Of a stretch of 64,000 bases of DNA, positions 1 to 64,000 are shown piece after piece (the first letter of the stretch is position 1; every line of letters begins with the position of its first letter). Below the pieces are notes generated by a model. That model saw only the letters and a list, made by a program, of their open reading frames with translations. It had not been told where the DNA came from and searched no databases. Both the position numbers and the translations under genes were made by a program. This stretch comes from a virus (taxonomy: Duplodnaviria; Caudoviricetes): positions 1 to 64,000 of the IMG/VR virus record IMGVR_UViG_3300027776_000002, one strand, 5' to 3'.

Positions 1-36
1 GAAAAGCCCCAGATTCCTCTGGGGCTTTTCCATTTT
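1..36 (+). terminator. Intrinsic terminator-like hairpin, possibly bidirectional
   Basis: 12-bp perfect stem GAAAAGCCCCAG/CTGGGGCTTTTC, 6-nt loop, T-rich tail, upstream of first ORF. Confidence 0.65.
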
Positions 37-59
37 CCAAAACTCTACCGGAGATATTC

Positions 60-350
60 ATGTTCAACATCGCGCGTACTACTAGCGATTACAGTCCGCT
101 TCAGCCGCATACCGAGGAATATCAAACGGCAGTGCGTGAGCGCAAGGAAATGATGAAGAATCTTGCGGATCGTGGTTCTTCGCCAACAAACCAGCCCAAG
201 CGTAAGAAACGTCGTAAGACTTGGCAGAGTCAGATGCAAGCAAATGCCAAAGATTTCAATTCCAAGGAAAACTTGGAGCGTCATTACATTGCTGAACGCA
301 AGCGTGCAACGGCACGAACCAAGGCCGCTGCGGTTATCAATCAAATTTGA
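60..350 (+). CDS. Hypothetical basic early protein (96 aa)
   Basis: GGAG RBS before ATG; same orientation as the early block. Confidence 0.7.
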   Translation: MFNIARTTSDYSPLQPHTEEYQTAVRERKEMMKNLADRGSSPTNQPKRKKRRKTWQSQMQANAKDFNSKENLERHYIAERKRATARTKAAAVINQI

Positions 351-483
351 TCAACTGGACCCTCAAGGTAACTTGGGGGTCCAACTTCAATTCAACTCGG
401 ATAGGCAACTTTCTAAAACCTATCTCCAACTTTTTGGTCGTTTTCAGCGAAAGCGACTTAAAACTCATCCAGAGGAAAATTCG

Positions 484-723
484 ATGAACAAAGTCATCAA
501 TCCTGTCGCTTCAAAGGCCCACATCCACACAGTTCTTAATACTGTGAGAGCCAACGCGCAGGCTGTATTAAATTCGATGGACATTTCATATCCACTCCAA
601 CAGCGACTCATCACGAGTCATCTCATTTGGGATGACAAACGTAATCGTACGATTGTAATCTATCGATTAATGGACAAAGGCCGTGATTGGCTCAATGCAC
701 ATCAGGCCGAGACAGTCCACTGA
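484..723 (+). CDS. Hypothetical protein (79 aa)
   Basis: AGAGGA RBS before ATG 484; start moved from track start 163. Confidence 0.7.
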   Translation: MNKVINPVASKAHIHTVLNTVRANAQAVLNSMDISYPLQQRLITSHLIWDDKRNRTIVIYRLMDKGRDWLNAHQAETVH

Positions 724-734
724 GGGGAGATCTC

Positions 735-1091
735 ATGGACATCATGATCAATGTAGTGAACCACTACCATCTTTCAAAGCAAGACTTTGCAGGGACCGAA
801 TATGTAGGTCGAGGATCACCGCTAGGTAATCCCTACAGCCACATGACAGGCACCAAGGCTACCCATGTGGTAGCCACGGTGCAGGAAGCCATTGAGTCGT
901 ACAGAGCGTGGTTGATGGCCCAGATTCGCTCTGGAAATCAGGAGGTGATCGACGAACTGGATAGGCTAGCTGAGATCGCTATGTCTACTGGTCGGCTCAA
1001 CCTGCGATGCTATTGCGCTCCCAAACCTTGTCATGGTCAGGTGATCCGTGAGGTCATACTCGAAGCAATCCAAGCCTCTTCCTCAACATAA
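735..1091 (+). CDS. DUF4326-family protein
   Basis: Motifs YVGRGSPLGNPY and LRCYCAPKPCHGQV; RBS GAGGGGAG. Confidence 0.8.
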   Translation: MDIMINVVNHYHLSKQDFAGTEYVGRGSPLGNPYSHMTGTKATHVVATVQEAIESYRAWLMAQIRSGNQEVIDELDRLAEIAMSTGRLNLRCYCAPKPCHGQVIREVILEAIQASSST

Positions 1092-1105
1092 ATAGGAGTT
1101 CTACA

Positions 1106-1228
1106 ATGCATGACAAATTTTTTGCTATTGGTTGTTGGACCCTGTGGATCCTCTCTGTCATTCTTAGTCTGACATTTATGGGAGTGATGATCTGGGGTGT
1201 TATTAAACTCGTGAATCATTTCACCTGA
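1106..1228 (+). CDS. Small single-pass membrane protein (40 aa, not in ORF track)
   Basis: AGGAG RBS; MHDKFFAIGCWTLWILSVILSLTFMGVMIWGVIKLVNHFT is mostly hydrophobic. Confidence 0.65.
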   Translation: MHDKFFAIGCWTLWILSVILSLTFMGVMIWGVIKLVNHFT

Positions 1229-1244
1229 ACCAAGGAGATATAAA

Positions 1245-1619
1245 ATGTTTCCCGTGCTTTTCATTCTCACTGCAATCATCATCGTACTCATCGCAGAACT
1301 GTATCTGACGAATGATGAGCACTCAGTCTTCATATGTGGTGTGGGATTGATCCTTGTAACCGGTGGAATGCACATTCAATGGCAAAATTCTCAAGGATTA
1401 AAGAATCCGCACGGAGGTTATCTAATGAAAACCACAGAACGTGTGCACTTCAGACTGATCAACATGCCATGTTGTGGCCATATGTTCTGTAACGTTAATG
1501 CTCGCTGGCCTAGTTATTGTATCAATTGTGGTCAGCGAGTGTTTCCTGATGTGAAAGCATGTGCAATCATCAGTGATGATGAAGCCTTCCTGACATACGA
1601 CACGGAGAAGCAACCATGA
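1245..1619 (+). CDS. Membrane-anchored Cys-rich (Zn-ribbon-like) protein; internal in-frame start at 1425
   Basis: Two N-terminal hydrophobic stretches; GGAGG RBS before ATG 1425; CCGH...C...CxxC pattern. Confidence 0.65.
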   Translation: MFPVLFILTAIIIVLIAELYLTNDEHSVFICGVGLILVTGGMHIQWQNSQGLKNPHGGYLMKTTERVHFRLINMPCCGHMFCNVNARWPSYCINCGQRVFPDVKACAIISDDEAFLTYDTEKQP

Positions 1620-2038
1620 TCAATCGATTCACAGATGACAACGCATTCCTCAACGACTTCTGGGCATGTCCTGTCAGCTATGAAGGCATGTCATTCTTGA
1701 ATGTCGGACAGGCATTCGTCGCATCGAAGACCAATGATCGCAACGAGCGTGTGAGTATCTGTCACATCGGTACAGCGCGCGAAGTGATGCTATACGGTCA
1801 GAAGATGAAACCACGTCCCGAAGCAGAAGAGATTTTAATCAAGGAAGAGTTGTACCGTCAGAAGTTCAGCTATCCAGTGCTGGCAGCAAAGCTGTTGGCT
1901 ACGCTTCCCAATGATCTCGTGGATGGTCATGACTGGATCTCTGATCCCGCCATGTTGTTCTGGCAATACGATCTCAAGAGAGAAAAAGGATCCAATCAGA
2001 ATGGAATACTTATGATGCAAATCAGAAGTAGACTGTGA
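1616..2038 (+). CDS. NADAR/YbiA-like protein (divergent)
   Basis: FLNDFWACPVSYEGMSFLNVGQAFVASKT, YRQKF...LAAKLLAT and N.NG.LMMQIR follow the NADAR layout. Confidence 0.7.
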   Translation: MINRFTDDNAFLNDFWACPVSYEGMSFLNVGQAFVASKTNDRNERVSICHIGTAREVMLYGQKMKPRPEAEEILIKEELYRQKFSYPVLAAKLLATLPNDLVDGHDWISDPAMLFWQYDLKREKGSNQNGILMMQIRSRL

Positions 2039-2211
2039 TGTTGTACCAGGATTCTAACTCACTGATGGTCAAAGTATTGAAGTGGGAGGATCTACCACTC
2101 AATGACAAATTCGCGTTGCTACGTGTGGGGTACAGACCACCCGTAGGAACAATCCTCAGAGATAATCTGGACTTACTCTATGAAGATACCAAACAACTGG
2201 GTGATCGCTGA
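2038..2211 (+). CDS. Hypothetical protein (57 aa, not in ORF track)
   Basis: TGATG stop/start overlap with the upstream gene; fills the gap. Confidence 0.55.
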   Translation: MLYQDSNSLMVKVLKWEDLPLNDKFALLRVGYRPPVGTILRDNLDLLYEDTKQLGDR

Positions 2212-2500
2212 AGCAGTGATCATCGTCCATGTACCAACAGGAAACGTCATACCACAACCAAGTAGTCGATTCGGTCGTGGTGGATCGCACGTTGAACCAG
2301 TAGATCCAAAGAAAAAACAACCTCGTATCTTTGCAAATGAATTTGTTGCCAAAGCCTGCCTTGGACAATGGTTACGAGGAAAACAAACATGCTATCGTTA
2401 TAGCGATGGAGGTGAAGATCTCAAAATCACACCAACACCACATCGAATCAAAGCAGACATGAAGATTCTTCCTGTCGTGTTGATTCCAAAGGAGCTGTAA
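2180..2500 (+). CDS. Hypothetical protein
   Basis: 106-aa ORF coupled to the next gene (TAATG). Confidence 0.6.
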   Translation: MKIPNNWVIAEAVIIVHVPTGNVIPQPSSRFGRGGSHVEPVDPKKKQPRIFANEFVAKACLGQWLRGKQTCYRYSDGGEDLKITPTPHRIKADMKILPVVLIPKEL

Positions 2501-2817
2501 TGAAATTCCTAACACAGCATCGTTTCAGCTATTTCGATATGCTTTGGTTTCCCACATCCACTTATTTGTTGGTTGAAGGTATACTTTTTGTTGGTATAGC
2601 TGTATTTTCTGGTGGTTTGGCTGCTTCACTACTTCTTGAAAAATTTGTTGATAAGACATATAAAAACGAAAAATATAAAAATAGAGACCATGAATGGAAA
2701 GATCTTGCTCAGCAAACTCGAATGATTGATGCAATCAAACGCTACAAAAGCATTCATGGAACTTCATCAAAAGAAGCTAAAGATGCTATAATTAAGTATC
2801 TAAGAGAACTTGGATGA
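2500..2817 (+). CDS. Membrane protein with ribosomal L7/L12-CTD-like C-terminus
   Basis: One TM helix; IDAIKRYKSIHGTSSKEAKDAI resembles the bL12 KI.AIK..R...G.GLKEAKD.V motif. Confidence 0.55.
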   Translation: MKFLTQHRFSYFDMLWFPTSTYLLVEGILFVGIAVFSGGLAASLLLEKFVDKTYKNEKYKNRDHEWKDLAQQTRMIDAIKRYKSIHGTSSKEAKDAIIKYLRELG

Positions 2818-3077
2818 TGAAAAGAAAACGCAAATTGCCACCATACCAATACAAAATGCGTTTTCCACCAATTGAAAAACCAAAGGTGATTCATGTAGAA
2901 CGACCTCATTTAGTATTCTTTGCTGGAGAGTGGCACGTTTATAAAAATAAATGGAAATCAAGATTCAGAGGCCCGTTATGGGCCTCTTGCATTTCCGCTC
3001 GAACAATTCGTGAACTTCGTTTGAAAATACAAAAAGCACACGATGGTTGGAAATTCGGAGCTAACCACATCACATGA
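2814..3077 (+). CDS. Hypothetical basic protein
   Basis: ATGA overlap with upstream stop; 87 aa. Confidence 0.6.
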   Translation: MMKRKRKLPPYQYKMRFPPIEKPKVIHVERPHLVFFAGEWHVYKNKWKSRFRGPLWASCISARTIRELRLKIQKAHDGWKFGANHIT

Positions 3078-3087
3078 GGAAACGATA

Positions 3088-3642
3088 ATGCCCAAGACGC
3101 TCAAATATGCGGGTATCGGAAGTCGTAAGACACCTGATTACATCCTGCATCAAATGGCTGCGGTAGCAATTCAGTTAGCAGAAGCAGGATGGTTACTCAG
3201 ATCAGGTCATGCTGATGGTGCTGATATGGCATTCGAGACTGGATGCACACTCGGAAATGGCGCGATGGAAATCTTTGTTCCCTGGTTCGGATTTAATGGT
3301 GCACCGACTGGACATCCGGACTATATCCGACCCAAAGCAACACAGGAACTTGCTGATTTCAGCAAGCAATTTCATCCTGCATGGGATCGTTGTAGCGATG
3401 CAGCCAAGCTCCTACACATGCGAAATGGCCCACAAGTACTTGGTCTCGATGGAGACGATCCAGTAGATATGGTGGTGTGTTGGACACCCAAGGGAAATGG
3501 ATCAGGTGGTACCGGCCAAGCAATTCGTATTGCTCAGCATTACGAAATCCCTGTATTCGACCTAGGAATCCCAGGTGACTTCATCGCACAAGAGATGTGC
3601 AAGTTCGTTGAACTTTGTACTAACAATAGGAGAGCAGCGTAA
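3088..3642 (+). CDS. SLOG-superfamily (DprA/Smf/YpsA-like) nucleotide-binding protein
   Basis: YAGIGSRKTP, LRSGHADGADMAFE, VVCWT...GGTGQAIRIA motifs. Confidence 0.8.
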   Translation: MPKTLKYAGIGSRKTPDYILHQMAAVAIQLAEAGWLLRSGHADGADMAFETGCTLGNGAMEIFVPWFGFNGAPTGHPDYIRPKATQELADFSKQFHPAWDRCSDAAKLLHMRNGPQVLGLDGDDPVDMVVCWTPKGNGSGGTGQAIRIAQHYEIPVFDLGIPGDFIAQEMCKFVELCTNNRRAA

Positions 3643-3833
3643 TGGAAATTGGAATTATCGTAGGTTTTATCTTATGGTCGCTCACCTTTGTTGCTTGTTG
3701 TATTCATTATTTAATTTTTCGCTGGGCAAAGACTTTAGATCCGTGGAATCTGATTCTCATGTTCATTGGATATGTCGGAGGAGGAGCAATCTTCGGAGTA
3801 ATTTTGACTGCGGTCAAAGGAGGTGCTTTATGA
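3642..3833 (+). CDS. Small two-TM membrane protein
   Basis: Two hydrophobic helices; TAATG coupling. Confidence 0.65.
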   Translation: MEIGIIVGFILWSLTFVACCIHYLIFRWAKTLDPWNLILMFIGYVGGGAIFGVILTAVKGGAL

Positions 3834-4204
3834 TTTTTGTCTTTGGTTCCAACGAAGCAGGTGTGCATGGTGCTGGTGCAGCAAAGACTGCATATGAAAA
3901 ACACGGTGCTCGTTGGGGTAAATCTTATGGTCACTACGGAGAATCATTCGCCATTCCCACCAAGGATGAATACATCGACACAATGCCAATAGATCGCATT
4001 AGACAATACGTCGATGGGTTTTTAGCGTATGCCAAAGGACATCGCAAGCTGAAGTTCCAGGTCACTGCTATTGGCTGTGGCCTGGCTGGTTTCAAGCATG
4101 AAGACATCGCTCCTCTCTTCCGCATGGCTCCAAGCAACTGTTCATTCGATACTGTGTGGGAACCATGGTTAGGAAAAGATTACAACTATTGGGGAACATT
4201 CTAA
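3830..4204 (+). CDS. A1S_2505-family phage protein (macrodomain-like)
   Basis: MIFVFGSNEAGVHGAGAAKTA...YAIPTK-like...FQVTAIGCGLAG; GGAGG RBS before ATG 3830. Confidence 0.75.
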   Translation: MIFVFGSNEAGVHGAGAAKTAYEKHGARWGKSYGHYGESFAIPTKDEYIDTMPIDRIRQYVDGFLAYAKGHRKLKFQVTAIGCGLAGFKHEDIAPLFRMAPSNCSFDTVWEPWLGKDYNYWGTF

Positions 4205-4398
4205 TGAGAACCAAAATCGACTATGCGTTGTGTAATGCAAAGATGCAACCCATGCTAATGTTCAACAATGAAGATTCATTGCATCAGCATATGGAATGCC
4301 AAAAAGAACGGCATGGAAAATATCCATCAGGAATCCCATGCAAAATTGTCACAACAATTAAAACGGAGCAGTTGCAATGGCCGACGAAATTGGACTAA
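4204..4398 (+). CDS. Hypothetical protein
   Basis: TAATG coupling with upstream gene; 64 aa. Confidence 0.55.
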   Translation: MRTKIDYALCNAKMQPMLMFNNEDSLHQHMECQKERHGKYPSGIPCKIVTTIKTEQLQWPTKLD

Positions 4399-5204
4399 CT
4401 GATCCAAGGTTCGTCCATCAAGTCGAACTTGAAAGACTCTTCAATAAAAATCAACTTATTCCTCGAATTCGTAGAGAGTTCCAAGATGCAAAAGAATTTA
4501 CTGCATACATGGAAAGCTGCAAAATTCCAGTTCCATTTGGACTAGATTTGCTTGTGCAAATGTCGTTACATAAACGTGCTTCACTTACCACACTAATTGG
4601 CTGTCTTAGACATCACTTCAAAGATAACCAATTAACTGCTGACATGTTATTGAAAGCAGCTGAAGCAAATTTGGTGGACTACGACATGCAATTTAAAATC
4701 TTCATCGTCAGGTTCGACATCTCAGCAGATGTGCAAGCAGAATTAGATAGATTCCAATTCCCATTGCCAATGGTCGTTGAACCAATGAAGGTACACAACA
4801 ACAGAACAACTGGGTATCTCACCAGTGGTGGCAGCATCATCCTACGACAAAACCATCACAACGATGACGTATGTTTGGATCACATCAATCGAGTCAACAA
4901 GATTCGATTTGTCATCAATCCAGATACCGTCAGGATGGTTAAGAACAAATGGCGGAATCTGGACAAGCCAAAAGAAGGTGAGACTAAGGAAGATTTCAAG
5001 AAACGTAAGCGTGCCTTCGAAAAGTATGACAGAACAGCTAAAGATGTGATCCAGTTGTTGCTAAAAGAAGGTAATGTGTTCTATCTCACCCATCGCTACG
5101 ACAAGCGTGGTCGAATCTACTGTCAGGGCTATCATGTCACTTATCAGGGTGCACCATGGAATAAAGCAGTGATCGAGTTTGCAGATCAGGAGATTATCGA
5201 ATGA
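4377..5204 (+). CDS. N4-like RNA polymerase II subunit 1 (N4 gp15-like)
   Basis: T7-type DxxGR motif (THRYDKRGRIY); size and position upstream of subunit 2. Confidence 0.93.
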   Translation: MADEIGLTDPRFVHQVELERLFNKNQLIPRIRREFQDAKEFTAYMESCKIPVPFGLDLLVQMSLHKRASLTTLIGCLRHHFKDNQLTADMLLKAAEANLVDYDMQFKIFIVRFDISADVQAELDRFQFPLPMVVEPMKVHNNRTTGYLTSGGSIILRQNHHNDDVCLDHINRVNKIRFVINPDTVRMVKNKWRNLDKPKEGETKEDFKKRKRAFEKYDRTAKDVIQLLLKEGNVFYLTHRYDKRGRIYCQGYHVTYQGAPWNKAVIEFADQEIIE

Positions 5205-5371
5205 AAGAATATGAGCTACATTTCAATCTAATTAGGAGTGGTGCTTATTGTTCAATAAAAGTGTCTTCTGATTGTGATCCAGAAAATGCTTATACAGCAG
5301 GAGAAGATATCTTCAATGATCTATTCCAAGGGAAAGATACAAGTTATTCGTATATGAAACTCGTCGATTAA
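5201..5371 (+). CDS. Hypothetical protein between RNAP subunits (56 aa, not in ORF track)
   Basis: ATGA overlap; MKEYELHFNLIRSGAYCSIKVSSDCDPENAYTAGEDIFNDLFQGKDTSYSYMKLVD. Confidence 0.6.
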   Translation: MKEYELHFNLIRSGAYCSIKVSSDCDPENAYTAGEDIFNDLFQGKDTSYSYMKLVD

Positions 5372-5382
5372 AGGAGGAATTC

Positions 5383-6600
5383 ATGCAGAGATTCACAGGC
5401 AAGCAATACCTGATGATCGACATTGCCAATTCGTTCGGATTGGAAAAGTCAACATGGCAACATCGTTTAGACTGGTTCGAACAACATCAACATTGTCTGA
5501 ATGAAATGCTCCATGCTGCTGCGGAACCTGCTCTCTTCTATGCAGGCTTGCAGGCATGGGAAAAAGTCAAGAGTGGACAACCTATTGGCTATCCTATTTC
5601 CCTCGATGCAACGTCGAGCGGACTTCAGATCCTTGCTGCATTGACAGGGGATCGTCATGCTGCACGACTATGCAATGTAGTCAGTACAGGTAAACGAGAG
5701 GATGCGTATACCAATGTCTTCGAGATCATGGTGGACAGATTGATCAATCGCCTAGGTGAATATGCTGGTGGTATCAGTCGTGACGACTGTAAGCGAGCTA
5801 TCATGACTTCGTTATACGGTTCAGTGGCGGTACCGAAGGAAGTATTCGGTGAAGGTGCGCAGCTCAAAATCTTCTATGAAGTTATGGGTGAAGTAGCACC
5901 GGCAGCATGGGAATTAAACGAAGCGTTCTTGAGTATGTGGAATCCAGAAGCTCTTTCGCATGATTGGATTCTGCCAGACAATTTCCATGCACATATACGA
6001 GTTATGGCACAGATGAAAGAAACTGTGCATTTCATGAACCAACCCTACGATACGTACTACATGGTCAATCAACCAACTGAAGAAGGACGCTCGTTAGGTG
6101 CAAATTGCATTCACTCTATTGATGGCATGATTGTAAGAGAAATCACAAGACGTTGTAGCTATGATGTGGATCGAATCTTACAGATCACAGGGTTTTTGGA
6201 TGCAGTAATTGTAGGCCAACATGACCACAAGGATAATGATTCAAGAATGGTGAAAATTCTTTGGGAACATTACAAGGAATCAAACTATCTCAGTGCAAGG
6301 ATCCTCGATCACTTGCACGCACACAATGTGAGTCTCGTAGATCGCAAAGTGATATGGGAACTCATTGAGAGTCTACCTGAGAGACCCTTCACGGTGATTG
6401 CTGTGCATGACTGTTTCCGTGTGTTACCGAACTACGGGAACGATCTACGCGAACAGTACAATCGACAATTGATGCTGATCGCCAAATCTAAACTGTTGCA
6501 ATATCTACTGTCCCAGATCACAGGCAAGCAGCTCAATATCGGTAAGCTAGATCCAAATTTATGGAAAGATATTCTTGAGACGGATTACGCTTTGTCTTGA
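5383..6600 (+). CDS. N4-like RNA polymerase II subunit 2 (N4 gp16-like)
   Basis: Motif A ISLDATSSGLQ, motif B RDDCKRAIMTSLYG, motif C VHDCF. Confidence 0.95.
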   Translation: MQRFTGKQYLMIDIANSFGLEKSTWQHRLDWFEQHQHCLNEMLHAAAEPALFYAGLQAWEKVKSGQPIGYPISLDATSSGLQILAALTGDRHAARLCNVVSTGKREDAYTNVFEIMVDRLINRLGEYAGGISRDDCKRAIMTSLYGSVAVPKEVFGEGAQLKIFYEVMGEVAPAAWELNEAFLSMWNPEALSHDWILPDNFHAHIRVMAQMKETVHFMNQPYDTYYMVNQPTEEGRSLGANCIHSIDGMIVREITRRCSYDVDRILQITGFLDAVIVGQHDHKDNDSRMVKILWEHYKESNYLSARILDHLHAHNVSLVDRKVIWELIESLPERPFTVIAVHDCFRVLPNYGNDLREQYNRQLMLIAKSKLLQYLLSQITGKQLNIGKLDPNLWKDILETDYALS

Positions 6601-6609
6601 GGTAATATA

Positions 6610-6645
6610 GGGGAGTCTCCTTCGGGGGGCTCCCCTTATTTTTTC
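6610..6645 (+). terminator. Intrinsic terminator with cUUCGg loop
   Basis: GGGGAGTCTCC-TTCG-GGGGGCTCCCC followed by TTATTTTTT. Confidence 0.85.
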
Positions 6646-6666
6646 TTGCGCAAGGAAAAGACCGTT

Positions 6667-7404
6667 ATGCCTACGTATCAAATCGCCTACAACGCTACTT
6701 CTCGAACTGCCACAGTGCAGGTGGAGAACGATGCTCTTCCCGTTGGTTCCATCAAAATCGGTACTTTCGAGCACAATGATGAGAATGACTTGCTCGGCCC
6801 AGAAGGTGGGCATGTGATTTTCCACCATGTTCGAGATGCCCTCTACAAGCGTTCTGCGGCCAACCCAGTAAACGCAGGGTTCTGGCCCAATAACATCCCA
6901 GACATGGCTTCTATGACGATTGCAAACGATTTGGTTGCCAATCTGGTTCCAGTCAACACCGCAGGCGCCGGCGCGATCTCGGAGATCAGCGCCGGCATCG
7001 CCTGGACGCAGAGCACCACGTATTCAGGCTTAGCCGCCAACTCGACAAACATGCGCGACGCTAACTCGTCTTCCGGGGTAGGCGCAGCTACTGGAGCCGC
7101 GACCAACAATACCGGCGCTGAGTTTATCCAAGCGAATCTTGGGACACCAAGGCCCGTCAGCCGGATCGCTCTCGGCGGCGGGAACCTGCCTATCTGGGGT
7201 GGAATAGCCGGCTATCTAAACAGCGCGACGATCCAGTATTCGCTCACAGGAGCGTCTGGCTGGACAACGGTCGCAACTGTCAGCGGCGTTACGGACACGG
7301 GTACGCTCGACAAGAACTTCGACTTCCCGGCGGTTGTTGCCCAGTATTGGCGTATATCGCGCAGCGGCTATCTTGCGACTGCGACATTCAAGCTGTACGG
7401 CTAA
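6667..7404 (+). CDS. Putative capsid decoration protein (N4 gp17 position) with C-terminal F5/8-type-C (discoidin)-like domain
   Basis: Synteny directly after RNAP2; C-terminal FIQANLG..RPVSRIAL...IQYS....GWTTV...FPAVVAQYWRI pattern. Confidence 0.65.
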   Translation: MPTYQIAYNATSRTATVQVENDALPVGSIKIGTFEHNDENDLLGPEGGHVIFHHVRDALYKRSAANPVNAGFWPNNIPDMASMTIANDLVANLVPVNTAGAGAISEISAGIAWTQSTTYSGLAANSTNMRDANSSSGVGAATGAATNNTGAEFIQANLGTPRPVSRIALGGGNLPIWGGIAGYLNSATIQYSLTGASGWTTVATVSGVTDTGTLDKNFDFPAVVAQYWRISRSGYLATATFKLYG

Positions 7405-7463
7405 AAAAACGGAAGTATGTACTTAGCGAAAGTCTAGATTTTTTCTCGCCAAAACGAAAGAAA

Positions 7464-7490
7464 GCCCGCTTTAGGCGGGCCTTTCATTTT
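7464..7490 (+). terminator. Intrinsic terminator
   Basis: GCCCGC-TTTAG-GCGGGC followed by CTTTCATTTTT. Confidence 0.7.
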
Positions 7491-7524
7491 TCAATGCAAA
7501 AAATTGCATAAATAGGAGAAAATC

Positions 7525-16752: not shown

Positions 16753-17259
16753 ATGGTCATTAATGACATGAAATTACTAATTGCTGCTCCGATTAAGAAC
16801 ATGCTTGAATACAAGGACAAAGACCATGGTGTAAGTCATGGTCTGTCTGAAGCTGGCTACGATATTCGGATTGCTCAAAACATCGAGTTTAAAAAAGATG
16901 CTTCCGGTATTCAATGCGTTGGTGTAATGCCACCTGGACATGAACCTTCTTTTGATGAAGGACGATTTTGTATTGCATCAGCGATGGAAGAATTTGACAT
17001 GCCAACCCATCTGGTAGGCATTGTCCACGACAAATCTTCATGGGCACGTCAAGGTCTTTCCGTCTTCAACACGGTCATCGAACCTGGATGGAAAGGTTTC
17101 TTAACCCTCGAATTGGTTTATCATGGGAACACAGGTTTGGTTATTCCAGCTGGTGCTGGAATCGCACAAGTGATCTTCCATGAGTTGTCGTCGAGGGTTT
17201 GCTATGATGGCAAGTATCAGAACCAAGAGAATCGACCTGTTCCAGCTCGTGAAAGCTAA
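16753..17259 (+). CDS. dcd: dCTP deaminase
   Basis: AGYDIR, DKSSWARQG, VIEPGWKGFLTLE, IAQVIF, YDGKYQNQ. Confidence 0.92.
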   Translation: MVINDMKLLIAAPIKNMLEYKDKDHGVSHGLSEAGYDIRIAQNIEFKKDASGIQCVGVMPPGHEPSFDEGRFCIASAMEEFDMPTHLVGIVHDKSSWARQGLSVFNTVIEPGWKGFLTLELVYHGNTGLVIPAGAGIAQVIFHELSSRVCYDGKYQNQENRPVPARES

Positions 17260-17309
17260 CCGTCAATCGTTTCATGGGTTTATAAACCCCAAACCAAAGA
17301 GAGGAAACA

Positions 17310-17882
17310 ATGGCAACCAAGAAAACCGCTCGCAAAAGTGCGAAGAAGACAGCGACAAAGAAGGCTACTAAAAAACGTGCCTACACTCGTCGTACTCCGG
17401 TGGATGACAAACCGAAGCGAAAGTACAACCGCAAGCCGAAACCCGAACAAGCAGAAACAATTCCGATGACGGATACGGCAGCAGAACAGCCGAATCTGGA
17501 CAAAGTTGAAATTGCGGGCTATAGCGAAACTCAAAGCAATGCCAGTGTGCTACGAGAGATCCAGGTGATCGATCTGCGTGGTGCCAATACGGTTGAGCGT
17601 TTCACTGTGCTGGCGATGCTGGACAAAGAGGGCTACCTCACCGAACAGCTGAAAAGTCCGCTGGATCACGATCAGTTCCAATCGCATCTGTTCACGGATG
17701 CCATCGGGCTGAATCACAACAATAAAATCATCAGTCCTGCCGAATGGACCAATGCCAGTCGCAGTGCTCAGATCAGTCGTCCACAGGTTCGATGGAAGTC
17801 GTTTATCGGTTTCACAAAGCCGGATGCTGCTTACGAAGACACGCTGCAAGTCGGCAACGCAACCTACATTCGCGTAGGTTGA
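17310..17882 (+). CDS. Protein with histone-H1-like K/A/T-rich N-terminus
   Basis: MATKKTARKSAKKTATKKATKKRAYTRR...KRKYNRKPK; AGAGGA RBS. Confidence 0.75.
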   Translation: MATKKTARKSAKKTATKKATKKRAYTRRTPVDDKPKRKYNRKPKPEQAETIPMTDTAAEQPNLDKVEIAGYSETQSNASVLREIQVIDLRGANTVERFTVLAMLDKEGYLTEQLKSPLDHDQFQSHLFTDAIGLNHNNKIISPAEWTNASRSAQISRPQVRWKSFIGFTKPDAAYEDTLQVGNATYIRVG

Positions 17883-18002
17883 TCAAGATTCGGGAGTTCT
17901 CCTTCTCCCGATAGGTGAAATGCTTCTCCCCAAAGCTATCACCAAGCTGGTAGCCTCCCCTTCTATCAGCAGCTCCGTGGAATTCGGAGCATCGTTCCAC
18001 CT

Positions 18003-18236
18003 TCAGGGATGTCGAGCGGAGCGAAATCGGAATCTCCGCAATGTCATTAACCGATACGTAAAGCCCTTTGAGGCGAATACTAAATCGGAGGCTGGATGAC
18101 AAAGAGAAGATTTGCCCTCCACTGCCGGGGGATTAAACTAGGCTTTCAGGTAGAGTAGGTTCGTTACCTACTCGCGGTGGATCGCTTCTCCCACTAACAA
18201 ATGCTGGTGTTGTAAAAACGTACCAGCCATCCCTGA
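18003..18236 (+). ncRNA. Candidate ~234-nt multibranch structured RNA, family unknown
   Basis: Closing stem TCAGGGATG/CATCCCTGA with seven nested 5-8 bp helices, two directly stacked; strand assumed from neighbours. Confidence 0.55.
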
Positions 18237-18256
18237 CCTTTTCTGAGATCATCATC

Positions 18257-18391
18257 GTGATTAAACCAAAAAAGAAACCTATGCATCCTTGGCGGAATTT
18301 TGTTGCACACCCGCCAAAAAAGGATTACCGTCATTTTCCCGATTCGTCTCCAATTCGACAGCGTGCAAATCAAAAGAATCGAGCCAAATAA
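18257..18391 (+). CDS. Possible 44-aa basic peptide
   Basis: GTG...TAA frame MIKPKKKPMHPWRNFVAHPPKKDYRHFPDSSPIRQRANQKNRAK; weak RBS. Confidence 0.35.
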   Translation: MIKPKKKPMHPWRNFVAHPPKKDYRHFPDSSPIRQRANQKNRAK

Positions 18392-18400
18392 TCTTTGCCT

Positions 18401-18429
18401 TTGACAAAGTTGCAAAGGCATATTAAGAT
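18401..18429 (+). promoter_or_regulatory. sigma70-type promoter of the ncRNA cluster
   Basis: TTGACA-N17-TAAGAT; predicted +1 near 18436 coincides with the first base of a 20-bp stem. Confidence 0.75.
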
Positions 18430-18435
18430 CGTAAT

Positions 18436-18514
18436 AAGTGTTCAAGAAGCTGCGTATCGGGGCAACATCTTCCCAACAGCTGATAAGATTCAGCACGCAG
18501 CTTCTTGAGCATTT
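18436..18514 (+). ncRNA. Candidate 79-nt three-way-junction RNA directly 5' of tRNA-Pro
   Basis: 20-bp stem (18436-18455/18495-18514, two GU pairs) enclosing hairpins GGGG/TCCC and GCTGA/TCAGC. Confidence 0.6.
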
Positions 18515-18515
18515 T

Positions 18516-18592
<77 letters not shown>

Positions 18593-18595
18593 TTT

Positions 18596-18916
18596 ATGGC
18601 GTGGAACTTACTTACGGTCGGGCCTTACTTCCCATGTGCCAGAGTTCTTAATTCCGAGCAGTTGAGGTTCTCGGACACGTCGCCTAACACAGGCCAGTGT
18701 GAGCAGAGAAGTCTGATAGTTACACTTTCCAAACCCTGCTCGGGATGTGTAATCCCAAACAAAAAAGTCGTCGAAAGTGCGTCGAGGCTCGTTCTCGTGC
18801 CGGTACGATAACCCGGTCCCGAATCCAGATCTGCGCAAGTAGTTAATCAAATCTGATGGGTCTTATGCTTCCTGCTTGCATAGCTAGGCACGCCATCGCC
18901 GGATACAGTAACCGGC
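18596..18916 (+). ncRNA. Candidate ~300-nt structured RNA, family unknown
   Basis: Closing ATGGCGTG/CACGCCAT; internal stems TCCGAG/CTCGGA, GAGCAG/CTGCTC, GGGAT/ATCCC, CAGAT/ATCTG with GCAA tetraloop; trailing GCCGG/CCGGC hairpin. Confidence 0.5.
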
Positions 18917-18935
18917 ACTGAATCTCCACTAACTT

Positions 18936-19035
18936 TCTTTTCATGCGCTGCGTATTGACGAGTAGGTACGTAGGCCATCGACCCAATGGGGCAGTACCGC
19001 GAACGACGAAAGTCAGTGCGCAGCGCATGGAGAGA
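18936..19035 (+). ncRNA. Candidate ~90-100-nt rod-like RNA with asymmetric bubble
   Basis: 17-bp stem 18943-18959/19012-19028, extendable with GU pairs; 5/13-nt bubble; GGTAC/GTACC apical stem. Confidence 0.55.
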
Positions 19036-19053
19036 CGGGAACTGAAAAACACT

Positions 19054-19132
19054 TTCTTAGGTATCCGCCATATTGAACTGGTGTTGCGGACCCAGTTGAT
19101 GAACATCCCGGACATCGATACCAAATTAAGAA
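19054..19132 (+). ncRNA. Candidate 79-nt three-way-junction RNA
   Basis: TTCTTA/TAAGAA plus GGTATC/GATACC closing AACTGG/CCAGTT and GATG/CATC hairpins. Confidence 0.4.
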
Positions 19133-19189
19133 TGCATCTCCATTTAAATATCGGAGCGTATATGTCGTCGTTGGCAGTGAAGTTTCGAT

Positions 19190-19260
19190 AAAGCAATAGC
19201 TGTAATTCGGTCTTAAAATAAGTTGTTTGGACGCGGGTTCGATTCCCGCCAGGTCCACCA
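19190..19260 (+). ncRNA. ssrA: tmRNA acceptor piece of a permuted two-piece ssrA
   Basis: GGAC-GCGGG-TTCGATT-CCCGC-CAGGTCC-A-CCA; helix-2 3' strand AGCTGT...GTTGTTT; 5' boundary approximate. Confidence 0.93.
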
Positions 19261-19425
19261 TGAAACCCTCTCGTGTCGTAAGACTCTAAGGGCGTCGAAC
19301 TGCAAGAAATTGGTCTCTGCATCTTCGGATGGACATATATGAGAGACTGCTCAGTAGAGGCCATGCTTGAGCCTCTGCGTTTACAGCAAGGTGTTTCTGG
19401 CCGCAGTACGAGAGGGTTTCATCAT
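19261..19425 (+). other. Intervening segment of the permuted tmRNA precursor (165 nt, structured)
   Basis: Lies between CCA and G1; closed by a 14-bp perfect stem 19261-19274/19408-19421. Confidence 0.85.
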
Positions 19426-19623
19426 GGGCCTGCAAAGGTTTCGACAGGCAATGGATATAAAGAACGCAGCTGGACAGGCGACTGACCTAATCAGCGCAAA
19501 ACCTTAAACGCGAACGATGATGCGTTTGCTCCACAGCTGCGTCTCGCAGCTTAAAAGAGCATGGGGTAATGGAGAAGCCCTATAACCAAAAAGACCCCGC
19601 GTGGTCCCGGCGACACGGGACAC
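19426..19623 (+). ncRNA. ssrA: tmRNA coding piece; tag reading frame 19510-19554 = ANDDAFAPQLRLAA*
   Basis: 5' GGGCCTG pairs with CAGGTCC giving G3-U70; GGTTTCGAC D-loop; pk1 (AGG/CCT, CTGA/TCAG); TAAAC-GCG-AAC resume context; 3' boundary approximate. Confidence 0.93.
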
Positions 19624-19632
19624 TAATTTCTA

Positions 19633-19712
19633 TGCCATCTAATGCCGAGATTGGAATACGTAAGTAGATCCGAGTGAAAGGACAGGATAGACTGGCCCTG
19701 TTTAGATGACAC
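19633..19712 (+). ncRNA. Candidate ~80-nt three-way-junction RNA
   Basis: CATCTAA/TTAGATG closing stem; GGA-TAC-GTAA-GTA-TCC arm with GNRA loop; ACAGG/CCTGT hairpin. Confidence 0.4.
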
Positions 19713-19728
19713 TTTTCCGGAGAAATCC

Positions 19729-19899
19729 ATGGCAAGAAAAGAAAAAGCTGATGCTATTCAGTGGGCAATCAATCTCGCAGATAGTCAGATGAAACGAGAT
19801 GCTCGAACACCTGAAGAGCGTCATTATATTTACGAGCTGGAAGATCTAAAGAGACGATGCGAAGGTGACGGCTATCGCGCATTCAGTAAACCCACCTAA
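19729..19899 (+). CDS. Small hypothetical protein (56 aa, not in ORF track) at the end of the ncRNA cluster
   Basis: GGAGA RBS; MARKEKADAIQWAINLADSQMKRDARTPEERHYIYELEDLKRRCEGDGYRAFSKPT. Confidence 0.7.
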   Translation: MARKEKADAIQWAINLADSQMKRDARTPEERHYIYELEDLKRRCEGDGYRAFSKPT

Positions 19900-19918
19900 G
19901 CGGTGGGTTTTCTTTTTT
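19888..19918 (+). terminator. Intrinsic terminator closing the ncRNA cluster
   Basis: AAACCCACC-TAAGC-GGTGGGTTT followed by TCTTTTTT. Confidence 0.85.
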
Positions 19919-20026
19919 AGGAGATGTGTGATGTTAAATCCATCATTTGTTTTTCTTACGACAAAGAATTGCTAACAAGATCACCCTCAAACCACATTGG
20001 TACTTATACGAAAGGAAACCAATTCA

Positions 20027-20998
20027 ATGAACACCAAAGCCACAGCTACCATCGTTGCTGATAGCATCTCTCCAGATGGTATTCGTCTTCGTACATTCCA
20101 ACTTCGCTATTGGCGTCCAATCCATTCCGAGTTGATGACACATCGAGTCTTCTCTCGCAATGCTGGATCAAGTCGTGCACGTCCAAGTGCAAAGATCATC
20201 GAGCAAGTTCGTACTGATCCCTGGGGTCCAATTCATTGGGGAGCAAATGAACCAGGAATGCAAGCATCGAAAGAACACAACGAGTTGGTTTCAGTTTGGG
20301 AAGACAATCGTCAGGATCCATACAAGGTTGATAAGAAAAGTGCTTGGAAAAAAGCAGCAGCAAATGCAGCTAGTCTTGCGCATTCTTTCATGCAAGCTGG
20401 ATACCACAAGCAAATCGTGAATCGTTTGCTCGAACCTTTTACATACATCGACGTTCTTGTGACAGCTACAGACTTCAACAACTGGTTTGCTTTGCGAGAT
20501 CATAAGGATGCACAGCCAGAAATCCAAGAGCTGGCTCGACTGATGAAGTTCGCATCTGATGAAAGTCTGCCAAATCCAATCCATCTTGGTGAATGGCATC
20601 TGCCGTACATCACGGCTGAAGATTGGAAGGCAGCTGAGCGTTACTGCCAGATCAACCGAATCACTCGTGACATGCCGTCCTATCAGGAGAAATTGGAGAT
20701 CGTTCGTAAAATCTCTGTTGCTCGATGTGCTCGTGTGTCTTACAAGGCATTCGATGGCACAATCGCTCCAATCGAGAAGGATCTCGAACTATTCCATCAA
20801 TTACTCGTAAGTGAACCACTCCATGCAAGCCCAGCTGAGCATCAGGCAACACCTGATGTTTTGCAATATCCAGAATGGGATGTCGAGAAGCGTTGCGATG
20901 TAGAAGAGATGGTATGGGAACACCCAGAGTTGCATGGCAATTTCCGTGGGTGGTGTCAGTACCGCAAGATGCTCCCCAATGAATTCGTGCCGGGTTAA
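20027..20998 (+). CDS. thyX: Flavin-dependent thymidylate synthase
   Basis: ELMTHRVFSRNAGSSR, HKQIVNRLLEPF, SVARCARVSY, HASPAEH. Confidence 0.92.
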   Translation: MNTKATATIVADSISPDGIRLRTFQLRYWRPIHSELMTHRVFSRNAGSSRARPSAKIIEQVRTDPWGPIHWGANEPGMQASKEHNELVSVWEDNRQDPYKVDKKSAWKKAAANAASLAHSFMQAGYHKQIVNRLLEPFTYIDVLVTATDFNNWFALRDHKDAQPEIQELARLMKFASDESLPNPIHLGEWHLPYITAEDWKAAERYCQINRITRDMPSYQEKLEIVRKISVARCARVSYKAFDGTIAPIEKDLELFHQLLVSEPLHASPAEHQATPDVLQYPEWDVEKRCDVEEMVWEHPELHGNFRGWCQYRKMLPNEFVPG

Positions 20999-21023
20999 CC
21001 GTCATTGCTTTTTGTGGGCAACT

Positions 21024-21056
21024 GCCCTGCTAGGAAACTAGTAGGGCTTTTTATTT
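21024..21056 (+). terminator. Intrinsic terminator
   Basis: GCCCTGCTAG-GAAA-CTAGTAGGGC-TTTTTATTT. Confidence 0.85.
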
Positions 21057-21074
21057 CCACAAAGGAGCAAACCA

Positions 21075-23660
21075 ATGTTAGTTGCACATCAAGATGATCA
21101 CATCACTCATGCAGTCATCGGTGGTAAGAAGCAAATCAATTTCGGTATCTCAGACGATCCTGCATTCTTTCAAATCCTTTCTTCGGCTCTGTACAAAGAT
21201 CCGATGTTGGCGATGGTGCGAGAGACGATCTGCAACGCCTGGGATGCACATATCGAATGTGGTCGAGTCGATCAACCGATCCTCATCACTCTCGATGACG
21301 ACTACCTGACAATTCGTGACCACGGTAATGGCATCCTCGATGCCATGATCGGTCCAATCTACGGTGTCTACGGTGCGAGTACGAAGAAGAACGATGGTCG
21401 TCAGACTGGTGGTTTCGGTCTTGGATGCAAGTCGCCTTTCGCCTACACCGATCATTTCGAGGTCACTTCGTCGCATGCAGGGACAAAAACGATCTATAAC
21501 ATGAGCAAGTCATCTGCTCAGGTACAAGGCAAGCCGAGCATCGTTCCAATCGCTTCGTTTCCAACAACAGAATCCGGCATCACAGTCAAAATTCCGTTGA
21601 ACCCAGAAAAACACAACAATCGACTTCAAGAATTGATTCGACAAGTCGTCTTCAATGGTGATATTCGTGCATTGTTTAATGGCACTCAGCTTCCAATTCT
21701 CGGATTGGACGAGTCCGAATGTGGTCTCGTGCTGTTGAACCAAGAAGCAAATTCCAGGACCGACATTAGTCACTTCGACAAAGGTCGAATCTATGTTCGC
21801 TACGGCAATGTGATCTACCCCATCGAGAAGTCGAGTGAATTCGGTGAGCTTTACGATAAGGTCAGCAATCTTTTGAATCGGTACTACTCGTGTAAGCTCG
21901 TAATGCTGGCCCCACCTGACAGCATTTCGATTACTCCGAGTCGTGAAGCACTGACCATGAGCAACATCACAGTAGATACTGTGAAAAAATTACTTATTCA
22001 TTTCCTTGCTGTGTTCTTTAAGAATCAGGAACTCATGCATCGTCACAAAACGATGGTGTATGATTACGTAGACAATGCTGCAGAAAGAGATGCAATGTTA
22101 CATATGAAACTCCCACTAGGTGAGTGGATTATTCCTGGTATTCCTAATCTAGTGCAGAACAAGATCCTAAAGACCACGGATCAATTTGCATTTTTGGAAG
22201 TATTACTTCGATACAGTGGTCGTCGTGGTACTCTACAAGCAAATGTCTGGTTCAAGTTTATCACCAGATACTTGTGGAATCTTCAAGCAAAACACAATTT
22301 CGACAAGGGTCTGTTGCATCGTTGGTTTCGTACCATGCAGCAAAATCTCAAGAAAGTGAGTAATCCAAATGGAGATTACTATCTCCAGTCCGAGGAAAGT
22401 GAAATCGCCACCGAATGGTGGCGAAAGAATATTCTTGCTCCTTTGGTTCAAGAATTGATGAAGACTTTTCCTGGATTCGATAGAAAAAGTATGTATTTTT
22501 TGAGCAACAATATTGAGCATAAAAGCTACAAAGAAAAAGAAATGATCCCTGTTAGTCAAGTTGTGATGAATACGCACACACACAACCTTGTGCACTTACT
22601 TACTCCAACCGTGATTCTTTGTCACAACGCAAAGATGTTGCATCGTCGTTTAAAGAACGCAAATGAGGTGAATCTCGGTTGCAGTGGATCGATTGTCAAG
22701 AACGCTTATTTTGCAATCGAAGTAAGTCGAAAAAAAGATGTTGCAGAAAAAGCGTTGGAAAAGTTAAAGCTGATCCAAGGAATCGAAGTTCTTGATCTAA
22801 CGGGGCGTTTGCCGAATGAGCAAACAGCCTATGAAGAAAGACAGGCTGAAATTCTGAAAGTTCGTGCTGATGCGGCTGCAGGGAAGAAGATTCATATTCC
22901 ACTAGTGAAAAAGAACAAGGCAGGTCTAGTCCAATTCAATTACATCTTGGACAAAGCGAACAACAGGATTGATACAAAAATCTTTTCCGAAGCACTCGAT
23001 CCTGATCGTCTCACCAAACCAGAATTCGTAGTCTTGATCGCTACGGGCAAAGAAAGTCGTCATGATACTCCCAGCATTTCTGCTGCAGTTCTCCATGCAG
23101 CAGCAAGATTGTATGGCGACAAAGGTGCTGTGACGAATCGTAGTGATACATACGACAAGTACATCGAGAATGGAGCCATGGATTTTAATCTGTATCTGGT
23201 ACAAAAAATTTTACATGATGTAAGTACATCTCCAACACTGTTGGAGTACCATTCCACCGATCCAATAAAAATGGAGAAGTATATTCACAGCAAGTTGGGT
23301 TGGTACAACCGAGAGCCGTCCGTTCGATTCGTTGAAATGTTGTTGCAGAACCCAGCTGTACAACATCTGATGCCTGCTGTTCCGGTGTTGTCAGATGAAG
23401 ATCAATACCGCTGGGTAATCTGGAAAGAACTTCGTCAGATTACTCCACACTCAAAGAGAGCAGATCTGACTGCTATAGAAAAACAAGTGGAGGCGATCCC
23501 ACTCAAACAGGAGATCATTGATTTTCTTGATAAGCTGATCGTCAATCCGTTTCTCGGTCTCATTGACGTGAATTCTGCTTCCGAATTGCTTCGGACTCAC
23601 CAAAATGATCCAGTTGCAACATCCAAGATCGTTGCAGTTATCCAAACAATTCTCAGCTAG
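21075..23660 (+). CDS. rIIA: rIIA-like protein
   Basis: N-terminal GHKL ATPase motifs (VRETICNAWDA, DHGNGI, GGFGLG); adjacent to rIIB-like gene as in N4-like phages. Confidence 0.9.
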   Translation: MLVAHQDDHITHAVIGGKKQINFGISDDPAFFQILSSALYKDPMLAMVRETICNAWDAHIECGRVDQPILITLDDDYLTIRDHGNGILDAMIGPIYGVYGASTKKNDGRQTGGFGLGCKSPFAYTDHFEVTSSHAGTKTIYNMSKSSAQVQGKPSIVPIASFPTTESGITVKIPLNPEKHNNRLQELIRQVVFNGDIRALFNGTQLPILGLDESECGLVLLNQEANSRTDISHFDKGRIYVRYGNVIYPIEKSSEFGELYDKVSNLLNRYYSCKLVMLAPPDSISITPSREALTMSNITVDTVKKLLIHFLAVFFKNQELMHRHKTMVYDYVDNAAERDAMLHMKLPLGEWIIPGIPNLVQNKILKTTDQFAFLEVLLRYSGRRGTLQANVWFKFITRYLWNLQAKHNFDKGLLHRWFRTMQQNLKKVSNPNGDYYLQSEESEIATEWWRKNILAPLVQELMKTFPGFDRKSMYFLSNNIEHKSYKEKEMIPVSQVVMNTHTHNLVHLLTPTVILCHNAKMLHRRLKNANEVNLGCSGSIVKNAYFAIEVSRKKDVAEKALEKLKLIQGIEVLDLTGRLPNEQTAYEERQAEILKVRADAAAGKKIHIPLVKKNKAGLVQFNYILDKANNRIDTKIFSEALDPDRLTKPEFVVLIATGKESRHDTPSISAAVLHAAARLYGDKGAVTNRSDTYDKYIENGAMDFNLYLVQKILHDVSTSPTLLEYHSTDPIKMEKYIHSKLGWYNREPSVRFVEMLLQNPAVQHLMPAVPVLSDEDQYRWVIWKELRQITPHSKRADLTAIEKQVEAIPLKQEIIDFLDKLIVNPFLGLIDVNSASELLRTHQNDPVATSKIVAVIQTILS

Positions 23661-23668
23661 GAGGTACC

Positions 23669-25231
23669 ATGCGACAGCTCACTCGAATCGTGGCCGCAGT
23701 CGTGGACACGAAAAAAGCCATCCTCTATAAGGAAGATGGTACTGCTATCGAGATTTTTCAGGGCGACGTACGACTTCGCCCAATTCTCGAATACATCACC
23801 CCACTGCTGATCAAGCAGAACTACGCTGACATCGATCTCAGCACTCCAAATTCGTTCAAGGAATTTGAACAAGCCAGTAGTGGTTTTCGCTTCTTCAAAA
23901 TTGCCAAGGCGAAGTTCAACGAACTCTTCCATGGAAAGAACAATCCAATTGATCCGACTGTTATCGGTTTAGTCCCCATTGAGAGCGTCGTAGCAAGCCG
24001 TCAGGCAGCCGTTCAGGAAATCATCGCCCATGCCACACCAGTCACTGCCGCCACTTTTAGCGAAGAGGGTGTGGCTCCTCAGCGACCTACTGCGGTTGAT
24101 GGGCATACGCCGAATGACAGTCGTCCAAACGATGGGCAGGATGGCCACTACGACAAACATCCCGATACCATCATTGCAGTGACACCAAAGGGTCGAGTTA
24201 TTCCCGGTGCCGAACGCATCAAAAGCCAATTTGATGGTGCCGTTAAAAGCGGTAGCACAAGGGGAATGGAAATCTTCCTGGAACGCATTGGTCGTGTAAT
24301 TGACAAACGTAAGCATACTGTCGATGATCTTCTGCGATTCATGGAACGTGGTGATCTTCCAGTGGCAGATGACGGTACGATTATCATCTACAAAAAACTC
24401 TATCGTCGTGATGAACATTACGTTGATGCACATAGCAAAAACGTAAAACAACGAGTAGGATCGTTCGTTCATATGGATGAAAAGATGGTAGATCCTAACC
24501 GTCGAAACGAATGCTCGAATGGTCTGCACGTTGCCCGTCGTGGATATGTGGGCAGCTTCTCGGGTGATGTGATCGTGCTAGCAAAGGTCCGTCCGGAAGA
24601 TGTAATTGCAGTACCAGATTACGATGCCAACAAAATGCGTGTGTGTGGTTATCACATCATCGCCGAATTGGACAAAGCGCAGTATCAAGCCATCAACTCA
24701 AACCGTCCGATCTCTGCTGCTGAAGGTGGCAACAAACTCTTGAGTCGTGCCATTGCTGGTGATCACATTGGCGTGATCGAACACGTCAAGATCACACAGA
24801 ACAATGGTGGTGGATTGGAGATCACACCGAAGGGTGAAGCTGCTCCAACTGTTCCTACTCCCAAAACCGCCAGCAAGCGCCCCAACAGCTCCAAGAAGGC
24901 GAAGAAGAAGATACCTGCCAAGAAGGCCAAGCCCAAAACGAAGCGTACTGTGAAGCCGCTGGAAGCGGCTCAGGCAGCAACGGATTCGCATGTCGATGTG
25001 AAGAAGGTTGTCGCCAAGACGAAGGACACCACGAAGAGTCTCAGCGAAGATGCACCAAAGCAAATCACACAAACGGATGTTGTGACTCAGATGTGGAACA
25101 AGGCTATTGGTGGTGACAAAAAGAAGGCGAAGGAATTGCTGGACTTCAAGAAAAAGGCAAAGAAAAGTTGGACGGTGTGGAATTTGCCAAATACCGCAGG
25201 CGATACGCTGAAAGCTCTACTCGATCCGTAA
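23669..25231 (+). CDS. rIIB: rIIB-like protein
   Basis: DGTIIIYK...VGSFVHM...CSNGLHV...VPDYDANKMRVCGY. Confidence 0.9.
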   Translation: MRQLTRIVAAVVDTKKAILYKEDGTAIEIFQGDVRLRPILEYITPLLIKQNYADIDLSTPNSFKEFEQASSGFRFFKIAKAKFNELFHGKNNPIDPTVIGLVPIESVVASRQAAVQEIIAHATPVTAATFSEEGVAPQRPTAVDGHTPNDSRPNDGQDGHYDKHPDTIIAVTPKGRVIPGAERIKSQFDGAVKSGSTRGMEIFLERIGRVIDKRKHTVDDLLRFMERGDLPVADDGTIIIYKKLYRRDEHYVDAHSKNVKQRVGSFVHMDEKMVDPNRRNECSNGLHVARRGYVGSFSGDVIVLAKVRPEDVIAVPDYDANKMRVCGYHIIAELDKAQYQAINSNRPISAAEGGNKLLSRAIAGDHIGVIEHVKITQNNGGGLEITPKGEAAPTVPTPKTASKRPNSSKKAKKKIPAKKAKPKTKRTVKPLEAAQAATDSHVDVKKVVAKTKDTTKSLSEDAPKQITQTDVVTQMWNKAIGGDKKKAKELLDFKKKAKKSWTVWNLPNTAGDTLKALLDP

Positions 25232-25242
25232 GCGACTTCCAA

Positions 25243-25283
25243 GATACCCCGAGTATAGAAATATACTTGGGGTATTTCTTTTT
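25243..25283 (+). terminator. Intrinsic terminator
   Basis: ATACCCCGAGTAT/ATACTTGGGGTAT stem followed by TTCTTTTT. Confidence 0.8.
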
Positions 25284-25300
25284 CACCCGAGGTAAATTGT

Positions 25301-25639
25301 ATGTCCACCGTTTATCGCGCAAACCGGAAGGCAACCGACGCCGACATTATCCGAATGAACAGTGTCGGATTGTCACTGACTACTATTGCAGCTGCGTTGG
25401 ACTGTCACCCTACTACTATCACACTTCGTCTGAAATCACTAAAGATCAAACCAGCAGATACACGTCGAAGTTTCATGGAAGACATCTTCTTGAAGCTCAC
25501 TCCCGATCAACAGGAGTGGCTTGCAGATCAAGTTACAAATACTTCTGTGAAAGACTACGTGCATCAACTGATTGTCGATAAGCATAAACAGACGCAGAAC
25601 CAAGGAACCAAGAATGAAAATCCAGGAACTCCCCCGTAA
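25301..25639 (+). CDS. HTH DNA-binding protein
   Basis: GLSLTTIAAALDCHPTTITLRL helix-turn-helix. Confidence 0.75.
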   Translation: MSTVYRANRKATDADIIRMNSVGLSLTTIAAALDCHPTTITLRLKSLKIKPADTRRSFMEDIFLKLTPDQQEWLADQVTNTSVKDYVHQLIVDKHKQTQNQGTKNENPGTPP

Positions 25640-26075
25640 TCCGCTGGCTGATACCTATCGATGGTTCGGTAAGGCGGTTTCAAAGCCAACGCAACAGAGC
25701 GTATCTGTGCAGATCGGTGTGCACTTCGAAGAAGTAGGCGAAATGCTCAATGCAATTCAGACAGATGATTATGTTACTGCACAATACTTAGATGCAGCAC
25801 AAAACACATTGGAAGGTTTAGCAAATCATCTTAAAAAAACGCATCCTGTGCTGCGGATTAAAGATCGTGTTGCTTTCATCGATTCGATTGCTGATCAACT
25901 CGTAACTGCAATAGGTTCGGCGTATATGCTCCAAATGGATCCTATCGGAGCATTGATCGAAGTGAACGAGTCGAACTACTCGAAGTTCGTCGATGGCGAA
26001 CCATTGTTCGATGAGAATAAGAAGATCAAGAAAGGTCCAAACTACCGGAAGCCAGATCTCAGCCGTTTTGCTTGA
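25614..26075 (+). CDS. All-alpha NTP pyrophosphohydrolase (MazG/PRA-PH-like)
   Basis: HFEEVGEML...DSIADQLVT...EVNESNYSKF...KIKKGPNY. Confidence 0.85.
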   Translation: MKIQELPRNPLADTYRWFGKAVSKPTQQSVSVQIGVHFEEVGEMLNAIQTDDYVTAQYLDAAQNTLEGLANHLKKTHPVLRIKDRVAFIDSIADQLVTAIGSAYMLQMDPIGALIEVNESNYSKFVDGEPLFDENKKIKKGPNYRKPDLSRFA

Positions 26076-26096
26076 GCTTCTACCACGAGAACACCG

Positions 26097-26125
26097 AAGC
26101 CCCCATATTAGATGGGGGCTTTTTT
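26097..26125 (+). terminator. Intrinsic terminator
   Basis: AAGCCCCCAT-ATTAG-ATGGGGGCTT-TTTT. Confidence 0.85.
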
Positions 26126-26139
26126 GTCGGAGATTTACG

Positions 26140-27438
26140 ATGCAAGACAACACCATGAACCTCAACGAAGGACAGCAAGCCGCAGCTGATGGTTTCTTTC
26201 AATTCCTGTTCGACAAAGGTACCGAGCTGATCATTAGCGGACCTGGAGGCGTGGGTAAAACATTTCTGATGGGACACATGATCGACGAAATCATGCCTCG
26301 CTATCAGAGGACATGCAAAATGATGGGCATTCGGTCAGAGTTCGACGACGTGGTGATGACAGCCACAACGAACAAAGCTGCGGAAGTTCTCAGCATTGCA
26401 ACCAATCGTCCGACTCAGACGATCCATTCCTTCATGAATCTTAAAGTGAAGGATGATTACAAGACTGGCAAGAGTCTTCTTGAGAAGACGAACAACTGGC
26501 GCATCCATAGGAACATGATCATCTTTGTCGATGAAGCATCGATGATCGATCATGCTCTATTGGAGAAGATTCGTGAAGGTACGTTCCAGTGCAAGATCGT
26601 GTACGTCGGTGATCATTGTCAGCTGGCTCCGATCATGGAACCAATCAGCCCAATCTATCGCTACAACCTGCCATTCTTTGAACTGACGGAACCAATGCGA
26701 AATAACAATCAGCCTGCGCTGATGCAACTATGTCAGCAACTTCGAAATACGGTTGAAACAGGTGACTTCTACCCAGTGCGTATTCGCCCTGGTGTTATCG
26801 ATCTATTGAATGATGCAGAAATGGAAGCTGAAATCGAGAACACATTTAAGCAAGATGCCGATGCTCGAATTCTGGCTTACACCAATCAACGTGTCGTGAT
26901 GTACAACAATCACATTCGAGAACTTCGTCAGTTCCATGACACCTACATTCTGGGTGAGAGACTCATCAACAACAGCGCCATCCAAACATCCAAGGGAATG
27001 ATCTCCGTCGAAGAGGAATTGGAAATCATTAAATTAGGTAGTGCGATCGAAACAATCCACATTGATGGTCAAGTTTCAATGGATGTTCGATACGCCGATC
27101 TGCAAAACAAGTTCGGAGATGTGTATACCGATGTTCCTCTACCAGAGGACAAAGAGCATTTCCATCAATTGATCAAATTCTATGGAAAGAATAAAGCCTG
27201 GAATCATTATTTTCATTTAAAAAACAGCTATCCTGATCTCCGTCCTCGTGATGCTGCTACAGTGCATAAAGCCCAAGGCAGCACCTACGACACAGTATAC
27301 GTCGATTTGACAAACCTGAGCACCTGTCGCAATCCAATCGAAGCCGCTCGACTCTTATACGTGGCATTTACCCGTGCTCGCAATCGAGTCGTCCTCTATG
27401 GACAGTTGGCGGACAAGTACGGAGGTCTGATTCAGTAG
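26140..27438 (+). CDS. SF1B DNA helicase (Dda/RecD-like)
   Basis: GPGGVGKT, FVDEASM, VGDHCQL, TVHKAQGST, YVAFTRAR; GGAG RBS before ATG 26140. Confidence 0.93.
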   Translation: MQDNTMNLNEGQQAAADGFFQFLFDKGTELIISGPGGVGKTFLMGHMIDEIMPRYQRTCKMMGIRSEFDDVVMTATTNKAAEVLSIATNRPTQTIHSFMNLKVKDDYKTGKSLLEKTNNWRIHRNMIIFVDEASMIDHALLEKIREGTFQCKIVYVGDHCQLAPIMEPISPIYRYNLPFFELTEPMRNNNQPALMQLCQQLRNTVETGDFYPVRIRPGVIDLLNDAEMEAEIENTFKQDADARILAYTNQRVVMYNNHIRELRQFHDTYILGERLINNSAIQTSKGMISVEEELEIIKLGSAIETIHIDGQVSMDVRYADLQNKFGDVYTDVPLPEDKEHFHQLIKFYGKNKAWNHYFHLKNSYPDLRPRDAATVHKAQGSTYDTVYVDLTNLSTCRNPIEAARLLYVAFTRARNRVVLYGQLADKYGGLIQ

Positions 27439-27446
27439 GAGTCATC

Positions 27447-27965
27447 ATGAAAAATTCGCACGAATGGATCGACAAAATCATTGCAGCATTGTTCGCACCA
27501 GAAAAACGTCGAATCGATAAGATGGTGGAAGATCTCAACCGCAAAAATTCAGAGATCAAGAAGAAAGTCTTCCACGGATTCATACATCTTGGGGAACGGT
27601 ATATACCCGGAGCCTCCAAGCCACAGATGGTGACGAATCGTCGAATGCAGATACCAATGCCATCACTCGCATTCGAGTTGAACGACGAAGCAAGTGCCTT
27701 CATATCGGATGTTAGAAAAGTCCAATTGGACGAAGATCAAATTAGGCAAGTCCTATTCAAGTTACTTCACCAAGCCAACAGTCTTCAAGAGATTCGAGAT
27801 TCACTCCCAGACTCAGTTGTCCCATTGGTTCCAGAAATAGCCCAACTTAATCGTTGTACCGAAAACCCAACATGGTTCATTCGCAATGACGCTCGTGCTC
27901 TGAAGATGTACGAAAAGATGCTTCCAAAAATCGAGATGTATGCGATAAGCCGATTGATCTACTGA
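27447..27965 (+). CDS. Conserved N4-like hypothetical protein (between helicase and polymerase)
   Basis: AGGAG RBS; synteny. Confidence 0.75.
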   Translation: MKNSHEWIDKIIAALFAPEKRRIDKMVEDLNRKNSEIKKKVFHGFIHLGERYIPGASKPQMVTNRRMQIPMPSLAFELNDEASAFISDVRKVQLDEDQIRQVLFKLLHQANSLQEIRDSLPDSVVPLVPEIAQLNRCTENPTWFIRNDARALKMYEKMLPKIEMYAISRLIY

Positions 27966-27973
27966 GGTTTCCA

Positions 27974-30595
27974 ATGGCATACTTGACCTACTCTGCAACG
28001 GAGCACGGCAACTATCCGCTTTGCTTTTTGGTTCCAAGCATCCGCAAGGAAGAGATCCAGAAAGAGTACATCGATCCATTCGAAATCCCGCATGACGATG
28101 TGCTCGTTCTGGATCTGCACTACTCCCAAGACAAGAAGAAGACACCAGCGGAAGAAATGAAAGAGTTCATCACCAGTGAATTGGTGCGAATTCTTGAAGA
28201 CATGCAAGTGAAATATATTGCAGTCGCAGATGCGGATTACTTCAAGCTGTTGACGAAAGTCACGAAGGTCGATGTCAATCTTGGCTACGTGTTGGACTGC
28301 GCATACGGTCCATGGAAAGTTGCGTATATACCGAACTACCGATCAGTGTTCTATGACCCGGTGAAGGTGCGCGCAAAGATCAAGCAAGGAATGGAAGCGT
28401 TGGTTGCACACGCTTCCAATAGCTATGAAGTTCCAGGCAACGACATCATCCACTTCGCTGAATATCCTAGAACCAATAAGGAAATTGAAGCATGGTTGGA
28501 AAGACTTCTGGCGATGGATTGTGATCTCACTATCGACATCGAAGCATTCGACCTAAAGCATCACAAGGCAGGGATTGGCACGATCACGTTCTGTTGGTCG
28601 AAGCATGAAGGCATTGCCTTCCCAGTAGATTACGTCGAGATTCCTGGAGCCACAGAAGCACCATTCGGACGACAAGTCCGGAACGAAGAAATTCGGATTT
28701 TGCTCAGAAGTTTTTTCGAAAGATATTTGCGACGTGCAATCTATCACAGCATCAGCTATGACGTATACGACTTGATTTATCAGTTGTATATGACAAATCT
28801 TTTGGACAATGAAGGTCTACTTCAAGGCATCGAAATTCTTCTCAGAAATTGGGAAGACACGAAACTCATCACCTATCTGGCAACAAATAGCTGTGCAGGG
28901 AACAAGCTCTCGCTGAAAGATCAAGCCCAGGAGTATTCAGGCAACTATGCTCAAAGCGAAATTGCTGACATCACCCGAATTCCGTTGACAGATTTACTGA
29001 GATACAACCTCATTGATGGACTATCTACTTGGTACGTCTATGAGAAGTATTGGCAGACAATGATCGATGATAAGCAAGAAGAGATCTACATCAATCTTTT
29101 CAAGCCAGCAACTATCGACATCATCCAGATGCAATTGACTGGTCTGCCGGTAAATAAGCAGCGTGCGATAGAAGTCAACGCTCAGCTGACCAAAGAAGAA
29201 GAAGCACTGAATCAAAAGATCTTATCCAATCCGATCATCGAGGAATTCACGAGAGACTATCTCAACGTGGAATACGCCAACAAGATGAACGCAAAGTGGA
29301 AGAAGAAGAGGATCACTCCACAGGAAGCAAATCAAGTTTTCAATCCGAATTCGGATCAGCAGAAACGAGCACTGTTTTTCACTTGGCTGCAGTTACCTGT
29401 GATTAATCTCACAGACAGCAAGTTGCCAAGCACGAATGGTGAAACTATCGAAGCGTTGATGAATCACACAGATCATCCGCTGTTGAAAGAATTGCTGGAA
29501 TCATTCCAACTCCTGTCAATCATCAATACGCTCACGACGAATTTCATGCCGAATATCTTGACAGCTGTCGAGGGTCCAGATGGTTGGCATTACTTGTTCG
29601 GGAACTACAACCTTGGAGGGACAATTTCAGGGCGTCTCAGTAGCTCGGATCCAAATCTGCAAAATCTCCCAAGCACAGGCAAGGGGCATAAGATCAAATT
29701 GGTGTACATCAAGATGGTGAAGAGTTGTTTCCAAGCACCACCTGGATGGATGTTCTGTGGTGTGGATTTCGCATCGTTGGAAGATCGAATCTCAGCACTT
29801 ACTACGAAGGATCCGAACAAGCTCAAAGTCTATACGGATGGTTACGATGGGCATTCGCTTCGTGCATTTGCGTACTTCGGAAAGCAGATGCCGGACATCG
29901 ATGGCAATTCAGTCGATAGCATCAATTCGATTCAGAAGAAGTACAAGCCCCTCCGAGATAGATCTAAAAATCCCACATTCACTTTGACGTATCAGGGCAC
30001 TTGGCACGCACTTGTTAAGAAATACGGATTTACTCCAGAACAGGCAAAAGAAGTCGAAAGGCTGTATCATGTTCTATACGAAGTGAGTGATGCGTGGGTT
30101 AACAAGCAACTCGATGCAGCTATGACCGATGGCTATATCACAGCCGCCTTCGGATTGCGACTCAGGACGCCTCTCCTGAAACAGGTAATTCGAGGCAATA
30201 GCAAGACGCCCTATGAGGCAGAAGCCGAAGGGAGAACAGCTGGTAACGCTCTAGGCCAAAGCTGGTGCCTGCTCAACAGCCGCGCCTGGGTCGAGTTCAT
30301 GCAAAAGGTCAGGCAATCAAAATTTCGATGTGCCATTCGACCATGCGCTCAAATCCACGATGCGGGATACGCCTTAGTCAAGGATGATATCGCACCACTG
30401 ATGTTCATGAACGAACACTTGATCGAAGCAGTGAAGTGGCAAAACCATCCTGACATTTGGCATGACGAAGTGAAAATCGGCGGTGAACTCGGAATCTTTT
30501 ATCCAAATTGGAACACTGAAATCACCATCCCCAATTCTGCGACAGCAGATCAAATCTTCGAGATCATCGAAGACAACCTAAAGGAAAAGAAATGA
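27974..30595 (+). CDS. Family A DNA polymerase with 3'-5' exonuclease
   Basis: Exo I DIEAF; GRLSSSDPNLQN; motif A DFASLEDR; motif B RSKNPTFTLTYQG; motif C QIHDA. Confidence 0.97.
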   Translation: MAYLTYSATEHGNYPLCFLVPSIRKEEIQKEYIDPFEIPHDDVLVLDLHYSQDKKKTPAEEMKEFITSELVRILEDMQVKYIAVADADYFKLLTKVTKVDVNLGYVLDCAYGPWKVAYIPNYRSVFYDPVKVRAKIKQGMEALVAHASNSYEVPGNDIIHFAEYPRTNKEIEAWLERLLAMDCDLTIDIEAFDLKHHKAGIGTITFCWSKHEGIAFPVDYVEIPGATEAPFGRQVRNEEIRILLRSFFERYLRRAIYHSISYDVYDLIYQLYMTNLLDNEGLLQGIEILLRNWEDTKLITYLATNSCAGNKLSLKDQAQEYSGNYAQSEIADITRIPLTDLLRYNLIDGLSTWYVYEKYWQTMIDDKQEEIYINLFKPATIDIIQMQLTGLPVNKQRAIEVNAQLTKEEEALNQKILSNPIIEEFTRDYLNVEYANKMNAKWKKKRITPQEANQVFNPNSDQQKRALFFTWLQLPVINLTDSKLPSTNGETIEALMNHTDHPLLKELLESFQLLSIINTLTTNFMPNILTAVEGPDGWHYLFGNYNLGGTISGRLSSSDPNLQNLPSTGKGHKIKLVYIKMVKSCFQAPPGWMFCGVDFASLEDRISALTTKDPNKLKVYTDGYDGHSLRAFAYFGKQMPDIDGNSVDSINSIQKKYKPLRDRSKNPTFTLTYQGTWHALVKKYGFTPEQAKEVERLYHVLYEVSDAWVNKQLDAAMTDGYITAAFGLRLRTPLLKQVIRGNSKTPYEAEAEGRTAGNALGQSWCLLNSRAWVEFMQKVRQSKFRCAIRPCAQIHDAGYALVKDDIAPLMFMNEHLIEAVKWQNHPDIWHDEVKIGGELGIFYPNWNTEITIPNSATADQIFEIIEDNLKEKK

Positions 30596-30975
30596 ATCCA
30601 AATCAAAAGAATCACCATCATCTGATCTCTGGCGAAATCGTATTCCAACAGGAAGGCGAAGAAGGTATCGCTTCGATTCGATGCAACGGTGTCCTAATCG
30701 CTGATACTCGTGATCTGCCCGTTCGTCTAATGGGTAAGGCTCAGCAAATCCTGCAAGTAAATTTCCACAATCGCATGAAGGGTCAAAAAATCCAAGTGCT
30801 TGATGTGGTGCTGATGAACTTTACCTATTTGGGTCATATGACCCAAGAGGAATTTAATCAGCCTCCGCAAGGCACTAAACTACAAGAAAAAACTCAACCT
30901 GTTCCCGATTTGGAAACCGCAATCGCAGAAGCTAAGACTCAATCGAGCAATAGTGTTCCTGCCAATCCGAGGTGA
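30592..30975 (+). CDS. Conserved N4-like hypothetical protein
   Basis: ATGA overlap; synteny. Confidence 0.7.
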   Translation: MNPNQKNHHHLISGEIVFQQEGEEGIASIRCNGVLIADTRDLPVRLMGKAQQILQVNFHNRMKGQKIQVLDVVLMNFTYLGHMTQEEFNQPPQGTKLQEKTQPVPDLETAIAEAKTQSSNSVPANPR

Positions 30976-30978
30976 TCC

Positions 30979-31254
30979 ATGTCCAATGACGCAGGCGGTG
31001 GTCTGACTAGCTATTACCTCGTTCAAGTGGGTTATCCACAACGCGAGGAACAAGGACCATATCAAGCAGAGTGCGAAGACATTATCGAAGCACTTGAACT
31101 AACTTTCGATGAAGGTAATATCTTCAAAGCAATTTGGAGAAATGCCAATGCACGAAAGGGTCGAGCGAAACCAGGAAATACTGCAATTCGTGATGCCGAA
31201 AAAATTCTGCATTACGCTGGCAGGATTCATCGCAAGGCATCAAGAGAAAACTGA
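30979..31254 (+). CDS. DUF3310/SaV-like protein
   Basis: CEDIIEALELTFDEGNIFKAIWR...DAEKILHYA. Confidence 0.7.
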   Translation: MSNDAGGGLTSYYLVQVGYPQREEQGPYQAECEDIIEALELTFDEGNIFKAIWRNANARKGRAKPGNTAIRDAEKILHYAGRIHRKASREN

Positions 31255-31259
31255 TCGTG

Positions 31260-31295
31260 GATCGTAGCTCTTTCTTGGAGCTACGATCTTTTTTA
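31260..31295 (+). terminator. Intrinsic terminator
   Basis: GATCGTAGCTC/GAGCTACGATC followed by TTTTTT. Confidence 0.85.
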
Positions 31296-31312
31296 TTTCA
31301 CAGGAGGACACT

Positions 31313-32335
31313 ATGCCTATCACAAATCAAGGCGACATCCCGTTAGGATTAGCTGTTTGGTTGGTTCATGATGAATACGACTACATCAACCAACCGAATT
31401 ACATTTCGGTAACGAGTTTGATGAAACCACTTCGTCATATCATTCTTCCACCACGAGTTCCAAGAGAACTTCAGCAATCGGATGTGCAGGATTTCGTCTC
31501 CCGTGCACTCGGTCATTCTCTACATGACAGTATCGAGAAAGCATGGGTCAAAGGATACCGTCGAAGCCTTCAACTGATGGGCTATCCAGACAGTGTCATC
31601 GATCGAATTCTAATTAACCCGACCCCAGAAGAACTGGCCATGATTAAAGATCCAATTCCCGTTTATCTCGAACAGCGTGCATTCCGAAAGATTGTGGTCA
31701 ATGGAACGATATACACCATCGGTGGCAAATTCGACATGACCGCTGATGGAATTCTCCACGACAACAAATCCACCACTGCTTATACCTGGCTTTACGGAAC
31801 TAGAGATGATGAACATAAACTGCAAGGTAGCTTGTACAAGTGGTTGGATAAGGACGGTTACACAGATGCGAAATGCGAATGTCCACTGGGCTTGAATCGC
31901 ATCACCGAAGATTTCATCCGCATCAATTACATCTTCACCGATTGGCAGAAGATGTCTGCTCGCCAGAATCCAAAGTATCCTCAAAGCAGAATTCTCTATA
32001 AGGACATTCCATTGATGACGGATTCCGAAGTGGATGCGTGGATCAAATGGAAAGTGGGTCTAGTGGAGCAATACAAAAACACTCCTGAAAACCAACTTCC
32101 GGAATGTACTGATGAAGAGCTATGGCGTTCATCTCCACAGTACAAGTATTATGCTGATCCAACCAAAACCAATGGGCGTTCGACAAAGAATTTCGACGAT
32201 CCAGGCGAAGCCCGAGCGTATTTGGCAGAGAAGGGTGGTCGAGGAGTTGTCCTAACTGTTCCGGGTGAAGTAAAACGATGCGGTTATTGCAACGCATTCC
32301 CCATCTGCACGCAAAAAGACAGGTACTTCCCATGA
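31313..32335 (+). CDS. PD-(D/E)XK exonuclease (Cas4-like, N4 gp42-like)
   Basis: GGKFD...HDNKST nuclease motif; C-terminal CGYC...C. Confidence 0.85.
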   Translation: MPITNQGDIPLGLAVWLVHDEYDYINQPNYISVTSLMKPLRHIILPPRVPRELQQSDVQDFVSRALGHSLHDSIEKAWVKGYRRSLQLMGYPDSVIDRILINPTPEELAMIKDPIPVYLEQRAFRKIVVNGTIYTIGGKFDMTADGILHDNKSTTAYTWLYGTRDDEHKLQGSLYKWLDKDGYTDAKCECPLGLNRITEDFIRINYIFTDWQKMSARQNPKYPQSRILYKDIPLMTDSEVDAWIKWKVGLVEQYKNTPENQLPECTDEELWRSSPQYKYYADPTKTNGRSTKNFDDPGEARAYLAEKGGRGVVLTVPGEVKRCGYCNAFPICTQKDRYFP

Positions 32336-34488
32336 TCGATATGACAGGCGTGGAGCACCATCCAGCAATCGAAGAGATTACTGAAGTGCTCTGCAACAAA
32401 ACACAGAACACCGACAGGGGGTTTTTTCGCACAGAAGTTGCTTACTTCCTTGCGAAGATGGCAAGCAACATGCGAGCTACCATTGTCACGAAAGATCGTG
32501 GCGATATTCCAGTAAATCTCTATGCATTAGCTCTGGCAACATCGGGTTTCGGTAAGGGTCACTCCGTCAACATCATGGAGAATGAATTTATCCGTGGGTT
32601 CAAGAAGCGTTTCATGGAAGACGCTCTCCCAGTGATCGCAGAAAAACATCTCTGGGACATTGCAAACGACCGTGCTGCTCGCAATGGATCGGATCCTGCT
32701 GAGGAATACGAAACCATCGAAAAGGAATTCAAGCGGGCTGGCGCCTATCCTTTCACCTTTGACAGTGGTACTCCACCGGCAGTAAAACAGTTACGCCACA
32801 AACTGTTGCTTGCAAACTGCGGGGCTATCAATTTGCAAATCGATGAGATCGGATCCAATTTGATTGGTTCGACTGACGTGCTTACTCTATTTCTTGAGCT
32901 TTATGATCAAGGTACAGTAAAGCAAAAGCTCACCAAGAACACGAATGAAAACATTCGTGCTGAAGAATTAGATGGCAAGACACCAACAAATATGCTGCTG
33001 TTTGGTACGCCAAGCAAATTACTCGATGGTGGTCCAACCGAGGAGCAATTTTATTCGTTCCTTGAAACCGGCTATGCACGTCGTTGCTTGTTCGGATACG
33101 GTCAACATGATCGAAAGGCTTTCAACAGCCAAACTCCACAAGAGATTTATGCACGTCTGACCCAACCAACCAATCACAATGCAGTAGCAAAGTGGGCGAA
33201 CCAATTTCACAAGCTGGCCGATCCTGCAATGTACGGCTGGAAGATGACCGTCGAAGACGACGTGGCAATTCGTCTCCTGGAATACAAGATCTACTGCGAG
33301 CGCAGTTCCGACTCGATGGCAGATCACGAAGAGATCCGAAAAGCCGAACTGAGCCATCGTTATTTCAAGGCTCTAAAACTGGCCGGTGCGTTCGCTTTCA
33401 TTGACGAAAGTGCAGAGATCGAAATGAACCATCTGATGCAAGCAATTCTGCTTGTTGAAGAAAGTGGCAAATCATTTCAAACAATTCTTAGTCGTGAGAA
33501 AACTTATGTCAAGCTGGCAAAGTACATCGCAGCTGTGGGAACCGAAGTCACTCACGCTGACTTACTCGAAGCACTGCCATTCTACAAAAGTGGTAATGCT
33601 GCACGCAATGAAATGATGACGCTTGCGATTGCCTGGGGTTATAGACAGCATATTGTGATCAAAAAATTCTTTATCGATGGAATCGAATTCTTCAAGGGTG
33701 AAACCTTGGAGGAAACGAATTTGGAACAAATGATCGTATCTTATAGTGATCACTGGGCATACAACTATGGGACCGAACGTGTTCCATTCGAGCAACTGCA
33801 TGTGTTAACGCAAGCTCCAGGAATGCACTGGGCCAACCATGGCTTCAAGAACTTCCATCGTGCAGAAGAGAATGTCATCGCTGGGTTCAACATGGTCGTC
33901 ATTGACGTGGATGGTGGTATCTCACTTGAAGCTGTACACGACCTGTTAAAGGAATACAAATTCATGACCTACACCACCAAGCGTCATCAAGTGGAAAATC
34001 ATGGAGACAGATTCCGTGTAATTATTCCTATCAACTATGTACTGGAGTTGGACTCTGATGAATACAAAGAGTTCATGGTCAACATCACGAATTGGCTTCC
34101 ATTTAAAACAGATGAAGCTGCGAACCAAAGAGCAAGAAAATGGGAGTCGTTCGACGGTGGAACGTATCACTACAATCTCGAAGGTGAAATCCTGGATGCT
34201 CTGAAGTTCATCCCTAAGACTAGCAAAAACGAGCAGTACAAGCGTCACTTCCAGGAAGTCGAATCCCTCGACAATCTGGAACGGTGGTTCGCTCAGCGAA
34301 TTGCTTCAGGTAATCGAAACAACCAAATGTTGAGATATGCAATGGCTTTGGTTGATACTGGTATGTCATTGATGGATGTGAGTAAACAAGTACATTCTTT
34401 TAATGACAAGCTCAACACACCACTGGATAAAAACGAGATCGACACGACCATCATGGTGAGCGTGGCGAAGAAGTACACCGCCAGTTGA
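32332..34488 (+). CDS. DNA primase (N4 gp43-like)
   Basis: P-loop SGFGKG; prim-pol motifs VIDVD, TTKRH, RFRVIIP; C-terminal GNRNNQM (PriCT-like). Confidence 0.88.
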   Translation: MIDMTGVEHHPAIEEITEVLCNKTQNTDRGFFRTEVAYFLAKMASNMRATIVTKDRGDIPVNLYALALATSGFGKGHSVNIMENEFIRGFKKRFMEDALPVIAEKHLWDIANDRAARNGSDPAEEYETIEKEFKRAGAYPFTFDSGTPPAVKQLRHKLLLANCGAINLQIDEIGSNLIGSTDVLTLFLELYDQGTVKQKLTKNTNENIRAEELDGKTPTNMLLFGTPSKLLDGGPTEEQFYSFLETGYARRCLFGYGQHDRKAFNSQTPQEIYARLTQPTNHNAVAKWANQFHKLADPAMYGWKMTVEDDVAIRLLEYKIYCERSSDSMADHEEIRKAELSHRYFKALKLAGAFAFIDESAEIEMNHLMQAILLVEESGKSFQTILSREKTYVKLAKYIAAVGTEVTHADLLEALPFYKSGNAARNEMMTLAIAWGYRQHIVIKKFFIDGIEFFKGETLEETNLEQMIVSYSDHWAYNYGTERVPFEQLHVLTQAPGMHWANHGFKNFHRAEENVIAGFNMVVIDVDGGISLEAVHDLLKEYKFMTYTTKRHQVENHGDRFRVIIPINYVLELDSDEYKEFMVNITNWLPFKTDEAANQRARKWESFDGGTYHYNLEGEILDALKFIPKTSKNEQYKRHFQEVESLDNLERWFAQRIASGNRNNQMLRYAMALVDTGMSLMDVSKQVHSFNDKLNTPLDKNEIDTTIMVSVAKKYTAS

Positions 34489-34497
34489 TTCGTAGCG

Positions 34498-34535
34498 ACT
34501 GCCAGTTCTTTTGCTCGGCTTAGGACTGGCAGTTT
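34498..34535 (+). terminator. Terminator-like hairpin
   Basis: ACTGCCAGTTC/GGACTGGCAGT with short T tail. Confidence 0.55.
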
Positions 34536-34555
34536 TGCAAAGAGAGGAGGTTTCA

Positions 34556-35293
34556 ATGTCCGATGAAATACATGATACAAACGATCAGTTGGTTTTGATC
34601 GTGGGCTATTCAGCGACGGGTAAATCCGCATCGCTGCGAAACATTCGTGATCAACCAAAATGGATGTATTTGAATTGTGAAGCAGGCAAACGTTTACCTT
34701 TCAAAAACAAGTTCGATAGTTATCGAATTGAAGATCCATATCAGGTGCACGAAGCATTTGATCACGGTACTAATAATCCCTCTGTCAGTGGTATCATTAC
34801 TGACTCATTAACGTTCCTGATGGATATGTATGAAACACAGTACGTTCTTCAGGCTACGAACACGATGCAGGGTTGGAGTAATTTCGCTCAGTTCTTCAAA
34901 GTTCTAATGCAGCAGAAAGTTACTGCATTTGGAAAGCCAACTATCTTCACTGCTCACGTCGGCGATATGTTAGATGAGAAAGCAATGGAGATCAAAACCT
35001 CAGTACCAATCAAGGGTTCTTTAAAGAACAATGGTATTGAAGCCTACTTCTCAACTGTCGTTGCTGCAAAGAAAGTTCCACTCAAGGAGATCGAAAAGTA
35101 CAAGTCTAACTTGCTAACGATTACCGATGAGGAGAAAGAGTTGGGTTACAAGCATGTGTTTCAAACCCGACCAACCAAGACCACAACTGGAGAGCGTATT
35201 CGTTCGCCGATGGGAATGTTCTCTAAGGAAGAGACTTACATCGACAATGACGCTCAACTGTTGCTGGACCATCTCAGCGAGTTCTATCGCTGA
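34556..35293 (+). CDS. Sak4-like/AAA_24 ATPase (N4 gp44-like)
   Basis: IVGYSATGKS Walker A; IITDSLT; located upstream of SSB. Confidence 0.82.
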   Translation: MSDEIHDTNDQLVLIVGYSATGKSASLRNIRDQPKWMYLNCEAGKRLPFKNKFDSYRIEDPYQVHEAFDHGTNNPSVSGIITDSLTFLMDMYETQYVLQATNTMQGWSNFAQFFKVLMQQKVTAFGKPTIFTAHVGDMLDEKAMEIKTSVPIKGSLKNNGIEAYFSTVVAAKKVPLKEIEKYKSNLLTITDEEKELGYKHVFQTRPTKTTTGERIRSPMGMFSKEETYIDNDAQLLLDHLSEFYR

Positions 35294-35313
35294 ACCAACA
35301 AAAGGAAACCGAG

Positions 35314-36057
35314 ATGACGCTGTTCAACAAACTGACGAGTGATGGTCTGGAAAAATCCCAAGATCGTTTGGGTGGATTCAGTCCATTCGATTCGGGTATC
35401 TACAAGGGCAAAATCAAAGCTGCTTATGCAGGACATTCACAAGGTGGTGCAATGTCTGTGACGATTCTCGTGGACATGAGTGGTAAGGAATACCGCGAAA
35501 CGTTCTACGTCACCAATAAGAAGGGTGAGAACTTCTTCCTCAACAAGGATGACAAGTCCAAGAAGGTTCCACTTCCGGGATTCACGATCGTCGATGACAT
35601 CTGTCTGATCTGCACTGGCAAGCCACTGGCAGAGCAGGACAGTGAAGAAAAGGTCATCAACATCTATGACTACGACGTCAAGAAGGAACTGCCAAAGTCG
35701 GTGCCGATGTTGATCGAATTGCTGGGCAAGGAGATCTCGCTGGGTATTCTGAAGCAGTTGGAAAACAAGAATATCAAGCAGGGTGAGGAACACGTTGCCA
35801 CTGCCGAAACCCGTGAAATCAACGTGGTGGACAAGGTGTTCCATCCAGAGATGAAGCTCACCGTAGCGGAAGCTCGCAATGGTCAGGACGAGGCGAAGTT
35901 CTACGATTCCTGGGAAGAGCGCAACAAGGGCGTGACCCGTGACAAGCGAACCATCAAGGATGGTGCTGGTGGTACGACGGGCGCTCCTCCGAAGAGCAAT
36001 GCTCCTGCCGGTGGTGGTGCACAGCGTCAAAGCCTGTTCGGTCAGAAAGCGAAGTAA
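35314..36057 (+). CDS. ssb: N4-type single-stranded DNA-binding protein (gp45-like)
   Basis: Synteny; DRLGGF...YRETFYVTN...LPGF; basic C-terminal SLFGQKAK. Confidence 0.85.
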   Translation: MTLFNKLTSDGLEKSQDRLGGFSPFDSGIYKGKIKAAYAGHSQGGAMSVTILVDMSGKEYRETFYVTNKKGENFFLNKDDKSKKVPLPGFTIVDDICLICTGKPLAEQDSEEKVINIYDYDVKKELPKSVPMLIELLGKEISLGILKQLENKNIKQGEEHVATAETREINVVDKVFHPEMKLTVAEARNGQDEAKFYDSWEERNKGVTRDKRTIKDGAGGTTGAPPKSNAPAGGGAQRQSLFGQKAK

Positions 36058-36062
36058 CACCG

Positions 36063-36644
36063 ATGAAGATCCCAGTCGTAGGATTCGATCCGAGTCTCAA
36101 AAACTGGGGGATTGCTGAAGCCATTTTGGATCTTCAAGATGGGATGCTCAGCACACCCACATTGTCCCTGGTTAATCCCAGGGACGATGCTGGGACTAAG
36201 AAGAAAGTTCGGGTCAACTCCCTGGATCTCGAAAAGGCCGAGCAACTGGCTAGCGGAACATTCGCAGCGGCATCGAGAGCAAAGGTTGTCTTCGTAGAAG
36301 TTCCTGTAGGAAGTCAATCAGCGAGAGCAATGGCGTCATACGGAATTTGTATAGGTATCCTTGGTTCTTTGCGATCTAAGGGGATTGAGATCATCGAAGT
36401 GACTCCTACAGAGAACAAGATGATCTTCACTGGATCCAAGACAGCAACAAAAGATGATATGATTCAGAAAGCAATCCAGCTATATCCAAATGCTAACTGG
36501 CCCATCGATAACCGAAAAGGGAAAGGTGGAATCATCATGGGAGAAGCCGAACACATGGCTGATGCAATTGCAGCAATCCATGCTGGGGTTCAAACTCCAG
36601 TATTCCAAAACCTCATGCGCCTACTACAGGCAACCAAGGAATAA
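36063..36644 (+). CDS. RuvC-like Holliday junction resolvase
   Basis: VGFDPSLKNWG, FVEVP, EHMADAIA. Confidence 0.85.
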   Translation: MKIPVVGFDPSLKNWGIAEAILDLQDGMLSTPTLSLVNPRDDAGTKKKVRVNSLDLEKAEQLASGTFAAASRAKVVFVEVPVGSQSARAMASYGICIGILGSLRSKGIEIIEVTPTENKMIFTGSKTATKDDMIQKAIQLYPNANWPIDNRKGKGGIIMGEAEHMADAIAAIHAGVQTPVFQNLMRLLQATKE

Positions 36645-36649
36645 ATGAA

Positions 36650-37090
36650 ATGCAGATCACACTGAACCAAGACGAGATTGAGACTGCGCTGCGGCGTTAT
36701 GTGGAAGATCAGGTAAATATCCGAGAAGGTAACGAAATCACCATCGATCTGAAGGCAGGCCGTGGTGAGAACGGTTTCTCGGCAACCATCGACATCGTGC
36801 CTGCCGGATCGGCAGTTAAACCCCAGACTGCTCCAAGGAATATGCTTCCAACGAAGCCAGCGACCCAGGAACCTGCCCCGGTCACTTCGGCTCCCCAAGC
36901 TGCTGCAACTGCTCAAGAGACCGCACAGGACGCTGCTAGTGAGCCATCCAGCAATAGGGCTACCGATGCCCTAGCTCAGGACACATCGTCCACGGAAGCA
37001 GCTACGGAGGGTGCTCCACCGCCAACTGAGAAGCCACGGAGTCTGTTTGCTGCTTTGGGTAAGCCACGGAACGATCAGCCATCGGCTTGA
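36650..37090 (+). CDS. Conserved N4-like hypothetical protein with low-complexity tail
   Basis: AAGGA RBS; synteny. Confidence 0.75.
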   Translation: MQITLNQDEIETALRRYVEDQVNIREGNEITIDLKAGRGENGFSATIDIVPAGSAVKPQTAPRNMLPTKPATQEPAPVTSAPQAAATAQETAQDAASEPSSNRATDALAQDTSSTEAATEGAPPPTEKPRSLFAALGKPRNDQPSA

Positions 37091-37114
37091 TCAATCTACG
37101 AGGTAAGTTTGAAT

Positions 37115-37148
37115 AAAAGACCTTTGGTTTTAACCAAAGGTCTTTTTT
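37115..37148 (+). terminator. Intrinsic terminator
   Basis: AAAAGACCTTTGG/CCAAAGGTCTTTT followed by further Ts. Confidence 0.85.
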
Positions 37149-37185
37149 ATGGGAGGAATCCTCCTCTCATATGGAGTTAGAACCC

Positions 37186-37332
37186 ATGAAAGAGCAAATC
37201 GAAAAAGCAATCAAAAGTCTGGTTGCTAAAGCTGAGAACGCTCATGACTCAAATGATTCGTTGAAGTTTTCACAAGCAGCAACCAATATCGCGAATGCGT
37301 ATGCAACAATGCAACATGCGAATAAGACATAA
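37186..37332 (+). CDS. Small hypothetical protein (48 aa, not in ORF track)
   Basis: GGAG RBS; flanked by terminators. Confidence 0.6.
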   Translation: MKEQIEKAIKSLVAKAENAHDSNDSLKFSQAATNIANAYATMQHANKT

Positions 37333-37337
37333 AATAG

Positions 37338-37367
37338 AAGAAGCCCCCAATCGGGGGCTTCTTTTTT
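37338..37367 (+). terminator. Intrinsic terminator
   Basis: AAGAAGCCCCC-AATC-GGGGGCTTCTT-TTTT. Confidence 0.85.
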
Positions 37368-37378
37368 GGAGAATCACA

Positions 37379-37621
37379 ATGTCATACACAACACTAGGTG
37401 GGCGAAAGTTACAACATTGGTGTTCGATTGACATCGAACTCGAAGAAGAGACTCAATACGTGTACTTTAATTCAGATTTCCACATTAATAGACGAAAACA
37501 AATGCCAGTAAGTTATGCAAAAGAGTTTTCTCATGCGGAAATTTTACGTGACAGTTCTCTTATCAAAAGTATCAATGATCACTACGGAAAAGTTACGATG
37601 CCAGATGAATCACCATTCTGA
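37379..37621 (+). CDS. Hypothetical protein (80 aa)
   Basis: GGAG RBS before ATG 37379. Confidence 0.6.
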   Translation: MSYTTLGGRKLQHWCSIDIELEEETQYVYFNSDFHINRRKQMPVSYAKEFSHAEILRDSSLIKSINDHYGKVTMPDESPF

Positions 37622-37705
37622 TAGGAGTTGACAAACTCCTCATATAAGTTGTATCTAAGCATCTGCTTGGATCACTGTGCCCTGCGGGAAGACCATATCC
37701 AAAGC

Positions 37706-37750
37706 CAGCAAAGCCCCCGAGGCCATGATTCTCGGGGGCTTTGCTGTTTT
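37706..37750. terminator. Bidirectional terminator between convergent gene blocks
   Basis: 16-bp perfect stem CAGCAAAGCCCCCGAG/CTCGGGGGCTTTGCTG. Confidence 0.85.
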
Positions 37751-37757
37751 AGTAAAA

Positions 37758-40700
37758 TCAATTCACAAGATTCCACCATGGGTTAAGTGTCGGTGCACGA
37801 AGCGCCATGCCCGGACCCATCGACCAACCAAGCGAACCATCAATAGTCTTCATGATGATGTTGTCCTCAAATGGCAGATCGATTCCGTCAATTGGAACAG
37901 GCATCATCGAAGTCATTAAAGCATGTACCGGATTGTTTCGGATCATGCTCAATGCCACCTTGGAAATACGGATCTTGTAATTGTAGAACCACAGTAAGCC
38001 CATGTTCTCCAAGTACGAACGGAAGCGACCAGGGAGACGGTCGTAATTCACAAACTCTTCTGTCACTCGACCCATCGCATATTCTTTCGACTTCTTCTGA
38101 CGCTTCACGAGATCATCATAGAGCACGGCCTTTGCGATGAAGTCACCGTACTGCACTGACTTCTGCAAGCCTTGAAAGAGAGCAGTGTCACGAGTGATCA
38201 ACGCATAGCGACCAGCATTGCGAACCTTCTCTGGCAGCTTGTTGACCATGCGCTCCATGTACTGCACGAGTTTGCCGGAGGTGAGTTCCAGATCTTCATT
38301 GATCATGCCAACATCGGCAATCGTACTAAACTCGCCAGCTTCAATCAGCGGCCAGATACCTAGACGTTTGTGCGAATCCGTAATCGACTGAATCTCAGCC
38401 TTCAACTTACGTTGTTCGATTGGATTCTCAGTCGCACGCAATTCTGCTTCCGCATCAATTTGACGCAAACGAGTCTTTGCAAAGCTATCAATCTCAGCCA
38501 GCTTTTTTGGCATGCTATAAGTGATGTCGAGCATAGGCACACCACGAGCCATCAGCTGGTACACATTTGACATGAAGTTGTAAACCGGAACAACCATCGA
38601 CTTCACAACAATCAATGTACGAGCATCAGCCATCAGGTTTTGAATCACCTGTTCGCTCTTCACCAGCAACTTGTAACCGTCGAGGCTGAAAGCAGCCACG
38701 AGATTCTTCACTGTGTCTTGCGTTTCCTTGGACCACTTGCTGTTGCCAGTCCAGAAGTCACCCACAGATGCAGAGCGATAGCCGATAGCATCATCGAGCA
38801 TATCTTTACGAACCCAGAACTGCTCACCAAACTTCTCACGGATGTAAGCGAGAGTTTCATCAGTGAACAGATTGACAGCATCTTGTTGTACTTGATTCAA
38901 CAATTTCGGATTCAGCAGATTGATATATTGTTTTTGGTTCGAGCTAGAAGCCAGCATGTCTTCGTCATACATCGCACGAAGTGCATCGATCAACTTCTCG
39001 TTGTAGATCTGACTCATACCTTCTTCGGCCTGACGACCACGCCATACACCGATTATGCGTGGAAGATTCTGAGGCGGCATGACACGCTTCCATTGAGTAG
39101 CGGAGATCGGACGTTCCATTGCCACCACTGTACCGTAGTCGTCGTACACGGGCATCAGAGCTTCTTCCGTGGCGGTCTCATTGCGCATCTGTGCAGACAG
39201 GCGACGAACTTCGGTTCGATCCGTCACTCGACCAGCCATTTGAGCAACGGTGAATCCAGTCACCGAATCAACACCACCAGCAGTGTGACGGACATTTTGC
39301 ATGATGCCCTGATTGAACATGGCTCGACCAGAGAGCGGTGCATAATAGTAGCCACGACTCGAAACACGACGTTCGGTAGAAGAACCCTTGTAGTCGGCCA
39401 CTCGGACATATCCCATCTGACGAAGTTGGGAGAAGTTTTTATCGTCCTGGACAACGAGAGACACACCCTGTTCCTGCTCACTTGGGATAAAACCTTTGTA
39501 AGCATTGATGCGAGCTTTACCCTTTGAAGATTTGCTGACTTCTTCCTTTCGCTGTCCAACCAGATAATCAAGAGTGAAGGACAGACCATCCGTTTCACTT
39601 TGAACCAAAGAAGTAATGTTGCTGCGATCGGATTGGTCAAGACCTTCGATAGCGTACAGAGTGATCAACTTGTCCAGTGCATTGATAATGTTCTTTGGAG
39701 GTGTCTTGTAACCACGACCAACAGTCTGCCCAAAGAGATTCGCAATCGAATAAGCATTGCGAAGTAGGTTCTTACCAGGGACTCCAGTATTCATGAAGTT
39801 GGCAAGTTGCTGTGCCTTCTGTTTGATCAAACCATAGTGATTCTTGTCATGAGATTGAATCAGCTGTTCCAGCTTGTTGATCTCATTGTCGAGAGTTGTT
39901 TGGTCAGAGAAGAGCTTCTGAATATCAGCATGGCTCATCGTATCCCGCAGCACTGCAAGATCCGTTTTACCCATCGCATTGAACATCGAAGCGTTCTGTT
40001 CGGGAGTGATCTTGTTAGTGAACTTGCTTATGATGATGCGAGGAGTTTCCTCACGGAACTGTTGGCGAACTTGCTGTACCATCGAGCGAGTGACCTTGAT
40101 CATGTCGTAGACCAAAGCATTCGAGTTGGTGCGACCAACCAAATCAGACATGAGCTTTTGAAGTGGCTCCCAGAGTTTCGACTTGTTGACCATCACCATA
40201 GTCTGTTCTGCAACAATAGCTCCGTTCTTCTCGGTAGCCATAGCAGCCACAAGTTTGGTGGAACGTGCAGCAAACTTGGTAAGTTCATTCTTGGCATTCT
40301 TTTCGACTTCAGTTGCTTTCTCCATCGCTATGTCGGACAGCTTTTCCATACCATCAACGACATAGGTATTCATACGATCCATAATGCCACCAGCTTTGGA
40401 AGCATACTGATCCAGAAACGTCTGCTCATCCTGAGCAACTTTCTTGACGTGTTGAATCAGATTGTCCACAGCTTGCTGGACATTCTTCGAGGAGGTATCT
40501 CCTGCGAGACGCTTAGACAGTGAATCCATCACACTATTGCTGGCGTTTTCCAACATGGCATCGAGACTACCATCAGTGTTCTTCGCCTTGTTTGGAACTT
40601 CGATCTTGCCAAGCACAGTGCGGAATTCATCGCTCACAGTTGCCAGACCCAGAAAAGCTGGGAGCAAACTGGAACGACCAACATCATCGGTGCGGATGAT

Positions 40701-43700
40701 GTGCTTACCCATCACCGAGTCGTACTTTTCCTGTGCGTAGTAACGAGCGGCTGGATCCAGGGATTCTGGATCTGCCATGAAGTCTTCGATCTTGAGATTC
40801 TTCGAGACGTGAGTGTACAACTCCTGTGCACGAGAAAGTGCATTCGGATCGATTTCAGCTTCCGTCGCCAGAGCAGTAACAATCATTCGGAAGGTAGCCG
40901 ATTCCTGCATCGTCATTGGAAAGCCGTGAGCATTCATCGACAGTGCCACGTCGATAGCAGCCATCTGAGCATCCGACACTCGAACTTGACGCAGCTTGTC
41001 TTTCAGCGACAATTTCTCATCACCAAGATAATCGAGAATCTTACGACCGAATGCAGTGCGCACACCCTTTAAGCGTTCATTGTTGCCATAGTTTGTAGAG
41101 TGAAAGAGTTCACCATCTCGATTGATCGTGGAGATAGACGGCTGCGAACGGATAATGATCCCCGAGTTGAATTGTAGATTCGATAGGAAATCATCAACAG
41201 ACTTTGGAGCAATTTTACGGCCCCAAATCATCTGCTTGATTGCCTTGATAACATCTTTCGCCATCTGAACCAAAGAAGGTACTTGTTTCTTTTTCAGAGC
41301 TTCGGTGAGCTGTTCGTTAGTCAGACCCCAGGCCATGAATTCATTGAGCGCCTTAGCTTGTGCCACGGCTTGATCCGATTCGAGATTCGAGGAAAGAATT
41401 GCTTCACGAGCACTAGTGTACGAAGAAGATTTGTCGTCGAGCGTGAGGAATTCCTCCATCATCGTTTCGAGACGAGTAATCGCAGACGTGATTTCTTTGG
41501 AATTTGGACCAAGATCTTCGCGGTTGTAATAAGCGAGCACCGTCTCATACGATGCAGCGTGCACAAGCTCATGCACCATCGTCTCTATGGTTGGGTTGAC
41601 CATGTAGATCGTGTTGTCACCAATGTTGGTCCAACCAAAGACTTCTTGGTCAGGACGTGGATTGAGACCCTTCTGTTCGATGTAAGCATCCAGCTGATCG
41701 ACAGTTCCAGAGATCACCTTGTATTGCTTCGCTGCAAGCGAACGACGGATTTCATCGAAAATGATTTTTTGTGCTTCCGTCATCGTTGGAGCGAGTTTGG
41801 TCATCGCAGTCCAGCTAAGAATACGAGCACCAGTCGAATGCAGACGACCCACCTTTTCCATTTCCGGAGTGGGTTTGGCTGGAGCAACGACTTTGATCGG
41901 AGCAACGGTAACTTCTGGATTCAACGAACCACCTTGCATGATGGTGTTATATCGTTTATTGAGTTCTGCCAGCGTTTGTTCCGAAGTGAGATTGATTGCG
42001 ATACGACCATTCTGATATGGAACAGCGGCAGCAGCCATTTGATCCAAAGAAATTGGCATCGACTGTAATGCTTCATGACGAGCATCGATAGAGTCAGCAG
42101 ACCATTTTAAATTGGCCTGCATGGCATCGATGCGTTCACGAATCTGATCCGGAGTGAACTTGGAATTTTTCGAGTCACCACGCTCCTGTGGAGTGAACAA
42201 GATACGAGTTAGCGCATCGTAGGTCTGATCATTGATAAAAGCATTGTCGAAGTTCTTCATGAAACGACTGAAGGTCTTCGACATTTCACGAAGAGGATTC
42301 CCTTTCCAACTTTCATAGACTGCTTCATTTGCTTGCAGACTATATTCCTTGATCTTGTCAAGTGGCATGTTCATACCATCGAAGATCTTCAGTGTGCCTT
42401 CGAGACCAGCTTGTGCAAGTAGCTGCATCATCATACCGTCACCCATGCCGATAGTGAGCATAGGAATAGCACGGACGCCAGCTTGCCCAGGAGCATAGAT
42501 ACTGGCCGATGCACGCATCGTATCGTCGAGTGCAGCACTGATTTCCAGATCATTGCCACGAACTTCGAGACGTTGATTAGAAGCGATCATGAAACTCTGA
42601 TCACCTGTTTGAACCAAAGGAGCAATGGTCTGCAACTTGCGCTGGATCTTCTCGATCTCAGCACGAGATAGGAATTCACCACGCTTCCAGTTTGGATCAT
42701 TAGCTTCCTTCTCAGCCAGTGCAGTATCGATAGCTTGAACGAATTGATTCTCCAAAATGATAGATTGAATCTGTGCACTGTCACGGAGAATTCCAACCGC
42801 CTTCATCAAGCGACTGCCCACTGTGTCTTCAATGCCTTGACGCATCGGCTCAACAAAGAGTTGAAGCATGTTGGCATTCATCGCTTCCAACTCCGATTGA
42901 TCGAAGGTGAAGTTGTGAGGATTGAAGGTAGTACGACGTTGGCCGAGACTTTCAAACACAAGTTCGCCCTTACTCCACACTGGCTTTTGGCGAGTGAGAG
43001 CATTGTAGGCAGATTGGAAGCGATCCATCTTGACCTGTGCATCCGGATCATTCGGAAACATAGCTTCCGAAAGCGTGATGTTCGGATTGTCGTTGCGAGC
43101 TTGGATCACTGCCGACATACGAGCGTAGATTTCAGTCGTAAGTTGCCCCACCAGCTTGCCAGCGATACCAGCAGCACCCGAACCATACACTGTGATGGTG
43201 AGAGGATTCTTAGCAATACCACGCTTCATTTCCAACGCACCATCTTCCCAAGCACGGTCTGGATTGAAAGTGACATCACTACTGAAAAGACCCATCATCG
43301 AAAGCAGCTGATTCATCTGCTCTAATACTTCAGCAGAGTTCTTCTGTTGTGCAAGTTGGCGACGTAGGAACGAGAGATTTTCACGAGTTGCATCAGTTGA
43401 TGCTTGATAGAGATCCTTCGGATCCTCAGCACGAATGTCAGCCATCGTTTGCGCATCACCGATGACCAAACCACCCTTGCGAATGTTTTTAAGCCAGTCC
43501 TGTTGGAATTCGCCAATGGTCATCAAAGCCATAGCATTGATTGGACCATTGGTCACGCCGTCAGCTTCGAGATAGATGCTCGTCGTAAACTTGGACTTGT
43601 CATCCGTGTTCTGAAGACGTGCGTAATCGACCACGGCATGTAGGCTTGCCATGGTCAGATCGGCACCAGCTTTCTTGAAAGCAGTACGAATCTGATCGAC

Positions 43701-46700
43701 TTGTTCGGAGGTGAAAGTCTCCTCGCCAGAAAGCGGATTATCGAAATCAGCTATTTTCAGCCAGTCTTGCAACATCATGATGACAGGAGCAAGTTCACCA
43801 CTGAGCATTTGATTCAGCTGTATCTGCGATGTTTCGAGCGGCAGGTTGTGCACTTTGATACCAAACGCTTGAGCCAAGCCCAGCGTATAAGCATCCCAGT
43901 TGGCATTATTTTGATTTGCCAGATCGACAGTCACACGAGTTGGTAGGAACGCTTCACGAACCAGCTTGCTGGATTGTGGGTTGTACTTGCCAAGCATCTG
44001 CATACGACCAACACGGCTCATGTTGTAGCCATATCGAATAGGGACATCATCGGCATTCTTCGACGCAGTTTCAGCGAAGTTGGTCAGGTCATATGCCACA
44101 TCCAGCATGTGATTATAAGCAGACACAACACTGGTGTTCTGTCCTTCCAGCGAAGACAGATGATTGACATTCCAGTCTTCTGGATTCTTGATCACGGTAC
44201 CGAAAAGACTCAGCAGACTCTCACGTCCCATAGCAGTAAAGAAACTTACCATTGGGCGATTGATATAAAACGGAGTTTGCTGTTCTTTTTCGAGTGCATC
44301 CTTCTGCGCCGAAGTATTTGGCACTTCAGGATTGTTCATCTGACGCTCGGCAACAGCAGGCACTTCATCACCGAAATAATTCGTGTGCTCTGGTGCGATC
44401 ATCACAGCATTTTCAATCGCATCTTGGAAGGTGCGAATCGGATCATTGTCATCGAGACGCGCAACAATGTAACGCTGGATAGTGCGATTCTCTTTAACAG
44501 AGAATTGCTCTTTTGAGATTTCAGTGGTCTCGATATTCAGCAGTCCCATGTCACGCAGGCCACGAATCATCTCTGAAGCCATTGCTTGTGGAATACCATC
44601 GACGTATGCAATATCAGCATCACGCTTGCCATTGAGACCCCAGTAGTTCGAGATCTTTTGACCCAGTGAACGAACAGCTTGCTCCATGCTCATGCCACTG
44701 GTAACACGTTCAATTATCGCAGGAGTTAGCTCATAGACTGGGATGTTCGTGATCTCAGACACATCCTGCTCATCCATATTGCTTTCGTATTGGTTCGCAG
44801 ACAGCAGCCATTGCATCGCAGCAAGACCAGCTTGCTCGATGATCTGCGTGTTGTATTGGAAGCCATCATCCGTCTGTTCAACCAGATTGAGCACCTTACC
44901 ATTACGCCAGCGATTCGCTTCGACACCATTTTCGCCAAATTTCTTTCCCTTGGTTCGCAAGAACTCTTGCAGATTGTTCTCTACATTTGAGAGAAGATGC
45001 CCAAGCGTATTGCCTTCCTGCTTATCCGACAGGAGAGTTTGGTAGGCATCAGCAGCTTCTTTGCTCAGCGTGTTGCGAGACGAACCAGTGAGGAAGGATT
45101 GCAAGCGAAGGTTTGAGGACAGAGCACGACGAACCGACGCTGCCGGAGATTCTTCGGCATACAGTCGAGTCTTTGGTTCTTGCGGGAATTGGAACGATTC
45201 TAGGAATAGATTTCGCACACCTTTGTAGAGGTTAGGAAATGCAGTTTCGATTCCAGTAGGAGCGGTTTTAGTAGAAACAACAGGAGTTGTCTCCTCAGTC
45301 TTGGAATCAAATGCTTGACGGAAAGCCTTCCCTTCTTCGGATTGATTCTGCGCATTGTTGAGTTGAGCACCTTTTGCACGAGCCATCTTGTACATGGTCG
45401 TAGCGATACCTTGACGACGAAAACCTTCATCAACAGTGACTGACTGATCCATTGAATCATCAAGCGTGTACAGCAATTCACCAACTTCCTGATCTCCCGA
45501 AAAAGCCTTGATGCTTTGTACACCAGCTACTTCCGATTCCTCGTAGCGAATTTCTGGTTTCACATTTGTCCGTACCACTTTCGATGTGGATTCGGTTTTG
45601 GTTGAAGTGGGCTTATCTTGAACATTGGTGATGGGCGCAGGTTTCGATTCCACAGTTGTAGAAGACGCGGGGATAGCGGAAACAGTAGTTTGCTCATTAC
45701 TAATGCTCTCTTGTACTGGCGTAGGAGAACGGAACTTCTGTGCAAGTTCGTCAGGGTTTCCTTGAAGTTCAGCAGCCAACGAAACAGCTTCAATCCTTGG
45801 TTGTGCGAGATCTGGAAATGTTTCAGTTAAACCGTTATATACATCGGACAAGATTTTGCCTTCAAGAGCAATTGACTGTGCTTGATCGATAGATTTTGGC
45901 GAACGAGTATTGACATACATACCATCGCGAGACTCTTTGAAATCACGTTCAGTGTTTGGTTGCAGTGCTTGATACTTCACCGGGGAAGAAGACACATTCC
46001 CTGTAGCGAAGTGTGCATTGAGTGCACCAATCTTGTTCTGCATATGCTGAACAAACTTACCGAAGTCTTCCAGTCGAGCAGCAGCAAGATCATTGTTTTT
46101 TCCACGAACAGCCGAGAGAATGCCCTGAGTGTGACCCAGAGCAGACAGTGCAATCTTGCGAAGAGGATCGTTACCAGCAACCACTTGTTCCGAAACAACA
46201 TCCTTTGCGGAACGTAGACCTTTAGCTTTGATCTCCGCTTCCATTGCCTGACGAGCACGAAGCAGCTGCGTAGATGCACGCAGGGTTGCTTGTTGTTGTG
46301 GTGTCAGTGCGATCTTGCCATTGGCAGCATGTGTGAGGATGTTCTCATTTGCTTCGAGATTGCCTCGATCCGGATGCAAACTCGAAATCACCAGTGCATT
46401 ACGGACATTCTGTTGGCCTTCAACAGTACCAAGAGATTCTTCCGTGACTGGCTTGATGTTCGCATCGACTTGATTCTTCGAGACCATCTCATTGATGGCG
46501 CGAAGTGCACGTTGTACAGATGGAGTGTTTTCGATGTCAGCAACGATAGTCTCGTACTGTTGCAGTGCTTGATTGATCTGAGGATTCTGCATAGCAACAG
46601 AATCGACAGCTGATGGGTCACTCTCCTGTAAGTTGTAGAAAGGTTCCATCAGCATATGAAGACTAGTAGCAGCACGGAGTTGATCCGCACCATCCAAACG

Positions 46701-48443
46701 TGCAACCTCCCGAGCCATACGCTGAATCGCTTCAGGACGAGAAGCCGAACCAGTAAGAATAGCCTTCTGTTCATCGGGAATCGAATTAAATTCTTCCGAG
46801 TTCGGATCGAATGCCATCGCTTGGGTCAGAGTGGAGACGTATTCCTGCGATGCAGCTTTCTCTTCCGAAGTGGCATGCGAGTTTTGGATGGCATCATTGA
46901 TAGTCGAAGCATCGAAAGTAGCAGTAGAAACATTCGCAGCAGCACGCTCCTGTATCGCTTCATCAGCGACAGGAGATGCTTTTTCCATATTGCGGATACG
47001 TTCTGCACCACGCTCAACGAGTGCATTAAAGAGTGGAACACCCTTGTCGATCAGTGGTTGAACAGCAGCCCGAGTACCACGATAGACATGCTTGGCAGCT
47101 ACGACAGATGCTTGTGCAGTAACACCAGGAGCTTGAACAGCACCAGCCGAGGTTGCACCGTACAAAGCACCTTGTGCAGTCTGTTCACCAACACCTTCAG
47201 AAAGCACACGATTTTCATCAGCATACTTTTGAGCAGCGATATTTTGAGCAAGTCCACCAGTAGTCGATTGAATGGCTTCTTCAAGCGGTTCTTTAACCAG
47301 TGTATTCGTGAGAGCCGAACCAATAGAACGAACATGAAATGGACGTTCAGCAAAACGAGTAAGTGAACCAGCAGCAACACCAATCGGAGCTTGAATGGCA
47401 GCTGCAAAAAGTGCAGATCGATTAGCGACTTGGATTCGTGCTTCTTCTGGTGTAGCACCCGCAGCGACTAATTCACGATATGTAGGAGAGTTTTCTTGCA
47501 GTTGTTCAAACGACATGCTGAGCACATCGCTGGAAGTCTGCGAATAAGCACCACCAGCTTCGAGACCAGCAGTCACCAAAGGCCATCTAGCCCATTCGGC
47601 AGCAGTACCCAACCGACCAGTATTAGCAATACCCAAGGACTTCATGGCAGCCCCACCAATGAGCTTCAGCCCCTTGGAGATAGGACCACCAGCCAGAAAC
47701 GAACCACCCGCCTCAGCAGTTCCTTGAGCAAGCATGGTGGAGTTCTGCGCAGAATTCGCAAGAGTATCGACAGTATCTCGGCCCCAACGACGAAGATCAG
47801 CAACAATTTCCGAACTACCATCTTCGATTTCGTTTTCGCGCTTCAGCGTATTATCACGATAATCGAGAGACGATTGTGCACGCTGAACACGACGAGCAGC
47901 ATTCACACCATTAGATTGCTGTTTTTCAACCCACTGCATTCCCTGCTGAACTTTGTCACCAACCCAGGTACCAGCTTCAGCATCAACAAGACCAGTACCC
48001 AAAGCAGCAAGCCCACCAAGGCTTCCACCAAATCCAGCACCAATACCGGAAACCGTATCACCGAGAATTTGTGGACCCGTTCGGTTGTTCGACTGAAGAA
48101 TATCTTTGAAGAATTGCGTTCCAGCACCAGCTTGATCATTCAACAAATCAACAGCCGAAGATCCGTACTTCAAATACAGATCAAGAGGCTGCATAGTCCG
48201 AAGATCAGTCTCCAATGGAGACATACTTTGCACACCAAGTTGGTTTCCCTGCCCAGCAGCAATTTGGTAAAAATCAGGAATACCCTGCATCGGAGAAAGT
48301 GCAACTTTCTTTTCCACAGATGCTTGCGCTACTTGGGCTTGCTTTTCGAGGAATGGATTGTTCAGGACAGGGCTAGCATCAACACCAGTTGCAGGAGTGA
48401 TGGGAGCAGCAGCCTGATCCAGAAGACGCTGGAAATCCGTCAT
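37758..48443 (-). CDS. Virion-encapsidated RNA polymerase (vRNAP, ~3561 aa)
   Basis: YNMSRVGRMQ, motif A LEADGVTNG, motif B RGIAKNPLTITVYG, motif C KIFDG; no Cys noticed on reading (an N4 vRNAP trait); likely start MTDFQ. Confidence 0.98.
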   Translation of the reverse strand: MTDFQRLLDQAAAPITPATGVDASPVLNNPFLEKQAQVAQASVEKKVALSPMQGIPDFYQIAAGQGNQLGVQSMSPLETDLRTMQPLDLYLKYGSSAVDLLNDQAGAGTQFFKDILQSNNRTGPQILGDTVSGIGAGFGGSLGGLAALGTGLVDAEAGTWVGDKVQQGMQWVEKQQSNGVNAARRVQRAQSSLDYRDNTLKRENEIEDGSSEIVADLRRWGRDTVDTLANSAQNSTMLAQGTAEAGGSFLAGGPISKGLKLIGGAAMKSLGIANTGRLGTAAEWARWPLVTAGLEAGGAYSQTSSDVLSMSFEQLQENSPTYRELVAAGATPEEARIQVANRSALFAAAIQAPIGVAAGSLTRFAERPFHVRSIGSALTNTLVKEPLEEAIQSTTGGLAQNIAAQKYADENRVLSEGVGEQTAQGALYGATSAGAVQAPGVTAQASVVAAKHVYRGTRAAVQPLIDKGVPLFNALVERGAERIRNMEKASPVADEAIQERAAANVSTATFDASTINDAIQNSHATSEEKAASQEYVSTLTQAMAFDPNSEEFNSIPDEQKAILTGSASRPEAIQRMAREVARLDGADQLRAATSLHMLMEPFYNLQESDPSAVDSVAMQNPQINQALQQYETIVADIENTPSVQRALRAINEMVSKNQVDANIKPVTEESLGTVEGQQNVRNALVISSLHPDRGNLEANENILTHAANGKIALTPQQQATLRASTQLLRARQAMEAEIKAKGLRSAKDVVSEQVVAGNDPLRKIALSALGHTQGILSAVRGKNNDLAAARLEDFGKFVQHMQNKIGALNAHFATGNVSSSPVKYQALQPNTERDFKESRDGMYVNTRSPKSIDQAQSIALEGKILSDVYNGLTETFPDLAQPRIEAVSLAAELQGNPDELAQKFRSPTPVQESISNEQTTVSAIPASSTTVESKPAPITNVQDKPTSTKTESTSKVVRTNVKPEIRYEESEVAGVQSIKAFSGDQEVGELLYTLDDSMDQSVTVDEGFRRQGIATTMYKMARAKGAQLNNAQNQSEEGKAFRQAFDSKTEETTPVVSTKTAPTGIETAFPNLYKGVRNLFLESFQFPQEPKTRLYAEESPAASVRRALSSNLRLQSFLTGSSRNTLSKEAADAYQTLLSDKQEGNTLGHLLSNVENNLQEFLRTKGKKFGENGVEANRWRNGKVLNLVEQTDDGFQYNTQIIEQAGLAAMQWLLSANQYESNMDEQDVSEITNIPVYELTPAIIERVTSGMSMEQAVRSLGQKISNYWGLNGKRDADIAYVDGIPQAMASEMIRGLRDMGLLNIETTEISKEQFSVKENRTIQRYIVARLDDNDPIRTFQDAIENAVMIAPEHTNYFGDEVPAVAERQMNNPEVPNTSAQKDALEKEQQTPFYINRPMVSFFTAMGRESLLSLFGTVIKNPEDWNVNHLSSLEGQNTSVVSAYNHMLDVAYDLTNFAETASKNADDVPIRYGYNMSRVGRMQMLGKYNPQSSKLVREAFLPTRVTVDLANQNNANWDAYTLGLAQAFGIKVHNLPLETSQIQLNQMLSGELAPVIMMLQDWLKIADFDNPLSGEETFTSEQVDQIRTAFKKAGADLTMASLHAVVDYARLQNTDDKSKFTTSIYLEADGVTNGPINAMALMTIGEFQQDWLKNIRKGGLVIGDAQTMADIRAEDPKDLYQASTDATRENLSFLRRQLAQQKNSAEVLEQMNQLLSMMGLFSSDVTFNPDRAWEDGALEMKRGIAKNPLTITVYGSGAAGIAGKLVGQLTTEIYARMSAVIQARNDNPNITLSEAMFPNDPDAQVKMDRFQSAYNALTRQKPVWSKGELVFESLGQRRTTFNPHNFTFDQSELEAMNANMLQLFVEPMRQGIEDTVGSRLMKAVGILRDSAQIQSIILENQFVQAIDTALAEKEANDPNWKRGEFLSRAEIEKIQRKLQTIAPLVQTGDQSFMIASNQRLEVRGNDLEISAALDDTMRASASIYAPGQAGVRAIPMLTIGMGDGMMMQLLAQAGLEGTLKIFDGMNMPLDKIKEYSLQANEAVYESWKGNPLREMSKTFSRFMKNFDNAFINDQTYDALTRILFTPQERGDSKNSKFTPDQIRERIDAMQANLKWSADSIDARHEALQSMPISLDQMAAAAVPYQNGRIAINLTSEQTLAELNKRYNTIMQGGSLNPEVTVAPIKVVAPAKPTPEMEKVGRLHSTGARILSWTAMTKLAPTMTEAQKIIFDEIRRSLAAKQYKVISGTVDQLDAYIEQKGLNPRPDQEVFGWTNIGDNTIYMVNPTIETMVHELVHAASYETVLAYYNREDLGPNSKEITSAITRLETMMEEFLTLDDKSSSYTSAREAILSSNLESDQAVAQAKALNEFMAWGLTNEQLTEALKKKQVPSLVQMAKDVIKAIKQMIWGRKIAPKSVDDFLSNLQFNSGIIIRSQPSISTINRDGELFHSTNYGNNERLKGVRTAFGRKILDYLGDEKLSLKDKLRQVRVSDAQMAAIDVALSMNAHGFPMTMQESATFRMIVTALATEAEIDPNALSRAQELYTHVSKNLKIEDFMADPESLDPAARYYAQEKYDSVMGKHIIRTDDVGRSSLLPAFLGLATVSDEFRTVLGKIEVPNKAKNTDGSLDAMLENASNSVMDSLSKRLAGDTSSKNVQQAVDNLIQHVKKVAQDEQTFLDQYASKAGGIMDRMNTYVVDGMEKLSDIAMEKATEVEKNAKNELTKFAARSTKLVAAMATEKNGAIVAEQTMVMVNKSKLWEPLQKLMSDLVGRTNSNALVYDMIKVTRSMVQQVRQQFREETPRIIISKFTNKITPEQNASMFNAMGKTDLAVLRDTMSHADIQKLFSDQTTLDNEINKLEQLIQSHDKNHYGLIKQKAQQLANFMNTGVPGKNLLRNAYSIANLFGQTVGRGYKTPPKNIINALDKLITLYAIEGLDQSDRSNITSLVQSETDGLSFTLDYLVGQRKEEVSKSSKGKARINAYKGFIPSEQEQGVSLVVQDDKNFSQLRQMGYVRVADYKGSSTERRVSSRGYYYAPLSGRAMFNQGIMQNVRHTAGGVDSVTGFTVAQMAGRVTDRTEVRRLSAQMRNETATEEALMPVYDDYGTVVAMERPISATQWKRVMPPQNLPRIIGVWRGRQAEEGMSQIYNEKLIDALRAMYDEDMLASSSNQKQYINLLNPKLLNQVQQDAVNLFTDETLAYIREKFGEQFWVRKDMLDDAIGYRSASVGDFWTGNSKWSKETQDTVKNLVAAFSLDGYKLLVKSEQVIQNLMADARTLIVVKSMVVPVYNFMSNVYQLMARGVPMLDITYSMPKKLAEIDSFAKTRLRQIDAEAELRATENPIEQRKLKAEIQSITDSHKRLGIWPLIEAGEFSTIADVGMINEDLELTSGKLVQYMERMVNKLPEKVRNAGRYALITRDTALFQGLQKSVQYGDFIAKAVLYDDLVKRQKKSKEYAMGRVTEEFVNYDRLPGRFRSYLENMGLLWFYNYKIRISKVALSMIRNNPVHALMTSMMPVPIDGIDLPFEDNIIMKTIDGSLGWSMGPGMALRAPTLNPWWNLVN

Positions 48444-48489
48444 GAGAGTCGTCCTGTTCAGTGGGTTAGATCGAGTGCGCAGTATAGAC

Positions 48490-48520
48490 AGAAAGCCCCG
48501 CAATGCGGGGCTTCTTTTTT
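48490..48520. terminator. Terminator-like hairpin upstream of vRNAP
   Basis: AAGCCCCGC-AAT-GCGGGGCTT with T runs on both strands. Confidence 0.65.
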
Positions 48521-50603
48521 ACTGTCGAGCCGGTCGAATGATGCGATCGATGTCGCTGTCGGTGGGGGTACGTCGAGTCTTGATCAAACCCATCAGCATA
48601 TCCATCCAGTCCTCTTCATTCGGCTTTGTCGTGTCAAAGTTTGGACGCCAGTTCGGATTTTGAGCTACCTTGGTTTGAACGGCATTCATCACAGCAGCCG
48701 CTTCTTCCACAGCAGCGCGGAAGCGTGGAAGATTAGCAGCAGCACCAGGACGAGACTGAGCATCGATCAATGCAGCTTGATATTGCTGCAACGCACTTTG
48801 ATATTTCGCTTGTGCAGCTTGCGAAACCTGCGACATTGCCCCCATCGATTCATTCGCAAGTGTACGCTGTGAAGTCTTGCCTGAGAGATAATCGTCCATC
48901 GTGGCTCGGAGATTATCATCATTGATTCGAATACCTCCTGCCAAGTTTGGAGTAATTTCATTACCTCCAAAAGCAGCAGGACCACGCCATAACTTGGAAA
49001 GAAGACCGTCCGCCTGTTCTGTATTGGCAGACATCATCGCACCAGCCATCGCTGGATTGATTCGACCCCCACTCTTGTTAACGATGTGGTTGATTTGATC
49101 CAGCAGGAATCCACGATTGGTACCAGCGAATGCACCACCCTTATCAGCAAGAGCAGTTGCTACTTGATTCGCATCACGAGAATCGGAAGCCAGATTTGCG
49201 TAATTTGCAGAAATACCAGTGGCATTGTTCTGACCAAGACGTTCTTGCAATGTACGATCCACCATATGAGCAGCAAAGTTTGCTTCTGGCCCAGTTGGAC
49301 TTGGGGCGCCAAATCGCTGGCCGTAGTCAGAAAGACGAGTGCCATTCGCATCAGCTGGATTGATCTTGCCACCACTCGTGATGAATTTTTGCACACCACC
49401 GATACCACCGAGATGCGCCATGCCACGAATCGAATCGCGATCAATAACAACACCACCAATGTTTTGACCGTAGAAACGATCCAGACCCATGTTCTTCGCT
49501 TGCTGATCAATATCAGCGAAGTGCCAATCGGCTACTTTGTCTTGTACATCTTTCCCGGATGTACGGAACTGTTCTGGTGTCATGTTTTGCGGGATGACAC
49601 CAGCACGTTTCGCATCAGCCAGACGATCCTGTCCGAATTGCAGTGCACCAAAATGACCACGCTTACCGCCAGAGCCAACTGCATTGTTTGAGGCACCATA
49701 ATTGCCACCACTTTCACTTCCAAGGAGACCAACAGATTGCGCCCATGCAGCACCGCTACTCGGACGTTGAGCAGTCTCGCCAGCAACTCCACCACTGGCA
49801 CCAGCACCACCGGAACCAAGAGGAGCATAGACATTTCCGTAACCATAATTACCGAGACCTTGCATCGCTTTGGAAAAAGCCTCGGGAGACATTTGGCCAG
49901 ACATGCGTTCCAACGCAGCACGAGCATCGGTTGGAGTAGCTGAAGTACGAAGCACTTCGATGAGCGCAGCATTCGCCTGATCGCCAGCATTGTCATTGCG
50001 AATGTTTCGGCCGAATCCGTAACGATCTTCTGTCAGTCGTTGACTCGTGACATCACGAGCAAGATCACGAGTAGCGAGTTGATCCACATCGCCAAGTACA
50101 CCAGCATATTGATCCGGGCGTAAACCTGGAATCTTCTGGAGCGTGGCAAGCGCAGTGTTCATCTGACCAGCAGCAGCCAGCGAACGAGCAGTGTTGATTG
50201 CATCCGAATTCTGATCGAGAATCTGATTACCACTAATCGTACGATCACGACCGTATTGAGTAAACGCTTGATCTTGTGCGTTATACCCACGTTGGTCAGT
50301 TTTCATTGCACGATTAACAAGCGTATCAGCATACTCACCAACACCACGCAAAGTGGCTAGCGATGCACGGCTCCCATCTGCGCCAATCACTGCATTTGGA
50401 TTGAATTGCGTTGGATCAGTAACACCTACCATCCGTTGCAGGATTGCACGATCAGCAGCTTGTGCATTCGCATTACGGATGGTATCAACCATTTCTGTTC
50501 CAGACTGCGTGGCATTACTGAGCAATTGACTCATAACGCGATAACTATCTGCAATCCCCGAAAAATTCGGAGATGCGACATTATCCCAAGTCAGTCGAGC
50601 CAT
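48519..50603 (-). CDS. Internal virion protein (N4 gp51 position) with lysozyme-like domain
   Basis: SESGGNYGASN...GHFGALQFG...MAHLGG.GG at ~49310-49750; synteny. Confidence 0.8.
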   Translation of the reverse strand: MARLTWDNVASPNFSGIADSYRVMSQLLSNATQSGTEMVDTIRNANAQAADRAILQRMVGVTDPTQFNPNAVIGADGSRASLATLRGVGEYADTLVNRAMKTDQRGYNAQDQAFTQYGRDRTISGNQILDQNSDAINTARSLAAAGQMNTALATLQKIPGLRPDQYAGVLGDVDQLATRDLARDVTSQRLTEDRYGFGRNIRNDNAGDQANAALIEVLRTSATPTDARAALERMSGQMSPEAFSKAMQGLGNYGYGNVYAPLGSGGAGASGGVAGETAQRPSSGAAWAQSVGLLGSESGGNYGASNNAVGSGGKRGHFGALQFGQDRLADAKRAGVIPQNMTPEQFRTSGKDVQDKVADWHFADIDQQAKNMGLDRFYGQNIGGVVIDRDSIRGMAHLGGIGGVQKFITSGGKINPADANGTRLSDYGQRFGAPSPTGPEANFAAHMVDRTLQERLGQNNATGISANYANLASDSRDANQVATALADKGGAFAGTNRGFLLDQINHIVNKSGGRINPAMAGAMMSANTEQADGLLSKLWRGPAAFGGNEITPNLAGGIRINDDNLRATMDDYLSGKTSQRTLANESMGAMSQVSQAAQAKYQSALQQYQAALIDAQSRPGAAANLPRFRAAVEEAAAVMNAVQTKVAQNPNWRPNFDTTKPNEEDWMDMLMGLIKTRRTPTDSDIDRIIRPARQ

Positions 50604-50613
50604 GATTTACTCC

Positions 50614-51000
50614 TTAGCCGCCAAGAAGACGATTCTTATCGATGTATGCTTGCTGCTCGGCGGAAGTTTGACCTTCAGCCGCAGCTCGGGAACGAGCACG
50701 ATCTTCCAATGCAGTGTTATACGAAGCGATTTGATTATTGAGATTTGCCGTAGCGATTCGCTTGGTAAAATTCAACTGATCTTTCGCCAACTTATTGGAC
50801 TGCCATGCCCCCCAAATGTTGCCGATGGTGTTTAACCCCTGCATACCGAGTTGAAAAGTTGGTGCGTTCCAGCCTAACTGAAAACCAGATGCAGCAGCAT
50901 TTGGATCAGCACCCACCATTCCAGTATTAGCAGGTTGCTGCGGTACTTGATTCATGCCGTAGTTTTGCATGCCCCATTGGGCAGAAGGAATCCAAGACAT
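50614..51000 (-). CDS. Small virion protein (N4 gp52-like)
   Basis: Synteny; Q/N/G/A-rich. Confidence 0.75.
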   Translation of the reverse strand: MSWIPSAQWGMQNYGMNQVPQQPANTGMVGADPNAAASGFQLGWNAPTFQLGMQGLNTIGNIWGAWQSNKLAKDQLNFTKRIATANLNNQIASYNTALEDRARSRAAAEGQTSAEQQAYIDKNRLLGG

Positions 51001-51015
51001 AGTGTTCTCCGTGAA

Positions 51016-53535
51016 TCAGTATTGAAGATCGGTAGAGGTAGTGATTTCAGAAAAATTGGCAAGCATGTTAAGACTCATGTCTGCCACATCACTTCCGCAC
51101 ATGAGGGTACGTTGTAGGAATGAGTCCAAGGATTCTATATTGATCTCCAAGGTTTCAGTCAACTCAAAAACGTCGATATAGGCTCGGCCTATGCCGAGGT
51201 TTCTGGTCCAAGCCTCTCGAATTCTACGGGATTCTTCTTCATATTGGTCAAGTACATTCTGACTTTTTTGGTAAATTTCGGCCGTGGCAGCATTCATGTA
51301 TCCGGCATAGCCTTGCCCAAGCGCATTTGTGAGTGCAAGGATATTATCCGCACGCATCAATCCACTAAACGCTGTGCTGAGAGTTTGACCAGAAGCGACT
51401 GCATTACCAATGTTCAAAGCGACAATCGATACGATTGCACCGATGATCGCACCCCATTTCTCACCGAAGATCTTCGTAGAAACTCTAGTGATCAAACTAG
51501 TAATAACCATACTGGCAAGCACATAAATCGTCGCTGCAAGAATGATTGCCATTGTCGTACCACCAAGAGCAGCAGCCAATGCTGTTAGTACAGCTGGTGT
51601 ACTGGTGCCCCATGTCACGATAATAATAATAATTGCAACAACAATCAAAATGATCTTGAAAAGTGTCGTCTGATACCACTTCTGTTTGACGACCTTGTAA
51701 CAATTGAACACCATGAAAGAACACGCTGTCGCCATCTGGGTTCCGTCAACAAGTCCCATTGCACGATAGATGCCTTCATGAAGTGGAATAATGAATCCAG
51801 ATTCATCATTATCTTCAAGAGCTTCCTTTGCAGTAATTTCAACTGCCTTACCTTTATAGATAAGATTTCTATGCTTGAGACCTATGATACGTATCTTACG
51901 CCATGTCGTTTCAGTCTCTTGCCAATTTAGAATGATCTCATCAACTCCAACAGATGCAGTGAGAATTCGCTGCCATACGTTGTCTTGTTCACCCCACGCC
52001 GTCTCATTGAATTCACTAGTTGTACCAATCGAGAACCACAACTCATCTCGCTTGGCATCGGGCTTAATCAACCCAGTGCCCGTTGTTTCTTGAATTGCAT
52101 TCCACGAAACGGTCATGTCGTAATTCATGACCGGATTGGAGCCAGAGGACACCCGAATAGAGCTTCCAGGCATCGCTGGATAAGGCAGCTTTACTGGCTC
52201 GAGGGTTCCATAGAGTGGATCACCAGGATCGTTCTGTGCAGCGCCCCAGGCTGTCCAAACATCCCAAGAATCCTTGGCTTCCTCCCAAGCTATTCGCCAT
52301 GTGGCATAAGCAGCACTACCTGTTTCCGGGAAGTCGTTGATAATCTCCTGAAAGAATTTGTAGACGTATTTACGGGAAGCGTTTTCGAGTACATTCAACG
52401 ACACACCAAAAACAGTGTATGCGTAATCGATATCGTCAAGACTCTCATTGTTCGAGAGATCTTCGACCATTTTATCGAACTTACCGGTAGTTGCTTTTTT
52501 ATAGCCCTTCTTGGCTAGTGCATAAACTTCTGGTAAGTAAGTTTCACTGACGAATTTGTTGTTGATTCGGAATGGAATGAAAGGAAAAAACTGTCCCATT
52601 CCATCAGCTTGAACAAAAAGTGCATCAAGGACAGAGTTACCATTTCCTTCTTGGTAAATAAAGACGCGCATTGGAGTACGAGAAGATCCGTAAATCTTCT
52701 GCTCATCGATACGATACGAACGTATCGGTGGTGGTTCGACAGGTGGATCCGGAGGAGGATCTTCGGGTTCGCCAGGAAGTGTGTCTTGATACATCGTTTC
52801 CTTCAAAGAATACGTTGCATCTCGATCTGGTGCTTGCCCTATGTAGGTAGTACGTTCCCAAACACCATGAATCTCACCAGCACCATCATCGGTGTAGCTG
52901 ATTTCAGTCCATCCCGTGATGTCGGGGAAATCATCATCATCTTCAAGATCGACAACTTCACCTTCAACAACTGAATCCACTGCACCCATAGTTTCTTCGG
53001 TGTAGACAGCGTATAGATAAGAACCAAGAGGATCATATCCAATGGGAGTAAAACTACTCGTAGTGGTATCAGCCCAGAGAATGGTGATGGTATTAGTTTC
53101 TTCGTCGAAGTCAGTCGTATATTCAGTTGCTAGACGTTGCGGATAATTTAGAGAGATCCATTGATCCGCCCAGAATGTGTAATCCGCTGCGTCAATAGTG
53201 GCATTTTGAACTAAGATCGTGGAACCAAAAGAAGCAGGAATTTGTCCCGCCACTACAGAAATATCGACACTATTTGTCGTACTGATACTGCCCGTAACAA
53301 GACCGACCACATCATTGTAATCAGTGCGATCTGCCCAATTTGCAAATGAACGAAAACGCATCCCTGGACCTTTGAGATACGTATCTGTGATAACGCCAGA
53401 AATGGAAGGTTTATGATTCAAGACCGCTCCAAGAACGGTCGTCTTGAGAAAATTCGCACGTTGAGTTTCATCCCCCGCCATGTTGTACACGACGGAGGAG
53501 ACATAGGTCTTCTTCTTTCGACTGAAGATGCCCAT
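51016..53535 (-). CDS. Virion structural protein (N4 gp53-like)
   Basis: Start MGIFSRKKKTYVSS; C-terminal hydrophobic stretch; synteny. Confidence 0.85.
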   Translation of the reverse strand: MGIFSRKKKTYVSSVVYNMAGDETQRANFLKTTVLGAVLNHKPSISGVITDTYLKGPGMRFRSFANWADRTDYNDVVGLVTGSISTTNSVDISVVAGQIPASFGSTILVQNATIDAADYTFWADQWISLNYPQRLATEYTTDFDEETNTITILWADTTTSSFTPIGYDPLGSYLYAVYTEETMGAVDSVVEGEVVDLEDDDDFPDITGWTEISYTDDGAGEIHGVWERTTYIGQAPDRDATYSLKETMYQDTLPGEPEDPPPDPPVEPPPIRSYRIDEQKIYGSSRTPMRVFIYQEGNGNSVLDALFVQADGMGQFFPFIPFRINNKFVSETYLPEVYALAKKGYKKATTGKFDKMVEDLSNNESLDDIDYAYTVFGVSLNVLENASRKYVYKFFQEIINDFPETGSAAYATWRIAWEEAKDSWDVWTAWGAAQNDPGDPLYGTLEPVKLPYPAMPGSSIRVSSGSNPVMNYDMTVSWNAIQETTGTGLIKPDAKRDELWFSIGTTSEFNETAWGEQDNVWQRILTASVGVDEIILNWQETETTWRKIRIIGLKHRNLIYKGKAVEITAKEALEDNDESGFIIPLHEGIYRAMGLVDGTQMATACSFMVFNCYKVVKQKWYQTTLFKIILIVVAIIIIIVTWGTSTPAVLTALAAALGGTTMAIILAATIYVLASMVITSLITRVSTKIFGEKWGAIIGAIVSIVALNIGNAVASGQTLSTAFSGLMRADNILALTNALGQGYAGYMNAATAEIYQKSQNVLDQYEEESRRIREAWTRNLGIGRAYIDVFELTETLEINIESLDSFLQRTLMCGSDVADMSLNMLANFSEITTSTDLQY

Positions 53536-53539
53536 GTGA

Positions 53540-54382
53540 TTACGCACCCAAATTGTTATTTGTTTTAATAGTGGTGAGAATTGCATCAAGACTGCTGTTT
53601 GTAAAACCATCAGGTGGCAGCAAACCTTCGTCGATGGTTTTTTGCACAGTCCATGCATCAGCAAACATTTTCGCAGCCTTCATTTCAGCATCTCGCTGAT
53701 AACTCACAATTTGCTGGTTATAAAGATCCTTCTGTTTACCAAGCACACCAACAACCAACGCACCATCAGTACGATTATTGAGAGTCTGAGCACGAGCAGC
53801 TTCGGTTTGTTCCAGTAGCATCAACTTTTGCTGGGGCAGAATGTTAGCCAACTGGAATTCACCAGATGCAAAAGTCACATCTTCAGTTGCGAGCTTCAAT
53901 TTTGTCAGAGCGTAGTTCGCTCGGGAGTTGAGTGCTTCAAGCAACACAGCAGTGTATTGCACTTTGGCGGTTTCGAGTTGAACTCGTGCAGAGATTGCTT
54001 GTGCTTGTGCCGTGACAGCTTGCCAAAAAGCACCATCACGACCTAACAAGAATTGAACAGCACCAGCCATTGCATTGCCAGTGAGTGCAATGAAGGCTTT
54101 TGTATATTCAGCACCAGAAATTCGATTCGCATCAAATTCATCTCTAAGATGCACCTTAAAGCCAGTCATTAGTGCATCAAACGCACCATTCCCACCAACC
54201 ACACCAGTTGTCAAATCAGCATTCGTAAGACGACTGACTAACTTATAGAGGTCTGAATTGACATCACTTGGGAGTTTAAAAGATGGATCATCAAAATTGA
54301 TTTCTGGAATCGGAATGTTCTCGCCTTGCATCAGCGAAAGCATTAGTTGGTTTGCATTGATTGCGCCGCCGTGAATTGCCAT
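53540..54382 (-). CDS. Virion structural protein (N4 gp54-like)
   Basis: Synteny; AAGGAA RBS. Confidence 0.8.
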   Translation of the reverse strand: MAIHGGAINANQLMLSLMQGENIPIPEINFDDPSFKLPSDVNSDLYKLVSRLTNADLTTGVVGGNGAFDALMTGFKVHLRDEFDANRISGAEYTKAFIALTGNAMAGAVQFLLGRDGAFWQAVTAQAQAISARVQLETAKVQYTAVLLEALNSRANYALTKLKLATEDVTFASGEFQLANILPQQKLMLLEQTEAARAQTLNNRTDGALVVGVLGKQKDLYNQQIVSYQRDAEMKAAKMFADAWTVQKTIDEGLLPPDGFTNSSLDAILTTIKTNNNLGA

Positions 54383-54404
54383 TTTGCTTTCCTTGTGAAT
54401 TCAG

Positions 54405-54445
54405 AAAAAAGAACGGCCCATCAGACCATAAGATCTGTGGGCCGT
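54405..54445 (-). terminator. Intrinsic terminator
   Basis: ACGGCCCA/TGGGCCGT stem; TTCTTTTTT tail on minus strand. Confidence 0.75.
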
Positions 54446-54463
54446 CCACCAACGCTTTAAGGC

Positions 54464-55093
54464 TTAGCTCAAGCCGCCAGCAGCGAGTTGGGCCGTACCC
54501 AGGCGAGCGAGTTCGTCCTTCGTGAGTGGAGGCAGAACTTCAAGGGCAAATTCGAGCGCCCAATTTTGTTCCACCTTGATCACGTTGCCGTTTTTCTTAT
54601 CCTTGAACGTGCGAATGTTGAGAAACTTTCGCGTCTTTAGATTCTTGTAGAGGATGTACGGAACGTGGTATCCGTCTTCGGTGACTTCACCATAGGGGAT
54701 GAATTTTGACACGGTTCCGAGGAAGTTATTGGCGACAGTAAAAATCTCACCAGGAAGATCTTTTTTCTTTGGATCCATGTTGGTGATACGCAGACGCACC
54801 AATCGCATGTTTTCACGCGTCAGACGTTGACGAAGGGTTTCCTTCTTGGGAGTCGGATTCGCTGGATCATTGAGCGATGGTACGTCGGTAGATGGAATTT
54901 CCGAAATGTCATCAGATGGCGGATTGCTAGTACTCGACATCTTGTCTGCAATCTTCTGACGCAGCGTTTCGATGCCGATGTTGTTCGAGAACGGGATTCC
55001 CATCATCGTGGCACGCTGTTTGAGCATAGTCATTTCATCTGGCATTTGCTCGTTACCGTTGCCATCGTTTTCTTGGGTTTGATCGGTGCTCAT
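54464..55093 (-). CDS. Conserved N4-like protein (gp55-like)
   Basis: LKQRATMMGIPFSNNIGIETLRQKI; synteny downstream of capsid. Confidence 0.8.
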   Translation of the reverse strand: MSTDQTQENDGNGNEQMPDEMTMLKQRATMMGIPFSNNIGIETLRQKIADKMSSTSNPPSDDISEIPSTDVPSLNDPANPTPKKETLRQRLTRENMRLVRLRITNMDPKKKDLPGEIFTVANNFLGTVSKFIPYGEVTEDGYHVPYILYKNLKTRKFLNIRTFKDKKNGNVIKVEQNWALEFALEVLPPLTKDELARLGTAQLAAGGLS

Positions 55094-55114
55094 TTCTTGG
55101 TCCTTGTTAGAAGT

Positions 55115-55146
55115 TGGAACCAGGGAGATTTTTCTCCCTGGTTCCA
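55115..55146 (-). other. 14-bp hairpin 3' of the capsid gene (mRNA-stabilising or partial terminator)
   Basis: TGGAACCAGGGAGA/TCTCCCTGGTTCCA without a strong U tract. Confidence 0.5.
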
Positions 55147-55167
55147 GTTGCTTCGATGGTCAGTTTA

Positions 55168-64000: not shown

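Follow-up and report, generated by a model that had tools for sequence, protein, structure and literature searches.

The window is the whole stretch of DNA that was analysed, 64,000 nucleotides that form positions 1 to 64,000 of the virus record IMGVR_UViG_3300027776_000002. On its minus strand the mechanical open reading frame at 37758-48503 begins at a TTG, and the database gene call begins at an ATG, codon 21 of that frame. Four N4 vRNAP families of Pfam match the ORF with E-values from 1e-11 to 3e-71 (N4_RNAP_helical at 2.8e-71, vRNAP_dom at 2.8e-46). PHROG 2206, 'virion RNA polymerase', matches it with E = 0. The ORF is therefore a schitovirus-type virion RNA polymerase (vRNAP). The features of the gene that matter here are as follows.

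37761..48443, minus strand: N4-type vRNAP gene, database call P0127, 3561 aa from its ATG (ORF list, translation, Pfam and PHROG)
42033..44306, minus strand: polymerase core, aa 1400-2157 (extent of Pfam PF21867, PF21624, PF21894 and PF21769)
45252..45302, minus strand: downstream S/T/P-rich linker, aa 1068-1084 (53% S/T/P)
45303..45572, minus strand: mini-GNAT module, aa 978-1067, ~90 aa (bounded by conservation among three orthologous vRNAPs)
45303..45572, minus strand: predicted content of the module, four β-strands followed by helix α3, a loop in place of β5 and a helix resembling α4 (AlphaFold2)
45309..45341, minus strand: motif-B-like helix, S1055-E-E-G1058-K-A-F1061-R-Q-A-F (family conservation; modelled as helix 79-93)
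45402..45419, minus strand: motif A, R1029-R-Q-G1032-I-A1034, of the form Q/R-x-x-G-x-G/A (family conservation)
45573..45731, minus strand: upstream S/T/P-rich low-complexity linker, aa 925-977 (50% S/T/P)

The sequence-only reading had proposed a module between two S/T/P-rich linkers just before the polymerase, and that observation is confirmed. The peptide it quoted, IKAFSGDQ...EEGKAF, is ORF aa 998-1061 (window 45321-45512, minus strand), which lies inside the module. Alignment with other vRNAPs places the module immediately ahead of the conserved N-terminal extension of the polymerase. The window vRNAP is 31-36% identical to its cultured relatives in the module region. A megablast of this region against phage records gave zero matches, so a close cultured relative is absent among them.

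The module alone matches five GNAT families of Pfam. Each match is below the gathering score, and all fall on the β4-α3 part that holds motif A. The best is Acetyltransf_7 (E = 0.002, 18.7 bits against a cut-off of 27), and Acetyltransf_1 scores 15.8 bits against a cut-off of 20.7. The matches span only profile positions ~10-65 of 84 or 42-91 of 116. Homologues of the module can be used to examine the same assignment. An exhaustive phmmer search of 1.84 billion protein representatives gave 124 matches at E ≤ 1e-3, and the single-domain matches have whole-library E-values of 1e-7 to 1e-6 in those 1.84 billion proteins. About 22 of the 124 (P0015, P0016, P0024 and others) were rejected as repeat-driven false positives in which motif A is absent. 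These proteins have ~60-aa repeats, appear FG-GAP-like when read by eye, and match solely through a repeated 'GKAYIF..LLYTLDNP'. After their removal the mini-GNAT family set holds 222 domain copies in 100 proteins.

The family alignment is what makes the motif convincing. G1032 of motif A is invariant (223/223 aligned domain copies), with R or Q at 1029 in 213 aligned copies and A or G at 1034 in 220. The form Q/R-x-x-G-x-G/A is the pyrophosphate-binding loop of GNATs. The RRQGIA that had been picked out by eye is a genuine GNAT motif A. The motif-B-like helix is also well kept across the 222 copies, with T or S at 1055 in 207, G at 1058 in 203 and F or W at 1061 in 176. V1024, A1000 and G1008 are strongly conserved too. 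The window module agrees with the family consensus at nearly all strongly conserved positions, and the family HMM scores it at 83 bits. The β5 position behaves differently. H-S is the commonest pair there in the family, the window module has N-A, and the closest subfamily has G-D-A. An H-S pair as a universal catalytic feature was rejected, because the position varies (H, P, R, D, N).

Several family members are GNATs by Pfam's own standard. P0072, P0013 and P0003 exceed GNAT gathering scores. P0072, a protein of 109 aa, reaches 32.8 bits with Acetyltransf_1 against the cut-off of 20.7, and multi-copy members score far higher. From the window module phmmer reaches P0013 at E = 5e-11 and P0072 at E = 6e-5, and both of these are above the cut-offs of Acetyltransf_1 and Acetyltransf_7. 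A profile of the module and 25 short homologues matches only GNATs in the PDB, including YjdJ, a minimal GNAT of 93 aa.

An AlphaFold2 model from the alignment of the module and 25 short homologues has a pLDDT of 86 and a pTM of 0.76. In it, four β-strands lead into the motif-A loop and a helix, and a second loop connects this helix to the last one. The β5 segment is that second loop and is modelled with lower confidence. Foldseek against the PDB finds GNATs only among the matches listed (probability 0.99-1.0, E-values from 7e-3). An independent VIA-wide structural search has GNAT-fold proteins in all of the best 50 places, with Z of 7.0-9.0 and 80-92 of 95 residues aligned. A BFVD search returns phage 'NAT_SF' proteins with a TM of up to 0.76. 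Since Pfam, the phmmer family, the PDB profile, AlphaFold2, Foldseek and the VIA-wide and BFVD searches agree, the GNAT fold is well supported. The original call of a GNAT domain is right about fold and family and has to be amended on size. The complete set of elements, β1-α1-α2-β2-β3-β4-α3-β5-α4-β6-β7, is not matched by the model. It has no α1-α2 arm and nothing beyond α4, so β6-β7 are missing. In full GNATs α1-α2 and β6-β7 shape the acceptor site. The modelled structure thus gives good support for a truncated GNAT of ~90 aa, a 'mini-GNAT', that is short of a full domain.

The distribution of the module across vRNAPs was examined by aligning the window's vRNAP with those of N4, JWAlpha, Piffle, PB119, G7C and Bp4. 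The module lies where the N-terminal domain joins the polymerase, at a junction that is hypervariable. N4 and JWAlpha have a linker alone at this site, and it had indeed been supposed that coliphage N4 has no such domain. The module is therefore a lineage-specific insert. Most schitoviruses have the bare linker as well. In N4 the tether consists of residues 907-1006, and the window's upstream linker aligns with some of it. Work on N4 describes 907-1006 as a 100-residue low-complexity linker, proposed to hold the cytoplasmic polymerase to the membrane-inserted N-terminal domain (PMC13434306). It is called 'linker 1' in another paper (PMC13492108). Two recent N4 vRNAP structure papers make no mention of an acetyltransferase, and no inserted domain is described in the linker passages that were read.

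Other lineages carry other inserts at this site. The Gamaleyavirus vRNAPs (G7C, Bp4) have ~100-270 aa there with no Pfam match. In the Pokkenvirus vRNAPs (Piffle, Pokken, PB119) the insert is again GNAT-like but is another module, in which motif A is RGQGGA and motif B is FYESMGF. It matches five GNAT families of Pfam, all below threshold. A word-based homologue search with this module found nothing. Modelled from its single sequence (pLDDT 69) it has the order β-β-β-α-β-α-β-β. Foldseek ranks the anti-CRISPR acetyltransferase AcrVA5 first among its structural matches (E = 4e-4) and places other GNATs behind it. A common origin of the Pokkenvirus insert and the window module was rejected, as the mini-GNAT family HMM gives ~0 and hhalign a probability of 0.4%. 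Since these two GNATs are unrelated and occupy the same site, a GNAT has been placed at the vRNAP tether independently in at least two schitovirus lineages. The mini-GNAT is thus sporadic rather than universal in vRNAPs: it is absent from N4 and JWAlpha, and Pokkenvirus and Gamaleyavirus have other inserts.

Three vRNAPs with the mini-GNAT (the window's, P0128 and P0129) were found by a word-based search of 5.8 billion proteins. Scans of IMG/VR for relatives that bear the module found none, and a word-based homologue search with the module alone as query found nothing. Between the window and P0129 (L009) the module is 81% identical. The C-terminal domain is 72% identical, the polymerase core 69% and the N-terminal domain 64%. 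The flanking linkers are far below this, at 34% upstream and 25% downstream. Against L009 the module has a dN of 0.14 and a dS of 0.85, a dN/dS of ~0.16. It is under purifying selection. The module is among the best-kept parts of the vRNAP, which argues for a selected function.

The closest relatives of the module outside vRNAPs are single copies in proteins of 560-2750 aa, with BLAST E-values of 1e-18 to 1e-14 (in the family set) and 33-44% identity. They sit in large podovirus ejection proteins, and this subfamily remains below the Pfam GNAT thresholds. P0038 (1549 aa, on a podovirus-like contig) is one example. Its gene follows structural genes that include an 'internal virion protein' match, and directly precedes the tailspike, which is the genome place of T7 internal virion protein D. 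Another carrier, P0056, has an N-terminal SLT_3 lysozyme, the mini-GNAT and ART-PolyVal. By tblastn, 14 records of T7-like phages with enterobacterial hosts have the module in gp16, which they annotate as 'internal virion protein D' or 'DNA ejectosome component'. The module is therefore specific to a lineage among the aligned schitovirus vRNAPs without being unique to the window phage, as podovirus gp16-type proteins have it too. BFVD contributes further relatives: Xylella phage Cota has one in its internal virion protein, and another is in a protein labelled 'large polyvalent protein associated domain'. In giant proteins that also have Arr-ms/ART, SprT and 2H domains, more distant copies are arrayed, as many as 12 together, and to judge from their sequences these giants seem to hold ParB-like domains too. 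The family also occurs as free proteins of 100-130 aa. PHROGs gave no match on five large proteins that carry the module. Phages and other mobile elements build mini-GNATs, as single domains or several in a row, into large proteins that are polyvalent or are delivered by the virion.

It is worth comparing this arrangement with systems that are already described. Effector domains in injected polyvalent proteins, GNATs included, are an established theme, and so are fusions of N4-like polymerases with ART and other effectors. The statement that GNATs are known in phage polyvalent proteins is borne out by Iyer, Burroughs, Anand, de Souza and Aravind (2017; PMC5512222), who name them among the effectors. 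One of their two GNAT families typically has an ART neighbour. Their partners of N4-like polymerases are ART, lysozyme, PBECR and a metallopeptidase, and GNAT is not among them. Like those polyvalent proteins, the window GNAT is embedded, alongside other domains, in a very large protein delivered together with DNA, and its relatives adjoin ART-PolyVal, SLT, SprT and ParB-like domains. Compared by description, it differs from their GNATs in being ~90 aa, truncated, and in the tether from N-terminal domain to polymerase.

The internal virion proteins (IVPs) are the closest parallel in terms of delivery. N4 gp50 is a homologue of IVP-D, and IVPs carry domains bound for the cytoplasm (Hardies et al. 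2016; PMC4819975). The cargo named there includes the N4 polymerase itself as well as muralytic domains and a SAM-binding domain that is methylase-like. The same mini-GNAT is found in a subset of T7-like gp16 and in the window vRNAP, both ejection proteins that reach the cytoplasm, whereas that work gives no description of a GNAT inserted into IVP-D or vRNAP. An acetyltransferase domain in a vRNAP is not mentioned in any paper that our literature search found. The search also found no biochemical characterisation of any mini-GNAT family member. What the window module adds to the established theme is a defined mini-GNAT subfamily common to vRNAP and gp16-type ejection proteins, and a recurrent cargo slot in the vRNAP tether.

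Small GNATs with known roles give some idea of what the module could do. AcrVA5 is reported to acetylate Cas12a and Cas2 (PMC11021501), and its PDB chain, 6iuf, has 96 residues. Like the window module it (PDB 6IUF) is a very small GNAT from a mobile element, one reported to disable host defence proteins by lysine acetylation (PMC11021501). AcrVA5 is free and expressed, whereas the window module is part of a pre-packaged, tethered polypeptide and stops before β6. The family profile matches 6iuf weakly (E = 0.1), and 6iuf is not among the structural matches listed for the window model. The minimal GNATs of the YjdJ/COG2388 type (Acetyltransf_CG; PDB 5I0C, 1R57) are similar to the window module in having ~90-100 aa and no α1-α2 arm. 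YjdJ (5i0c) matches the family profile at E = 6e-4, and the window module matches PF14542 (Acetyltransf_CG) at E = 0.048, with 14.2 bits below a cut-off of 30. We read this relation as one at the superfamily level only. A cysteine that is conserved close to the acetyl group is part of the definition of the Acetyltransf_CG family, whose members, unlike the window module, are cellular proteins that stand alone. Rac, a GNAT of phiKMV-like phages, triggers cleavage of the α subunit of host RNA polymerase (PMC7552054). By description it resembles the scenario proposed below, as a phage GNAT aimed at a host protein in a podovirus with its own single-subunit RNA polymerase. It is a separate protein outside the polymerase, and in this it is unlike the window module.

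We argue that the module is very probably a GNAT-derived cargo domain. Because phages often build this family into injected proteins, it is probably a ready-made host-modifying enzyme, though the activity is putative. The best explanation we can offer, to which we give an even chance, is that this truncated GNAT is cargo in the vRNAP tether and acetylates a host protein. In this explanation the mini-GNAT was inserted into the flexible tether that joins the membrane-anchoring N-terminal domain to the polymerase core. Ejection of the vRNAP is established for N4 (PMC13434306). By analogy with N4 the module would be expelled with the vRNAP and refold in the cytoplasm. As the vRNAP is expelled before gene expression, the module would arrive there ready-made. 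The tether would keep it beneath the inner membrane, at the DNA entry site. Its conserved motif-A loop would bind acetyl-CoA, and it would acetylate a host protein that otherwise interferes with the incoming DNA or with early transcription. The logic of this last step is taken from the mini-GNAT anti-CRISPR AcrVA5, and a defence protein as the target is an analogy, not a result. The translation factor that the sequence-only reading had suggested as the other option is likewise a putative target. Catalytic acetyl transfer itself we consider an even chance or slightly worse. A tethered enzyme present at few copies per cell would have limited reach, and this counts against the explanation, as do the truncation, the loop modelled at β5, the uncommon residues there, the family's multi-copy arrays and the sub-threshold Pfam scores of the module itself.

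The main rival makes the module a pseudoenzyme or a binding module of GNAT descent, which would have kept the fold, and perhaps the binding of CoA or a nucleotide, without being catalytic. It might keep a host factor or small molecule sequestered, or be a docking site on the tether. The truncation to β1-β4, α3 and α4 favours this scenario, and so do the replacement of the family-typical H-S at β5 in the window module and the position of the closest subfamily under the Pfam GNAT thresholds. The arrays of up to 12 copies per protein are also in its favour, since a run of 10-12 copies per protein resembles binding modules more than it does enzymes. However, the strictest conservation across the 222 copies is in the pyrophosphate-binding loop, the part on which an enzyme that uses CoA would depend. 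AcrVA5 is an example of a minimal GNAT of comparable size with enzyme activity (PMC11021501), and the polyvalent domains that reside with the family are mostly enzymes (ART, SprT, 2H). On balance we regard a non-catalytic module as unlikely, though it is a serious contender.

A role in the virion or in ejection is also conceivable. The module could be a folded 'bead' that packages, orders or anchors the vRNAP and has no host target. It could contact the portal or other ejection proteins, or set the length of the tether. Its position between the polymerase and an N-terminal domain that inserts into the membrane (PMC13434306) fits this idea. So do its strong conservation and its recurrence specifically in ejection proteins (gp16-type and vRNAP). 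However, N4, JWAlpha and most schitoviruses function with a bare linker, and unrelated modules occupy the same site in other lineages. The family also includes stand-alone proteins of 100-130 aa and polyvalent proteins that are not of the virion type, so a purely structural role is improbable. The idea that there is no real domain, only a chance GNAT-like match in a low-complexity linker, draws on the sub-threshold direct Pfam matches and the repeat-driven part of the raw phmmer matches, but it is already refuted by the 83 bits of the family HMM, single-domain E-values near 1e-7 in the whole library, a confident predicted fold, better conservation than the polymerase and an invariant motif-A glycine.

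The acetylating-cargo explanation can be extended to the site as a whole. In schitovirus vRNAPs the tether, and in gp16-type proteins the region that corresponds to it, could serve generally as a place for effectors made in advance. Each lineage could fill it with a module of its own: the mini-GNAT, the AcrVA5-like GNAT of Pokkenvirus, or the uncharacterised modules of Gamaleyavirus. The mini-GNAT would then be active at the DNA entry pore, where it would acetylate and so disarm a host defence protein that comes near the incoming DNA before phage expression. We hold this extended scenario to be rather doubtful.

At the very least, 'linker 1' should not be taken as invariably a bare linker when schitovirus structures are considered. 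The family is also large (222 copies in the 100 proteins sampled), and an assay of a single domain would give an annotation to many proteins of phages and plasmids. Should the module be active, an anti-host enzyme would enter the cell with the first phage DNA. This would close the period in which unexpressed phage DNA faces the defences of the host, and it would make the vRNAP tether a natural slot for swappable effectors.

The tether site, the variable linker between the N-terminal domain of the virion RNA polymerase (vRNAP) and its polymerase, also carries a GNAT-like module in the vRNAPs of Pokkenvirus. This module is distinct from the mini-GNAT, the truncated GNAT-fold domain of about 90 aa, and is fuller. 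Its motifs are RGQGGA and FYESMGF. An AF2 model built from a single sequence had a pLDDT of 69, and the best Foldseek match of this predicted structure is the anti-CRISPR acetyltransferase AcrVA5 (6iuf). In Gamaleyavirus vRNAPs the same site holds inserts of roughly 100-270 aa, and a Pfam search of those in G7C and Bp4 gave no matches. The G7C insert has one module more than that of Bp4.

L004:1474-1860, Pokkenvirus GNAT-like module, Piffle
L010:3001-3357, Pokkenvirus GNAT-like module, Pokken
L007, Pokkenvirus GNAT-like module, PB119
L005:1156-2340, Gamaleyavirus insert, G7C
L008:1156-1860, Gamaleyavirus insert, Bp4

In a subset of enterobacterial T7-like phages (14 phage records), gp16 (internal virion protein D) contains the mini-GNAT itself as an insert. 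Gp16 is 1485 aa long in the phages that have it, and T7 gp16 is about 1318 aa.

L001:3923-4195, mini-GNAT in gp16 of EcpYZU01 (gp16 aa 777-867)

There are also giant proteins, P0003 (2387 aa), P0004 (3303 aa) and P0008 (4739 aa), each with 9-12 mini-GNAT copies and other domains in between. It is unusual for an enzyme-like domain to occur in such arrays. 'GLNGDLP' junctions recur along P0003, which also has a GHHR motif that by eye appears ParB-like. Several proteins in the hit list, P0015, P0016, P0024 and P0081 among them, are unrelated, false-positive matches. In these phage-like proteins a unit of about 60 aa is repeated in tandem as many as 17 times, and this unit, 'SGKAYIF..TG.LL.TLDNPNAY.TS..D.FG', looks FG-GAP-like.

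Many small and mid-sized members of the mini-GNAT family begin with MRA-x-EF-I/V-x-E (alignment A1), including P0013, P0029, P0054, P0074, P0092, P0093 and P0113. They otherwise vary in length and C-terminal content. This common start may act as a tag for targeting or packaging, or it may be a conserved element of the N-terminus.

One further ORF of the window adjoins the vRNAP gene.

48519-50603, minus strand, 694-aa ORF immediately upstream of vRNAP

In L009, a related contig with an orthologous vRNAP gene, the 681-aa gene at the equivalent position matches Phage_lysozyme2 (PF18013). The match to its positional counterpart suggests that the 694-aa ORF encodes a putative muralytic ejection protein beside vRNAP.
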